Source of the DNA: Nitrospirota bacterium
GTDB taxonomy: Bacteria; Nitrospirota; JACRHJ01
Direction: 5' to 3'
Assembly (NCBI GenBank): GCA_963733375.1
Contig: CAVTDB010000026.1
Location: forward strand, 384,001-448,000
DNA: 64,000 bases
This document shows positions 1 to 64,000 of the stretch, piece by piece. Under the pieces are notes generated by a model. The model saw only the letters and a list, made by a program, of their open reading frames with translations, did no database searches and had not been told where the DNA came from. Each line of letters begins with the position of its first letter. Positions within the stretch are counted from its first letter, which is position 1. The translations under genes and the position numbers were made by a program.

Positions 1-1257
1 GACGGCAAGGACGTCGTGATAGTCGAGGTAGGCGGGACAATCGGAGATATAGAGAGCCTGCCATTTCTGGAGGCTATCAGGCAGTTCAAGTATGACATCG
101 GCTCGTCAAACGTCCTGTACATCCACCTGACGCTCGTGCCGTACATCAGCGCGGCGGGCGAACTGAAAACGAAACCGACGCAGCACAGCGTCAAGGAACT
201 GCTTTCGATAGGTATTCAGCCCAACATACTGCTTTGCCGGACCGACCGTCCGCTCCCGCCGGAGATGAAAAAGAAGATCGCCCTTTACACGAACGTAGAA
301 AGGGAAGCCGTGATAACGGCGAAGGACGTGGGAAATATTTACGAAGTCCCGCTGAACCTCCACGAAGAGGGCCTGGACGACCAGATCGTGAAGCTCCTGA
401 AACTCCCGGAAAAACCGCCCGACCTCTCCAGCTGGCAGGACGTGGTAAGGAGGATAAACAACCCGCGAAAAAACACCACCATCGCCCTTGTCGGCAAATA
501 CGTCGAGCTGAGGGAATCTTATAAGAGCCTGCACGAGGCGTTGGTGCATGGCGGCGTGGCCAACGACTGCCGCGTCAATATCGAATGGGTGGACTCCGAG
601 GAGATAGAGGTGCACGGGCCCGAGAAATACCTGATGGACGTGCACGGAATCCTGGTGCCGGGAGGTTTCGGGAGCAGGGGGATAAAGGGAAAAATAGCCG
701 CCGTGAAGTTCGCGAGGGAGCGGCTTGTCCCGTATTTCGGCATCTGTCTCGGGATGCAGGTCGCGGTAATCGAGTTCGCCATGAACGTCTGCGGCCAGCA
801 CGGCGCGAACAGCACCGAGTTCGATGTGAACGCGGTTGACCCGATTATATACCTCATGGAGAGCTGGTACGACTATCAGAAGCAGTCCATGCAGACACGG
901 ACCAGCCAGTCCGACCTCGGCGGCACGATGCGCCTGGGCGCGTATCCCTGCGTGCTGGAAGAGGGGACGATGGCGCGCGAGATGTACGGGCGCGAAGAGA
1001 TCATGGAGCGGCACCGCCACCGCTACGAGTTCAACAACCTCTACCGGGACATAGTCTGCGGGGCGGGTCTTAAAATATCCGGCACGTCGCCGGACAAGGA
1101 GCTTGTCGAGATCGTGGAGATACCGGGCCACCCCTGGTTCCTGGGATGTCAGTTCCACCCGGAGTTCAAGTCCCGCCCGCGCGACCCGCACCCGCTTTTC
1201 AAAGGGTTCATCGGCGCGGCGATAAGGCACCAGCAGTCGGAAGAACTGGCGCTGTAA
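1..1257 (+). CDS. pyrG: CTP synthase (5' end outside window)
   Basis: [20 protein letters not shown], glutaminase GICLGMQ, RHRHRYE, QFHPEF motifs. Confidence 0.98.
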
Positions 1258-1265
1258 GCAAAGTC

Positions 1266-1331
1266 GTTACTTTTCTTTCTGTCTTCGCTATCGCTCTGGA
1301 CAGGTAAATCATCTCGAGAAAGAAAAGTAAC
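1266..1331. repeat. REP-like inverted repeat, 15 bp perfect arms with 36 nt interior
   Basis: GTTACTTTTCTTTCT (1266-1280) is the exact reverse complement of AGAAAGAAAAGTAAC (1317-1331). Confidence 0.8.
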
Positions 1332-1354
1332 ACAAAAGAAAGCTGGACTTTAAA

Positions 1355-1398
1355 ACAGTCTAAAAATTTTTGGCGTTACCTTTTTACAAAAAGGTAAC
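1355..1398. repeat. 44 bp dispersed palindromic repeat, copy 1
   Basis: 41/44 identical to 44887-44930; contains hairpin GTTACCTTTTT-ac-AAAAAGGTAAC. Confidence 0.88.
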
Positions 1399-1411
1399 AG
1401 GTTTATAGGTT

Positions 1412-2235
1412 ATGACTAAAGAAATCAAAATAGGCAACATTAAAATAGGCGGCGGCAATCCGCTCGTGCTGATCGCCGGGCCGTGCGTAATAGAGTCCGA
1501 GACGAAGCTCGATGGACGCCGCCGAGCAGATAGTCAGGGCGGCTGAGAAGCTCCGCGTGCCTCTGGTTTTTAAGTCGTCATTCGACAAGGCGAATAGGTC
1601 TTCATCCTCGTCTTATAGAGGCCCAGGCTTAGCGGACGGTTTAAAATTACTTGCGAAGGTGAAGGAGACGTTCAAGGTCCCGGTGATTTCCGACATCCAT
1701 CTCCCGGAGCAGGCGGCGCCCGCGGCGGAAGTATTGGACGCGCTCCAGATACCGGCGTTCCTCTGCCGGCAGACGGACATCCTCCAGGCGGCGGCGACGT
1801 ACGGGCAAGCCCGTGAACGTGAAGAAGGGCCAGTTCATGTCCCCCTGGGAGATGAAGAACGTAATAAATAAAATAAAAGAGGCCGGCTCGGACGATATCA
1901 TCCTAACCGAGCGCGGCACGTCATTCGGCTATAATAATCTCGTCGTTGATTTCCGTTCGATGGTCGTGATGCGGGAGATGGGCTATCCGGTGATATTCGA
2001 CGCCACGCACAGCGTCCAGTTCCCGGGCGGCGGCGGGGATAAAAGCTCAGGCGACAGGCAGTTCGTCGCGCCCCTTGCGCGCGCGGCGGCGGCGGTCGGC
2101 ATCGACGGCATCTTCATGGAAGTCCATCCATGCCCGGACGAGGCGCTCTGCGACGGCCCGAATATGGTGGATATTGCAGGGATGGTCGAAATCGTAAAAA
2201 AGGCGTTCGCGGTCCGGGAGGCCGCAGAGGCATAA
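1412..2235 (+). CDS. kdsA: KDO 8-phosphate synthase (frameshifts near 1510 and 1800, probably sequencing errors)
   Basis: [10 protein letters not shown] read from ATG 1412; [47 protein letters not shown] spread over three frames. Confidence 0.95.
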
Positions 2236-3191
2236 TGCTTAACGGCGCAAAAAAAGTCCTGAGAATTGAGGCCGAGGCGATACTTGCGCTTATCGACAAG
2301 ATAAACGGCGAGTTCGCCAAGGCGATGGAGATAATCCTGTCCTGCAAGGGCCGGGTCGTCGTCACCGGCATGGGGAAGTCCGGCCTCATCGGGAAGAAGA
2401 TAGCCGCGACTCTTGCGTCAACCGGCACGCCTGCGCTTTTCCTGCACCCCGCCGAGGGAATACACGGCGACCTCGGGATGGTGATGAAGGGGGACGTGAT
2501 AATCGCCATATCCAACTCCGGCGAGACGGAGGAGATTGTCAAGCTGCTCCCGGTATTTAAAAGGTTAATGGTCCCCGTAATAGCAATGACCGGCGGGATG
2601 AAGTCAGCCCTTGCAAAGGCCGCCGAAGTCACGATAGACGTAGGCGTAGCCGAGGAGGCGTGTCCGATGGGCCTGGCGCCGACCGCTTCCACGACCGCGA
2701 CTCTTGCGATGGGAGACGCGATGGCCATTACGTTACTTGAGAAACGCGGCTTTAAGGAAGAGGATTTTGCCTGCTTCCACCCGGGCGGAAGCCTGGGTAA
2801 GAAGCTTCTTCTCAGGGTAGAGGACGTGATGCATAGCGGGGCCGACGTGCCGGTGGTGAAGGCGGATACCTCCATGCGCGAGGCCCTTTTTGAGATAACG
2901 TCCAAGAAGATGGGCATCACGACGGTCGTTGACGGCGAAGGGAAGTTAGTTGGCGTCATAACGGACGGGGACCTCCGGCGCTATTTAGAGAAGTCAGATG
3001 ATCTGTTCTCTAAAAATGCGGGAGAACTGGCGCACGGGAACCCGAAGATGATAAGCCGTGACGCCCTGGCGGCAGAGGCCGTGGCGGTCATGGAAAAATA
3101 TTCAATAACCTCGCTTCTATGCGTTGACGGCGAGGGGAGGCCTGAGGGGATAATCCATCTGCACGATCTACTGAAGGCGGGGGTAGTGTAA
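2235..3191 (+). CDS. kdsD: Arabinose 5-phosphate isomerase (SIS + CBS domains)
   Basis: GMGKSG, HGDLG, SNSGET, APTAST, FHPGGSLG; ATG overlaps the kdsA stop. Confidence 0.95.
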   Translation: MLNGAKKVLRIEAEAILALIDKINGEFAKAMEIILSCKGRVVVTGMGKSGLIGKKIAATLASTGTPALFLHPAEGIHGDLGMVMKGDVIIAISNSGETEEIVKLLPVFKRLMVPVIAMTGGMKSALAKAAEVTIDVGVAEEACPMGLAPTASTTATLAMGDAMAITLLEKRGFKEEDFACFHPGGSLGKKLLLRVEDVMHSGADVPVVKADTSMREALFEITSKKMGITTVVDGEGKLVGVITDGDLRRYLEKSDDLFSKNAGELAHGNPKMISRDALAAEAVAVMEKYSITSLLCVDGEGRPEGIIHLHDLLKAGVV

Positions 3192-3721
3192 TGATAAGAG
3201 AAGAGATACGCCGGAAGGCCTCGAAGATAAAGCTCCTTATATCCGACGTGGACGGCGTCCTGACGGGAGGCCAGATAATACTGGATGACAAGGGGACGGA
3301 ATATAAGGTGTTCAATGTCCGGGACGGCCACGGGATGAAGATGCTGATGCGTGCCGGCGTGGACGTGGCGCTACTTACCGGAAGGCAGTCCAGGGTGGTC
3401 GAGATCAGGGCGCGTGAGCTTGGCATAGAGCACGTAATACAGGGGGCGCTCGATAAACTCCCGGCTTACCTGGAACTCAAGGACAGGCTGGGGATGAAAG
3501 ACGAGGAAATCGCCTATATCGGAGACGACAATGTCGACCTTCCGGTGATGAAGCGGGTGGGGCTTTCCATATCGGTCTCGGACGCTGAGCCGTACGTGAA
3601 GGAGGCGGCGGACATGGTGACGGAGAGGAAAGGCGGCCAGGCGGCGGTGCGCGAGGCGATAGATTACATCCTGAAGGCGAGGGGGGACTGGGACGCGGTC
3701 AACTCAAAATATTTTAGTTGA
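3191..3721 (+). CDS. kdsC: KDO 8-phosphate phosphatase (HAD family)
   Basis: DVDGVLT, FNVRDG, IGDD..DL motifs; in kds cluster. Confidence 0.95.
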   Translation: MIREEIRRKASKIKLLISDVDGVLTGGQIILDDKGTEYKVFNVRDGHGMKMLMRAGVDVALLTGRQSRVVEIRARELGIEHVIQGALDKLPAYLELKDRLGMKDEEIAYIGDDNVDLPVMKRVGLSISVSDAEPYVKEAADMVTERKGGQAAVREAIDYILKARGDWDAVNSKYFS

Positions 3722-3788
3722 TAATTGGCCTTCCGATGCTGTAAAATCCGGAAATCATTAACTAACGGGAACATGAGGAAAACTGGCT

Positions 3789-4370
3789 TTGAACCTCCCG
3801 AACGCCCTTACTCTTCTTAGAGTCCTGCTTATCCCGGTATTCATCCTCTTCCTTTCCTCATATACACCGTTCAACCTGACGCTTGGCACCCGGGCCATGG
3901 CCGCCACGGGCATTTTTTTCATTGCCTCCATCACCGACTGGCTCGACGGCTACATCGCCCGGCGCACCGGCCAGATAACCAAACTCGGAAAACTCTTCGA
4001 CCCCATCGCGGACAAGCTCCTGACCTCGTCCGCGCTTATCCTGCTCGTATCGCTCCACGGACAGGTCCCGGCCTGGATTGTAATCGTGATAATCGGGAGG
4101 GAATTCGCCGTAACGGGGCTTCGGGCGGCGGCTTCTTCGGAGGGCTATGTAATACCCGCCGCGGAAGGGGGGAAAGCGAAGATGGTCTTCCAGACCATAG
4201 CCATAATCGCGCTCCTGCTGGACCTTGGGGTTAAGTTTGCGTACCTGGATATGTTCTGGATAGGCATCGTCTCGCTCTGGATATCCATGCTGCTCGCGGT
4301 GATTTCCGGAGTCCAGTACTTCGTGGAGTACTGGGACAAGATCGGCCTGTCCGGGGAGGGCGGCCAGTGA
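3789..4370 (+). CDS. pgsA: CDP-diacylglycerol--glycerol-3-phosphate 3-phosphatidyltransferase
   Basis: NLPNALTLLR; DWLDGYIARRTGQITKLGKLFDPIADK CDP-alcohol motif. Confidence 0.95.
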   Translation: MNLPNALTLLRVLLIPVFILFLSSYTPFNLTLGTRAMAATGIFFIASITDWLDGYIARRTGQITKLGKLFDPIADKLLTSSALILLVSLHGQVPAWIVIVIIGREFAVTGLRAAASSEGYVIPAAEGGKAKMVFQTIAIIALLLDLGVKFAYLDMFWIGIVSLWISMLLAVISGVQYFVEYWDKIGLSGEGGQ

Positions 4371-4948
4371 CCTGGGCCCTGTGTCTGCTGGCCTATATCC
4401 TGGGTTCCATCCCGTTCGGCGTGCTGGTTGCGAAAGCCTACGGCGCTGACCTCCGCTCGAAGGGGAGCGGCAACATCGGCGCGACTAACGCGCTTCGGGT
4501 GCTCGGGAAGAAGGCGGGCGCGCTGACTTTGCTGGGAGACATGCTGAAAGGCGCGGCGGCGGTCCTGATAGCGCTAAGGTTCGGGGGTTATGAAGCGGGG
4601 ACGTGGGCCGCGGGGGCGGCGGTCCTGGGACATGATTTTTCTATATTCGCGGGGTTTAAAGGCGGCAAGGGGGTCGCTACCAGCCTGGGGACAATTCTGG
4701 CGCTGGAGCCTTTTATCGGCCTTGCCTGCGTGGCGGTCTGGCTGGTTGCCTTTATCGCGCTCAGGATATCGTCCGTCGGCGCGCTGGCCGCCTTTACCGC
4801 GCTGCCCCTGCTGGCCCTGGTGTTCAAAGGCGGCAACTATTTTTTTATTATACTTTCCTTCTTCCTTGCAGTTATGATATTTATTAAACATCGGGAAAAT
4901 ATAAAAAGACTAATTAGAGGGGAAGAGGCCGGATTTTCCCGGAAATAA
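4367..4948 (+). CDS. plsY: Glycerol-3-phosphate acyltransferase PlsY
   Basis: GSIPFG, GSGNIGATN, FKGGKGVAT, HRENIKRL. Confidence 0.95.
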   Translation: MTWALCLLAYILGSIPFGVLVAKAYGADLRSKGSGNIGATNALRVLGKKAGALTLLGDMLKGAAAVLIALRFGGYEAGTWAAGAAVLGHDFSIFAGFKGGKGVATSLGTILALEPFIGLACVAVWLVAFIALRISSVGALAAFTALPLLALVFKGGNYFFIILSFFLAVMIFIKHRENIKRLIRGEEAGFSRK

Positions 4949-4971
4949 CTTAAGAGCAACAAGTAAATGTT

Positions 4972-6866
4972 ATGATGGCACGGAAAATAATATTTGTTAT
5001 CATCGCAATGGTCCTTTTCGCGGCGCCTTCTTTCGCCCAGGATGCGCCAGCGCCCGCCTCTGTTTCTCCTTCAAAGGCTACTGATATATCGTTCATAAAC
5101 GGCGCGGCTTACGGGAAGCTTTCGGAGGTCCGGAAAAGGCTGGAGGCGAAAGACTACGAGGGCGCCAGGAATGGTCTTCGCGGCCTGGAAAGCTTCTGCC
5201 TGGACTTGGGGATTACGTCGTTCGAGCCGCTGTCGGCGGCGATGTTAAAGCAAGGAAAATCCCTTCTGGATGCAAAAGATACAGCCGGAGCGCTGTTGCT
5301 CATTAATTCCGCGGTCAGGATATCCCCTGATTACCCTCCGGCTTATTTCGCAAGAGGTTGGGCTTACTTTGCCCAGGACAAAATGAAGTTCCTGATTACT
5401 CTCGATTCATTCCGGGAAGGATTTATTAAATCCCTCAGAGACTTCTGGTGGACGTTCTTCTATGCCGGCAACAAGTTCGCCAGCTTCCTTTTCACCCTCG
5501 CCGCCCTCTTCTCGCTTTTTGGGCTCTGCATGGCGGTCAGGTACTCCGCTCTTTTCTCCCACGACATCTCGGAAGCGATTAAAAAGAAAGAATATGAACC
5601 GTATCTGACGTATATAGTCCTGCCGCTGTTCCTTCTCGCCGTGCTCGGCCTGCTCGGCTACTGGTGGGCGGCCTCGGCATGCTTCCTTTCGTTCTGGGTT
5701 TACTTCAATAAGAAAGAAAAAGCGCTTGCCATTTGCTTTTTCGCCCTGCTTGTCTTTATGCCGGAGATAATCGGGAACTTCTCAAACTTCCCGCAAGCCG
5801 GAGGAAACAGGCTTCTTTGGGTGATGGATGAAGTGAACAAGGGGCATCTCCACAGCGGGGCGGAGGAATACCTGGAATCGGTGACGTCGAAAGAGCCCGG
5901 AAACGAGGCGGCGGCGATGACGCTCGCCGAGTTGTATAAAAAATCCGGGAGATATGACGATGCCGCCGAAGCCTACGAGAAACTTTCGACGGCATCACCC
6001 TGAAAATACGGTTTATCGAAACAACCTGGGCAATGTGTATTTTCTGGCCGGAAGGAACTCCGACGCCGTGAGAGAATATCAGGCGGCAATCCGGTACGGC
6101 CCGAAAAGACCCCTGCCGTATTTCAACCTCAGCCAGGTTTATGGAGAAAACCTGATGTTCCCGGAAAGGGAGAAGGCGGACCTGGAGGCTAGGGAGCTTG
6201 ACCCGGCTTTGATTTCAGCCCTTCGGGAAAGAGCCGGGACCGAACCGGTGAGGATGGTATTCGACTATCACGGTCCCTGCCGAGACATTCTGGCGGATAG
6301 CTTTTTCCTCCGGACATAGCGGGCTTGCGGATTCGCTTTGGGAGATGACGGTAAAGGTGCTGCCGTTAAAAGGCACTCGCCTTGCGGGGATTTCCTTTAT
6401 TCTCCTGGCTTTTGCCGTCAGTGCGCTCAGGAAGAAGGGGGTTACTTCTCATTTCTGCAAAAAATGCGGCAAGGTGAGCTGCAGGAAGTGCCAAAAGCCC
6501 AATTACAGCAAGGAACTCTGCCCCGAATGCCACCAGATATTCGTAAAGCTGGAGGGCGTGGAGGCAAGGGACAGGGTGCGCAAACTTCTCGAAGTGCGGG
6601 AGAAGAATAGAAAAAAATCGCTATTTTACCGGTCCGTCTCCCTGGTAGTGCCGGGGACCGGTCATTTTCTGACGGGACATCCGTTCAGGGGATTTCTGTT
6701 CATGGGTGCTTTCATTTTCTTCGTAAAGGATATATTCTTCGGACAATTCCTGGATGTCCCGTATGAATTCCGGCTCCCGTTCCTGCAGCCGGATATCCTG
6801 CTGATGTCTATACTGTTGCTGGCTTTTTATCTCCTTTCGCAGTTTAGCCTGCGCAAGGTAATTTGA
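4972..6866 (+). CDS. Multi-pass membrane TPR protein with C-terminal Cys cluster (frameshifts near 6000 and 6270-6340)
   Basis: Signal peptide, TPR helices (PDYPPAYFARG, YRNNLGNVY, YFNLSQVY), TM segments, CKKC-CRKC-CPEC; joined from three ORFs. Confidence 0.75.
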
Positions 6867-6873
6867 GGCGATA

Positions 6874-8044
6874 ATGGCGCTTGAAGGCACTATAAAAGAT
6901 TTCGGCCTTGCTGATATTTTTCAGTTGATCGGCCTTCAGAAGAAAACGGGTACGCTCTTCCTTAAAGGGCTTGAGACCACGGTCAACATCCATTTCGAGG
7001 ACGGGGCCGTGGTAAAGGCCGAAGAAAGCCTTAAAATCCCCAAATATTTAACCGGCAGGATATTAATAAATCTCGGAAAAATTGAGCCTTATCAGCTGGA
7101 AGAGGCCCTCGAGGTCCAGAAGACGACTGCGCGCAAGATAGGGAGCATCCTCATAGGTCAGGAACTTATCAACAAGGATGACCTTCAGGACGCGCTCTCT
7201 TTCCAGATGAAAGAAGCAGTTTACAGGGTCTTCAGGTGGAAAGGCGGCGATTATAAGTTTTATCAGGATAAAGTGGAATACGACCGCGATACCGTGGTCC
7301 CTTTAAGCTCCGAACATCTCCTGATGGACGGAGTAAGGATGCTGGACGAGTGGCCAAAGCTGGAAAAGATACTTCCTCCGTCGGATATCGTGCTGGAGAG
7401 AGACGCTCTGAAAACGGTTTCAGAAGACGAGCCGGCCGGGGATGGGGATATTTTTTCGTACGATGAAGGCCCGGGCGGCCTCTCGAAAGAGGCCCTCCAG
7501 ACCCTTAAGCTGGTCCGCGGAGGCAAGACGGTATATGAAATTATCGAGTCCTCGCCCCTGGGGGAATTCGACGCCTCAAAGGCGATCGTCGAGCTTTTGC
7601 GCAAAGGCTTTTTACGGAAGACGGAATCACTGCCGGAGATTATCCTGCATGAGAAAAAGATAAGGCATCCGAAGGTTGCTTCCGAGTGGCTTGTTTACGT
7701 CCTTTATGTCATGGTTGCCGCCGCGCTTTCTCTGATTTTCCTCCAGGTGACTGGCACAAGGAGGATAATGGACCCGAGAGTGACGCGGTTCCCGGAACGT
7801 GAAAACATCCTTCTGCACCGTCCAGGTCGAGAAGGTGCGGGATAATGCGGATCTTTATTATTTTGATTACGGCTTTTATCCTAAAAAACTTTCCGCCCTT
7901 GGAACGTTGGATTATGATTCGGATTTAACCGATCCATGGGGAAGGATGCTTGAAATGAAATTCAACAAGGGGGAGGTTATCGTTGAAAGCGCCGGGTTGG
8001 ACGGATATATCGGCACGGATGACGACATCTCCAGTAATCCCTGA
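6874..8044 (+). CDS. DUF4388 protein with MshEN-like repeats, TM helix and GspG-like C-terminus (frameshift near 7790)
   Basis: MALEGTIKDFGLADIFQLI...KTG DUF4388 start; G.IL...G.I....L..AL..Q repeats; DPWG...SAGLDG..GTDDDI in the downstream frame. Confidence 0.75.
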
Positions 8045-8080
8045 GTGAGTTTACATAATATATCTTATAGGACATTATAA

Positions 8081-9332
8081 TTGATAATTCGAGCACGAAA
8101 GCTTCTGCCTGTAACCAGCCCGCCCATCGATTACGGCGCTATCGTCATTCAGGGCAGCAAAATAATCGCTCTGGGCAAGGAAAAGGTTATATTAAAAAAA
8201 TATCCCGCGGAGAAGGTCGTTGATCTCGAGGACCGTCTGGTTATGCCCGGGCTGATAAATGCCCACACCCACCTCGAACTCTCCCAACTGAAGGGAAAGA
8301 TCGGCGAGCGCCGCGAGTTTTTCGACTGGATAATAGAACTGGTGGAAACCAGGCGCAGGCTCGGCACAAAAAATCTTGAACAGGCGGTAAGGTCTTCACT
8401 GATTGAGCTTTTAACATCGGGCACTACCTGCGTAGGAGATATATCCTCCACCGAAGCCGCGCTTCCCATGCTCGCTAAAAGCGGTCTCCGGGCGGTGGCG
8501 TTCCTGGAGGTCTTGGGCCCCGAAGAGCAAAAGTCGGAACAGATTTTTGAGGCCTTGAAGAAAAGGCTGGGAAAACTTAAAGACTTATCGAGCCTCATTA
8601 CCCCGGGAGTCTCCCCGCATTCGGTTTATTCCGTTTCTCCGTCATTAATCAATAGAATATCGGATTATACTTCAGATGATAGTTTACCTATACAAGTACA
8701 TCTGTCTGAAACAGAACATGAAAAGCTCTATATAAATGGAAAATCCTCCAGGCCTTGACGGGTATCTGGAACACTTCGGATGGAAAGGTATTAAAAAGGA
8801 AAAATCAAAATCGCCTCTGGGGTTCCTCAACCAATCCGGGCTGAACAACTTCACGGCCGTCCACTGCGTACACCTAAGCGGCCCCGATATAAAATTAATG
8901 GGCAAAAATGGGATTTCGTGCGTATTCTGTCCCAGGAGCAACTATTTCCTGGGAGTCGGGAAGGCGCCGGTGGAAGATATGGCCGAGGCAGGGATTAACC
9001 TGGCCATCGGGACCGACAGCCTGGCAAGCAATATCGACCTCGACCTCTGGGAAGAGATGCGGTTTGCCTACTTAGTCAGCCGTCTTCCGGCAAGGAAGCT
9101 GATCGAGATGGCTACGCTAAACGGAGCGAGGGCCCTCGGACTGGAACGGATAACCGGTTCGCTTGAGCCGGGCAAGGAGGCGGACCTTATAGCCATTAAT
9201 ACTGACGCCGCAAAGGAAAAAGACCCATATTACCCCCTGCTCATGGAGACTCGGAAAGAAGATATCTCCGCAACCATTGTTCAGGGAAAACCTCTTCATT
9301 CAACGGATGGATATATCAGCTATGGATTTTAA
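8081..9332 (+). CDS. Metal-dependent amidohydrolase, probable aminodeoxyfutalosine deaminase (frameshift near 8740)
   Basis: PGLINAHTHLE, SPHSVY, HLSET, VHCVH, CPRSN, GTDSLAS; directly upstream of mqnE/mqnC. Confidence 0.8.
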
Positions 9333-10400
9333 GGCGCTTAAAAACAAGCTATCCTCCGGCGGGAGGTTATCCGAGGCGGAGGCAGTGGAACTCCTCGCGC
9401 ACCGAGGATATCTTTTCGCTCGGAGAGATGGCAAACAAGGTGAGCGAGAAGAAGAATAAAAAGTTCGTCCATTTTATAAAGAATAGGCACATAAACCCAG
9501 GTAATATTTGTATTAATCGCTGTAAGTTCTGCGCGTTCAGCCGGAGCGCCGGCGAGAAAGGCGCCTACTTTTACACTATCCCCCAAATGGCTGAAATGGC
9601 CAGGCAGGTCCGGGGAAAGGTAAGCGAGTTCCATATTGTAGGCGGCTTAAACCCGGAAATGGGTCTGGATTTTTATAAAGAGCTGTTCCAGGCATTAAAA
9701 AGCGAGGTTCCGGGCGTTTCGATAAAAGCTCTGACTGCGGTGGAAATTGATTATTTGTCAAGGCTTTCCGGACTTAAAGTTAATAAAATACTTGAAGAAC
9801 TTCGAGAGGGCCGGGCTGGACTCCATGCCCGGCGGCGGAGCGGAGATATTCAGGCAAAAGGTACGCGGCCAGCTCTGTCCGGAAAAAATAGACGGCAGGC
9901 GCTGGCTGAGCATAATGGAGACGGCGCATAAAATCGGTATAAGGACTACCGCGACCATGCTCTTCGGCCATCTGGAATCCTTCGAGGACAGGGCGGACCA
10001 TCTTCGGAGGCTCCGGACTCTCCAGGACAAGACAGGAGGGTTCCTCGCCTTTATCCCCCTCCCCTTCCACCCGAAGAATACGAGGATAGAGAAGACGCAC
10101 CCCATAAGCGGCCTGGACATCCTCCGGACGGTCGCGGTCTCCAGGCTTTACCTGGATAACTTCGACCACATCAAGGCGTACTGGATAATGACGGGTGAAA
10201 AGCTCGCCCAGACCTGCCTGCTTTTCGGCGCGGACGATCTGGACGGCACGGTGATTGAGGAAAAGATAGCCCACGACGCGGGGGCCGAGAGCAAAGAAGT
10301 GATGACCGTCGAGGATATAACCTATATAATAAAAAAAGCCGGCAAGGTGCCGGTCGAGCGGGATACTTTCTACCGCCGGTTAAAGGTTTGGGACCAATGA
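9322..10400 (+). CDS. mqnE: Aminofutalosine synthase MqnE, radical SAM (frameshifts near 9400 and 9805)
   Basis: CINRCKFC, EFHIVGG, KALTAVEI, SMPGGGAEIF, HIKAYW, GADDLDGT. Confidence 0.9.
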
Positions 10401-11456
10401 AGGCACTTATAAAAAAAGCGGCGGGCGGAAAGCGTCTGACAAAGGAAGAGGGTATTTCAATTTTCCTTAACTCGGACCTCTTGTCTCTAGGCAGGGCGGC
10501 GGATATGGCGAGGAAACGCCTGCATCCGGAGGGCATCGTCACCTTCATCGTGGACAGGAACATAAATTACACGAACGTATGTGTAAACCAGTGCAAGTTC
10601 TGCGCTTTCTACAGGACGGAGGAAGACTCCGAGAGCTACCTCCTGCCTGACAGCGAGATATTTCAAAAAGTGAAGGAGACCGTTGAGGTCGGCGGTACGC
10701 AGATACTTATCCAGGGCGGGCTTCACCCGAAACTCGACATCTCCTATTACCAACGGCTCTTCTCCGGGATAAAAGAAAGGTTTTCCGTCAATATTCACGG
10801 ACTTTCACCAGCAGAGATAAAGCATATTGCGAAGAATTCAGCTCTAACCATCAGGGAAGCTTTGCTTTTGCTCCGGACGGCCGGACTTGGATTCCATCCC
10901 TGGAGGCGGCGCGGAGATACTGGTGGACAGCGTCCGGGGAGAGGTAAGCCCTAAGAAGATCACGTATGAGGGCTGGCGGGAAGTGATGCTGACGGCCCAG
11001 GAACTGGGTTTTCCCACTACCGCGACGATGATGTTCGGAGGGGTGGAACGGCCCGAGGACATAGTGGAGCACCTTTTCCGGGTACGCGAGATGCAGGACG
11101 TGCACCAGGGCTTTACCGCCTTCATCCCCTGGACCTACCAGCCGGGCAATACCGAGCTTGGCGGAAAGACCGCGACCGGGATCGAATACCTGAGGGTCCT
11201 GGCTTTCTCCCGGCTTTTCCTGGACAATATCCCCAACGTGCAGGCGTCGTGGGTCACCCAGGGGGCCGCAATGGCCCAGGCGGCCCTCAGGTTCGGAGCG
11301 AATGACTTCGGGAGTACGATGCTGGAGGAGAACGTCGTAGCGGCTACAGGAATAAAAAACCGCTTAGATATGAGCGACATTGTATATCTTATTAGGAATG
11401 CTGGTTTTGTTCCCGCTCAGCGAAATACCAAGTATTCAATTTTAAAGACATTTTAG
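10397..11456 (+). CDS. mqnC: Cyclic dehypoxanthinyl futalosine synthase MqnC (frameshift near 10890)
   Basis: DRNINYTNVCVNQCKFCAFY, QGGLHP, AFIPWTYQ, QASWVTQG, GANDFGSTMLEENVV. Confidence 0.92.
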
Positions 11457-11499
11457 CCGCAATTTTGAAATTTCCTGTCTTTTCCTTGAGTTAGCTTTC

Positions 11500-11599
11500 C
11501 AATCCACAACTTCTGTGGAAAATCTGTTGAAAAGGCTGTTGAAAATAAGCCAATCCCGCACCCTGTAACAGCCGGGACATGGTGCTTAAAAATTAAGCA
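11500..11599. promoter_or_regulatory. DnaA-box cluster with Fis-like palindrome (DARS-like)
   Basis: CAATCCACA (11500) opposite TGTGGAAAA (11514), TGTTGAAAA (11525), TGTTGAAAA (11537); palindrome TGCTTAAAAATTAAGCA (11583-11599). Confidence 0.6.
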
Positions 11600-11700
11600 T
11601 CATTAAAAGATATAAGCACTTATTAATCTGATGACTCCGTATAACCGTTGTCATTGAAATGACGAACAGTTTTTAAAGTATTAAATATTTTGTCAAAATT

Positions 11701-12381
11701 CTAGCGACTCGATATTTTTACCAGCAGGTCCCGTAAGGACAGGTTATCCCGGACGCTCTTTTGCATAAGACTGGAAAGAGCATTATCGAGCTGCTCGATC
11801 ATCTTATCGCGGCTTGCTGAGGCGATTTTGTCGTTCCAGTCCGTCTTGTAGTCCGACCAGAGCACATCTCCGGTCTTTACATCCAGCACGTAGAACTGAA
11901 TCGCGCCGGAGACGTGGACGTCATTACCTATCAGCGTCTTTTTGGAATCCGCCATGAATTCCAGGACCTTCGCCCCGAAAGCCACCTGCACGGTCGGGTA
12001 TCTATCCATAATCTCTTTCCGGACCTCCGCGGCGCTTGCCTTGTCAAGGGGCGTCTTCAACTGCGTCCTGACCATCTTGACGCCCAGCCTGCCAAGTTCC
12101 GCCTCAAGGGAATCCCGGAATACATCTTCGACATCCTTGTCGTTAATCCCAGAGCTGATATTCCCGCTGTAGTCGGTATGCCTGATCACCTGCTTCGGAT
12201 ATGGCTGCGTCCCCTGCCTCGCGTCCACGACCGGCAGGAGCGTCCCTACTACGGGTTTCGGGATCATTGCAACCTGTCCCTGGCCTGCGTCATAGGAGAT
12301 ATTCGTCCTGGCGGTGGAACATCCTGCAAATATAATTGCAAGCGAAATCAATATTATGAATTGTTTTAGTTGAAGTTTCAT
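11701..12381 (-). CDS. Lipoprotein, possibly YajG-like
   Basis: Lipobox IFAGC after a hydrophobic signal; VVDAR motif; intact 226 aa ORF. Confidence 0.7.
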   Translation of the reverse strand: MKLQLKQFIILISLAIIFAGCSTARTNISYDAGQGQVAMIPKPVVGTLLPVVDARQGTQPYPKQVIRHTDYSGNISSGINDKDVEDVFRDSLEAELGRLGVKMVRTQLKTPLDKASAAEVRKEIMDRYPTVQVAFGAKVLEFMADSKKTLIGNDVHVSGAIQFYVLDVKTGDVLWSDYKTDWNDKIASASRDKMIEQLDNALSSLMQKSVRDNLSLRDLLVKISSR

Positions 12382-12407
12382 CTCAGCTTTGCCTCCCTTT
12401 GATTTTT

Positions 12408-13405
12408 TCAGTTGGATTTCAGTTCCTCGACCAGTTCGCCAGGAGCAGGGCTCACCCAGATAACCGTTTCTTCCTTCCCGGATGTAAAACTTACCGCGAC
12501 GGAATCGATGCCTTTGGCGTCCGAATACCTTGCCGTAATCCTTGCGGCCAGTTCAAGGTCGTCTTCAGTCGTGTTTTCCTCTGAAAAGCGAAACCGGCCC
12601 AGGGAAATCCCTTGTACTTATTATAACGTCTCCCTCGCCGGCGAGGGCAGCGAGTTTATCGTTATCTCTCTCGTTTCGACCCACCCTCAGGGTCCCGGAC
12701 GGGAACTTAAAAAGCCTTCCCACCGACAGGATCTGGACGTCCCGCGCGTTGACCTCGCCCTCTTTCAAAAGGAGTTCCCGCACCCTTTTGGACAGGATTG
12801 GGTCCGTTAGAACGCACCCTCCGGCGGGTGACGCATAATCCTGTATCCCGAACCTTTCCGCCAGCTCCATCTGGGGCCTGCGGGAGCGGCCGGAGAAACC
12901 ATACAATTTTTCCCTGTCCACCAGGCCCTTCTGCTCCGGGATTGTCGGCGGCAGAAGCTTCGCGCAAAGCGGCCGCAGGAGATAGCCCTTAAGTCCGGAA
13001 TCCCGCTCCACTATGCTCATGGCGTCCCTTCTCTGAGACATCGGCCTCTGGCCCAGCACCTCGCCGGATATTATAAAATCAGCGCCTTCGGCCAGCATTA
13101 TCTCACTTCGCCTTCCTCATCATGAATATCTTGCAGTCGAGGCAGGGGTTGAAATTCTTGCCGTAGCCGTAAACCGGCTTCCGGACCATCTCGATATATT
13201 CCTGTGAAACATCCAGAATGCGCACGTCGATTTCATATTTCTTTTTGAAATTTTCGGCAGCCCAGGCTTCCCTGCCCTTGCTGTCGTACCCGAAGAAGGG
13301 GGTAATGAAATGGAGCGCGGTCACTTCCACGCCCTGTTCCATTATCGCCCTTGCCGCGAGCATGCTGTCCAGGCCGCCCGAAAAAAGAGAAAACGCTTTA
13401 GCCAT
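12408..13405 (-). CDS. ThiI/MnmA-like PP-loop tRNA thiolation enzyme with C-terminal accessory domain (frameshifts near 13100 and 12570)
   Basis: SGGLDS PP-loop, NPCLDCKI, GEVLGQRPMSQ, LRPLCAK, SPAGGC, VGRN. Confidence 0.85.
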
Positions 13406-14655
13406 CAATCCTTCCCCTCGTTGAATGCCCGTCAGTTCCCGTTATTTTAACCTTAACGGGCTTTCCGGAAGGTATGCCCTTCTCATCGAAGCCGACCCGG
13501 ACATAGTTGTCCGTCAGGCCGGAATAAGCCCCGTTTTTTTCCTCCACGACGACTTCCATTACCTTTCCGACAAGGGAGCGCCGAAATTCCAGGTTTTTTT
13601 TCTTTCCCAGCTCGCGGAGCCTTTCGCTCCTCTCCCGTTTCACGTCTCCCTTTACGGTATCCCCCATCTCGTACGCCTTCGTGCGGCTCCTGGGGGAGTA
13701 GCTGAATACGTGGAGATAATTTATGGGCGAGTCCTCTACCCGTCTCAGCGTCTCCTCGAAGGCGTCGGCGTCTTCATTGGGATAGCCGACAATAACGTCC
13801 GCCCCGATGCAGGCGCCGGGCGCGGCCTTTTCAATCCTTTTTATGGTCTTTAAATAATCATCCCATGTATATCCCCTGCCCATGGAAGCCAGAACATGGT
13901 CGTTCGCATGTTGAAGCGGCACGTGAAGATGCCGGCAAAATTTTTTAAATCCCATAAGCTCAAGCAGAGGCCCGTCTATCTCCATCGGCTCTATTGAGCT
14001 AAGGCGCAGCCTTCCAAGCCCCGGCCTGTCAAGCAGCGAGGATACCAGGCGCGAGAGCCGTAAGTCTCCAAAATCTTTTCCGTATGCCCCAAGGTGCACT
14101 CCGGTGAGCACGATCTCATGATATCCGTTTGCTATCAACCCGTCCGCCTTCGCCAGAACATCATCGAGCTTTGCGCTCCGGGAGCGGCCGCGCGCATACG
14201 GGACTATGCAATACGAGCAGAAGGAGTCGCATCCTTCCTGCGCCTTCAGGAATGCCCTCGTCCTGCCGCCGATGGCCTGCGCGCCGAAAATACCCGCTTT
14301 TTCCGTGGAAAAGCCGAACCTGCCGCCAATAATATCCGGAATGCTCCCCTGTTTTTCGTTCCCTATGACCGCGTCCACGCCGTCTATCTTCTTAATGGCC
14401 TCCGGTGCGGTCTGGGCATAACATCCGGTGACCAGCACTACCGCTCCGTCTGCCTTTGCCTTTACCGCGCGGCGTATTTCCTGCCGGCACTGATAGTCGC
14501 TCTTGCCGGTCACGGTGCAGGTGAAAATCACCTGTACGTCCGCATCCCCCGCCAGCGCGACAGCCTCTCCGCCCTTGGCTGAAAGGGTCTCGCCAAGCGC
14601 TAGCTGCGTCGAACTGGTTTATCTTGCAGCCGAGTGATTTTATGTGAAATTTCAT
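13398..14655 (-). CDS. mtaB: tRNA t6A37 methylthiotransferase MtaB (frameshifted near 14530-14590)
   Basis: LGCKINQ, TCTVT, VTGCYAQ, EGCDSFCSYC, LTGVHLG, RLSSIEP, GLTDNY, TRAM-like C-terminus. Confidence 0.92.
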
Positions 14656-14660
14656 AAATA

Positions 14661-15971
14661 TTAAATTATTTCCCCGATTAACGAATGCTTCTTCCCCTCG
14701 GTAATTTTAACGCGCACGAGCTTTCCGACGAGCGACCGCGGCCCCTGAAAATTAACGATTTTCCCTTGCCTGCTCTTGCCGGAAAGCCTGTCCGGCTCGC
14801 CGGACTTATCCGGGCCTTCGACCAATACCTCCTCGATAAGCCCTACCCGCGCATATATTTTTTCCTGCATAATGCGGTTCTGCAGTCTCCAGCACCACGT
14901 CCAGCCGCGACGACTTCACGCCTTCAGGCAGATGGCCCGGCAGCTTCAGCGCGGCGGTATTCGGCCTTCTCGAATATTTAAAGGCAAATATGCTGTCGTA
15001 GCGAACGTCCTCAAGCGCCCGTACCGTCGCCTGGAAGTCATCCTCCGTCTCCCCGGGGAACCCGACGATGACGTCGGTTGACACGGCTAAATCGGGCACG
15101 GCATTTTTAAGCCTGTCCAGCTTTTCCATATAACCGGCAAAATCATATTTCCGGTTCATCCGGGCGAGCACGCTGTCGGACGCGGACTGGAGCGGCAGAT
15201 GTATCGCGTTGCAGACTTTCGGAAGCTTCGCCATGGCGTCAATAAGAGAGTTTGACAGGTCCTTGGGGTGCGAGGTGACGAACCTTATCCGCTCAAGACC
15301 GTCTATGTTATTTATCATTTCGAGAAGGTGCGGAAAAATCGCAGCTGGCCCCCTTTTTTCCCGTACGAATTGACATTCTGGCCGAGTAACGTAACTTCCC
15401 TGCAACCGGATTGCACGAGGGCTTCTATTTCCAGGATAATGTCTTCCGGCCTTCTGCTCTTCTCGCGGCCCCGGACGAACGGCACCACGCAATAACTGCA
15501 GAAGTTGTCGCAGCCGTACATTATATTAACGAAAGACGTTACGGCGCTTTCCCGCGCGCCGGTGATGATAATATGTTCGTAGCCATCGGTGAATTCGGTG
15601 CTGGCGGGCGGCCGGCCTGAGGCTTCATTAATCAGGGACGGCAGCTTTTCGATGTTCTGGTTCCCCAGGATGACGTCCACAAAGGGCGCGCGTTTCAGGA
15701 TGGATTTTCCCTCCTGCTGGGCAATGCAGCCGGATACGGCTATCTTGAGAGAAGGATTTATTTCTTTGAGCTTACGGAGCTTTCCAATTTCGCTGTAGAA
15801 TTTCTGCTCCGCTTTTTCGCGGATGCTGCATGTATTTATCAGGATAAGGCCTGCGTCATCCAGCCGATCTGATTCATGGTAGCCTTCCGCCTTCAGGAGA
15901 CCGGCCATCTTCTCGGAGTCGTGCTCGTTCATCTGGCAGCCGAAGGTCAGGATTTTAAAACTTTTCATCAC
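14661..15971 (-). CDS. miaB: tRNA i6A37 methylthiotransferase MiaB (frameshifts near 15345 and 14875)
   Basis: TFGCQMNEHDS, NTCSIREKAE, GCDNFCSYCVVP, LGQNVNSY, TSHP, DVIVGFPGET, TRAM domain. Confidence 0.95.
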
Positions 15972-15975
15972 GCCA

Positions 15976-16341
15976 CTAACCTAAAAGGTCTTTCGTCCTG
16001 TCCAGGAGGTCCTGGGGCGAGAAAGGCTTGGTTATATATTCGTCCACTCCGACCTCCAGGCCCTTTATCTTGTCGGACTCCTGCCCTTTTGCCGTCAGCA
16101 TGATGATGATTATATCCTTGGTTTCCGGGTCGTTTTTGAGCTGAGAGCATACCTCGTAACCGTTTATGCCGGGCATCATGATGTCCAGGAATATCAGGGC
16201 CGGTTTCTCCTCGCGCGCGAGCTTAAGCGCCTCGGTCCCGTTCAGCGCGGTAAGCACGTCATATCCGGCGGACTCCAGCTTATATTTGACGATCCTCAGG
16301 ATATGCATCTCGTCATCGACCACAAGGATTTTTTTGGACAT
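15976..16341 (-). CDS. Single-domain response regulator (CheY-like)
   Basis: ILVVDDE, LDIMMP, LTA, KPF; 121 aa receiver domain only. Confidence 0.92.
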   Translation of the reverse strand: MSKKILVVDDEMHILRIVKYKLESAGYDVLTALNGTEALKLAREEKPALIFLDIMMPGINGYEVCSQLKNDPETKDIIIIMLTAKGQESDKIKGLEVGVDEYITKPFSPQDLLDRTKDLLG

Positions 16342-16365
16342 CGCTCTCTCCCGGAAATGATTTAG

Positions 16366-17167
16366 TTATGCCTTCTTGACATAAACCTTGTCGCCTCTTT
16401 TGAACCCGTAGCTCTTCCGGGCATCGCCCTGACAGATGAATATCTCCAAAAAGCCGCCGCCGTTGATTACAGCCCCCGTCTCCCCTTTTTTTAGCGCCGA
16501 ATAAAAAGGCGAAACCGCATTCAGCTTCAACTGGCCCGTCTCGATACTGTATTCCCCGCCTTCCGCAGTGAACGCCTCGATGTCCGCGGAGCTTTATGTT
16601 TGTAATAGCGTTGCCGAACTTATCAATATAGACGATCTCGCCTGCCACTTCGTTACCTTCTTTTCGTGAGCGGGGGATGTTAAACCGCACATAATCCGTT
16701 ATTTCTTCGCCGAAATTGTTTGCTTCGATTCCCTTGGACAGCCATGCCGCCGCTGGCGCGAATACGTCCCTCGCGTTAAAGGTGCTGCCCTGCCCCTCGC
16801 GGAAGTAGTGGTCCGCGGTCAGGTGTATCACTTTCGAGAAGCCGGGGTCGGCATATATGAAAGAAAGCACACCGTTGTCCGGAGCGATAAAATAATGCTT
16901 ATCCGTCACCGCGAGCACCGGCCTCCTCTGGCTTCCCACGCCAGGGTCCACCACCACCACGTGGATAGTGTACTGCGGAAAATATTCGTAAGCCGCTCCC
17001 AATAAATAGGCCGCACCCCAGATATCGTGTGAAGCTACCTCGTGCGAGATGTCGATGATGCGCGCTTCGGGGTTTATGCCAAGTATAACCCCTTTCATCG
17101 CCCCTGAGAAGTAATCCCTTGTCCCGAAATCCGTCGTAAGCGTTATGATGTTTTTTTTAAGGTCCAA
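16366..17167 (-). CDS. DUF62 / SAM-dependent halogenase-hydrolase family protein (frameshift near 16590)
   Basis: LTTDFG, DISHEV, VVDPGVGS.RR, APDNG, STFNARDVFAP, IDKFGN. Confidence 0.9.
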
Positions 17168-18523
17168 TGCTGCCTCGGTGGGCTCCGCCCATTTCCTTGA
17201 ATTTTTTGAAATCGAATTCCGGGCTGTTGTAGTCGTCGTGGCAGCCTGTGCAGACTTTTTCTTTGACCCGGCGGAAAATATTACCTTTCCGAAGCGCGGC
17301 CGCTTGCTTCACATTCCCCGGCCTCATGGTCTTGCAATGGACTCCGGCGGCTCCATGGCAATCCTCGCAGGTCACGTTCCTTAAGTCATTCTTTCCGCTG
17401 TAGCCGGTCGGCAGAGCATATCCGGTAACGTGGCACGGCAGGCACTCCGGGTCGTACTGGTCGCCTGTCTTCTCAAGCGCGGCAAAGGCCCTCGCATGGC
17501 CGGTTGAAGACCAGTTGACGAAAGACCTGGCATGGCATTCCTTGCATTTGTCCGGCCCCGCGAAATTCCCTTTTAACCCGGTCCTGTCCGTGAAAACGAA
17601 CCTTTTCTTTTTCAGTTCCTGCTTGTAATCCGCTATCAGCTTCTCGACCGCCGGGTCCGGCGGGACATCCTCGCCGAGACTCACCGCTTCATATTTATAG
17701 TCTTTTATTTTATTTCCATCCCGCTTGTTTAGCCACAGGTCCAGTCTGCCGATCTGCTTCCCCCTGTAGAAACCTTTCACGACCAGGGTATTCCCGTATT
17801 TTGCAGGCTCATTCAGGCCGTCACCGCCGTGCCCGAGTATTACTATGTCCGCACCGGATTCTTTTGCGAATTTTTCCGGGTCGGAGACGCTCAGGTGCGC
17901 GAGGCACACCACCACGTCCGCATTTTTTCTTAAAAGCTCGACCTGCCCCTTCGCGGACTGCCAGCGGGTCTTTCACGCGAATATTTTTGAAAATAGACGG
18001 GAACGAGGCATAGGGGAATTTATCGTCCATGACGCCGGTTATCCCTACCCTTACCCCTCCGACTTGTTTAATCAAAGAGCTTGCGAAAGCCGCGCCCCGT
18101 TGACCGCCGCCGGTTGTTTCGAGGTTTGCGCAGATTAATTTATTGCCGGTTTCCAAAGCCTTTTTTTTCAGGAATTCCAGTCCGAACTCAAGGTCGTACT
18201 CTCCGGGCAATAATGCGTCGTAATCAGACTGCCTGAGCGCCTTCATAAGCACGGAGGCCTTTAAGCCGTAAAACTCTTTCCGGTCCCTGGGGTCATCAAG
18301 GCCGTCGAAAAGCGTGTCGCCCGCGTCAAGTACGAGCGTCCTGTCATTCCTGTGCGATTTTATATAGCTCGCCCTGGAGGAGAGGCCGCCCAACTGACCG
18401 TCCGTGCATCCGCACCGCCTTATCATCCCCCGCGTATCGCTGGAAAAGAATATGGTGAGGTCGGGACCAGCCGCCGCATGGCCGGATGCGGGCGCAATGA
18501 AAGACAGGGCAACAGCGGCAAGG

Positions 18524-19436
<913 letters not shown>

Positions 19437-19440
<4 letters not shown>

Positions 19441-20243
19441 ATTTCCGACCACACTATATCGTCGGCGTCGAATACCGGGCCGTCGTCGCAGACCTTCTTG
19501 TACATCACGCTCCCGTGCTCCCGGTCCAGCACGCTAATCACACAGCCCATGCACGCGCCGACCCCGCAGGCCATGTTGGACTCCATCGAGGTATAGTTCC
19601 TGATGCCGTGCTTCTTTGCCAGGGCCGCGACACTCACCAGCATCGGTTTCGGGCCGCAGGAATAAATCGCCCAGCCGCCCCTGTCCTTATCCTTATGCTC
19701 TAATATATATTCGTCCAGCACCTGGGTGATGAACCCTTTTTTCGGGAGGCTGCCGTCTTCCGTGGCCGTAAATGTTTCGATGCCCTTTTCCTTGAACTGC
19801 TCGGTTCCAAGCACGTATTCCCTGCCCCTGCCGCCGATGAACGCAACCGCGGTTACGTCCTTCCGTTCGTCGGCTATATAGTCGCCAAGACCCATCAGAG
19901 GGGCCACGCCTATCCCGCCCCCGACAATAAGCGCGTGACTGACGCCGTCCGGTATGGAAAAACCATTCCCCAGCGGCCCCAGCACATCGACTTCGTCTCC
20001 CGCGATAAGCCGGGACAAAAGCGACGTGCCGCGGCCTGCCTGCCTGTACAGGAAACGCACGGAATTGTCCGTAAGCTTCCTGTGCAGGCTGAGCGGACGG
20101 CGCAGCAGCGGGTCCGTGGAGGGACCGACTTTCAGCATGAAGAACTGGCCGGGCATCGCTCCCCGGCCTACGCCTTCCGCTTCGATATCGACAAGGAAAT
20201 AGCCGGAGAAAAGCTCCTCGTTCCTTTTAATCAGCGCTATCAT
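19437..20243 (-). CDS. pyrK: Dihydroorotate dehydrogenase electron transfer subunit
   Basis: [35 protein letters not shown]...C.DGPVF. Confidence 0.95.
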
Positions 20244-20722
20244 CAGTCCTCGAAAAATATTTCCAGTACTTCATAGTCCACCGTACCGGCGGGAATGCGC
20301 ACCGTGACTATGTCGCCGACGGTGTGGCTTATCAATGCTTTTCCGACCGGGGAGAGTATCGATATCTTCCCCTCCTTCAAATCGGCCTCGTCCGTCCCGA
20401 CAAGCGTATACCGCTTTTCCTCTTCCGTTTCCTGGTCGAGCAGGACGACCGTCGCGCCGAATACCACCTTCTCGTTCGTGAGCTTGCTTGTATCTATCAC
20501 CTGCGAGTGCGCCAGCTTTCCCTGGAGCTCCTGCATCCGGCCTTCTATAAAACCCTGACGCTCCTTGGCCGCATGGTACTCCGCATTTTCGGAGAGGTCG
20601 CCGTGTCCCCTCGCCTCTTCTATATCGCGTACATTCTTGGGCCGCTCCACCTTGCGGAGGCGCTCCAGTTCGTCCTGGAGCTTCGCGTAGCCCTTCTTTG
20701 TCATAGGTATTCTTTCAGCCAT
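20243..20722 (-). CDS. greA: Transcription elongation factor GreA
   Basis: GDLSENAEY, SPVGKAL. Confidence 0.97.
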   Translation of the reverse strand: MAERIPMTKKGYAKLQDELERLRKVERPKNVRDIEEARGHGDLSENAEYHAAKERQGFIEGRMQELQGKLAHSQVIDTSKLTNEKVVFGATVVLLDQETEEEKRYTLVGTDEADLKEGKISILSPVGKALISHTVGDIVTVRIPAGTVDYEVLEIFFED

Positions 20723-20752
20723 TGTCTTTTTACGAATCTCCTTTCGAGGTAC

Positions 20753-23961
<3,209 letters not shown>

Positions 23962-23985
23962 TAAGGTTCCTTTATACGTAAAACT

Positions 23986-24905
23986 TTAAACGTGCTCCTG
24001 CACCCAGCCTTCGTAGAGGCCGTGGCGCTCCATCGTTGTCCTGCGCGGCCTCGTATTCCGTCGCCGTTATCTTCCTGTTTATTTCCGGGAAATCTAGCCG
24101 CCTTGTAAGTCGGGAAGTATTGGTCCATCAGGCTGACGGCGACCTCCGGCGACAGCTCTTCCGCTATAAATTTCAGAGTCTCCTCCGTACCGGATATCCC
24201 TTCCGGAAGGACAAGGTGCCGGATAATAAGCCCTCTTTCGGCAATCCCGTCCGCATCCGTTTTTAAAAGCCCCACCTGCCTGAACATCTCTTTCACCGCC
24301 GCGCGGTTATATGACGGATACATCTTCGCTTTCGAGTACTTCTTCGCGAAATCGTCGCGGGCGTACCGCATGTCCGGGAGGTATATGTCCACGATGCCGT
24401 CGAGGAGCTTCAGCGCCGGGAGGACCTCATATCCGCTCGTGTTATAGACGATGGGGATGTTGAAGCCGCCCTCTATGGCGATCGGCAGCGCTTCGAGTAT
24501 CCGCGGCATGTAATGCGTCGGGGTCACGAAGTTTATGTTATGCGCGCCGCGATGCTGAAGTTCCAGCATGATATTCGCCAGGCCCGCCGCGTCGTACTCT
24601 ATCCCGTTTCCCTTGTGGCTGATGGGCCAGTTCTGGCAGTAGGCGCACTTCATCGTGCAATGGCTGAAAAATATCGTGCCGGAACCGCGAGCGCCGGAGA
24701 TGGCAGGCTCCTCGCCTGAGTGCAGGTTGTATGACGCCACCTTAGCCGTCGCCCCGGCATTACAGAAACCAAGCTGGCCCTCCAGCCTGTTCACTCCGCA
24801 GTCGTTCGGGCAGAGGTCGCATTTTTCAAGCCGCGCGAGTGCCGATTCTGCGCGGGATTCTTAATTCCCTAATCGGGTATATTCAAATAACTTCGCTTAT
24901 TTCAT
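23986..24905 (-). CDS. PflX-like radical SAM protein (several frameshifts; start approximate)
   Basis: CDLCPNDC, GEEPAISG..GSGTIFFSHCTMKCAYCQN, HNINFVTPTH, IYLPD, RHLVLP. Confidence 0.85.
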
Positions 24906-24936
24906 AATTAACCTCGCCCTCTTAAAGAGACGTCCC

Positions 24937-26070
24937 CTAATTCTTTACCTTCAGCTTCTCTATCTCCATCATGGCGATGAAGCGCTGGAAGAGGTACGCG
25001 GAGTCGTGCGGGCCGGGAGACGCTTCGGGGTGATACTGCACGGAAAAGACCGGAAGCTCCTTATGGCGCATGCCCTCGACCGTATGGTCGTTCAAGTTCA
25101 CATGGGTCAGCTCGACCGCGCCGGGGACGGTATCCATGTCCACCGCGAAGCCGTGGTTCTGGGCGGTTATCTCCACCTTCCGGGTGCTCAAGTCCATCAC
25201 CGGCTGGTTGCCGCCGTGGTGGCCGAACTTCAGCTTATACGTCTTGCCCCCCAGGGCAAGGCCTAGCAGTTGATGACCCAGGCATATGCCGAAAATCGGC
25301 ACCTTGTCCAGCAGGCCCTTTATATTTTCCACCGCATACGTCACCGGCTCCGGGTCGCCGGGCCCATTCGACAGAAGCACTCCGTCCGGCCTCAGCTCCA
25401 TTACCTCCCGCCATGAAGTCGTAGCGGGGACGACCGTGACTTTGCAGGCCAGCGTGGAAAGTATGCGGAGGATGTTCCTCTTTATCCCGAAGTCGTACGC
25501 GACCACGTGCAGGCAGGGATTCCGGGACTCGCCGTAGCCTTTCTCCAGGTCCCACGACGTCTGCTTCGCCTCGTACGGCTCAGTGCAGGAAACTACCTTT
25601 GCCAGGTCCTGCCCGGCCATCGACGGCCGCGCCGCGGCTTTCTTGACCAGGCTCTCCGGGTCCGTGTCCGTCGTCGAGATTATACCCTGCTGCGCGCCAT
25701 AGTCCCGCAGATGCCTCGTGAGCGCGCGGGTGTCTATTCCCTGTATGCCGACAATATCGTAGCTCTTGAGATAGCTGTCCAGGCTCCCCTGGCTTCTCCA
25801 GTTGCTGGGGTACGGGCTGGCTTCTTTTACTATAAGGCCCTCCGCCCAGGGTCTGCCCGACTCGACGTCTTCGGCGTTCACGCCATAGTTTCCGATCAAG
25901 GGGTAGGTCATGGTAACCATCTGTCCCTTGTACGACGGGTCGGTCAGTATCTCCTGATAGCCGGACATGGAGGTATTGAAAACTACCTCGCCTCCCGCCT
26001 CACCGTCCGCGCCGAAAGAGACGCCCTCGTACCAGGCGCCGTCGGCAAGGGCCAGGACCGCCTTCTTCAT
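24937..26070 (-). CDS. carA: Carbamoyl-phosphate synthase small subunit
   Basis: [42 protein letters not shown]. Confidence 0.97.
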
Positions 26071-27002
26071 ATTGAATTTCCTTTTTCTTTTTTGCTTATG
26101 ATAAAATGGTCCCGGATATTCCCGTTTACATCTATTACCTTGAACTCCGCCTTGTCTTCACCGACCGTCCCGATGACGTAGTGGTGGAAACCGCCGTGTG
26201 CGTCGGTCGCATAAAGCGGCGCGCCGCCGCCGCCCGTGGTGACATGGGTAACGCCGCATATATCCTGCCTGAAGTACAGGTGCTCGTGCCCTGCGAATAC
26301 CATATCCACGCCGTATTTCTGGAAGAGCGCCTGGAGTTGGTCCCTGCTGTTTTTGTACCTGCTCATGCAGGCGACGACGTGTAACTTCTTGGCCGGATAG
26401 AGCGGGCGGTGCAGGAAGACGAACTTGAACTTTCTGTCCGAGTTCTTCAGCTGGTCTTCCAGCCATTTATACTGCTCCCCGACGATCTTCGCATGCATCC
26501 CGGTCTCCTCCGAGTCCAGCACGACAATCAGCGCGTTACCGGCGGTGAAAGAGTAGTAAAGGTCGTTCCCGGGATTAGTCGCGCATTGCTTGTAGGCATT
26601 TTCGGTGACCTTGTTGCCTATCTCATGGTTGCCGGGCGTGAGGAAATACGGCATGGTCAGCGGCTTCGAAAGCGTCGCGAACTCGTCCCACTCACTGCGG
26701 TCTCCGCCCTCCATGATGACGTCGCCCGTGTTCATGACAAACGCCGGGGCGTCCTTTGCAATCATGGACACCAGTTTTTTATATGTCTCCTGGCCGCTCC
26801 TGTTATCCCCGATGACGGCGAAAGTGAACGGGTTTTTCAGGTCCTTCAACCCGCAGGCATTCTGGTTTAGAATGCGGACCGGGGGCTTATCCGGAGCCGA
26901 AGGGACCGTCTGAAGTGAAAATGGGGAAATTCCCAGGAACCCGGCGACAATTAAAGGCAGGACTACAAATTTAAGGCTTAACAACAATTTTTTTACCCTC
27001 AT
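26067..27002 (-). CDS. Exported or membrane-anchored calcineurin-like metallophosphoesterase
   Basis: N-terminal hydrophobic segment; GDNR, GDVI, GNHE, HRP, AGHEH motifs. Confidence 0.88.
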
Positions 27003-28261
27003 GGATTGTTTCAACAGGCCATCCTTTCAGGATAAGTCCCGAAAAGGCAGTGTTCTTTCCCTTGCTTATCAAGGCTTCCGGCCGGACCGTCTTCTCCAGT
27101 CTCCGGGTCTATCAGGACTATATCCGCAATCGACCCGGGCGACAGAGACGGCAGGGCCAGGCCCAGCGCGCGGGCCGGGTTTATGGTGAGCTTCTTAAGC
27201 AGTTCAACCATCGGGATCAGACCGGAATTCGCAAGGGCCATCGAAAGGGGCAGGGCAGTTTCCAGCCCTGAAATCCCGAAAGGGGCAAGGTCGAACTCCA
27301 CGTCCTTCTCGGATGCCGCGTGCGGCGCGTGGTCTGTCGCTATGACGTCTATCGTGCCGTCTGAAAGTCCCGCTATTATCGCCTTCCTGTCCGTCTCCGT
27401 ACGAAGGGGGGGGTTAACCTTGAGGTAGGTATTATATGACATAACTCCTTCATCGGTCAAGGTAAAATAGTGCGGACAGGTTTCGGCGGTGACATTAATG
27501 CCGTCCGCCTTCGCCCGGCGTATCAGCTCAACCGAACCGGCCGTCGAAACATGCGCTATATGGACTCGTCCGCCCGTCAATTTTGCCAGGGAAATGTCTC
27601 TGGCGACCATTACTTCCTCTGCCGCGGCCGGTATCCCCCGCAGGCCCAGACGGGTGGAAACCGCGCCTTCGTTCATCACGCCTCCGGCTGATAGAGCCGG
27701 GTCTTCGCAGTGCGATATTATCGTCCTGCCGAAGGTTTTTGCATATTCCAGCGCATGCCTCATCATCTCCGCATTGGCCACAGGCTTTCCGTCGTCGGAG
27801 AAGCCCACGCAGCCGGCCTCGGCCATCTCCCCCATCTCGGCAAGCTCCAGGCCCATTGAGCCCTTGGTTATCGCCCCGATTGGCAATACCTTGCAAAACC
27901 CTGCCGCCCTAGCCTGCGCCATTATAAATTCAGTGACGGAGCGGCTGTCGTTTACGGGGTTGGTATTCGGCATGCAGCAGATGGTGGTAAACCCGCCCGC
28001 CGCGGCGGCGCGGGTCCCGGAGGCAATATCCTCCTTGTACTCGAACCCCGGCTCCCGGAGATGGCAGTGCATGTCAATCAGCCCCGGCGCGACTATCTTG
28101 CCGGTTGCGTCTATAACTTCCGCGCCGTTTAGTCTGTCATTTGATTTTTTGGCGTTTTTCGGCGGCGGGACTATTTTATCGCCTTCGATATAAATATCGA
28201 GTATGCCGTCTACCCCGTTCGCCGGGTCGATCACCCTGCCGCCCTTGATTATCAATGTCAT
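26971..28261 (-). CDS. pyrC: Dihydroorotase (frameshift near 27095)
   Basis: [36 protein letters not shown]; SKGKNT in the alternate frame. Confidence 0.95.
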
Positions 28262-29187
28262 AGCGATCCCCTCCCCTCTGTCAGGAGGTATATTACGGCC
28301 ATCCTTACGGCTACTCCGTTCGTTACCTGGTCCAGGATAACTGAATATGGCCCGTCCGCCACCTCCGGCGATATCTCCACCCCCCGGTTTATAGGTCCGG
28401 GGTGCATTATCAAAACCCCCTTCGACGCCAACCCGACACGCTCCTGGTTCAGACCGAAAAAGCGGGAATACTCCCTGACGCCGGGGAAAAGCCCCCGCTC
28501 CTGCCGTTCCATCTGTATCCGGAGCATCATCACGGCGTCCGCGCCGTCAAGAGCGTCTTCCGGCCTGAAATAAACCTTCGCGCCCATTTTCCCGATTTCC
28601 GCCGGCATCAGCGTTGCCGGGCCGCATACGCGGACTTCCGCGCCCATTTTGTTAAGGCATAATATATTCGAGCGGGCGACCCTGCTGTGAGCGATGTCGC
28701 CGATTATAGCGATTTTAAGCCCTTCCACTTTTCCCAGCCGCTCTTTTATGGTGAAGAGGTCGAGAAGCGCCTGGGTGGGGTGCTCGTGAAAGCCGTCGCC
28801 CGCGTTTATGACCGAGCTTTTAAGGGCCTTGGCGAGTATCTCCGGCGCGCCGGACATCGAATGCCGGACTATTATAACGTCCGAGTTCATCGCCTCGATA
28901 TTTCGCGCGGTGTCGAGTAATGTCTCGCCCTTCACGACGCTGCTGGTGGAAGAGGATATGTTTATGATGTCCGCCGAGAGCCTTTTAGCCGCCAGCTCGA
29001 ACGAAGTCCGCGTCCTTGTGGAGGGCTCGAAGAAAAGGTTTACAATAGTCCTGCCGCGAAGGGCCGGGACCTTTTTAATATCCCTGGTGGAGACCTCCTT
29101 GAAAGACTCCGCCGTGGAGATAATCTCCTCTATCTCCTCCCTTTCCAGGTAATCGATCCCAAGCAGGTCTTTGCTTTTCAGGGCCAT
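28258..29187 (-). CDS. pyrB: Aspartate carbamoyltransferase catalytic subunit
   Basis: [25 protein letters not shown]. Confidence 0.97.
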
Positions 29188-29192
29188 CGCCT

Positions 29193-29739
29193 TTAAGCCT
29201 CCGCCTTTTCCATTATCAGGACCTCGTCCTTCCCGCCCTCCTCGACAAGCTTCACCTTCACGGCCTCCTTCAGGGAGGTAGGCACGTTCTTGCCGACGTA
29301 ATCGGCGGTTATCGGCAGGTCCTTATGTCCCCGGTCCAGAAGCACCGCAAGCTGGATCTGCCTCGGCCGTCCAAAGTCCATGAGCGAATCCAGGGCCGCC
29401 CTGATGGTCCTGCCCGTGAACAGCACGTCGTCCACCAGCACTATTGTCTTGTCCGTCACGGAAAAAGGTATCTCCGTTTTCCCCATCGGGTTTTTTCTCT
29501 TCCGGGAAGATATGTCGTCTCTGTACATGGTAATGTCCAGAGCGCCCATCGGCACGTCCACGTTCTCGATTTTTTTAATATTTTCCGAAAGCCTCCGCGC
29601 CAGGTGTACCCCGCCGGTCCGTATCCCCACGATGGCAAGGCCGATCTGTCCCGTGGTTACGCTCCAGGATTTCATGGGCAATGCGGACCAGTGCCCGGTC
29701 GATCGCCTCCTTGTCCATTACTTTCGCTTTTATTTTCAA
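29193..29739 (-). CDS. pyrR: Bifunctional pyr operon attenuation regulator / UPRTase (frameshift near 29650)
   Basis: [34 protein letters not shown]. Confidence 0.95.
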
Positions 29740-29763
29740 TGAGTTTTACCTCTGGATGAAGGC

Positions 29764-29873
29764 AAAAAAAAAGCCTCCTCTAAAATTTCCGAGGATGCCC
29801 TGTATGTTTGAGCCGCAACTTGTCCTTATACACTCCCGCCCCCTTCTTAGCCTCGCCGGGCTACGTTAAAAGG
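29764..29873 (-). promoter_or_regulatory. PyrR-binding attenuator leader with intrinsic terminator
   Basis: Minus strand CCTTTTAACGTAGCCCGGCGAGGCTAAGAAGGG (29841-29873) resembles the PyrR binding loop CUUUAA..ARUCCNGNGAGGYU; downstream imperfect hairpin GCATCCTC/GAGGAGGC followed by a run of T. Confidence 0.85.
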
Positions 29874-29882
29874 TCGAGCGTG

Positions 29883-29912
29883 AGATTAACTCATCCCTGT
29901 GCCGGATGTCAA
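29883..29912 (-). promoter_or_regulatory. Sigma70-type promoter of the pyr run
   Basis: TTGACA-18 nt-TAATCT just upstream of the PyrR leader. Confidence 0.6.
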
Positions 29913-29918
29913 GGCAAA

Positions 29919-30284
29919 TCATTTCCCTTTTTTACGGTTAGATGCGTCGATGGAAAACGGGAACTCCCTCTTTATCCCGTAGCCGTAATCGACCTCTTCA
30001 GCCCAGGAGAGCTTTATCTCGACGCTTCCGTCGTCCTTGCGGATAAGCTGGATATCGTCGCTCGTTATCGGGAGCCCCAAATCATTTATCTTGTTCATCA
30101 GGTCCCCGATGATCATATCGTCATCGTTTATGCTGGAGAGGTGAATCTGCTGGGCGACTTCGTCGTCCAAGGCATAATAATGCATGTAAGGCGGGATTGT
30201 CTTTACAAGGACATAAGCCGCCAGAATCCCGACGAGAATATAAAGTAATATCGCGGCCTTGCCGCCGCCACGGTTATCCATCAT
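29919..30284 (-). CDS. DUF4845-like membrane-anchored protein
   Basis: NRGG plus TM helix, PPY...Y; usual position after lepB. Confidence 0.7.
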   Translation of the reverse strand: MMDNRGGGKAAILLYILVGILAAYVLVKTIPPYMHYYALDDEVAQQIHLSSINDDDMIIGDLMNKINDLGLPITSDDIQLIRKDDGSVEIKLSWAEEVDYGYGIKREFPFSIDASNRKKGK

Positions 30285-30900
30285 CTACTTCACGATGTGT
30301 CCTATCCTGTCCCAGCGGATCGAGCTGCCATCCCCGTCCCAGGACCAGTAGAGTATCATTGCCTTGCCTATTATCTTGCTCTCGTCCACAAATCCCCAGA
30401 ACCTGCTGTCGTGGCTCCTGTCGCGGTTGTCGCCCATCATGAAATATTTGCGGGGCGGCACAAAAATCGGCCCGAAGTTATCCTTCGGCCCCATACTCTT
30501 CGGCAGGATCTGGTCATCGCGATATACGGTGTAAGGCTCCGGTATGGGCTTGCCGTTGATATATACCTTCTTGGCGATCTATCTGCACCACGTCGCCCGG
30601 GGTGCCGATTACCCTTTTTATGAAATCCTTCGACTCGTCCTCCGGATATTTAAAGACGATTATATCTCCCCTCTTCGGGTCACGGATAGGCAGAAGTATT
30701 ATGTTCGTGAAAGGGATGTGCGTCCCGTAAAGGAACTTGTTTACGAGCAGGTGGTCTCCCACCAGCAGGGTGTCTTTCATCGATCCGGAGGGTATCTTGA
30801 ATGCCTGCACGACGAAAGTCCTTATGAAAAGCGCGAGGATTGCCGCTACTACTATGGCCTCGGCATACTCGCGGAATACCGACTTATTTTTAGCCGCCAA
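30285..30900 (-). CDS. lepB: Signal peptidase I (frameshifted near 30510-30580)
   Basis: IPSGSM, FIKRVIG.PGD, MGDNRD.S.DSRFWG. Confidence 0.95.
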
Positions 30901-32725
30901 TTGAAACCTCCGGTTTTATTTTAGAATAATTCTTTACTTTCAGCACCGCCAGGAATGCCTCCTGCGGCACTTCCACGGACCCAAGCTGCTTCATCTTCTT
31001 CTTGCCTTCTTTCTGCTTCTCTAACAGCTTTCTCTTCCTGGTGATGTCGCCGCCGTAGCACTTCGCGATTACGTCTTTCCTAAGCGGGCGGACGGTCTCC
31101 CTGGCGATTACCTTGGCCCCGATCGCCGCCTGTATCGCCACCTCGAACATCTGCCGCGGTATCAACTCTTTTAGCTTGACGGCTAACTCACGGCCTCTGA
31201 ATTCCGCCTTGTCGCGGTGCGTTATCAAAGAGAGGGCGTCAACGCCTTCGCCGTTCAGCAGTATATCCAGTTTAACCAGGTTGGATACCCTGTACCCTAT
31301 GAAGTCATAATCCAGCGAGGCGTAGCCCCGGCTGACGGACTTCAGTTTGTCGTAGAAGTCGAGCACTATTTCGTTCAAGGGAAGCTCGTAAGTAATCATA
31401 GAGCGGTCGCGGTCTAAATAGTTCAGGTCTTTCTGGATCCCCCGCCTCTCCTGGCACAGCGAAAGAATGGAGCCGATGTATTCGTTAGGCACCATTATGG
31501 TAGCCAGTATAAAAGGCTCCTCCATCTTCTCTATCTTCTGCAGGTCCGGGAGCTTCGACGGGTTATCCACCATGACCACTTCCCCGCCCGTTTTGGTAAT
31601 CCGATAGACGACGGTGGGGGCGGTGGAGAGAAGCGAAAGCCCGAACTCGCGCTCCAGGCGCTCCTGGATTATCTCCATGTGCAAAAGCCCCAGGAAGCCG
31701 CAGCGGAAGCCGAACCCGAGCGCAAGCGAGGTCTCCGGTTCGTATGAGAAGGACGAGTCGTTCAGCCGGAGCTTCTCCAGCGCGTCCCGGAGGTCTTCAT
31801 ATTGCTGGGTATCCGTCGGATAAAGCCCGCAGAATACCATGGCCTTCACTTCCCGGTAGCCCGGTAAAGGCTCCGCCGCCGGCCTCTCCACTTCAGTAAT
31901 GGTATCTCCGATTTTAGAGTCCTGAACCCTCTTTATCCCGGCGATGATATATCCCACGTCGCCCGCGGTCAATTGCTCCGTCTTTATGAGCTTGGGCGTG
32001 GAATATCCGACCTCCATCACCTCGAATGTTATATTATTCGAGAAGAGCTTGATCTTCAACCCTTTATAGACCCGGCCATCAACCACCCGGACCAGCACCA
32101 CCACGCCCTGATAGGTATCGAACCAGGAGTCGAATATCAGCGCCTTGAGCGGCGCGTCAGCGTCGCCCTCCGGCGGGCTTATCGTATTCACTACCGCTTC
32201 GAGCGTCTCCCGTATCCCGATCCCTTCCTTGGCGCTAACGGGGATTGCCTGGGACGCGTCCAGCCCTATCACCTCTTCTATCTCGTTCCGGACCCTCTCG
32301 ACATCGGCGCTCGGCAGGTCTATTTTGTTTATTACGGGGATTATTTCGAGGTCGTTATCAATCGCCAGATAGGCGTTTGCAAGCGTCTGCGCCTCCACGC
32401 CCTGGGAGGCGTCCACAACGAGCAGCACGCCTTCACACGCGGCGAGGCTCCTGGAGACTTCGTAGGTAAAATCGACGTGTCCGGGCGTATCGATTAAGTT
32501 CAGGACATAGCTCCGTCCATCCGCCGCAACGAAATTTATCCTGACGGCGTGGGATTTTATGGTTATCCCGCGCTCACGCTCAAGCGGCATGTCGTCCAGG
32601 ACCTGGTCCGACATCTCCCGGGCGCTAAGCGCTCCGGTCAACTCGAGTATCCTGTCCGCCAGCGTGGACTTGCCGTGGTCTATGTGAGCTATTATGCTGA
32701 AATTTCTTATGTTTTTGATTTGCAT
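30890..32725 (-). CDS. lepA: Elongation factor 4
   Basis: [32 protein letters not shown]. Confidence 0.98.
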
Positions 32726-32737
32726 TGCGAACTAATG

Positions 32738-32766
32738 ATTTTATATTGAATTTATTTGAAAGTCAA
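32738..32766 (-). promoter_or_regulatory. Sigma70-type promoter of lepA
   Basis: TTGACT-17-TAAAAT, 12 nt before the ATG. Confidence 0.7.
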
Positions 32767-33174
32767 AGGGTTTTAGGGGATATGTCAAATAGGGCAGCTG
32801 AATATTTGTCGATATACCATCTCCATTCATTCTTAATAACCTCTCTCGACTTGCGCGCCAACACATCGCCGCGTAATGCTTAATCATATATAAATGGGTT
32901 TATTGACGGATTTTAGCGGGTACGAATCTGGCGTCATTTCACCCCATTCGGGGCCACTTTTGGGGGTAAAAAAGCGGGTTTCGGAAGGCATCTTTTTAAA
33001 AGGGCAAATGGACCCGTTTTCTGTTATTTTGTATGGAGTTATGCCGCAGAAATTTGCAGATTGCCGACGGAGGAAAACCCGGTTTTCGTCTCACTCAACC
33101 AATTGAAAAATAAAGGTTCTCTCACACTGATTTTTGCGGATTTCTATATACCGCCAGCATTAATAAGCAGCTAT

Positions 33175-34143
33175 TTATTTGACCCGTATTATTTTCAGCG
33201 CCAGCCCCGCCGCGCCAAGGATTCCGGCGTCGTCTTTCAATTTGCCCCGGACTATCCTGCACCTCTCGGCGGGTATTTTGAACGCCCTTGCCCTGACTTC
33301 CTCTTTTAACGGACCGATGAAGAGGTCCCATGCCCCGGCCATGCCGCCCCCGATGACTATGCACTCTATATTGAGCAAATTAATCAAATCGGCAATGGCA
33401 ATGCCTAGGTATTTCCCCACATCGAAATATATCCCGCCTGCAACTCTGTCCCCTTTTTTTGCCGCATCCGCCACCGCTTCCGCCGTTATCGGAAGTCCAG
33501 CTTTTTTCAGGTCTTTTAAAGTTGTGTTGACCCCCCTTGCTACCGCCGCGCCAGCCATCTCGATGACCGCGGTGGCGGAAGAGTACCTCTCCAGGCACCC
33601 GCGGTTCCCGCAAGGGCAGAGCGGCCCGTCAGGGTTAACCGTGATATGCCCGACTTCCCCCGCCATGCCGTCCGCGCCGCGCCAGATATTACCTCCCAGT
33701 ATTATACCGCCGCCCACCCCCGTGCCGAGCGTAATGCAGACCATGCTGGAGGTCCCTTTTCCGGCGCCGAACCAGTATTCACCCAGGGCATAAGCGTTGG
33801 CATCGTTTTCCACATGGACCGGATAGGAGAAACTCTCCTCAAGCCTTGCGCGGAGCGGGATATCCTTCCAGCCCGGCAGGTTCGGAGACAACCGCACGAT
33901 GCCCTCCTTCGCCGAAATTATCCCGGGGACGCCGATGCCTATACCGGCTATTTTCATCCCGGCGGCCTGGGCTTTTCTTGCGAGAGTCTGTATCCCGCCC
34001 GTCAGCCGCTCCAGGACTGTTTCCGCCCCTTCTGCCGCCATAGTCCCGGTGCGCCGGCGGGAGATAATTTTTTCGTCCTCTCGCACCAGCCCGAACCGCA
34101 GGTTAGTCCCGCCGAGGTCAACTCCTATAGCGGTTTTTTGCAA
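33175..34143 (-). CDS. glk: ROK family glucokinase
   Basis: GVDLGGT, ENDAN, GTGVGGG, GEVGH, CPCGNRGCLE; TTG start after GGAGG. Confidence 0.88.
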   Translation of the reverse strand: MQKTAIGVDLGGTNLRFGLVREDEKIISRRRTGTMAAEGAETVLERLTGGIQTLARKAQAAGMKIAGIGIGVPGIISAKEGIVRLSPNLPGWKDIPLRARLEESFSYPVHVENDANAYALGEYWFGAGKGTSSMVCITLGTGVGGGIILGGNIWRGADGMAGEVGHITVNPDGPLCPCGNRGCLERYSSATAVIEMAGAAVARGVNTTLKDLKKAGLPITAEAVADAAKKGDRVAGGIYFDVGKYLGIAIADLINLLNIECIVIGGGMAGAWDLFIGPLKEEVRARAFKIPAERCRIVRGKLKDDAGILGAAGLALKIIRVK

Positions 34144-34238
34144 CTGAGCGCCCTCCTGTAGTAATAATAGATAAAATAATAGTTCCCCCTGGCCCTTTTG
34201 TCCATAATAAAACTTTAGGGTTACTATTGGCGTCATAA

Positions 34239-34267
34239 ATGATAGGATTTCGCAACCTCCGGCGCAA
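34239..34267 (-). promoter_or_regulatory. Sigma70-type promoter of glk
   Basis: TTGCGC-17-TATCAT. Confidence 0.55.
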
Positions 34268-34304
34268 GACTCGAAATTATTAAAGAAAAACTAGTTTATT
34301 ATTC

Positions 34305-34333
34305 TTGAATTTTTTTAAAATCCGTGTTAATAT
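34305..34333 (+). promoter_or_regulatory. Sigma70-type promoter of the perR/fur-hfq-like genes
   Basis: TTGAAT-17-TAATAT with TG extended -10. Confidence 0.6.
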
Positions 34334-34379
34334 TTGCCCCGTATGCAATTATCTAATAATAATAAATGGGATGCCTGCC

Positions 34380-34781
34380 ATGAAAAACGAAAACGGAATT
34401 AAGTACAGGATGACGAAACAGAAGAGAGTTATCCTCGAAGTCCTTAAGAATACGAAATCTCATCCCACCGCGGATTGGGTTTACGACAAGGTCAAGAAAA
34501 AGATTCCGAACATCAGCCTCGGCACGGTATACAGAAATCTTAACATATTGAAAAACCAGGGCGAGATACTCGAACTGTCCTACGGCAAAGGCTTCAGCCG
34601 CTTCGACGGCAACTCTTCAAAGCATTATCATTTCACCTGCGAGCACTGCGGCAGGATATTAGACGTCGAAACACCGGAATTTCCCGAAATCGAGCAGGAA
34701 GTTACCAGGCACATGGGCGTCAAGGTGGCGCGGCACCGTCTTGAATTCTACGGTTCCTGCCCGGACTGCATTACCGACTGA
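34380..34781 (+). CDS. Fur-family transcriptional regulator, PerR-like
   Basis: RMTKQKR, HPTADWVY, SLGTVYRNL, RFD, HYHFTCEHCG, CPDC. Confidence 0.92.
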   Translation: MKNENGIKYRMTKQKRVILEVLKNTKSHPTADWVYDKVKKKIPNISLGTVYRNLNILKNQGEILELSYGKGFSRFDGNSSKHYHFTCEHCGRILDVETPEFPEIEQEVTRHMGVKVARHRLEFYGSCPDCITD

Positions 34782-34801
34782 CCCCAACCTTACGGCACCG
34801 A

Positions 34802-35290
34802 ATGACCCAGGCACTGAAGCTCGAAGAATCTTTTTTTAAAATAGCTGTCGAAGAGGCTGTCGCCCTGAGGCTTACTCTCGCGAACCGCGAAAGGCTGACA
34901 GGCATAGTAAAAGCGGCGGGGAAATACGATTTAAACATCGAATCGGAAGGGCGCATCATTGCGCTCATGAAAAAAGAAGTTTTTCAGGTCCTCCCCTCCA
35001 GAAACCTCATCGATGAATCTTTTTTCCAGCCTCAAGCAGAGGAAGAGCAGCTCCCCCATAAATCACGGGTGCAGGACGAATTCCTGGGCCGTTACGTAAA
35101 GGAGCGGACGCTCGCGCTTTTGCGTCTCGTCAACGGCGAGGAGATACGGGGCGTCATCGAAGGGTACGACGGCTTCACGATATCCATAAGAACGGGCAGG
35201 GGCCAGACCCTGATATACAAGCACGGGCTCTGCAACATCAGTCCCGGTTACAGACGTCGCCAGAGGGAAAATGAACACCAGCCCATTTGA
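34802..35290 (+). CDS. Tandem two-domain Hfq/Sm-like protein
   Basis: C-terminal half VQDEFL...LVNG..I.G.I.GYDGF...IYKHG aligns to Hfq; N-terminal half is a degenerate copy with the same spacing. Confidence 0.8.
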   Translation: MTQALKLEESFFKIAVEEAVALRLTLANRERLTGIVKAAGKYDLNIESEGRIIALMKKEVFQVLPSRNLIDESFFQPQAEEEQLPHKSRVQDEFLGRYVKERTLALLRLVNGEEIRGVIEGYDGFTISIRTGRGQTLIYKHGLCNISPGYRRRQRENEHQPI

Positions 35291-35680
35291 TGAAGCGTTG
35301 GAAGGGTTTTATTCCAAGGGTGCGGAAGCCGCTATTACCTTAAAAGACGGCTCCGAGCTTAAGGGCAAGGTAAAGAAATACGACGGCTATGTCATATTCC
35401 TGGACAACGGGGCCGAAATGATGGTCTATCGCCATTCGATCCTGAAGCTCTCCGAAGCGGCGCGGCCGGCGCAACGGGCGGAGAAGGCCCAGGCGCGCCC
35501 CAGGCCAGCACCCCGGACGGCTCCTGCGCGAATGCCCCAGAAGTACGCGCCCAAAAGAAAAGGCCGCCCAGGAAAGAGCCCTTTCAGGCCATTCCCCAGA
35601 AGGAACAGGAGCCAGGTGGTATATCCCGGATGGGAGAAGAACTGCTGAAGTGGCTGAAGAACCAAAAGGGCAATGAGTAA
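35271..35680 (+). CDS. Divergent Hfq/Sm-like protein with long tail (probable frameshift near 35555)
   Basis: ITLKDGSELKGKVKKYDGYVIFL...MVYRHSI aligns ungapped to Hfq Sm1/Sm2; alternate frame ends at TAA 35680 overlapping the lnt ATG. Confidence 0.78.
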
Positions 35681-37197
35681 CATCTCTTTGTTTTTCCTCC
35701 CCCTGCTCTCAGGAATACTCCTCGCGCTCTCTTTCCCAAAGGCGGACATATCCGTCCTTGCCTGGGTCGCGCTGATACCGCTTCTTTATTCCATCAGGGA
35801 CAAGTCGCCCAGACAATCTTTTAAAGAGGGTTTCATTGCCGGGATAGCCTTTTACGCGCTCTCCCTGAGATGGGTTTTAATCGTCATGCGGGATTATGGC
35901 GGCATAGGCTCCCTTCCGAGCTTTTTCCTGCTGCTCGCGCTCTCGGCGTACCTCGCCCTGTACATCGGCACGTTCGCCTGGCTTTATGTCAAGGCGCGGG
36001 AACATGCCGGGCCAGCCTCGGTACTGCTGGCCCCTGCATTCTGGGTGGCTCTGGAACTGCTCCGGAATTACCTTCTCTCCGGCTTTCCCTGGAACCTGCT
36101 GGGATATTCGCAGCACCAGAACCTGCCCCTGATACAAATTGCCGATATTACCGGAGTTTACGGCGTCTCCGCTTTAATCGTTATGACAAACGCGGCGATT
36201 ACCGAATTTATTGCGGTGATGTCTTACAGGGAATATGCGGACCGGAAGATAATCTGGCCTGTCACGGCCGTGGCGGTAATGGCCGCTCTCCGCCGTCTAC
36301 GGACATTACCGTCTGACGGACCTCCCGCGCCCGTATGGTTCCATGACAGTAACCGTCGTGCAGGGGGATATAGAGCAGTTCCATAAATGGGACCCGGCGT
36401 TCCAGATGCAGGTATTCGATGTTTATAAAAAATTAACAGCCGATGCCGTGGCACAGAAAAAGCCGGACCTCGTAATCTGGCCGGAGACCGCGACCCCTTT
36501 TTATTTTCAGGACAGGGTTCTGGTCGGGGAGCTTTCCGACTCGGTTAAAAAGACAAATACCTGGCTTCTGACCGGTAGCCCTTCCATCGAGGAGCGCGGC
36601 AGCGATTACGTCGAGTACAACAGTGCATATCTCATTAATCCCTCTGGAATACCGGCGGACCGCTACGACAAGATGCACCTGGTGCCGTTCGGGGAATACG
36701 TGCCGCTTAAGACCCTCCTGCCGTTTGTAAGCAAGATGGTCCACGGCATCGGCGATTTCGGCGCGGGCCGCGACTATACCGTCATGCGGATGAGCAAGGG
36801 CTCTTTCGGGACCGCGATATGTTTCGAGGTTATATTCCCGGAACTCGTGCGGCATTTCGTGTTGGGGGGCGCGAATTTCCTGACCAGCATAACCAACGAT
36901 GCATGGTTCGGAAATTCCGGAGCTCCGTATCAGCATTTCGATATGTCGGTGTTCCGGGCGGTGGAGAACCGGAGGTCTATGGTGCGCGCGGCCAATACGG
37001 GCATATCGGGTGTAATACTTCCGTCGGGCGAAGTGATTGCGAGGACGAGTCTTTTCAAGCGGGTACGCGATTACGGCGGAGGTGCCTTTGATGAAAGAAA
37101 AAACCTTCTACACCCTGTACGGGGACATATTCGCGTACTTATGTTCTGGAATTACGGCATGCTTTATTGCTATAATTTTATACAGGAGGTCCTTTAA
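35673..37197 (+). CDS. lnt: Apolipoprotein N-acyltransferase (frameshifts near 36290 and 37065)
   Basis: GFPWNLLGYSQ, WPET, YDK.HLVPFGEY, ICFE, TNDAWFG, RAVENRR, RAANTG. Confidence 0.95.
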
Positions 37198-37201
37198 AAA
37201 G

Positions 37202-38333
37202 ATGATAACAATGGAAGAAGTACAGCGGGAGCTCTCAAGCCTGCGGGATAGGGTTTCGGCCCTGAGGAGGCATCTTTGACATACCCGCCAAGGAGAAGCG
37301 CGTCCAGGAGATAAACGGCCTGATGGAGGTCCAGGAATTCTGGGAGAACGCGGAAGCCGCGCAGTCGCTCATGAAGGAGAAAACCGGCCTTCAGAGCGCC
37401 ATCTCGTCCTGGGACTCTTTAAGCAAGGCATCTGAAGAGCTTGACGTGATGCTGGAGCTTGCCTCGGAGGAGGGCGGCGAAGAGCTTACACTGGACATAG
37501 ACGCGGCGATGAAAAAACTCGCCCATGATATAGACTCGGCTGAGCTGGAGCTGATGCTATCCGGCGAGAACGACCGGCTTAACGCCATCCTTACCGTCCA
37601 CCCGGGCGCTGGCGGGACGGAATCCCAGGACTGGGCGGAGATGCTGCTCCGGATGTACCTTAGGTGGTGCGAGCGCAGGGGCTACAAGACCGAGATAATA
37701 GACTACCTCCCCGGCGAAGAGGCTGGCGTGAAAAGCGTCACGTTCGAGGTCACGGGCAAGAACGCATACGGATATTTAAAGGCGGAGGCCGGCGTCCACA
37801 GGCTGGTAAGGATATCGCCTTTCGACTCCAATAAAAGAAGGCACACGAGCTTCGCGTCCGTATTCGTCTATCCGGAGGTCGAGGACGACGTAAAGATAGA
37901 GATCGACGAGAAAGACTTGCGGATAGACACCTACCGGGCTTCCGGCGCGGGCGGCCAGCATGTCAACAAGACCTCCTCCGCCATACGGATTACGCACATA
38001 CCGACGAATATCGTCGTGCAGTGTCAGGACGAGCGCTCGCAGTTCAAAAACAAGGACAAGGCATTCAAGGTCCTGCGCTCCCGCCTCTACGACCTGGAGG
38101 TGAAGAAGAAGGAAGCGGAGCGCGACAAGATGAACAGCACGAAAAAGGACATCGCCTGGGGAAGCCAGATACGCTCCTACGTCTTCATGCCCTACCAGAT
38201 GGTTAAGGACCATCGGACCGGCCATGAGGTCGGGAATATAAGCGCGGTTATGGACGGCGACCTGGACGGCTTCATCGAGGCCTATCTCCTCGGCAAGCGC
38301 GCGCAGCCGGGCGCCGCGACAGACGACATCTAA
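37202..38333 (+). CDS. prfB: Peptide chain release factor 2 with programmed +1 frameshift
   Basis: SPF and GGQ motifs; short upstream ORF ends at CTT TGA C. Confidence 0.97.
37265..37280 (+). promoter_or_regulatory. RF2 programmed frameshift site
   Basis: AGGAGG CAT CTT TGA C: internal Shine-Dalgarno 3 nt before the canonical CTT-TGA shift site. Confidence 0.95.
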
Positions 38334-38971
38334 TGGACATAAACGACCTCCTCCGGCATTACAAGGGCCGCAAGAACGAAATCCGCGCCCGCCTCGCCGA
38401 GTTCAAGGAAACATGGCGGCAGGGAGACCTTGCGATATTCAAGGAACTCTGCTTCTGCATCCTTACCGCCAATACCTCCGCGAAGATGGGCATCAACTGC
38501 ATCGAGGCCGCCGGCGACGATATACTCACCGCTGACGTTGAAGGTATAAGGAATATCCTCTGCGGCAGGTACCGCTTCTGGAAGATTCGCCCGAACTATA
38601 TCATCCATACGCGGGAATACCTTCAACAGGAATGCGCCCTCAAAATAAAAAAGAAAATCGAGTCGCTTGCCGACTTCCACCAGCGCCGCGATTTCTTCGC
38701 GGACAACCCCGGCATAAAAGGTTTAGGTTATAAGGAGGCGAGCCATTTCCTCCGTAACATCGGGTTTGAAGGCTATGCCATTTTAGATATCCACGTCGTC
38801 CGCCTGCTCCACGAACTGGGCATACTCCCGGAGGCGAAACGCCCGGCGAACCGCAAGCAGTATGTCTTCATGGAAGAGAAGATGCGCGAATTCTCCAAAG
38901 ATATAAAAATCGGAATGGACGAACTCGACCTTGCGTTATGGAGTTACCGGACGGGGGAGATACTTAAATAA
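38333..38971 (+). CDS. ogg: 8-oxoguanine DNA glycosylase / AP lyase, OGG2 type
   Basis: ELCFCILTAN, HhH KGLGYKEASHFLRNIG, ILDIH, C-terminal GEILK. Confidence 0.9.
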   Translation: MDINDLLRHYKGRKNEIRARLAEFKETWRQGDLAIFKELCFCILTANTSAKMGINCIEAAGDDILTADVEGIRNILCGRYRFWKIRPNYIIHTREYLQQECALKIKKKIESLADFHQRRDFFADNPGIKGLGYKEASHFLRNIGFEGYAILDIHVVRLLHELGILPEAKRPANRKQYVFMEEKMREFSKDIKIGMDELDLALWSYRTGEILK

Positions 38972-38988
38972 ACTGTTCCTTTATTCCC

Positions 38989-39017
38989 TTGACCTGCCTA
39001 TAATTTCTTTCTATAAT
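38989..39017 (+). promoter_or_regulatory. Sigma70-type promoter of lysS
   Basis: TTGACC-17-TATAAT. Confidence 0.75.
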
Positions 39018-39051
39018 TCCAACACTTTATAAATTCATGAAAGGACTCGTA

Positions 39052-40602
39052 ATGCTCGAAGAGAATGAACTGATACAGGTGCGCAGAAAGAAGCTCGAAG
39101 ACTTACGTGCGATGGGGATAAACCCTTACGGGCAGAGATATGAGGTAAAAGACCACGCGAAGGAACTGCACGATAAATACGGCCCGACATCCAAGGAAGA
39201 ACTGGAAAACAATAAAGTCCAGGTAACGGCGGCGGGACGGATCGTGGCCTTCCGGAGCTTCGGAAAGGCCGCTTTTGCGCATATACAGGACGTAAGCGGA
39301 AAGATACAGATTTACATGAAGCGCGACATTCTGGGAGAGGAGCAGTTCAAGCTTTTAAACCTGCTTGATATAGGCGACTATATCGGTGTGGAGGGTTTCC
39401 TGTTCCGCACGAGAACGGACGAGCTGACGGTAGAGGTGGAGAAACTAACGCTCCTTTCCAAGTCCCTTCGCCCCCTGCCTGAGAAATGGCATGGCTTAAC
39501 TGACATCGAGACCCGCTACCGCCAGAGGTACGTGGACTTGATCGTGAACCCGGAGGTCCGCGACACCTTTGTCACGCGCAATAAAATAATCAAGGCCATC
39601 CGCGCATCCCTGGAGGAAAAGGGTTTTCTGGAAGTCGAGACGCCCATGATGCAGCAGATACCCGGCGGAGCCACCGCTAGGCCGTTTATCACGCACCATA
39701 ACGCCCTGGACATGGACCTGTACCTGCGCATCGCGCCGGAGTTGTATTTAAAGCGTCTTATCGTCGGCGGGTTCGAGAGGGTCTACGAGTTGAACCGGAA
39801 CTTCCGGAACGAGGGTATCTCCATCAAGCACAACCCCGAGTTCACGATGCTGGAGTTCTATATGGCGTATGCGGACTACCACGTCCTGATGGAACTGACG
39901 GAGGAGCTTTTTTCGCGCATAGCACTGGAAGTGAAGGGCTCGCTGAAACTTGCGTACCAGGGGGACGAGGTGGATTTGACCCCTCCCTGGCCGAGGATGA
40001 GCATGGAGAAAGCGATTGTAAAATTCGCCGGCGCCGGCAGTGATGATTTAAACGACCTGGAGCGTGCGCGGGCGTTCGCGAAGAAGAATGACGTGCCGCT
40101 TGAAGATGGACTTTCCCTGGCGAAGGTGGTCAACGAGATATTCGAGAAGACCACGGAGTTCAGGATAATCAACCCGGTCTTTATAACCGATTACCCGGTC
40201 GAGCTTTCGCCGCTTTCCAGAAGAAATGACCAGAATCCGGAGTTGGTCGATCGTTTCGAACTGATAATAGCCGGGCGAGAGATGGCAAACGCATTCTCGG
40301 AGCTTAACGACCCGCAGGACCAGCTCTCGCGCTTTCAGGACCAGGTCTCCCAGCGCGAGAAGGGCGATGTTGAGGCGCAGTTCATGGACGAGGACTATGT
40401 ACGCGCGCTCGAATATGGCATGCCTCCGACAGCCGGAGAGGGCATAGGCATCGACCGCCTGGTGATGCTGATGACGGACTCCCCTTCCATCCGCGACGTA
40501 ATCCTTTTCCCGCAGTTGCGGAAGGAGTTCAAAAAGGGTACAAGCGATATGGGCGCATCGGCGGCTGGAATTAATAAAGAAGATCCGGAAGAGCGGCGTT
40601 AA
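39052..40602 (+). CDS. lysS: Lysine--tRNA ligase, class II
   Basis: [34 protein letters not shown]. Confidence 0.98.
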
Positions 40603-41829
40603 ATGTCCTACTCCGCTTTTATCGCCCTTCGTTATCTTAAAGGAAGACGCAGGCACACCCCCATCTCGCTCAATACCATCATATCCATCGGCGGGGTTGC
40701 GTTGGGCGTTATGGCGCTTATCGTCGTGCTCTCGGTTATGAGCGGGTTCGAGCACGACCTCATGAAAAAAATACTGGGCACCAACTCCCCCATCGTCGTT
40801 TCGTCCTTCAACGACAAAGGCATCACGGACTATAACCAGCAGATGAAGAAAATCCAGGCGATCCCTCACGTAATCTCCGTCGCGCCTTTTACCTACAGCG
40901 AAGTAATGCTCACCTCGCCAAGCAGCGTCTCCGGAATAATTTTGAAGGGCGTGGACCCCGCCTCAATCGGCAAAGTAACCGAGCTTTCAAAAACTATGGT
41001 GGCCGGGAGCATATCGGGGTTGAATACGTCCGGACCCGTGCCGGGAATCCTGCTGGGGCGGGAGTTGGCGGCAAACCTTGGCGTGCGCACGGGCGAGAGG
41101 GTACGGGTGGTGTCTCCTTTCGGGACGATTACACCTCTTGGCATGGCGCCGAAATTTCAGGAATTCGTCGTTACAGGGCTTTTCGATACCGGCATGTACG
41201 AATACGACTCCAAGCTCGCATATATATCGATACCGGTGGCTCAGAAATTCTTCGGCCTTGGCGATTCCGTCACGGGTTTCGAGGTTAGAATCGACGACCT
41301 TAGCCTCTCGGCGCCTCTGGCCCTTACGATACAAAGCCACCTCGGATTCCCGTTCCGCGCGCGGGACTGGATGCAGATGAACAGAAGCCTTTTCTCCGCG
41401 CTGAAGCTGGAGAAGATAACAATGTTCGTCATACTGGTGCTCATCATCATCGTCGCCTCGTTTAATATCGTGAGCACGCTCATAATGATAGTAATAGACA
41501 AGGCGCGGGAGATAGCGATACTCAAATCCATGGGCGCGACCCGCGCCGGGATAATGAAAATTTTCATGATAAACGGGACCATAATCGGCGTTGTCGGAAC
41601 CCTTATCGGACTTGCGGGAGGGCTGGCTGTTTGTTTTATCATCGAGAAAACCAGCCTCATCACCCTCCCGAGCGACATCTATTATATCAGTCATTTGCCG
41701 GCGCGGGTCGACCCCGTGGAACTGGTTGTCATATGCGCCTCGGCGATAATAATCAGTTTCGGGGCGACGCTTTACCCGTCATGGCAGGCGGCGAAGCTCG
41801 ACCCGCTGGAAGCTCTCAGGTACGAATAA
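40603..41829 (+). CDS. lolE: Lipoprotein-releasing ABC transporter permease LolC/E
   Basis: VLSVMSGF, G.FDTGMYEYD, ALKLEK, EIAILKSMGA, LDPLEALRYE. Confidence 0.9.
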   Translation: MSYSAFIALRYLKGRRRHTPISLNTIISIGGVALGVMALIVVLSVMSGFEHDLMKKILGTNSPIVVSSFNDKGITDYNQQMKKIQAIPHVISVAPFTYSEVMLTSPSSVSGIILKGVDPASIGKVTELSKTMVAGSISGLNTSGPVPGILLGRELAANLGVRTGERVRVVSPFGTITPLGMAPKFQEFVVTGLFDTGMYEYDSKLAYISIPVAQKFFGLGDSVTGFEVRIDDLSLSAPLALTIQSHLGFPFRARDWMQMNRSLFSALKLEKITMFVILVLIIIVASFNIVSTLIMIVIDKAREIAILKSMGATRAGIMKIFMINGTIIGVVGTLIGLAGGLAVCFIIEKTSLITLPSDIYYISHLPARVDPVELVVICASAIIISFGATLYPSWQAAKLDPLEALRYE

Positions 41830-41847
41830 AAGAAGGAGGTCCTATCG

Positions 41848-42499
41848 ATGAAACTCAGGATAATATCAGCGGTTGTGCTCTTCTGTCTCTGCATTGCTTC
41901 TCCGGCGCTCTCGGCGGACGCAAAGGCAAAGCTGTCGTCCAACTCCGGCTTTCTTCTCCGCGGCACTGTCTACAAGCAGAGCGGCGCCGCAAGGAGCGGG
42001 GTAATTACCATCCGCACGAGTTGGAATTTGCCGGGTGCTTCGCCCATTTACAGGTACGATTTTGACATCCTTTACGGGAACACGGAAGGCAATCTGTACA
42101 GCTTCATGCTCTCGGACATCTCGGAGATAGAGTTCCTGCCGTTAGAGGGAAACAGGCAGCCGGTGAACGTGCTGCTCCGGAACGGCACGCTGCAAAAGGT
42201 AACGCTCTCGTCGAACGATAAATTTATTATGGGGACGATGAACCTGAAGCTGAGCGAAGTTGACGTCCTCACGGACACTTACGGGGATAACGTCATCTCC
42301 GGCGGCGATGTCCAGAAGATAGTTTTCTCCGCTTCCCCGGCAGTTCAGGACGAGTCCCTGAAGGACGTCGTCAAGCTCACTCGGCGACGCGCTTCAGGTC
42401 GGGGCGAGAGATGGACTGGTGGATGACGATTTTATGACCGTACTTCAGAAAATATATTCCAGGCTGAAGACAAAGGCCGATGAAAAAAGCGGAAAATAA
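41848..42499 (+). CDS. Secreted hypothetical protein with two internal beta-rich repeats (frameshift near 42380)
   Basis: AGGAGG SD, Sec signal peptide ending ALSA; alternate frame ends at TAA 42499 abutting lolD. Confidence 0.7.
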
Positions 42500-43183
42500 G
42501 TGACCGCTCCTTTGATTATATCAGTCCGCGGCCTGTCCAAATCATTCCGGATGGGGAATACGGAGGTCGCGGTCCTGAGAGGCATAGACCTGGATATCCC
42601 CAAAGGGGAAATGCTGTCCATCGTCGGGGCGTCGGGCGTCGGAAAGAGCACCCTGCTGCACGTTATCGGGGCGCTGGACAAGCCCACTTCCGGACAGGTC
42701 ATTTACGATGGCAGAGACGTATTCAGCATGTCCAACGGCGAATTGGCGACGTTCAGGAACAGGAATGTCGGGTTCGTATTCCAGTTCCACCACCTACTGC
42801 CGGAGTTTTCCGCTCTGGAAAACGTCCTCATCCCTTCCATGATAGGCGGCATGGAGCCTAAGGAGGCTAAACACCGGGCGGAAGCGCTGCTTGAGGAAGT
42901 AGGACTTTCCGGCCGGCTTACGCACAGGCCCGGAGAGCTCTCAGGCGGAGAGCAGCAGAGGGTGGCTATAGCGCGGGCGCTGATGTCCGAGCCAAAGGTG
43001 ATACTCGCGGACGAGCCCACGGGCAACCTGGATACGCATACGGCCCAGTCCGTCCACGAGCTTTTAAAAAGGCTCAATCGCGAGAAGGGTCTTACTTCAA
43101 TAATCGTAACCCACAACGAGAGGCTTGCCGAGATGGGCGACAGGACGGTCCGGATGGTGGACGGGCTTATATTTCGGCCTTAG
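42500..43183 (+). CDS. lolD: Lipoprotein-releasing ABC transporter ATPase
   Basis: [35 protein letters not shown]. Confidence 0.93.
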
Positions 43184-44858
43184 GCGCCTTTGCCAGTATT
43201 TCCTCAACCGTCGTCAACCCGGCGTTTACCTTATCGATCGCGTCTTCAAATAACGTCCTCATCCCATTCTCTCTCGCGGCTTTCCAGATATCTTCCTCGG
43301 AAGCCTTTTTAGCGACTAAATTCCTGATGCTTCTGTCCAGAGGCAGATATTCGAAAATCGCAATCTGGCCATGGTAACCCGTCCCGTAGCATTTGTGACA
43401 GCCAGTCCCGACAAAAGTCTTGCCAAGACCTTGAATACCTACCGCCGCATTATTTTTTTCCGGTTCCTCTTTCTTGCAGTAAGGGCAAATGCGGCGGACT
43501 AACCTCTGGGCGAGCACGCCGGTCAGTGAAGAGCCGACAAGGTATGCCGGTATTCCTATATCGATAAGCCTGGTGATGCTGGAAACCGTGTCGTTGGTGT
43601 GGAGCGTCGTCAGGACCAGATGCCCCGTAAGTGAAGATTTAACGGCTATGTCCGCCGTCTCCATGTCGCGTATCTCGCCCACCATTATTATATCGGGGTC
43701 CTGCCGGAGCACCGAGCGGAGCACATTCGGGAACGTGAGGCCGATGGCCTCGTTGATTCCCACCTGCGTCACGCCCGACAGGCGGTATTCCACAGGTTCC
43801 TCTATGGTTACCACGTTCTCCTTCTCCGAGCGCACCTGCTGGAGTATTGCATAGAGCGTCGTGGTCTTGCCGCTCCCGGTGGGGCCGGTGACCAGCAGGA
43901 AGCCCTGCGGCCGCGAAAGCGCATCCAGGAGAGGTTTCTTTATCCTGGCCGGAAAACCTATCTGGTCGAGCGAAATCAGCCCCTTGCTCTTATCCAGCAG
44001 GCGTATGACCACCTTCTCGCCGTAAAGCGACGGAAGGGTCGAGATGCGGAGGTCCACTTCGCGGTCGGACAGTTTCAGCTTGCTCGTCCCGTCCTGCGGG
44101 AGGCGGCGGTTCGTTATGTCCATGTCCGCGATTATCTTTATGCGCGAGATGACGTAGTCCTTTATCCGGCGTGGAATAGTCAGCGCCTCGCGGAGGTCCC
44201 CGTCCACCCGGTAGCGTACGGCGACGCTATCCTCCCGCGGCTCAATATGGATATCCGAAGCGCGCATCTTCACCGCCTCGACTATTATCATCGTCACGAG
44301 TTGTATTATCGGCGGGGTTTCACTTAGCTTGTAGAGCGACTGGATGTTCACGACCTTATCGTCTGCGCGGTCGCGCAGAAATTCAGCATCCTCGTAAGAT
44401 TTTATCGAGTTCATCAGATGAAAGACCTTTTCCTTCACCTGATAATGTTTATCAATGCAGTCGATGATGCTTTTTTCAGTCGCGACTGCGGGACGGATTT
44501 CGCACCCGGTCTTGAACCTTATCTCCTCGATCGTCTGATAATCCAGCGGGTCCACCATCGCAAGCGTCAGCTTCCGCCCTTCTAAACGCACCGGGAAAAT
44601 TTTTTTTCTCTCGGCGTCCTCCTGCGATACCAGGTTCAGCGCTTCGTGGTCAACTTCCACGGACTGCAAATCTATTGAAGGAATTTTAAGCTGAAGGGCG
44701 AGTGCATTGACGAGGCTCTTTTCGCTTACAAAGCCGAAATCGGCCAGGACCCTTCCGATTTTTGCATTCCCGGTCTTCTGGAATAAAAGAGCCTTTTGCA
44801 GGTTTTCCGGGGAGAGCGAACTTTCCTCTACCAGCATTTCACCAAGGCGTTTTCGCAT
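43167..44858 (-). CDS. PilB/GspE-family secretion ATPase with MshEN N-terminus
   Basis: [58 protein letters not shown] zinc site. Confidence 0.92.
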
Positions 44859-44886
44859 ATTAACCCCGTTATTTTACGATAGCGGG

Positions 44887-44930
44887 ACAGTTTAAAAGTT
44901 TTTGGCGTTACCTTTTTCCAAAAAGGTAAC
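44887..44930. repeat. 44 bp dispersed palindromic repeat, copy 2
   Basis: 41/44 identical to 1355-1398. Confidence 0.88.
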
Positions 44931-44985
44931 GGTTTTCTGATTTTTACTGTATTTCTTTGAAGTTACAGGACTGCTGTGGGAAGGA

Positions 44986-45825
44986 CTAATTTTCTCGCTT
45001 GCAGATCTTCGCTATCCTCTCCGCCGCGTCAGAGATATCGGAGGGCATTCCAACATCCAGCCCTTTCTCCTGAAGCTCTTTAAAAAGCTCTATCAGGATA
45101 GGAAAATCGAGTCTGGCATGTTTGTAATAGTCCGTGCGGGCGAAAAGGTCCGCCGGCGTGTCGCGAACCATTATCCTGCCCCCCTCCCCCAGCACGTATA
45201 CCGAGTCCGCCATCTGGCTGACGATATTTATATCGTGTGTTGACATAATGATCGCCATGCCCCATTTCTTATTCAGCCGGTTAAGAAGCGCGGCCAGCTC
45301 TTTACGCGACATCGGGTCGAGCCCCTCGAAAGGTTCATCGAGCACAAGTAGTTCGGGCTTCAGTACCAGGGCTCCCGCAAGCGCGACTTTTCTCTTCTCG
45401 CCGCCGCTTAAGTAATGACAGACCTTCTTGCGGATATTATTTATTCCAAGTTCGCTTAACGCCTCTTCCACAAGGTGCTCTATCCCATGCTCGGGATACC
45501 CGTAATTCCTGGGAGCGAACGAGACGTCGTCTTCAACCGTGGGCGCGATAAGCTGGTCGTCCACGTCCTGGAGCACCACGCCTATCTTCTCTCTTATTTT
45601 ATCATAGTTCTTGGAAGGGTCATGTCCGAAGACCTTGATGTCTCCCTTGTCTGCCTTGAGAAGCCCCAGAATGTGGAAAAGCAGGGTAGTTTTCCCGCTT
45701 CCGTTCGGGCCGATTATAACGACTCTCTCCCCTTTCCGGACGACAAAATCAAGCCCGCAGAGATAAACTTCGGTAGAATCGGGATAAATGTGTCTCAGAC
45801 AGCTTATACGGACGATCTCTTCCAA
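44986..45825 (-). CDS. cbiO: ECF transporter ATPase (CbiO/NikO-like)
   Basis: GPNGSGKTT, TVEDDVSFAPRN, LSGGEKRK, LDEP. Confidence 0.85.
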   Translation of the reverse strand: MEEIVRISCLRHIYPDSTEVYLCGLDFVVRKGERVVIIGPNGSGKTTLLFHILGLLKADKGDIKVFGHDPSKNYDKIREKIGVVLQDVDDQLIAPTVEDDVSFAPRNYGYPEHGIEHLVEEALSELGINNIRKKVCHYLSGGEKRKVALAGALVLKPELLVLDEPFEGLDPMSRKELAALLNRLNKKWGMAIIMSTHDINIVSQMADSVYVLGEGGRIMVRDTPADLFARTDYYKHARLDFPILIELFKELQEKGLDVGMPSDISDAAERIAKICKREN

Positions 45826-46610
45826 ATCCTGAGCGCCTCCGTGAATATAAAATAAACGGCTACCAAACTGATTATATAAAGCCCGCCCCCGAAATGGCTG
45901 CCTCTGAATATGACAGAAAGGGCCAGAATCGCGGCCGCGGCAATCATGAACGGCAGGTCCGTTACTTCGATCGGCCCCACCTTTCTTCTGATGCCCAGTT
46001 CTCCGCTGTAACCCCTTATAGACATGACGTCGTAGAGCCTTTGACTCTTATCGTACGCCCTGATGAATAAAAAGCCCAGCCCGGAGGCCATGTTACGCGC
46101 GTTTTTCATAACCTTCCTCGGCTCAAAACCTCCGCGCAGCCGAAGCGCTGTCATGAAATTGCCCGCGAGTCCCAGCAGGATGAAAAAAGACCTGTACGTC
46201 ATGAAAAGACCGTCGTAAACCACCTGCGGCATGGCCCTGCCCAGAAGACCCACCACCTCCGCATACGGCGTCGTGGATATAAGCAGTATCATGGCCGTGG
46301 CGGCCGTCATGGCCTTGACTATTATAAGCACGGGATAGTCCAGCCCCCTGCCCGCCTGGCTCACGGCATACAGTATGGCGAAAAGCCCTGGAAATACCGA
46401 GATGGCCAGGATCATCCGCATCGGCAGACGGGCCGCGCGCACCGTTACCAGCACTATGGCGTAAACCCCTAAAAGCGCCTCGATATCGTCCGTGACAACC
46501 ACTGCGGCAATCAAAAAGCCCGTGGCCAGCATCTTCGAAATAACCGAGGATTTATGGACCGGGCTAATAGTGCAGTTAGCCCAGTAGTCTATGCGAGAAA
46601 TATCGAGCAA
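45804..46610 (-). CDS. cbiQ: ECF transporter T component (CbiQ/NikQ-like)
   Basis: Multi-TM; LRG and IRG coupling motifs; lies between the M and O genes. Confidence 0.82.
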   Translation of the reverse strand: MLDISRIDYWANCTISPVHKSSVISKMLATGFLIAAVVVTDDIEALLGVYAIVLVTVRAARLPMRMILAISVFPGLFAILYAVSQAGRGLDYPVLIIVKAMTAATAMILLISTTPYAEVVGLLGRAMPQVVYDGLFMTYRSFFILLGLAGNFMTALRLRGGFEPRKVMKNARNMASGLGFLFIRAYDKSQRLYDVMSIRGYSGELGIRRKVGPIEVTDLPFMIAAAAILALSVIFRGSHFGGGLYIISLVAVYFIFTEALRIWKRSSV

Positions 46611-46616
46611 GTTACC

Positions 46617-47322
46617 TTAAGCCCCGCCGATAATTTCCGGCTTCACCTTTGAGATGAATTTTATAGCCAGTGAGGTGACAATCGCCTCAATCGTCCAGCC
46701 TATGAAACCAAGACCGAATGCGGCTATAGCGAACAAGCGGAAGTTAAATCCCTGCCTCAGACTGAAAAGCTCCAGGAGTTTTGCGGCGGTAGGCGTCTCC
46801 AGGATGTCGCGGACCTCTGCCATGCCCTGAGAGCTCAAATGCACGTTGGCGATGAATACTATGAAAAGCATTAAACAGGTGGAGATAAAAAGGGTTATAT
46901 AAGTGGTTATCAAGGCGGAAGCGCCAGGGTTTACGACCTTCCTGAGGGCATTGAACATCAGCCATCCAAGCACCCCTTCCGACCCGATTATTATGGTGTT
47001 CAGGCCGACAGTAGTCACCCCGCCGTGCCCTACCAGGGAGAGTATGAAATTTACCATGAACGCGGCTACGATAGCCAGCCAGGGGCCCAGGATGACGCCG
47101 GTTATAACGGAGAGGTTCACATGATAGGCTATTGGAACTATCTCAAGGCTCATCCCGACCAGCATCATGGCGGACATCATGCCCAGAAGGGGCACCTTTT
47201 TTTTAAGGTCCATCCGTCTCGTCATAAACAGTGAAAAAGAGACCATAGCGCCCTGCGATAATAAGACCGGTAAGCCATAACCATACCGGCAGAACCCCAT
47301 CCGGTACATGCAGATGGGACAT
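46617..47322 (-). CDS. cbiM: ECF Co/Ni S component (CbiM/NikM-like; frameshift near 47275)
   Basis: MSHLHVPDGVLP from ATG 47322; YHVNL...GVILGP, GHGGVTTVGLN, IEA..T. Confidence 0.85.
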
Positions 47323-47693
47323 CAGGGCCTTCCTTTAAAGAAATGGAACTCGGCATCGAACAGGATGGATATGAACCAGCTGACAAGGCTTATGACAAGC
47401 GCTCCCCAAAAAGCCGCCCAGAACCCTTCCACGGCAAATCCGGCCACCGCCCATGCGACAAGCTTCAGCATCAGGGCGTTTATTACGAGCGTGAATAGCC
47501 CCAGCGTCAGGATACTCAGCGGCAGTGTCAATATTATCAGGACCGGCCTGATGAAGGCGTTTACTATTCCCAGTAGTGCGGCGGCTATCACGCCCGACCA
47601 GAAGTCCGCGATGTGGATGCCGTGGACCAGATAACCGGCCGCGAAGACCGCAAGGGAGTTAATAAGCCATTTTATTAATAGCTTGGGTATCAT
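47322..47693 (-). CDS. YvlD / 4-TM phage-holin-family membrane protein
   Basis: NAFIRPVL..LTLPL..LTLGLF.LVINA, FWAAFWGAL. Confidence 0.85.
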   Translation of the reverse strand: MIPKLLIKWLINSLAVFAAGYLVHGIHIADFWSGVIAAALLGIVNAFIRPVLIILTLPLSILTLGLFTLVINALMLKLVAWAVAGFAVEGFWAAFWGALVISLVSWFISILFDAEFHFFKGRP

Positions 47694-47717
47694 TTTTGGC
47701 CCTGGCATCAGGCGGAT

Positions 47718-48170
47718 TTATTTTTCCACCCTTGACATTAGATAATAGGAAAAAACCAGGACAAGCACTATTGCGGTGCTGACGCCAAGCTCCGCCATCG
47801 GATAGTAGTCCGTGTGCCTGTCCATGGACATCTGCGCCTCCACCATCAATATACGCCTGAGGCTGGAAATAATGCCTATCGCCAGGAAGGGCTTCAGCGA
47901 GAACTCCTGGCGTTTCAGGTACCTGATGACCGTCCAGAGGAGCTCCATTACGATCAGTACGAACAGGACGTCGTTTATGACCAGGAGTATCGAGTTGACG
48001 TTTATGGAGGCGAAGTTCGTCGCCGTGAACACCAGCATGAACACCGCGGCGAGAAGGAGCGCCACGGCCACCAGCACGTGCACCGCATCGTCCGCGAATA
48101 TCAATGCCTTTCGTATCTTGCATATCAACGCCGGGGTAGTCCTGTGCCCGTTTTCGTGTTCCTTGACCAT
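47718..48170 (-). CDS. PsiE-family membrane protein
   Basis: LFVLIVMELL.TV, PFLAIGIISSLRRIL; 4 TM. Confidence 0.8.
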   Translation of the reverse strand: MVKEHENGHRTTPALICKIRKALIFADDAVHVLVAVALLLAAVFMLVFTATNFASINVNSILLVINDVLFVLIVMELLWTVIRYLKRQEFSLKPFLAIGIISSLRRILMVEAQMSMDRHTDYYPMAELGVSTAIVLVLVFSYYLMSRVEK

Positions 48171-48288
48171 CAAGGCCTCCGCCCGTAAAACTTGTCCATT
48201 AAAATGGGAAATATAGCACGGGAAGGTATCTGTGACAATTAAAATAATACCAAAGTAACACTCTCTCTGCAAGCGCCTCCCGGATTTC

Positions 48289-48317
48289 TTGACTAACGCT
48301 TCAAATTAAAATATCAT
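48289..48317 (+). promoter_or_regulatory. Sigma70-type promoter of queD
   Basis: TTGACT-17-TATCAT. Confidence 0.7.
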
Positions 48318-48357
48318 TAAGGGGTTTACTGATTCCAAACAATCCGAGAGGAACGCA

Positions 48358-48726
48358 ATGTACGAACTGATGATCGAGACGAAATTCGCGGCCGCCCACC
48401 AGCTCCGGAACTACGGAGGCAGGTGCGAGAGGCTCCACGGCCACAACTGGAAAGTGGTCGTGTACGTAGTCGCGGAGAATTTAAACGAAATAGGACTGGC
48501 GATGGATTTCAAGGAGTTGAAAGACCATACCAACGACCTGCTTTCCTCCGTCGAGCATGCCTTTTTAAACGACGTCTTCCCGTTCACGGAGATTAACCCG
48601 TCATCCGAAAATATAGCGAAATGGATATACGACAGCTTATCCAAAAAAGTAAACACCGACAACGTGCAGGTGTCGATGGTGACCGTCTGGGAGTCTGACA
48701 CCGCCTCCGCCAACTACTATGAATAA
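48358..48726 (+). CDS. queD: 6-carboxy-5,6,7,8-tetrahydropterin synthase
   Basis: FAAAH, CERLHGHNW, NPSSENIA, WES. Confidence 0.93.
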   Translation: MYELMIETKFAAAHQLRNYGGRCERLHGHNWKVVVYVVAENLNEIGLAMDFKELKDHTNDLLSSVEHAFLNDVFPFTEINPSSENIAKWIYDSLSKKVNTDNVQVSMVTVWESDTASANYYE

Positions 48727-50083
48727 AATGGACATAGACGACAAAGCTATTTTAAATATTGCCGAAGACGCCGCGGAAATTCTGCGTGAAAAAAGCGTGG
48801 ACAGCTTCGACGTTTATGTGCGCTGGAGCTCTTCTATCAGCGCTGAAGCGAAGGAGCAGAAGCTGGATGCCTTCGAGCAGGCCCAGACCTGGGGCGTGGG
48901 GATAAGGGCGCTTCTGCCGGGAGGCCGGCTCGGTTTCGCATTCGCCACCGGCTCGCCCGAGGCCGTGCGCGAGGCGGCTTCGATGGCCGTCCAGAACGCG
49001 CGTAACTCGGAGCCGGACGATTCAAACACCATACCCCTCCCATCCCGTGATGCATTCCCGGAAATAATGGAATATGACGAAGATGTCGCCAAAGTCACCG
49101 CGGATGAGGCGATAGCCCGCGCGGTTGAACTGGAAAAGGCGGCCCTGGATTATGACCGCAGGATAACCAAGGTGCGCAAGGCTTCATCGTCATTCAGCGA
49201 ATCCCGCTGGGCCATACTCAGCTCGGAGGGCCTGAAGGCGCAGTCGCGCGGAACATGGCTTTCATGCGGGGTAATGACCGTCGCGGAAGAGGATAACGAC
49301 TCCCAGATGGGATACGGGTTCGATTACTCACGGCGGCTCTCCGGAATCGATTATTTATCTGCCGGGGCGGAGGCCGGAGAGAAGGCGGTCAGCCTTTTGA
49401 AGGCCAAGAAAGCGCCGACTGGAAATTTCCCGGTAATCCTGGAGAACGAGGTCGCGGCGGAATTCCTGGGGGTGCTTGCTTCGTCATTTTCAGGCGAGGC
49501 GCTTGTAAAGGGCCGATCGCTTCTGGCTGACAAGACCGGACAGAAAATATTTTCGGAAATCCTGAATATCTACGACGATGCCACCCTCCCCGGCGGGCTT
49601 TCCACCCGCCCGTTCGATGACGAGGGAGTCTATTCCAGAAGGATTCCTTTAGTGCAGAACGGCATGTTCCAGGGGTTCCTGCATAACTCTTATACCGCTA
49701 AAAGGACCGGTACCGCCTCCACGGGCAACGCGGTAAGGGCGGGTTTCCGCTCGGCCCCCGGCGTCAGCCCCACAAATTTATACATCGATAAGGGCGGCCT
49801 CGACAAGGAAAGCCTGATTGGCCGGGTGGACAAGGGGCTATTGGTCCGGGAAGTGCTGGGGATGCACACGGCGAACCCGATATCCGGCGATTTCTCCGTA
49901 GGCATCGCGGGGTTATGGATAGAAGGCGGGAAGGTTGCCTACCCTGTCCGTGAAGGCGCCATCGCCGGGAATCTCATCTCGATTTTTTCAGGTATCGATG
50001 CGGTAGGAAGCGATTTGCGGTTCGTCGGCAGGCTGGGCGCGCCGTCGCTACTGCTTAAGCCCATCTCCGTCAGCGGGAGCTGA
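48719..50083 (+). CDS. pmbA: TldE/PmbA family protein
   Basis: PFDDEG, STGNA.R, NPISGDFS, IAGNL; no HExxGH zinc motif. Confidence 0.88.
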   Translation: MNKMDIDDKAILNIAEDAAEILREKSVDSFDVYVRWSSSISAEAKEQKLDAFEQAQTWGVGIRALLPGGRLGFAFATGSPEAVREAASMAVQNARNSEPDDSNTIPLPSRDAFPEIMEYDEDVAKVTADEAIARAVELEKAALDYDRRITKVRKASSSFSESRWAILSSEGLKAQSRGTWLSCGVMTVAEEDNDSQMGYGFDYSRRLSGIDYLSAGAEAGEKAVSLLKAKKAPTGNFPVILENEVAAEFLGVLASSFSGEALVKGRSLLADKTGQKIFSEILNIYDDATLPGGLSTRPFDDEGVYSRRIPLVQNGMFQGFLHNSYTAKRTGTASTGNAVRAGFRSAPGVSPTNLYIDKGGLDKESLIGRVDKGLLVREVLGMHTANPISGDFSVGIAGLWIEGGKVAYPVREGAIAGNLISIFSGIDAVGSDLRFVGRLGAPSLLLKPISVSGS

Positions 50084-51340
50084 TTTTCTCGTAGAGTTCT
50101 TCATCCGCGCCAACACCTGCGCCTTCCCGTCTTTGAATGCCGCCCATACGCGCTCTCTGCGGAAATAAAGCGTAATTATCGACCCGAACATGACGATGCA
50201 GGAGGCGATAAGGGCGATCAGGGCGCTCGGGTCGCGGTTAATGTCGAAGGTGATGTATGAAAACGTATCAAGGTCCGCGAACTTGACATCCACGTCAGGG
50301 TCCCGAAGCGTATTACTCTCCGGCATCCTCAGGAAAATCCAGCCGGAGCTTCTTGGTTTTCCGTTCTCCATCACGGTCAGCATGAGCGCCGGGTTCGCCA
50401 GGTCATCCGATTGAGAATAGGGCACACCATTTTCGTCCACCGCAAAATCATTTATGAAACGGTCGATGCGAAGCCCGTACGGAGTCCCCTGGAGTTCGGC
50501 GTAATAGGCTCCTTTTGGAATTTTTAAGTACCCGCCGGTCTTGAAGGATTTCAGCGATACCTGAAGGATGATGCCTTTAAAATCCTGCCCCAACTCACGC
50601 TGGTATATCGCCCCGCCGCCCGCGAACATCGGCCTGTTCGCTCCGGCGAAGCCATTTTTTATCACGCTGCCGTCGTCCTTTAATGCGGTCAGTTCGCTTC
50701 CGTAGTCCTTGAGGCTTCCGTCACTGCGATAATCCATGCGCACCTTGTCCAGCCGGATATAATAATCTCCTTCCGGGGCCTTCACCGTCTCTCCCTCGTT
50801 TATCCTGATGCCGGAATGCCTGTACCCCGTCAGGCCGCTCACCAGATGCGCTACCAGAAACAGCAGTACGCCTGCATGCACGACATACGGGATAAACGGG
50901 AGCCAGCGGTTCTTTTCCGCGAAAAGGAGGTTGTCTTTGGCGAAGACTTTATACCTTTCCTTCGAAAGCATTGCCGATAACGCCGCCTCCGAAAGCTCCA
51001 CCGCGATTCCTTTTTCTCCGCCCGTCTCGATTTCACGGAGGTTGGATAGCGGCTCCTTGTATCTTTTTATGACCTTGGGCAGGCGCAGGACGGTGCAGGC
51101 GAAGGTGTTTATTCCGAAAAGTATTGCGATGAAGACCAGCAGGAAGAGCCACCAGGACTGGGAGAGGTGTTGAAGACCCACGGAAAAAAGAAACGGGAAG
51201 AACAGATGCATATCCATATCCCCGTAAATCTGGGGATGGAGATATATAACGAAGGAGCCGTACATGGCGACGGCGGTCATCGCCAGCACGAGGTAGACCG
51301 TGAGCTTAAGCGAGTTAAAGAATTCCCATAGCTTACTCAA
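50048..51340 (-). CDS. ccsB: Cytochrome c biogenesis protein ResB/CcsB (probable frameshift near the C-terminus)
   Basis: SLKLTV.L, SWW, N..ACT..R, TM His (VHAG), C-terminal DP + TM + RVW. Confidence 0.85.
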   Translation of the reverse strand: MSKLWEFFNSLKLTVYLVLAMTAVAMYGSFVIYLHPQIYGDMDMHLFFPFLFSVGLQHLSQSWWLFLLVFIAILFGINTFACTVLRLPKVIKRYKEPLSNLREIETGGEKGIAVELSEAALSAMLSKERYKVFAKDNLLFAEKNRWLPFIPYVVHAGVLLFLVAHLVSGLTGYRHSGIRINEGETVKAPEGDYYIRLDKVRMDYRSDGSLKDYGSELTALKDDGSVIKNGFAGANRPMFAGGGAIYQRELGQDFKGIILQVSLKSFKTGGYLKIPKGAYYAELQGTPYGLRIDRFINDFAVDENGVPYSQSDDLANPALMLTVMENGKPRSSGWIFLRMPESNTLRDPDVDVKFADLDTFSYITFDINRDPSALIALIASCIVMFGSIITLYFRRERVWAAFKDGKAQVLARMKNSTRKSAPADGDGLKQ

Positions 51341-51352
51341 AGACCGCGCCCC

Positions 51353-52132
51353 TTAAAGCTGGTGAGTGTTCTTCATGAAAATGCCCACGCCGATGTATGT
51401 GAACATGGTGATGGCGAACCCCAGGATGGAAAGCCATGCGACCCCCCTGCCCCGGAGTTTCTTTACGTAAAAGGAGTGCAGGAAACCGGCATAAAAAATC
51501 CATATAAGGAACGACCACATCTCCTTCACCTTCCAGAGCCAGTAGGTCCCCCAGGCGAGGTATGCCCAGATGCCGCCTATTACCATGGATATAGTGAACA
51601 GGATGTAGCCGTAGTAAGCCGTGCGGAAGATAAGTTTTTCCAGCCGTCTTCCGGCCTCCGCCTTCGAGACGAGGTAGAGCACCGCGCCAGCGAACGAAGC
51701 CCCGAAAAAAGCATATCCCACGAAAGCCGAACCGACATGGGTGGAGAACATCCAGGTATCGAGGGCGGGATACAGAGGCGTAATCTCGCTGGGAGAAATG
51801 CGTACCAGGACCATCACCAGCGAAGCTAAGGGGAGGAGAAAATACCCGACGCGGAACTCCTTATAGCGGATTCTGACATACCAGTAAACGAAGCCGATGG
51901 ACCACGCAAAGGAGGCAAGGGATTCATACCTGTTGGCCATCGGCGCATGGCCGGACTTTATACTGCGGGCGGCAAGCGATACAGTCATCGCCAACAGGTA
52001 CAAAAACGCCAGCGCCTCGGCAACCAGAAGGACCGGCTTCTTTGCCATAGCCAGCCGTAACAGGAATGCCAGCGCCGCGCCTATTGATAACCACAGGGCC
52101 GCCTCCCGCGCGAATGGCTCAAGGTCAAACAT
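51353..52132 (-). CDS. ccsA: Cytochrome c biogenesis protein CcsA/ResC (variant WWD motif)
   Basis: GHAPMANRYES, PAL..W...HV, GGIWAYLAWGTYWLWKVKEMW, LH, C-terminal H. Confidence 0.88.
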   Translation of the reverse strand: MFDLEPFAREAALWLSIGAALAFLLRLAMAKKPVLLVAEALAFLYLLAMTVSLAARSIKSGHAPMANRYESLASFAWSIGFVYWYVRIRYKEFRVGYFLLPLASLVMVLVRISPSEITPLYPALDTWMFSTHVGSAFVGYAFFGASFAGAVLYLVSKAEAGRRLEKLIFRTAYYGYILFTISMVIGGIWAYLAWGTYWLWKVKEMWSFLIWIFYAGFLHSFYVKKLRGRGVAWLSILGFAITMFTYIGVGIFMKNTHQL

Positions 52133-52190
52133 GCGCTTCCATGAAAGTCCCTTGAATGATTGATTCAGCAATTGATTTTGACCTTGGAAA

Positions 52191-52219
52191 ATATTAATAC
52201 AGAAGGGGAAATTATTCAA
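52191..52219 (-). promoter_or_regulatory. Sigma70-type promoter of ccsA-ccsB
   Basis: TTGAAT-17-TAATAT. Confidence 0.55.
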
Positions 52220-52230
52220 GAGAAAACGAG

Positions 52231-54453
52231 TCAGGCGCGCCTTAAGCGAAGAGAGTTGGTGACGACGGAAACGGATGACAGCGCCATCGCGGCGGCGGCC
52301 ATTACGGGTTTTAAGAGGATGCCGAAGAACGGGTACAACGCTCCCGCAGCCATGGGGATTCCGACGGTATTATAGAAAAACGCCCAGAAAAGGTTCTGCT
52401 TTATCGTCCTTAGCGTCTTCCGGCTGATCTCCAGCGCATCCGCCGCCTTGGTCAGTTCCGGCCGAATCAGCATTATGTCGGAGGCCTCTATGGCGACATC
52501 CGTCCCTGTCCCGACCGCAATGCCTATGTCCGCACGGGCCAGGGCGGGCGCGTCGTTTATGCCGTCCCCCACCATCGCGACTATTTTCCCCTGCGCCTGG
52601 AGCTCCGCCACAGCCTTTTCTTTCCCGTCCGGAAGCACTCCCCATATTACCTTTTCGATGCCTACCTTGCGCGCCACCGCCCGCGCCGCAAGTTCCGTGT
52701 CTCCCGTCAGCATTATCACATCCAGCCCCAGGGCCTTTAACCTCCGGACCCCATCCGCGGAGCCTTCCTTTATGCCGTCGGCGATTGCGATCAGTCCGAC
52801 GGGCTTTCCATTTTTTGCGACAAATATGGAAGTATACCCTTCCTGGGCAAAACCGGCCTCGGCGTTCTCGAACCTCCCCGTTTTCACCCCGCGCTCTGCC
52901 ATCAGACGGGCATTTCCGATGAGAATATCATCATTGCCGACTTTCGCGCGCGCGCCGTAACCCGGTAGTGCTTCAAATCCTTCCGCCTTCGATACCGCCA
53001 GCTTTTCCTCGCGCGCCTTCTCCGTGACCGCCAGCGCCACGGGGTGCTCGGAATAATTTTCTACCGACGCGGCCAGGGCAAGAAAATCTTCATCCCCCTC
53101 CCCCAGCTTCTCAATCGCCATCACTCTCGGCTTGCCCTCAGTAACCGTCCCGGTCTTATCCAGCACAATGACATCCGCCTTTGCAAACCGCTCCAGCACG
53201 TCTCCGCCCCGGAATATTATACCCTTCTCCGCGGCCCTTCCGGTCCCGACCATTATCGCGGTGGGGGTGGCAAGCCCCATTGCGCACGGGCATGCGATAA
53301 TAAGCACCGCAATAAAAGCCAGCAGGGCGAAGGTAAACCCCGCCCCGGCGGCAAGCCAGGCTCCAAAGGATATGAATGCGGCTACAATGACCGCCGGAAC
53401 AAAATAGGCCGCCACCTTATCCGCCAGCCTCTGTATCGGCGCTTTAGCGCCCTGGGCCTCCTCCACCAGTTTTATTATCCCTGCCAATACCGTATCTTTT
53501 CCTACCTTTTCGGCCTTAAACCTGAAGCTTCCCGTTAAGTTTAACGTCCCGCCAAACACGCTGTCGCCGTCACTCTTTTCGGCGGGCAGGTTCTCGCCGG
53601 TAAGCATGGACTCGTCCAGGGACGAGAAGCCGGAAATAACAGTCCCATCCACGGGCACTTTTTCGCCTGGACGAACCACAACCTCGTCGCCCGGCATCAC
53701 GTCTTCCGCGGATACCTCAACTTCACGCCCGTCCCGCATAACTCGCGCCGTTCGCGGGGAAAGCTTCATCATCCGTTTCACCGCCTCGGACGCCCTGCCC
53801 CGGGAACGCGCTTCAAGGAACTTCCCGATCAGGATAAGGGCTATTATCATCGCGGAGGTATCGTAATACACGGCGTCGCCATATTCAGCGAAAGCGGCCG
53901 GGAAGAAGGTGATAACGGCGCTGTAGAAATAGGCCGCGGACGTGCCGGTCGCTATCAGGACGTCCATATTGGCGCTCCCGTGGGAGAGGGTGCTCCACGC
54001 GCCCTTGTAGAACCTCCAGCCTGCCCAGAACTGCACGGGCGTTGCCAGCGCGAAAAGGATGAGGTTCAGGACGGGGTGCGATACGGGCAGCGCATATGCC
54101 CCGTGGAAAGACGCGGCCATGATTATGGCGCTTAAGGCAATGCTGACTATGACCTTGATCTTCAGCTCGTGAAGTCCTTCTTCCTCCCTTGCTTCTTTAA
54201 CTTCGGGGGCGGCCTCCTCTTTCTCAAGGACCTGGTATCCCGCTTTTACAACCGCTTCCTTTAATTCATTTTCGGATATCTCGCCCGGCACATATTCGAC
54301 CCGTGCCGTTTCCGCCGCTAAATTCACATTTGCCTTAATCACCCCCGGCCGCTTCTTGAGCGCCCTTTCCACCGCCGCGGAACAGGAGGCGCAAGTCATG
54401 CCGCCTATGTTTATCGTGCTTACGGCATCCGCTTTTTTATCATTTTCCGACAT
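52231..54453 (-). CDS. copA: Cu(I)-translocating P1B-1 ATPase
   Basis: GMTCASC, CPC, DKTGT, SEHP, GDGIND, YN and MxxSS signatures. Confidence 0.93.
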
Positions 54454-54459
54454 AATTTT

Positions 54460-54488
54460 ATTGTAATCATTCCACTTCGCCAGAGCAA
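54460..54488 (-). promoter_or_regulatory. Promoter of copA, probably leaderless
   Basis: TTGCTC-17-TACAAT then 6 nt to the ATG, no SD. Confidence 0.6.
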
Positions 54489-54489
54489 T

Positions 54490-54515
54490 AAAAAAAGGGG
54501 CCCTGGAAGGCCCCT
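54490..54515 (-). terminator. Intrinsic terminator after the ytxH-like gene
   Basis: Minus strand AGGGGCCT-TCCA-GGGCCCCT followed by a T tract. Confidence 0.85.
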
Positions 54516-54538
54516 GATTTAAGATTATTTTTCAGGTT

Positions 54539-54856
54539 TTATTTCAAGTGGGACATGAGACGGGATTTTTCCTCTTCCATCGCCTTTTTACCGGCTTCTA
54601 CCGCACTCTGGAGTACCGGTTTTTTCTCTTCTATATATTCCCGTCCGCGGCTTAAGGTATCGGCGATTTTAAGCTTCGCGCTCTGGCCCGCTGTCACGAT
54701 TCTCTCTTTGGCGTCGCCCGCCATTTCGCCTATCTTCTCCCTGGTCTCGCGTCCCGACTGCGGTGCCGTAAGAAGCGCGACTCCGGCGCCGACTATCCCG
54801 CCTACAAGGAAAGAAAGAACGATAGAGCCCGTGGAAAAATTCTTCTCTTCGTACAT
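54539..54856 (-). CDS. YtxH-domain protein
   Basis: FLVGGIVGAGVALLTAPQSGRETR. Confidence 0.9.
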   Translation of the reverse strand: MYEEKNFSTGSIVLSFLVGGIVGAGVALLTAPQSGRETREKIGEMAGDAKERIVTAGQSAKLKIADTLSRGREYIEEKKPVLQSAVEAGKKAMEEEKSRLMSHLK

Positions 54857-55269
54857 TACGCGACCTCCTTTTTTTTCCGTAACCTGATGTTTTCGACTAA
54901 TGTCTGTACCCCGGCCTTTATACCTACGAGGTACGCCGCCGCATCGATCAACGACCCCCTTATCTTCTCATCGACTATGTCGTTTATCCCGTCTACCGTG
55001 CCGGTTAGCGCTTCCACCGTCTCCTCGACTTTTTCAACTCCCGACTTGGCGATTGCGACTACTTCGTTCACCTCGTCAACCACATTTCTGACCGAACTTA
55101 CTAACGGCAATATCTCCGTGTTTATCAAGGTCTTGACTGACGTGTTAAGGTCATTAAGAGTGGATTCCACCGATTTCAGCGTCCGCATAAGCTGGAATAT
55201 CGCCGGTATAAGCGCCAGGGCTGCGACCGCGAACGCGATGGCTATTATTAAAACCGCCACTGGAATCAT
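54856..55269 (-). CDS. DUF948 (YtxG-like) protein
   Basis: N-terminal TM plus coiled coil; adjacent to ytxH. Confidence 0.75.
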   Translation of the reverse strand: MIPVAVLIIAIAFAVAALALIPAIFQLMRTLKSVESTLNDLNTSVKTLINTEILPLVSSVRNVVDEVNEVVAIAKSGVEKVEETVEALTGTVDGINDIVDEKIRGSLIDAAAYLVGIKAGVQTLVENIRLRKKKEVA

Positions 55270-55298
55270 TCAACCCCTCCCTTACTTTTAAATATACC

Positions 55299-55739
55299 TT
55301 AAACGGGCCGTATTAACAAGACGGCGCAGTGCGCTCTCCTGGCCACTGATTCGGCTACGCTTCCCAGTAGAAGCCTGTTTAAGCCCCTTCTGCCGTGCGT
55401 GCCCATGACTATGAGGTCCACCCCCCTTTCCTTTGCCACGCTTATAATCTCGTCGTGCACGTCCCCTTCCTTCACCAGCATTTCCGGCTGGATTCCGTGC
55501 AACGCGGCTTTTTGCTTCAGGGTAGTCATCAGCTTGTCTGCATGCTCCTGGAAAGCCTCTCGCATCGCCTCAACGTTCGCCATCGCGGCTTCAGGATCGG
55601 GAATGGTCAAAATGGTGATGTCCAGGGCATAAAGGAGCGTCACCTTTGAGCCCAGTTTGGATGCAAGGAGAAAACCCTGCTCTGCGGCGAGGTTGGATAC
55701 CTCGCTCCCGTCCACGGGGATTAAGATATTTTCGTACAT
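55299..55739 (-). CDS. Universal stress protein
   Basis: ILIPVDGS, DLIVMGTHGR, LLGSVAE. Confidence 0.93.
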   Translation of the reverse strand: MYENILIPVDGSEVSNLAAEQGFLLASKLGSKVTLLYALDITILTIPDPEAAMANVEAMREAFQEHADKLMTTLKQKAALHGIQPEMLVKEGDVHDEIISVAKERGVDLIVMGTHGRRGLNRLLLGSVAESVARRAHCAVLLIRPV

Positions 55740-55745
55740 TATAAA

Positions 55746-55774
55746 TTTATAGCAGATGGACGGTATTTAGTAAA
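55746..55774 (-). promoter_or_regulatory. Promoter of usp, probably leaderless
   Basis: TTTACT-17-TATAAA (TG extended) then 6 nt to the ATG. Confidence 0.5.
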
Positions 55775-55818
55775 GAAAACCCCTTTTGATGTTATATTTA
55801 AAAAGAGGAGGGGGAGTT

Positions 55819-56265
55819 ATGCCGCACTTCGGACTGATAGACGAATACAAGATGCAGCCGCACGAGGCCGCGCTCATGCGCGCAAGGCTCCATATTCGGA
55901 GCGGCATGAGAAGGCTGCGCCAGGGCATGCTGAAAGAAGGTCTTTTCACACTTTATGATGCGCTCTATTCCGGGATGAGGTTCTATATTCTTTCACCCGA
56001 CAATAAGGACAGGTTCGACGGCGCGGACGGCATTCAGCGGACGGAGGAGATGGCTTTATATGAAATGCTCCGGCACGCGGGAGTGGTGGACGGCTCTTTC
56101 GATTTCGAGTCGTTTTTTGCTTTAATGGAGAAGTTAATAGACGGGGCCGATGTTGAAATCAACAGCGCGGAAGCGCTGAAAGGCTATGACAAGCTAATGA
56201 CCCAGCTCGGCGTCATGCCGTTCGACGAATCGGCCCTTCCGCCGGAGGACCCGACGAAGCCTTGA
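55819..56265 (+). CDS. Hypothetical helical protein
   Basis: Strong SD (GAGGAGG) before ATG 55819; intact ORF, divergent from usp. Confidence 0.7.
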   Translation: MPHFGLIDEYKMQPHEAALMRARLHIRSGMRRLRQGMLKEGLFTLYDALYSGMRFYILSPDNKDRFDGADGIQRTEEMALYEMLRHAGVVDGSFDFESFFALMEKLIDGADVEINSAEALKGYDKLMTQLGVMPFDESALPPEDPTKP

Positions 56266-56292
56266 TTATATTTATTTAAGAGCGGAGGTTTT

Positions 56293-57151
56293 TTAGCGTG
56301 TTCGACGCGGGACTGCCCCTTGATTGTCTTTAGTAAAAAGGATGCCGCTTACGACCTCGCCATGCTTGCCAAAGGGCCCCGTCTTCTTGCCGTTCAATTC
56401 GGCGGTCACTCCGCCTGCGTTTCCCAGGGTCAGGACAATCTCGTCGTCCGCCTTTATCTCGATGGTCTTCCCCTTTTTTAAAGTCCCGCTCATCCTTCTG
56501 GACTTGTCCGCGCTGTAGGAGTAGTAGCTATCCGAAGTCGCGAAAAGCTTCAGTAAAAGCGGGCCTGACTTTTGTACTGGCTTCTGCGCCTGCGGTGCGG
56601 CGGCGGTATGCGGCTTAAAAGCAGTCGCATTTTTTAAGGCGGTAGTAGACGGCTTCTGTACCGGCGGGGCGGGGACTTTCCTGATGGCCGCGGGCAGGGA
56701 AGGAGGCTGTACTTCCAGCGGCTTCACCTTGGGAGTCAGCAGGAGCATTATCCCCGTTATAGCCGCACCAAGGATGATTCCGCCAATGATTATCAGATAA
56801 ATTGGATTTTTTTTCTTACCAGGCTTTTCCGCCGGATTCCTTCTGCGGGATATGCTTATAAGAGAAGGCTTCGGATGGTGCTGTACCTCTCCGCCCTCAG
56901 GCAGTCGGCACCTCTTTCGGCGGGAAAAGCTCCCTGTACCGTGCCATTACATCCTTGACGTTCAGGCCCAGTTCTTTCGAATAAGTCCGCAGGAAGCCGA
57001 TTACGAAGACCTCGCCGGGAATAACGGAATAGTCGTCTTCTTCAAGCGCCTTAAGGAAGGTGTGGCTTATCCTCGTCTTTTCAGCGATCTCGGTGAGGGA
57101 AAGACCTTGCGCCTCCCTCGCCGCTTTGAGTTCTTCACCGATAGTAGGCAT
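56293..57151 (-). CDS. rodZ: RodZ-like HTH / DUF4115 protein (frameshift near 56900)
   Basis: IGEELKAARE...LKALEE...GFLRTY; TM segment; LGNAGGV...NG. Confidence 0.85.
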
Positions 57152-57895
57152 TTATTTCAATAGGTCCAGATATTTATCCGCCTGCGCCGCAAGGTCGGTA
57201 TTGGGCGCCAACTGTTTTGCTTTTTCCAGGCTTTCCTGCGCCGCCGCGTTTTTGCCCTGCTTAAAGTATATCAACCCGAGTTCGAAATACGGCTGGGGGC
57301 TTTTCGGCGCGGCTTCGATGGTCTTCTTATAAAATTTTTCCGCCTCATCCGCCTTGTTCATCTTGTTATACTGGTCGGCAAGGCTATACATTGCGGCCAC
57401 GTTATCAGGCGCCGCCAGCAGTGCTTCCCGGAAAGACTTTGCCGCGGCTTCGTGGTCGCCGATGGTGTCATAGACATATCCCAGGTTGACCAGCGCCTGG
57501 TCCTTCGTCGGGTAAACCGGGTTATCTATCGCCTTCCGGATTTCCTTTATCGCGTCAGGATAATCCTTCTTCTGCGCGTATGTGAGCCCCAGATTATGGT
57601 GGCCGTCTCCAAAATCAGGATCGATAGATACCGTCGTTTTGAACTCGTCCAAGGCCTTATCGAAGTTCTTTTCCCTGTAATAGATTATCCCCGCCGCGAA
57701 ATGCGCGTCCAGGTTTTTGGGGTTCTCCGCTATCGCCATGTTGAATTCATAGAGCGCGGACTCGTCGTTTCCAGACTCCATCCGGTTCAACCCGTTCTTG
57801 TAGTGCGACAGGGATTGCTGGACTTTAGTCGGACCAGTCGCACAGGCGGGTAGGAATAGTGCGGCGGCCAGGACAAGAAATAGCCGGTTTTTCAT
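57152..57895 (-). CDS. TPR lipoprotein, PilF/PilW-like
   Basis: Lipobox LPAC, TPRs, A..NP.Y motif; upstream of rodZ. Confidence 0.8.
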   Translation of the reverse strand: MKNRLFLVLAAALFLPACATGPTKVQQSLSHYKNGLNRMESGNDESALYEFNMAIAENPKNLDAHFAAGIIYYREKNFDKALDEFKTTVSIDPDFGDGHHNLGLTYAQKKDYPDAIKEIRKAIDNPVYPTKDQALVNLGYVYDTIGDHEAAAKSFREALLAAPDNVAAMYSLADQYNKMNKADEAEKFYKKTIEAAPKSPQPYFELGLIYFKQGKNAAAQESLEKAKQLAPNTDLAAQADKYLDLLK

Positions 57896-58803
57896 CCTAT
57901 ATCCTCAAAAGATGTTATTTTTCTGAACTCGCGATAGCGCCCTTCTATTTCCTTATAGTCAAGGCTTTTCATCCTGTTCAGGCTGAAGTCCTCCACATTG
58001 AAGGAGGCCATTACGCTTCCGAAGATTATGGCCTGCCGAAGCGACGCCTCGTCGAAATTCCTCACGTTATCCAGATAACCCATGAACCCGCCAGCGAAGC
58101 TGTCTCCGGCTCCGGTGGGATCGAAAACCGCCTCCAACGGATATGCGGGAGCGGAGAATACCCCTCCGGAGTTGAACATCACCGAGCCGTACTCGCCCCT
58201 CTTCACGATAAGGGTTTTCGGTCCCATCGCCTGTATCGCCCGCGCCGCCTTCACCAGGTTCGGCTCGCCGGCAAGTTCCCTCGCCTCGGCTTCGTTTATC
58301 AGCAGGATATCCACCTCGGCCAGGGTCTTTATAAGTTCGTCCCTTTTCCCGCCAATCCAGAAGTTCATGGTATCGCAGGCTACCAGCTTCGGCTTGTCTA
58401 TCTGGTGGAGCACTTCTCTCTGGAGGACCGGGTCTATGTTCGCCAGGAATACGACTTCAGATGAGCGGTAGGCGTCCGGGATTTTCGGTTTAAAACTTTC
58501 GAACACGTTCAGCTGGGTATCAAGCGTCCTGGCCTCGTTTAAATCAAAACCGTACTCGCCCTTCCACCGGAAGGTCTGGCCTTTGGACTTCTGGAGGCCG
58601 GAAACGTCGATGTTCCTGCTTTTCAGGAAGTTGACGTGTTTATCCGGGAAATCATCGCCCACCACCGCCACCAGCTTCACGGAAGTGAAATAGCTGGCCG
58701 CCGTGGAGAAATAGGTCGCGGAGCCTCCCAGGACTTCGTCTGCCGCCCCGAACGGGGTCTTGACGCTGTCGAACGCTATGGAACCAACCACTAGAAGGCT
58801 CAC
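57892..58803 (-). CDS. PfkB-family carbohydrate/nucleoside kinase
   Basis: GGSA, NEAEA, DPTGAGDSF. Confidence 0.9.
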   Translation of the reverse strand: MSLLVVGSIAFDSVKTPFGAADEVLGGSATYFSTAASYFTSVKLVAVVGDDFPDKHVNFLKSRNIDVSGLQKSKGQTFRWKGEYGFDLNEARTLDTQLNVFESFKPKIPDAYRSSEVVFLANIDPVLQREVLHQIDKPKLVACDTMNFWIGGKRDELIKTLAEVDILLINEAEARELAGEPNLVKAARAIQAMGPKTLIVKRGEYGSVMFNSGGVFSAPAYPLEAVFDPTGAGDSFAGGFMGYLDNVRNFDEASLRQAIIFGSVMASFNVEDFSLNRMKSLDYKEIEGRYREFRKITSFEDIG

Positions 58804-58806
58804 CCC

Positions 58807-59679
58807 TCAGACCTCCTGTCCCACGTATTTGCCGATGATTATATCGAGCTTGTTTTTAGCCTCTTCAGGTATAAGCTCCGCCGGGGTCATTATTGCGTAT
58901 TTCAAAGACTCGCCGCACGGACAGGAGCGCGAAACGGACAGAGACGAGACCGTGAACTGAATGATTTTTTTCGCCGTCTCCACGTTCTTCTTTAAGATAG
59001 CGATTACCGCCTCGACGGTCACGTCCTCCTCGGTCTCATGCCAGCAGTCGTAGTCAGTGGCAAGGGCGAGCGTGGAGTAGCATATCTCCGCCTCACGCGC
59101 GAGCTTCGCCTCGGTGACGTTGGTCATGCCGATGACGTCCACTCCCCAACTCCGATATATCCTGGACTCGCCCCTCGTCGAGAACTGAGGGCCTTCCATG
59201 CAGATGTACGTCCCGCCCTTGTGCATTTTGGCCCCGGCCTTCACGCCGGCGTCGTAAAGCGCCCCCGCCAGCTCCTGGCAGACCGGGTCCGCGAACCCGA
59301 CGTGAGCGACTACCCCGCCGCCGAAGAACGTGCTGATCCGGTTTTTCGTCTGGTCGTAGAACTGGTCCGGGACGACGATGTCGCCAGGCGCGATATCTTC
59401 TTTCATGCTCCCGACGGCGGAGACGGATATGATGCGTTTGACGCCGAGTTTCTTCATGGCGTAGATGTTCGCCCGATAATTTATTTCCGAGGGAGTGAAC
59501 CTGTGACCCCGGCCATGCCTGGGAAGAAACGCCAGCCTTCTGCCCTCCAGCGTCCCCAGGATGAACTCGTCCGACGGCGCTCCGAAAGGAGTATCCACCC
59601 GGACGGAGGTGACATCTTTCAGGCCCTCCATGTCGTAGAGGCCGCTTCCGCCTATTACTCCTATTTCCGCTTCAGGCAA
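58807..59679 (-). CDS. mtnP: S-methyl-5'-thioadenosine phosphorylase
   Basis: IGGSGLY, RHG..H, NYRANI, EGPQFST, GMT, TDYDCW. Confidence 0.93.
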   Translation of the reverse strand: MPEAEIGVIGGSGLYDMEGLKDVTSVRVDTPFGAPSDEFILGTLEGRRLAFLPRHGRGHRFTPSEINYRANIYAMKKLGVKRIISVSAVGSMKEDIAPGDIVVPDQFYDQTKNRISTFFGGGVVAHVGFADPVCQELAGALYDAGVKAGAKMHKGGTYICMEGPQFSTRGESRIYRSWGVDVIGMTNVTEAKLAREAEICYSTLALATDYDCWHETEEDVTVEAVIAILKKNVETAKKIIQFTVSSLSVSRSCPCGESLKYAIMTPAELIPEEAKNKLDIIIGKYVGQEV

Positions 59680-59716
59680 TTTAATTTCTCCTAAAAATAT
59701 CAACTGAAACAGCCGG

Positions 59717-59745
59717 ATTATAAGCCAAAGGGAGTATTTTGTAAA
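59717..59745 (-). promoter_or_regulatory. Sigma70-type promoter of mtnP
   Basis: TTTACA-17-TATAAT. Confidence 0.72.
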
Positions 59746-59770
59746 GGGATTTCGGGTAGTTTTAATAGTT

Positions 59771-60169
59771 TTAATACCGGCCGGAGAAATAATCCTCAAG
59801 TATACGGGGGTGGTCGAAACAGATGGGAGAGGGCAGGCTGCCTTTGGCGAAAACGCCTATGCCCTTTGCGTCGTCGCCCGCTCTCGGCATGCCTTCCGCC
59901 CTGGCTATGAATACCGTCGATATGGTGTGGAAACGGGGGTCCCTTTTCGGGTCGGAATATGTATGGAACTGACGGATCAGCAAAACGTCTAAATCAGTCT
60001 CTTCCCTGGCCTCCCGGACGGCCGCGGCCTCGGCGCTCTCGCCGTAATCTATGAACCCGCCCGGTATCGCCCAGCCATGCGGCTCGTTCTTCCTCTCTAT
60101 CAGGACTATCCCCTCCGGCAGCTCGATTATGATGTCCACCGTGGGGAAGGGGTTCTTCCTTTCAGGCAT
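59771..60169 (-). CDS. Nudix hydrolase (ADP-ribose pyrophosphatase-like)
   Basis: [22 protein letters not shown] Nudix box; RDPR, AGDDA. Confidence 0.9.
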
Positions 60170-60495
60170 CAGCCTTCCACCCAGGGCTCCTCGGACTCCG
60201 CCGGTACCGGGGCCGCCGTCTCCGGCAGCGGGATTTCCCTGGCGTCCTTCGGCTCTTGCTCGGCATGGTTTACATGGCCAGCCAGTTCCACCGCGCGCTC
60301 CGGCACGATCGAATTGATGGCGTGCTTGTAGATAAGGTGCTGGCCGTCATGCTTAAGCAGAATGACGAAGTTATCGAAGCCTTTCACCAGGCCCTCGATC
60401 TTACCCCCTCCGGCGATATTCACGACTACCGGGATTTTCTCTTTTCGCACGTGGTTTAAAAACGCGTCCTGCAGGTTTATCTGGGACCTCGACAT
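60169..60495 (-). CDS. hfq: RNA chaperone Hfq
   Basis: LQDAFLN, GFDNF, IYKHAI; canonical miaA-hfq synteny. Confidence 0.95.
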
Positions 60496-60551
60496 ATCTC
60501 TCCCTTTTTTCCAAATGTGTTAATACTTCTCCGCCCTACCCATCTTATAGA

Positions 60552-60580
60552 AAACTATCGGAAATCCCCGGAAATATCAA
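60552..60580 (-). promoter_or_regulatory. Candidate hfq promoter in the 3' end of miaA
   Basis: TTGATA-17-TAGTTT. Confidence 0.5.
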
Positions 60581-61529
60581 GTGCTTTCTTCACCGAGTCC
60601 ATGGATGACGCTAAATTTTTATCAGAAATATCAACCCACTGCACGCCTTCCTGGCCGTTGAACCAGGTATATTGCCTCTTGGCGTAGTGCCTCGTGTCGC
60701 GTTTTATCAGCCGCGCCGCCTCATCCAAGCCCAGTTCGCCGTCCAGATGCGCCAGGAGCTGCTTGTAACCGAGGGCATGCATGGAGGGCATCTCACGGGT
60801 GCAGCCTTTATCCCGAAGCGTCTTCACCTCGTCAAGAAATCCCTCATCCAACATCTTGTCCACCCGCGCTTCTATACGCCTGTAAAGCTCCGGCCGGGGC
60901 ATTGTCAGGCCCGCGATTTTACAGTTGTACCTGCCGCCCCTGTCAGCACCCCTATCTGAGCGTCTATCTGAGCCTGTGGCTGAGCCTGTGGCGCCCCACT
61001 GAGACTGGCTCTCGCTGATTGGCTTGCCGGACTTTTGAAATACCTCCAGCGCGCGAATCGTCCTCCGTACGTCCGAAGGATGTATCTTTTCCGCCGCCTT
61101 CGGGTCGGCATTTTTCAACATACTATAAAGCGCGCCCGGCTCTTTGCGTTCAGCGTCCATCAGTTCTTCCCGCAGGGCGAAATCCGCAACCGGACCCTCA
61201 AACAGCCCCTCCGTGAGCGCCCGTATATACATTCCCGTCCCGCCCACGACCAGGGGGATTTTTCCCCGTCCAGTTATATCCTTTATCGCCTCATCCGCAA
61301 GCTGGACGTACCGCCCGGCTGAGAATTCCTCCTTCGGGTCCGCCACGTCTATCAGGTGGTGCGGCACCCGCGCCCGTTCATCCGGTGTCGGCTTCGCTGT
61401 GCCGATGTCCATGCCCCGATAGACCTGCATGGAGTCCGCGGAGATTATTTCCGCGCCTATCTCTTCGGCAATGGCTAACGATATTTCAGTCTTGCCGACT
61501 GCGGTCGGGCCGACGATAATATAAATCAT
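60555..61529 (-). CDS. miaA: tRNA dimethylallyltransferase
   Basis: GPTAVGKT, DSMQVY, GTAKP, VGGTG.Y, YAKRQ.TWF. Confidence 0.96.
   Translation of the reverse strand: MIYIIVGPTAVGKTEISLAIAEEIGAEIISADSMQVYRGMDIGTAKPTPDERARVPHHLIDVADPKEEFSAGRYVQLADEAIKDITGRGKIPLVVGGTGMYIRALTEGLFEGPVADFALREELMDAERKEPGALYSMLKNADPKAAEKIHPSDVRRTIRALEVFQKSGKPISESQSQWGATGSATGSDRRSDRGADRGGRYNCKIAGLTMPRPELYRRIEARVDKMLDEGFLDEVKTLRDKGCTREMPSMHALGYKQLLAHLDGELGLDEAARLIKRDTRHYAKRQYTWFNGQEGVQWVDISDKNLASSMDSVKKALDISGDFR
60933..60992 (-). repeat. Degenerate in-frame 12 bp tandem repeat within miaA
   Basis: GCCACAGGCTCA x2 then GATAGACGCTCA, GATAGGGGTGCT, GACAGGGGCGGC, encoding ATGS ATGS DRRS DRGA DRGG. Confidence 0.7.
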
Positions 61530-63296
61530 TTCCTCTTGAACATCTTCTCCAGCTCGTTCAGCCCGAACTTTATCACCGTCGGTCTGCCGTGTGCGCAGGT
61601 GTATGGCATCTCGCAGGAGAAGAGTTGTTCTATGAGCCGCTCCATTGCGTACGGGTGCAATTTTTTGCCAGCCTTGACGGCGCTCTTGCAGGCGACCGAT
61701 TTGCAAATTTTTTCCCGAAGCTCCTCCGCCTTCCCTTTCACGTCCGCGCTTTCCAGCTCGGATACCAGCCCCAGCACCACTTCCTTTATGTCCGCCTTCT
61801 CAAGGAACAGCGGCTTTGAGCGGATGAGGAAACTCCCGCCGCCGAAAGGCTCCGCATCTATGCCCAGTTCCTTAAGCTCCGGCAGGACGGCCTCAAGGAG
61901 CGCCGCCTCCTTCGCGGTAAGCTCTATGCGCTCCGGGACCAGTAACCCTTGCGAGGATTCCCCGTGCTTGCCGAACCGGGCCTTCACCTTTTCATACTGC
62001 ACGCGCTCGTGCGCCGCGTGCTGGTCGATTAAGATAAAGCCGTCTTCTCTCCTGGCAATGATGTAGGAATCCATAACCTGCATGGGGAACTCCCGGCTGA
62101 ATTCCCGTTCCGGTTCCGGATGTACATTCCTCTCCGTGTGGAGCGGAATCCTCTCCTGGCGGTGCTCATACGTACTCCCCTCTCCCGGCGCTCCGCGCCA
62201 CCCTCTCCCACAGGTGGAGAGGGAAAGCGGGAGGGGATATTATACGGCGGGGCGAATGGGGCAGGGGCCTCGCGCACTGTGCCGGCATCCATGAAGGCAT
62301 CGGCGCCGGGGGCGCACTCGGAGCTTTTCAGCGCACAGATAACAGCCTCTTTTATAGTCCTCTGCACCCCTTGCGCATCCGCGAAACGGACCTCCCTCTT
62401 GGCCGGATGCACGTTCACGTCCACCTGAGAGGGTTCTATATCTATGAACAGGATTGATGCCGGGTGCCGCTCCTTCATCAGCAGCGACTCGTATGCATCG
62501 TAAAGGGCGCGGGTTATCACACGGTCCTTCACGGGCCGGTGGTTCACGAAGGTCTCCTGCCTTGAGCGGTCGGAGAAGGTGCTTCCCGGCGCGGAGACGA
62601 AACCATGAACACGGCATGCTCCGCCGCCGTTATTTATCTCCGAGAGTCCCTTCGCGAAGTCTCTTCCGTAAACCTGGGCCACCCGCTCCCTGAGCTCCCG
62701 GACCGGCGGGCAATCGAACAATTCCTTGCCGTCACTTGTCAGCCTGAAATGGACCATCGGGTGCGCAAGCGCCAGCCTCTCAACCGTCGCCGCGATATGC
62801 GACAGCTCGGTCTCCCGGCTCTTTAAGAACTTAAGCCTCGCCGGGGTATTGAAGAATAAGTCGCGCACCTCCGCCGTGGTCCCCCTGGCCGCGCCGACCT
62901 CCTTCACGCCCTGGATTTTTCCGCCTTCGATTAGATCAATGAGCCGTGGCCCTCACCCGTGGAGGTGGTGAGCCTGAACCGTGAAACCGATGCGATGGAC
63001 GGGAGCGCCTCGCCCCGAAAGCCCATGGTGGAGATTGACAAGAGACCTTCGTCGGAACTCAGCTTGCTGGTGGCATGGCGTTCGAATGCCAGGAGTGCGT
63101 CGTCCGGGGACATCCCCGAGCCGTCGTCGATTATCTTTATTACCTTGGTCCCGCCGCCCCCCGTCTCGATGAATATCCGGGATGCGCCCGAATCGAGGGA
63201 GTTTTCGACCAGTTCCTTCACCACCGACGCCGGACGCTCCACCACTTCTCCGGCGGCGATTTTATTGGCGATATTTTCAGGAAGGATTTTAATCAT
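61526..63296 (-). CDS. mutL: DNA mismatch repair endonuclease MutL (frameshifts near 62940 and 62100-62170)
   Basis: [42 protein letters not shown]. Confidence 0.96.
62176..62237. repeat. REP-like multi-hairpin element inside the mutL linker
   Basis: GGCGC-tcc-GCGCC and CCCTCTCC-7 nt-GGAGAGGG hairpins, closed by outer TCCCCTC(TC)CCG / CGGGAGGGGA arms. Confidence 0.72.
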
Positions 63297-63745
63297 GTTC
63301 CAGTGTGCCCGAATCCTCCGTCCCCGCGTTTAGTTCCGTTTAGTTCTTCGACGTGGATCAGCTCCGCCCGGACCACCTCGTTTATCACCATCTGGGCGAT
63401 GCGGTCGCCGCGTTTTATGGTAAACGGCTCTTCACCGAAATTAATCAGTATGACCTTTATCTCGCCGCGGTAATCGGCATCCACCGTCCCCGGTGCATTG
63501 ACCAGGCTTATGCCGTGTTTCGCGGCCAAACCGCTCCTCGGGCGCACCTGTGCCTCATACCCTTCCGGAAGCTCGATGGATATGCCAGTAGGGACAAGCG
63601 CCCATTTTCCGGATGGGACAACCAGCTGCCCGTCCACCGCGGCCAAGAGGTCCATCCCCGCGGAATGCTCCGTCTGGTACGACGGCAGAGGCAGGTCTTC
63701 GCTTTCAGGTAATTTCTTTATTTTTATTTTTAGTTGTACGGGCAT
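63293..63745 (-). CDS. dut: dUTP diphosphatase
   Basis: [34 protein letters not shown]. Confidence 0.97.
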
Positions 63746-63749
63746 TTCT

Positions 63750-64000
63750 TTAATGGACGGGGATTTCTTTTTGAAGCTCTGCCTTCTCTATCGGCCCCAG
63801 GGCGCTCATGGCTATTTCCTCGCTGCCGAAAAGCTCATGCACCAGCCTGTTCACCTGTTCCGCATCCACCTTCTCGATTTCCGCGATTATCTCGTCCAGG
63901 GTGTAGCGGCGGCCCAGGTACATCTCCTGTTTCGCGAGCTGGCTCATCCGGTTGTACGTATTCTCCATGCCGAGGACCATATTTCCTTTAAGCTGTTCTT
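63750..64000 (-). CDS. M16 family peptidase, C-terminal fragment (5' end outside window)
   Basis: [21 protein letters not shown]...GR...I..V; usual position upstream of dut. Confidence 0.8.

Follow-up and report, generated by a model that had tools for sequence, protein, structure and literature searches.

We found that the window (the whole 64-kb stretch of Nitrospirota DNA analysed here) encodes three different Hfq-type Sm domains in two overlapping open reading frames, hfqAB and hfqC, and that in a subset of Nitrospirota the two genes are inherited together, keep a fixed order and are under purifying selection. Textbooks present bacterial Hfq as a homohexameric Sm protein, and ordered rings that combine different Sm paralogues count as a feature of eukaryotes. 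We propose that domains A and B of the fused protein (AB) and the Sm domain of its partner (C) form an ordered heteromeric ring, (A-B.C)2, with three types of pocket and a docking helix, which would be the first bacterial counterpart of the Sm/Lsm heteromers and would have arisen from Hfq independently; we put the probability of this full proposal at roughly 0.4. A mixed ring would be unusual for bacteria. Our full-text literature searches found no published degenerate-plus-canonical tandem Hfq accompanied by a third paralogue, and no study of Hfq in Nitrospirota (the papers that name both Hfq and Nitrospira have neither in the title or abstract).

In the window, a gene for a PerR-like regulator of the Fur family (34380..34781, + strand; 133 aa; Pfam FUR, 2.5e-33) is followed by hfqAB (34802..35290, +; 162 aa; Pfam Hfq, 1.2e-17), in which domain A, a diverged Hfq/Sm domain with an altered pocket, spans residues 5-68 (34814..35005, +) and domain B, of canonical type, spans residues 88-151 (35063..35254, +). 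The window ORF of hfqC (35271..35648, +; 125 aa) overlaps hfqAB by 20 nt and comprises an Sm core (residues 3-63) and then a basic, proline-rich tail. Next come lnt, for apolipoprotein N-acyltransferase (35673..37197, +; LNT_N, 9.7e-46, and CN_hydrolase, 1e-31, on two ORFs), and prfB, for release factor 2 (37202..38333, +), which carries a programmed +1 frameshift site at 37274-37280, where an AGGAGG motif precedes a stop in translation at Leu-TGA, and whose downstream frame is 59-82% identical to the prfB of relatives. A σ70-like promoter candidate lies upstream of the regulator gene (34334..34363, +; 9/12 positions matched in a consensus scan), although a consensus match alone is not evidence of function. 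We found no terminator-like site on the + strand between this candidate and prfB, and no Rfam match anywhere in the 64 kb. A sequence-only reading of the window had recognized three different Hfq-type domains in the two overlapping ORFs and had placed an ordinary hfq beside miaA. Both observations hold, and a canonical hfq (60169..60495, - strand; 108 aa; Pfam Hfq, 4.1e-25, 87.6 bits), which lies directly downstream of miaA (60555-61706; IPPT, 1.9e-91) with mutL also upstream, supplies a fourth domain. The canonical gene is retained in the genomes that carry AB-C, so the module is an addition and not a replacement.

The AB protein scores 63.8 bits on Pfam Hfq (cut-off 27) and, at 66.0 bits, passes the cut-off of 61.7 for TIGR02383. 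Scanned alone, domain B aligns gap-free through residues 90-148 to positions 1-59 of the 64 in the Pfam model (1e-14, 54.3 bits), much as the sequence-only reading had described it, and residues 7-60 of C match positions 3-57 (3.8e-9, 36.5 bits against the cut-off of 27), with C falling below the TIGR02383 cut-off of 61.7 at 34.0 bits. Thus, B and C are each recognized by the Hfq model (PF17209), whereas domain A on its own is not: it covers positions 4-62 of the 64 but scores 13.2 bits (E 0.068), under the cut-off. A profile built from 13 sequences of domain A, however, finds the Hfq of Aquifex aeolicus (5szd) at E 7.2e-7 without a gap over 64 positions, and hhalign pairs domain A with canonical Nitrospirota Hfq at a probability of 95.5% (E 1.4e-8); judged from these profiles, the resemblance of domain A to Hfq is more than chance. 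In the AlphaFold2 model of AB (mean pLDDT 85.7, pTM 0.79) the module of a helix and five strands occurs twice, and we read the pTM of 0.79, given the disordered linker between the two domains, as a confident placement of A and B side by side. Residues 6-75 of the modelled domain A superpose on Hfq 3hsb_E with Z 9.4 and an rmsd of 0.9 Å over 68/68 residues, and the modelled domain B on solved Hfq with Z 8.5 and 1.0 Å. An orthologue of C from a related genome is predicted to have an Sm core of the same helix and five strands (pLDDT ~87), a disordered tail and a helix at residues 120-133. Both A and C are therefore predicted Sm folds. (Note that these are AlphaFold2 models and not structures, and that they may lean on solved Hfq structures.)

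The three domains differ at the positions that make up the RNA-binding pocket. Residues of the proximal pocket of E. coli Hfq are reported to include Q8, F39, F42, Y55 and K56 (PMC4174439). In domain B the proximal uridine pocket is complete, with Gln, an F/Y at position 42 and Y-K-H each present in 11/11 sequences, and Q91, Y139, K140 and H141 are invariant across 34 sequences. The histidine kept by B corresponds to His57 of E. coli Hfq, which we take to be a further residue of the proximal pocket. Among the 11 sequences of domain A that we tabulated, Tyr55 is absent and His57 is not conserved; instead, A has a conserved set of its own, with Glu at the Gln position (11/11), G-[RK]-[YH]-[ED] in place of D-N-F-V (Y/H at position 42 in 10/11) and the Lys retained (11/11). 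Four residues, E8, G34, G40 and K57, are invariant in alignment A4 of domain A. (The AB protein of genome G041 has Ser at the G40 position.) We took invariant columns from alignments A2 and A4 and not from the set of AB proteins selected by regular expression, since counts from that set involve some circularity: a match to the pattern already demanded G34, G40, K57, Q91, L95, D123, T126 and K140, and it left out 3/55 loci (L062, L081 and L087). The substitutions that had been listed for domain A (QD to EE, FDQF to AGKY, YKH to MKK) are present in the sequence, and its description as inactive is right as regards the loss of the canonical pocket residues but not as regards a domain that is simply dead, since A has conserved residues of its own and a low dN/dS. 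In C, a hydrophobic residue takes the place of the pocket Gln, which is found in 0/16 tabulated sequences, whereas the other side of the pocket is kept, with Y/H at position 42, Y/F at 55, and Arg and His in 16/16 each. Rim arginines are absent from A and C and partly retained in B, so that an Hfq-like annealing activity is not assured.

Of the 401 Nitrospirota genomes sampled, 73 contain a strong match to domain A, and full-length relatives of AB are found in five families; in f5, the largest Nitrospirota family in the sample, 59/64 genomes have the module. A strong match to C is present in 71 of the 73 genomes, and the two exceptions have, in one case (G208), a split C gene adjacent to AB and, in the other (G041), a divergent C of 241 aa as read from its ORF. 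C follows AB directly in 10/10 loci and in 40/40 further ones (50/50 read). Where they occur, in a subset of Nitrospirota, AB and C form an obligate pair that is inherited together. In a tree of the domains, each of A, B and C falls into a single group of its own (support 100/98, 85/94 and 99/100, respectively), and the same family groupings recur inside all three, a pattern of parallel divergence. All three domains are under purifying selection: the median dN/dS is 0.21 for A, 0.11 for B, 0.23 for the core of C and 0.08 for its terminal helix, with 0.57 for the linker and 0.46 for the tail. Identity between families is 24% for A, 29% for C and 34% for B, compared with 61% for canonical Hfq. 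Beyond the sampled genomes, the ESM Atlas contains a cluster of 139-aa Hfq-domain proteins (score 0.95 with AB and 0.92 with the divergent A-type protein P0041) in which Deferribacterota is the commonest phylum, and metagenome scans with P0041 and P0032, another such protein, returned zero loci. (P0044 and P0122 are further divergent A-type proteins.) We also considered and rejected an origin of the module in defence systems or phages: PADLOC gave 0 matches, and a single weak PHROG match, of unknown function, fell on domain B (1.4e-4).

The C protein of the window differs from its relatives at the end. The assembly has a net 1-nt deletion in the C tail near 35539-35549 (+) that is specific to it; the extra base is present in three close relatives (L008, L018 and L019) and in the one public contig that covers the site (run X3). 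Because of this deletion the last ~30 residues of the window ORF, from ~35540, are out of frame, and because the window copy is frameshifted, the sequence-only reading overlooked the conserved C-terminal helix. Read in the frame of the relatives, the natural C-terminus, with the helix and an LKW motif, lies at 35630..35680 (+), and its stop overlaps the start of lnt. The LKW motif is found in 52/54 C sequences, the exceptions being the window copy and one sequence truncated at a contig end. The tail is strongly basic (12-20 K+R against 5-11 D+E), and the helix that ends it is amphipathic (muH 0.49-0.69). We rejected this helix as a membrane anchor: its net charge is 0 to +1, and just 7/14 sequences beat 95% of shuffles. 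The lnt gene of the same assembly is interrupted by single-base insertions near 36287, 37061 and 37193, and the indels in the C tail and in lnt are absent from every public contig that covers them. In 9/10 relatives examined lnt is intact (506-560 aa); it is also split in G004.

Taken with the gene order, these features suggest how the module might work. The three Sm domains would stem from one ancient triplication and would have diverged together since, with B remaining a canonical uridine-binding Hfq domain, C retaining the aromatic-Y-R-H half of the pocket with its Gln exchanged for a hydrophobic residue, and A having probably given up the pocket in favour of a conserved set of residues of its own. 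Two sets of three Sm domains in a 1:1:1 ratio would fill a hexamer, a geometry reported for the Lsm(6-5-7)2 and Sm(F-E-G)2 hexamers (PMC3710371). We infer that two AB and two C chains would close such a ring in the order A-B-C-A-B-C and so present non-equivalent RNA pockets. Two long basic C tails would extend from the ring, each ending in the conserved amphipathic helix, which may dock on a partner or back onto the ring itself. Such a ring might act as a specialized RNA-binding chaperone or regulator. AB-C would share a transcript with lnt, and the three genes would be translationally coupled; lnt follows AB-C in nearly every locus read and is the conserved partner gene of the module. In 28 of the 38 loci that could be aligned, the stop of C lies 1 nt away from the ATG of lnt, and the two genes overlap in the window's family, f1. 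A single mixed (AB.C)2 ring seems to us the likeliest assembly, at a little under even odds.

The subunits are distinct paralogues, falling into three tree groups and encoded by adjacent, overlapping or closely spaced genes at 50/50 loci, but the mixed ring must contend with the fact that (AB)3 alone would already close a ring of six domains and that C alone could form a homohexamer like ordinary Hfq. AB might build an (AB)3 pseudo-hexamer in which altered pockets alternate with canonical ones, and C a separate C6 ring, the two serving the same pathway with no mixing of subunits, an arrangement that we regard as a credible minority option; equally tentative is the version in which the separate rings would, for example, bind different RNA classes or stack on one RNA. 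Hfq indeed normally forms homohexamers, tandem proteins in which both Hfq halves are intact occur often (~20 among the best 150 representatives) and presumably close as trimers, the Sm core of C is complete in itself, and a search for relatives of 285-2000 aa found no A-B-C fusion (weak evidence). However, the near-complete co-occurrence of AB and C, their adjacency and their translational coupling exceed what is usual for a loose functional link, and a C6 ring, given that C has no pocket Gln, would have six incomplete pockets, which counts against it. The module might instead be primarily an Sm-fold adaptor and not an RNA chaperone, acting by contacts with proteins, perhaps at the membrane and linked to lipoprotein or envelope biogenesis. 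It would then have a parallel in the cyanobacterial Hfq-like protein, which has no RNA pocket and depends on a partner protein. In its favour, lnt is the only conserved neighbour and is translationally coupled to C; a class-A PBP (f6) or a DedA/VTT membrane protein (f7) is encoded immediately upstream, in the same orientation; constraint on C is strongest in its short amphipathic helix; and the rim basic residues are gone from A and C. We nevertheless consider an adaptor improbable, since every canonical pocket residue is invariant in B, the C tail is strongly basic, as expected for nucleic-acid binding, the charge of the helix is weak for a membrane anchor, and gene order alone does not establish a shared function.

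The sequence-only reading had described the locus as PerR-led and had tied it to metal or peroxide regulation, that is, to a PerR/Fur-controlled chaperone specialized for peroxide or metal stress. The first description holds in f1 but not in f5, f6 or f7, and a survey of synteny showed that the order AB-C-lnt is conserved in relatives, whereas adjacency to the Fur-family gene is confined to f1. In the window, 20 nt separate the end of that gene from AB, the two genes have no terminator-like site between them and one promoter-like site precedes them, and the other f1 genomes read also have a PerR-like neighbour; yet the gap widens there to 94 and 532 nt, adjacency occurs in 0/8 loci of f5, f6 and f7, whose upstream genes vary, and the regulator, although its best NCBIfam matches are PerR models, scores under all their cut-offs (117 and 115 bits for the best two, against 200 and 180). 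We found no operator-like inverted repeat at the promoter, and conservation of the upstream region stops at the closest genera, with no conserved box outside them. Coupling to lnt also suggests to us steady expression rather than expression under stress only. The link to metals or peroxide therefore loses all but the f1 adjacency, and stress-specific control by PerR appears quite unlikely. As to decay of functionless duplicates, domain A does fall under the Pfam cut-off and the paralogues diverge far more quickly than canonical Hfq does, but the frames are open in all loci read, residues are invariant across families, dN/dS is 0.08-0.23 in the folded parts and the module is kept in nearly all sampled f5 genomes; this reading is already contradicted by the conservation data, and we give it almost no credence.

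If the ordered heteromeric ring is correct, the Glu/Gly-Arg-Tyr-Glu/Lys set of domain A would be a re-specified ligand site and not a dead one. Three co-diverging Hfq domains kept within a single coupled operon beside an ordinary Hfq offer a natural system in which to ask how a homomeric ring becomes heteromeric and how non-equivalence of pockets affects the selection of RNA, and if f5 includes cultured nitrifiers, the AB and C proteins could be studied directly. Even if the rings are separate, domain A, which is altered yet conserved, and the strongly constrained helix of C are new leads for Hfq biology.

How does the module compare with known Sm proteins? With canonical bacterial Hfq (PF17209, TIGR02383) the three domains share the predicted Hfq-type Sm fold of a helix and five strands, but canonical Hfq is a homohexamer, whereas here three non-identical domains reside in two chains that are encoded apart from the miaA-hfq locus, itself present in the genome; in A, Gln8 is replaced by Glu, Asp40 by Gly and Y-K-H by [PLM]-K-[KQH], and in C, Gln8 is replaced by a hydrophobic residue and Lys56 by Arg. 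The classic tandem Hfq proteins (NCBIfam NF010691/PRK14091), of which Novosphingobium aromaticivorans is reportedly a case described by Sun et al. in 2002, resemble AB in having two Hfq domains and a short linker in a chain of 140-200 aa. However, ten of them match TIGR02383 twice (120-167 bits) and score 97-213 bits on NF010691, whereas six of six other A-type proteins scanned match TIGR02383 once, through the second half, and score 45-64 bits on NF010691; the AB protein of the window scores 36.1 bits on the latter (cut-off 270), its first half appearing as a sub-threshold second stretch. To our knowledge, an obligate third paralogue has not been reported for the classic tandem proteins. Additional Hfq-family genes in one genome are described for Burkholderia (Hfq2) and Bacillus anthracis (Hfq1-3) (PMC6200039). 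Those extra proteins, unlike a fused pair with a partner in a coupled operon, have single domains, and their genes lie at separate loci or on a plasmid. We know of no report that they form ordered heteromers. Cyanobacterial Hfq-like proteins (Synechocystis, PDB 3hfo; NCBIfam NF047718) likewise combine the Sm fold with diverged pocket residues, and 3hfo_B aligns to domain B of the AB model with Z 8.7, but they are single-domain homo-oligomers with only a weak sequence match to AB (NF047718, E 0.17). Eukaryotic Sm/Lsm rings, like the module described here, consist of paralogous Sm domains that arose by duplication, and in both, a closed hexamer could be made from two sets of three different units; the eukaryotic subunits, however, are of the Lsm type and are separate polypeptides, whereas those of the Nitrospirota module are of the Hfq type, two of the three are fused, and their assembly is putative.

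Direct reading of the ORF listing places, in order on the + strand, a Fur-family gene (34380–34781), the gene for the two-domain Hfq protein AB (34802–35290; 162 aa), the gene for the third Hfq paralogue, C (35271–35648; a 125-aa ORF overlapping AB by 20 nt), and then lnt and prfB. The top NCBIfam matches of the Fur-family regulator are PerR models, both under their cut-offs, and prfB (37202–38333) is listed as two ORFs on account of its classical programmed +1 frameshift, marked by AGGAGG followed by CTT TGA C at 37274–37280. When the second half of AB was scanned alone, residues 90–148 matched the Pfam Hfq domain gap-free over model positions 1–59 of 64 (E = 1e-14), and residues 7–60 of C scored 36.5 bits against the same domain (cut-off 27); the first half of AB reached only 13.2 bits, yet its alignment spans model positions 4–62. 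A whole-genome scan for Hfq returned exactly these three places together with one strong canonical Hfq, encoded on the − strand (60169–60495; 108 aa) directly 3′ of miaA and mutL. The sequence-only reading had counted four Hfq domains in the window; the genome scan therefore shows that count to be correct, and the observed three-domain module is real and beyond chance.

That reading had also assigned the first half of AB, domain A, to the Hfq/Sm fold, and the assignment is borne out by profile searches and structural superposition. With a profile of domain A alone (A4, a 13-sequence alignment), the ten best rows among all PDB sequences were Hfq, led by Aquifex aeolicus Hfq (E = 7.2e-7; 64 positions without gaps), and profile–profile comparison with canonical Nitrospirota Hfq gave a probability of 95.5% (E = 1.4e-8; 61 columns). 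AlphaFold2, run on a 34-sequence alignment, predicted AB as two helix-plus-five-strand modules joined by a linker of low confidence (mean pLDDT 85.7, pTM 0.79). Residues 6–75 of this model superimposed on B. subtilis Hfq (Z 9.4, rmsd 0.9 Å, 68/68 residues) and residues 88–148 on S. aureus Hfq (Z 8.5, rmsd 1.0 Å), and a Foldseek search returned Hfq chains throughout among the matches listed. (Note that the fold of AB is a predicted model, which may lean on solved Hfq structures; the tests that use sequence only agree with it.)

PMC4174439 describes the positions that form the three RNA surfaces of E. coli Hfq. To compare pocket and rim residues, we aligned 58 Sm domains (11 each of A and B, 16 of C and 20 canonical ones) and read them at E. 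coli positions, His57 and Lys47 among them. Domain B retains Gln8, an aromatic residue at 42 and Tyr-Lys-His in 11/11 sequences. In domain C, position 8 is hydrophobic, position 42 is Tyr or His and position 55 is Tyr or Phe; Arg at 56 and His at 57 are each present in 16/16. Every one of the 11 A sequences carries Glu at position 8, Gly in place of Asp40, and Lys56; Arg or Lys occupies position 41, Tyr or His position 42 (10/11), Pro, Leu or Met position 55, and Lys, Gln or His position 57. The rim arginine (position 16) is found in no A or C sequence and in 1 of 11 B sequences, and most A and C sequences have an acidic residue where Lys47 would be. Judged from the alignment, the change in domain A is thus a conserved alteration rather than random erosion.

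A whole-protein search found full-length relatives of AB in the window's family (53–95% identity) and in three other Nitrospirota families (28–38%). Across 401 sampled Nitrospirota genomes, a domain-A profile gave 78 matches at E ≤ 1e-5, 73 of them strong (E ≤ 1.3e-12); excluding the window's genome, these fall in 8/11 genomes of the window's own family (f1), 59/64 of f5, 3/3 of f6, 1/1 of f7 and 1/1 of f14. The five weak matches (near 1e-6) lie in frames of 82–112 aa, the size of ordinary Hfq. The profile found no match in f9 (0/76), f17 (0/40), f11 (0/35) or f10 (0/28), nor in the f1 genomes G005 (91% complete) and G007 (65%); in another f1 genome, G009, the AB gene is truncated by the contig start. 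A C profile matched strongly (E ≤ 5e-24) in 72 of the same 401 genomes, and, comparing the A and C tables ourselves, we count a strong C match in 71 of the 73 genomes positive for A. In the A-positive genome G208 the C match is adjacent but split. In the f14 genome, G041, ORF reading revealed a C of 241 aa (locus L081, 2247–2972, − strand) whose Sm domain carries ~60 inserted residues between its FD.Y and YRH motifs and which still has the W-containing helix motif at its end; the AB of this genome has Ser at the Gly40 position, invariant elsewhere. At E ≤ 1e-8 the C profile found no match in f9 (0/76), f17 (0/40), f10 (0/28) or f16 (0/14), and these lineages, in which Hfq-type probes found no match, may be without any Hfq.

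In a tree of the 58 domains, which rests on 64 columns only and drew a tool warning of long branches, A, C and B each fall on one side of a branch (support 100/98, 99/100 and 85/94, respectively), family groupings repeat within each of the three, and canonical sequences sit on short branches. Between families, canonical Hfq sequences are 61% identical, B domains 34%, C domains 29% and A domains 24%. Median dN/dS was 0.21 for domain A, 0.57 for the AB linker, 0.11 for domain B, 0.23 for the C core, 0.46 for the C tail and 0.08 for the C terminal helix, these being pairwise medians over non-independent pairs with uncertain linker and tail alignments. Occurrence, tree, identity and dN/dS thus indicate, at the level of sequence, one old triplication whose products were co-inherited, with all three domains under purifying selection. 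Decay of the extra domains as functionless duplicates is excluded.

The AB–C–lnt order was present at 10/10 loci from four families. At 40 more loci, 39 of them in f5 and one in f14, C followed AB in all 40 and lnt followed C in 39, the remaining locus being truncated by the contig end. The C stop lies 1 nt ahead of the lnt start at 28 of 38 alignable loci and overlaps it in the window's family; in the initial set of 10 loci prfB follows lnt at 7, and in the additional 40 it does so at 10, counted within the fetched stretch. What lies upstream of the module depends on the family (GH57 with DUF4912, PmbA/TldD, a VTT/DedA protein, a class-A PBP, a radical SAM enzyme), and a PerR-like gene precedes AB in f1 only, separated from it by 20, 94 and 532 nt in three f1 genomes. 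Of the fur-hfqAB-hfqC-lnt order suggested for a survey of relatives, AB–C–lnt stands and the regulator is confined to one family. A site scan of the window locus detected one promoter-like site ahead of perR and no terminator-like site on the + strand ahead of prfB, and a search for an operator palindrome found none. With the PerR-like gene upstream in f1 only and no operator palindrome found, the suggested tie to peroxide or metal regulation is not supported, and such a link outside one family is weak. The gene immediately before AB, reading in the same direction, encodes a class-A penicillin-binding protein in f6 (loci L023–L025) and a DedA/VTT membrane protein in f7 (L022); in both families the module is flanked by envelope genes on either side.

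In relatives, C is 127–148 aa long with a Pro/Arg/Lys-rich tail of 64–84 residues (K+R 12–20 versus D+E 5–11), and 52 of 54 sequences share a conserved L-K-W-containing end, the exceptions being the window copy and one truncated by a contig end. In the AlphaFold2 model of the orthologue from genome G001, the Sm core (pLDDT ~87) is followed by a disordered tail, and residues 120–133 form a helix (pLDDT ~76). The end of C in the window is out of frame through a net 1-nt deletion near 35539–35549 relative to loci L008, L018 and L019, and its L-K-W motif is encoded in the other frame at 35630–35680. Three single-base insertions (near 36287, 37061–37064 and 37193) split lnt, and mutL is likewise split into two overlapping ORFs (61526–62907). 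All of these broken frames are open in close relatives, and no contig from three public sequencing runs (X1–X3) covering the C-tail and three lnt sites carries the window's indels; completeness of the window's assembly is 81% and its contamination 5%. We regard the indels in the C tail, lnt and mutL as errors of the consensus or lesions particular to this strain, and the relatives' form as the natural one. (Note that lnt is also split in genome G004, locus L028.) Public contigs pile up, with many loose ends, at 36616–36743 (summed depth 39–100 versus ~5 elsewhere), which lies in a conserved carbon–nitrogen hydrolase stretch of lnt common to other organisms' contigs; the pile-up is no feature of this genome.

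The analysis shows the identity of the domains, their modelled folds, and the co-occurrence, gene order, coupling and selection of AB and C. We favour a reading in which two AB chains and two C chains would close into one mixed ring, acting on RNA and equipped with pockets of three kinds, basic tails and a docking helix; the AB–C contact, the ring order, RNA binding and a partner for the helix are what we infer. A serious rival is that AB and C assemble separately, as (AB)3 and C6 rings, and a role as a protein adaptor linked to lnt is possible. A search among longer relatives for an A-B-C fusion protein found none. The interpretation offered from the sequence alone is supported in part, in its structural and conservation claims. 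If the AB–C heteromer were confirmed, it would be of clear interest to Hfq/Sm specialists.

Searched against 1.84 billion representatives, the AB profile found 3354 Hfq-family proteins, ~11 of which cover both halves in a single stretch; ~20 of the best 150 matches are tandems to which the B half aligns twice. Tandem Hfq with two intact YKH halves is frequent among these best 150 (e.g. P0036–P0043, P0046, P0049 and P0051), and one protein of 482 aa (P0128) has two Hfq-like domains within a larger architecture. Five divergent proteins (P0041, P0044, P0032, P0035 and P0122) combine an A-like first half with a canonical second half, and P0035 is similar to the AB of G041. Among the 139-aa Hfq-domain proteins of one Atlas cluster, Deferribacterota is the commonest phylum. 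Classic tandem Hfq gives two matches to the NCBIfam Hfq model and 97–213 bits on NF010691, the model of tandem length, whereas A-type proteins match the Hfq model once; AB from the window reaches 36 bits on NF010691 (cut-off 270). By these scores, the NCBIfam models tell classic tandems from A-type proteins. Tandem Hfq as such is already known, since classic tandems match two-fold and have a model of their own. A literature search found no account of a conserved fusion of an altered and a canonical Hfq with an obligate third paralogue bearing its own terminal helix, beside a normal Hfq. Extra Hfq paralogues are known in Burkholderia and B. anthracis (PMC6200039), and eukaryotic Sm sub-complexes include hexamers that combine two copies of a trio of Sm paralogues (PMC3710371).
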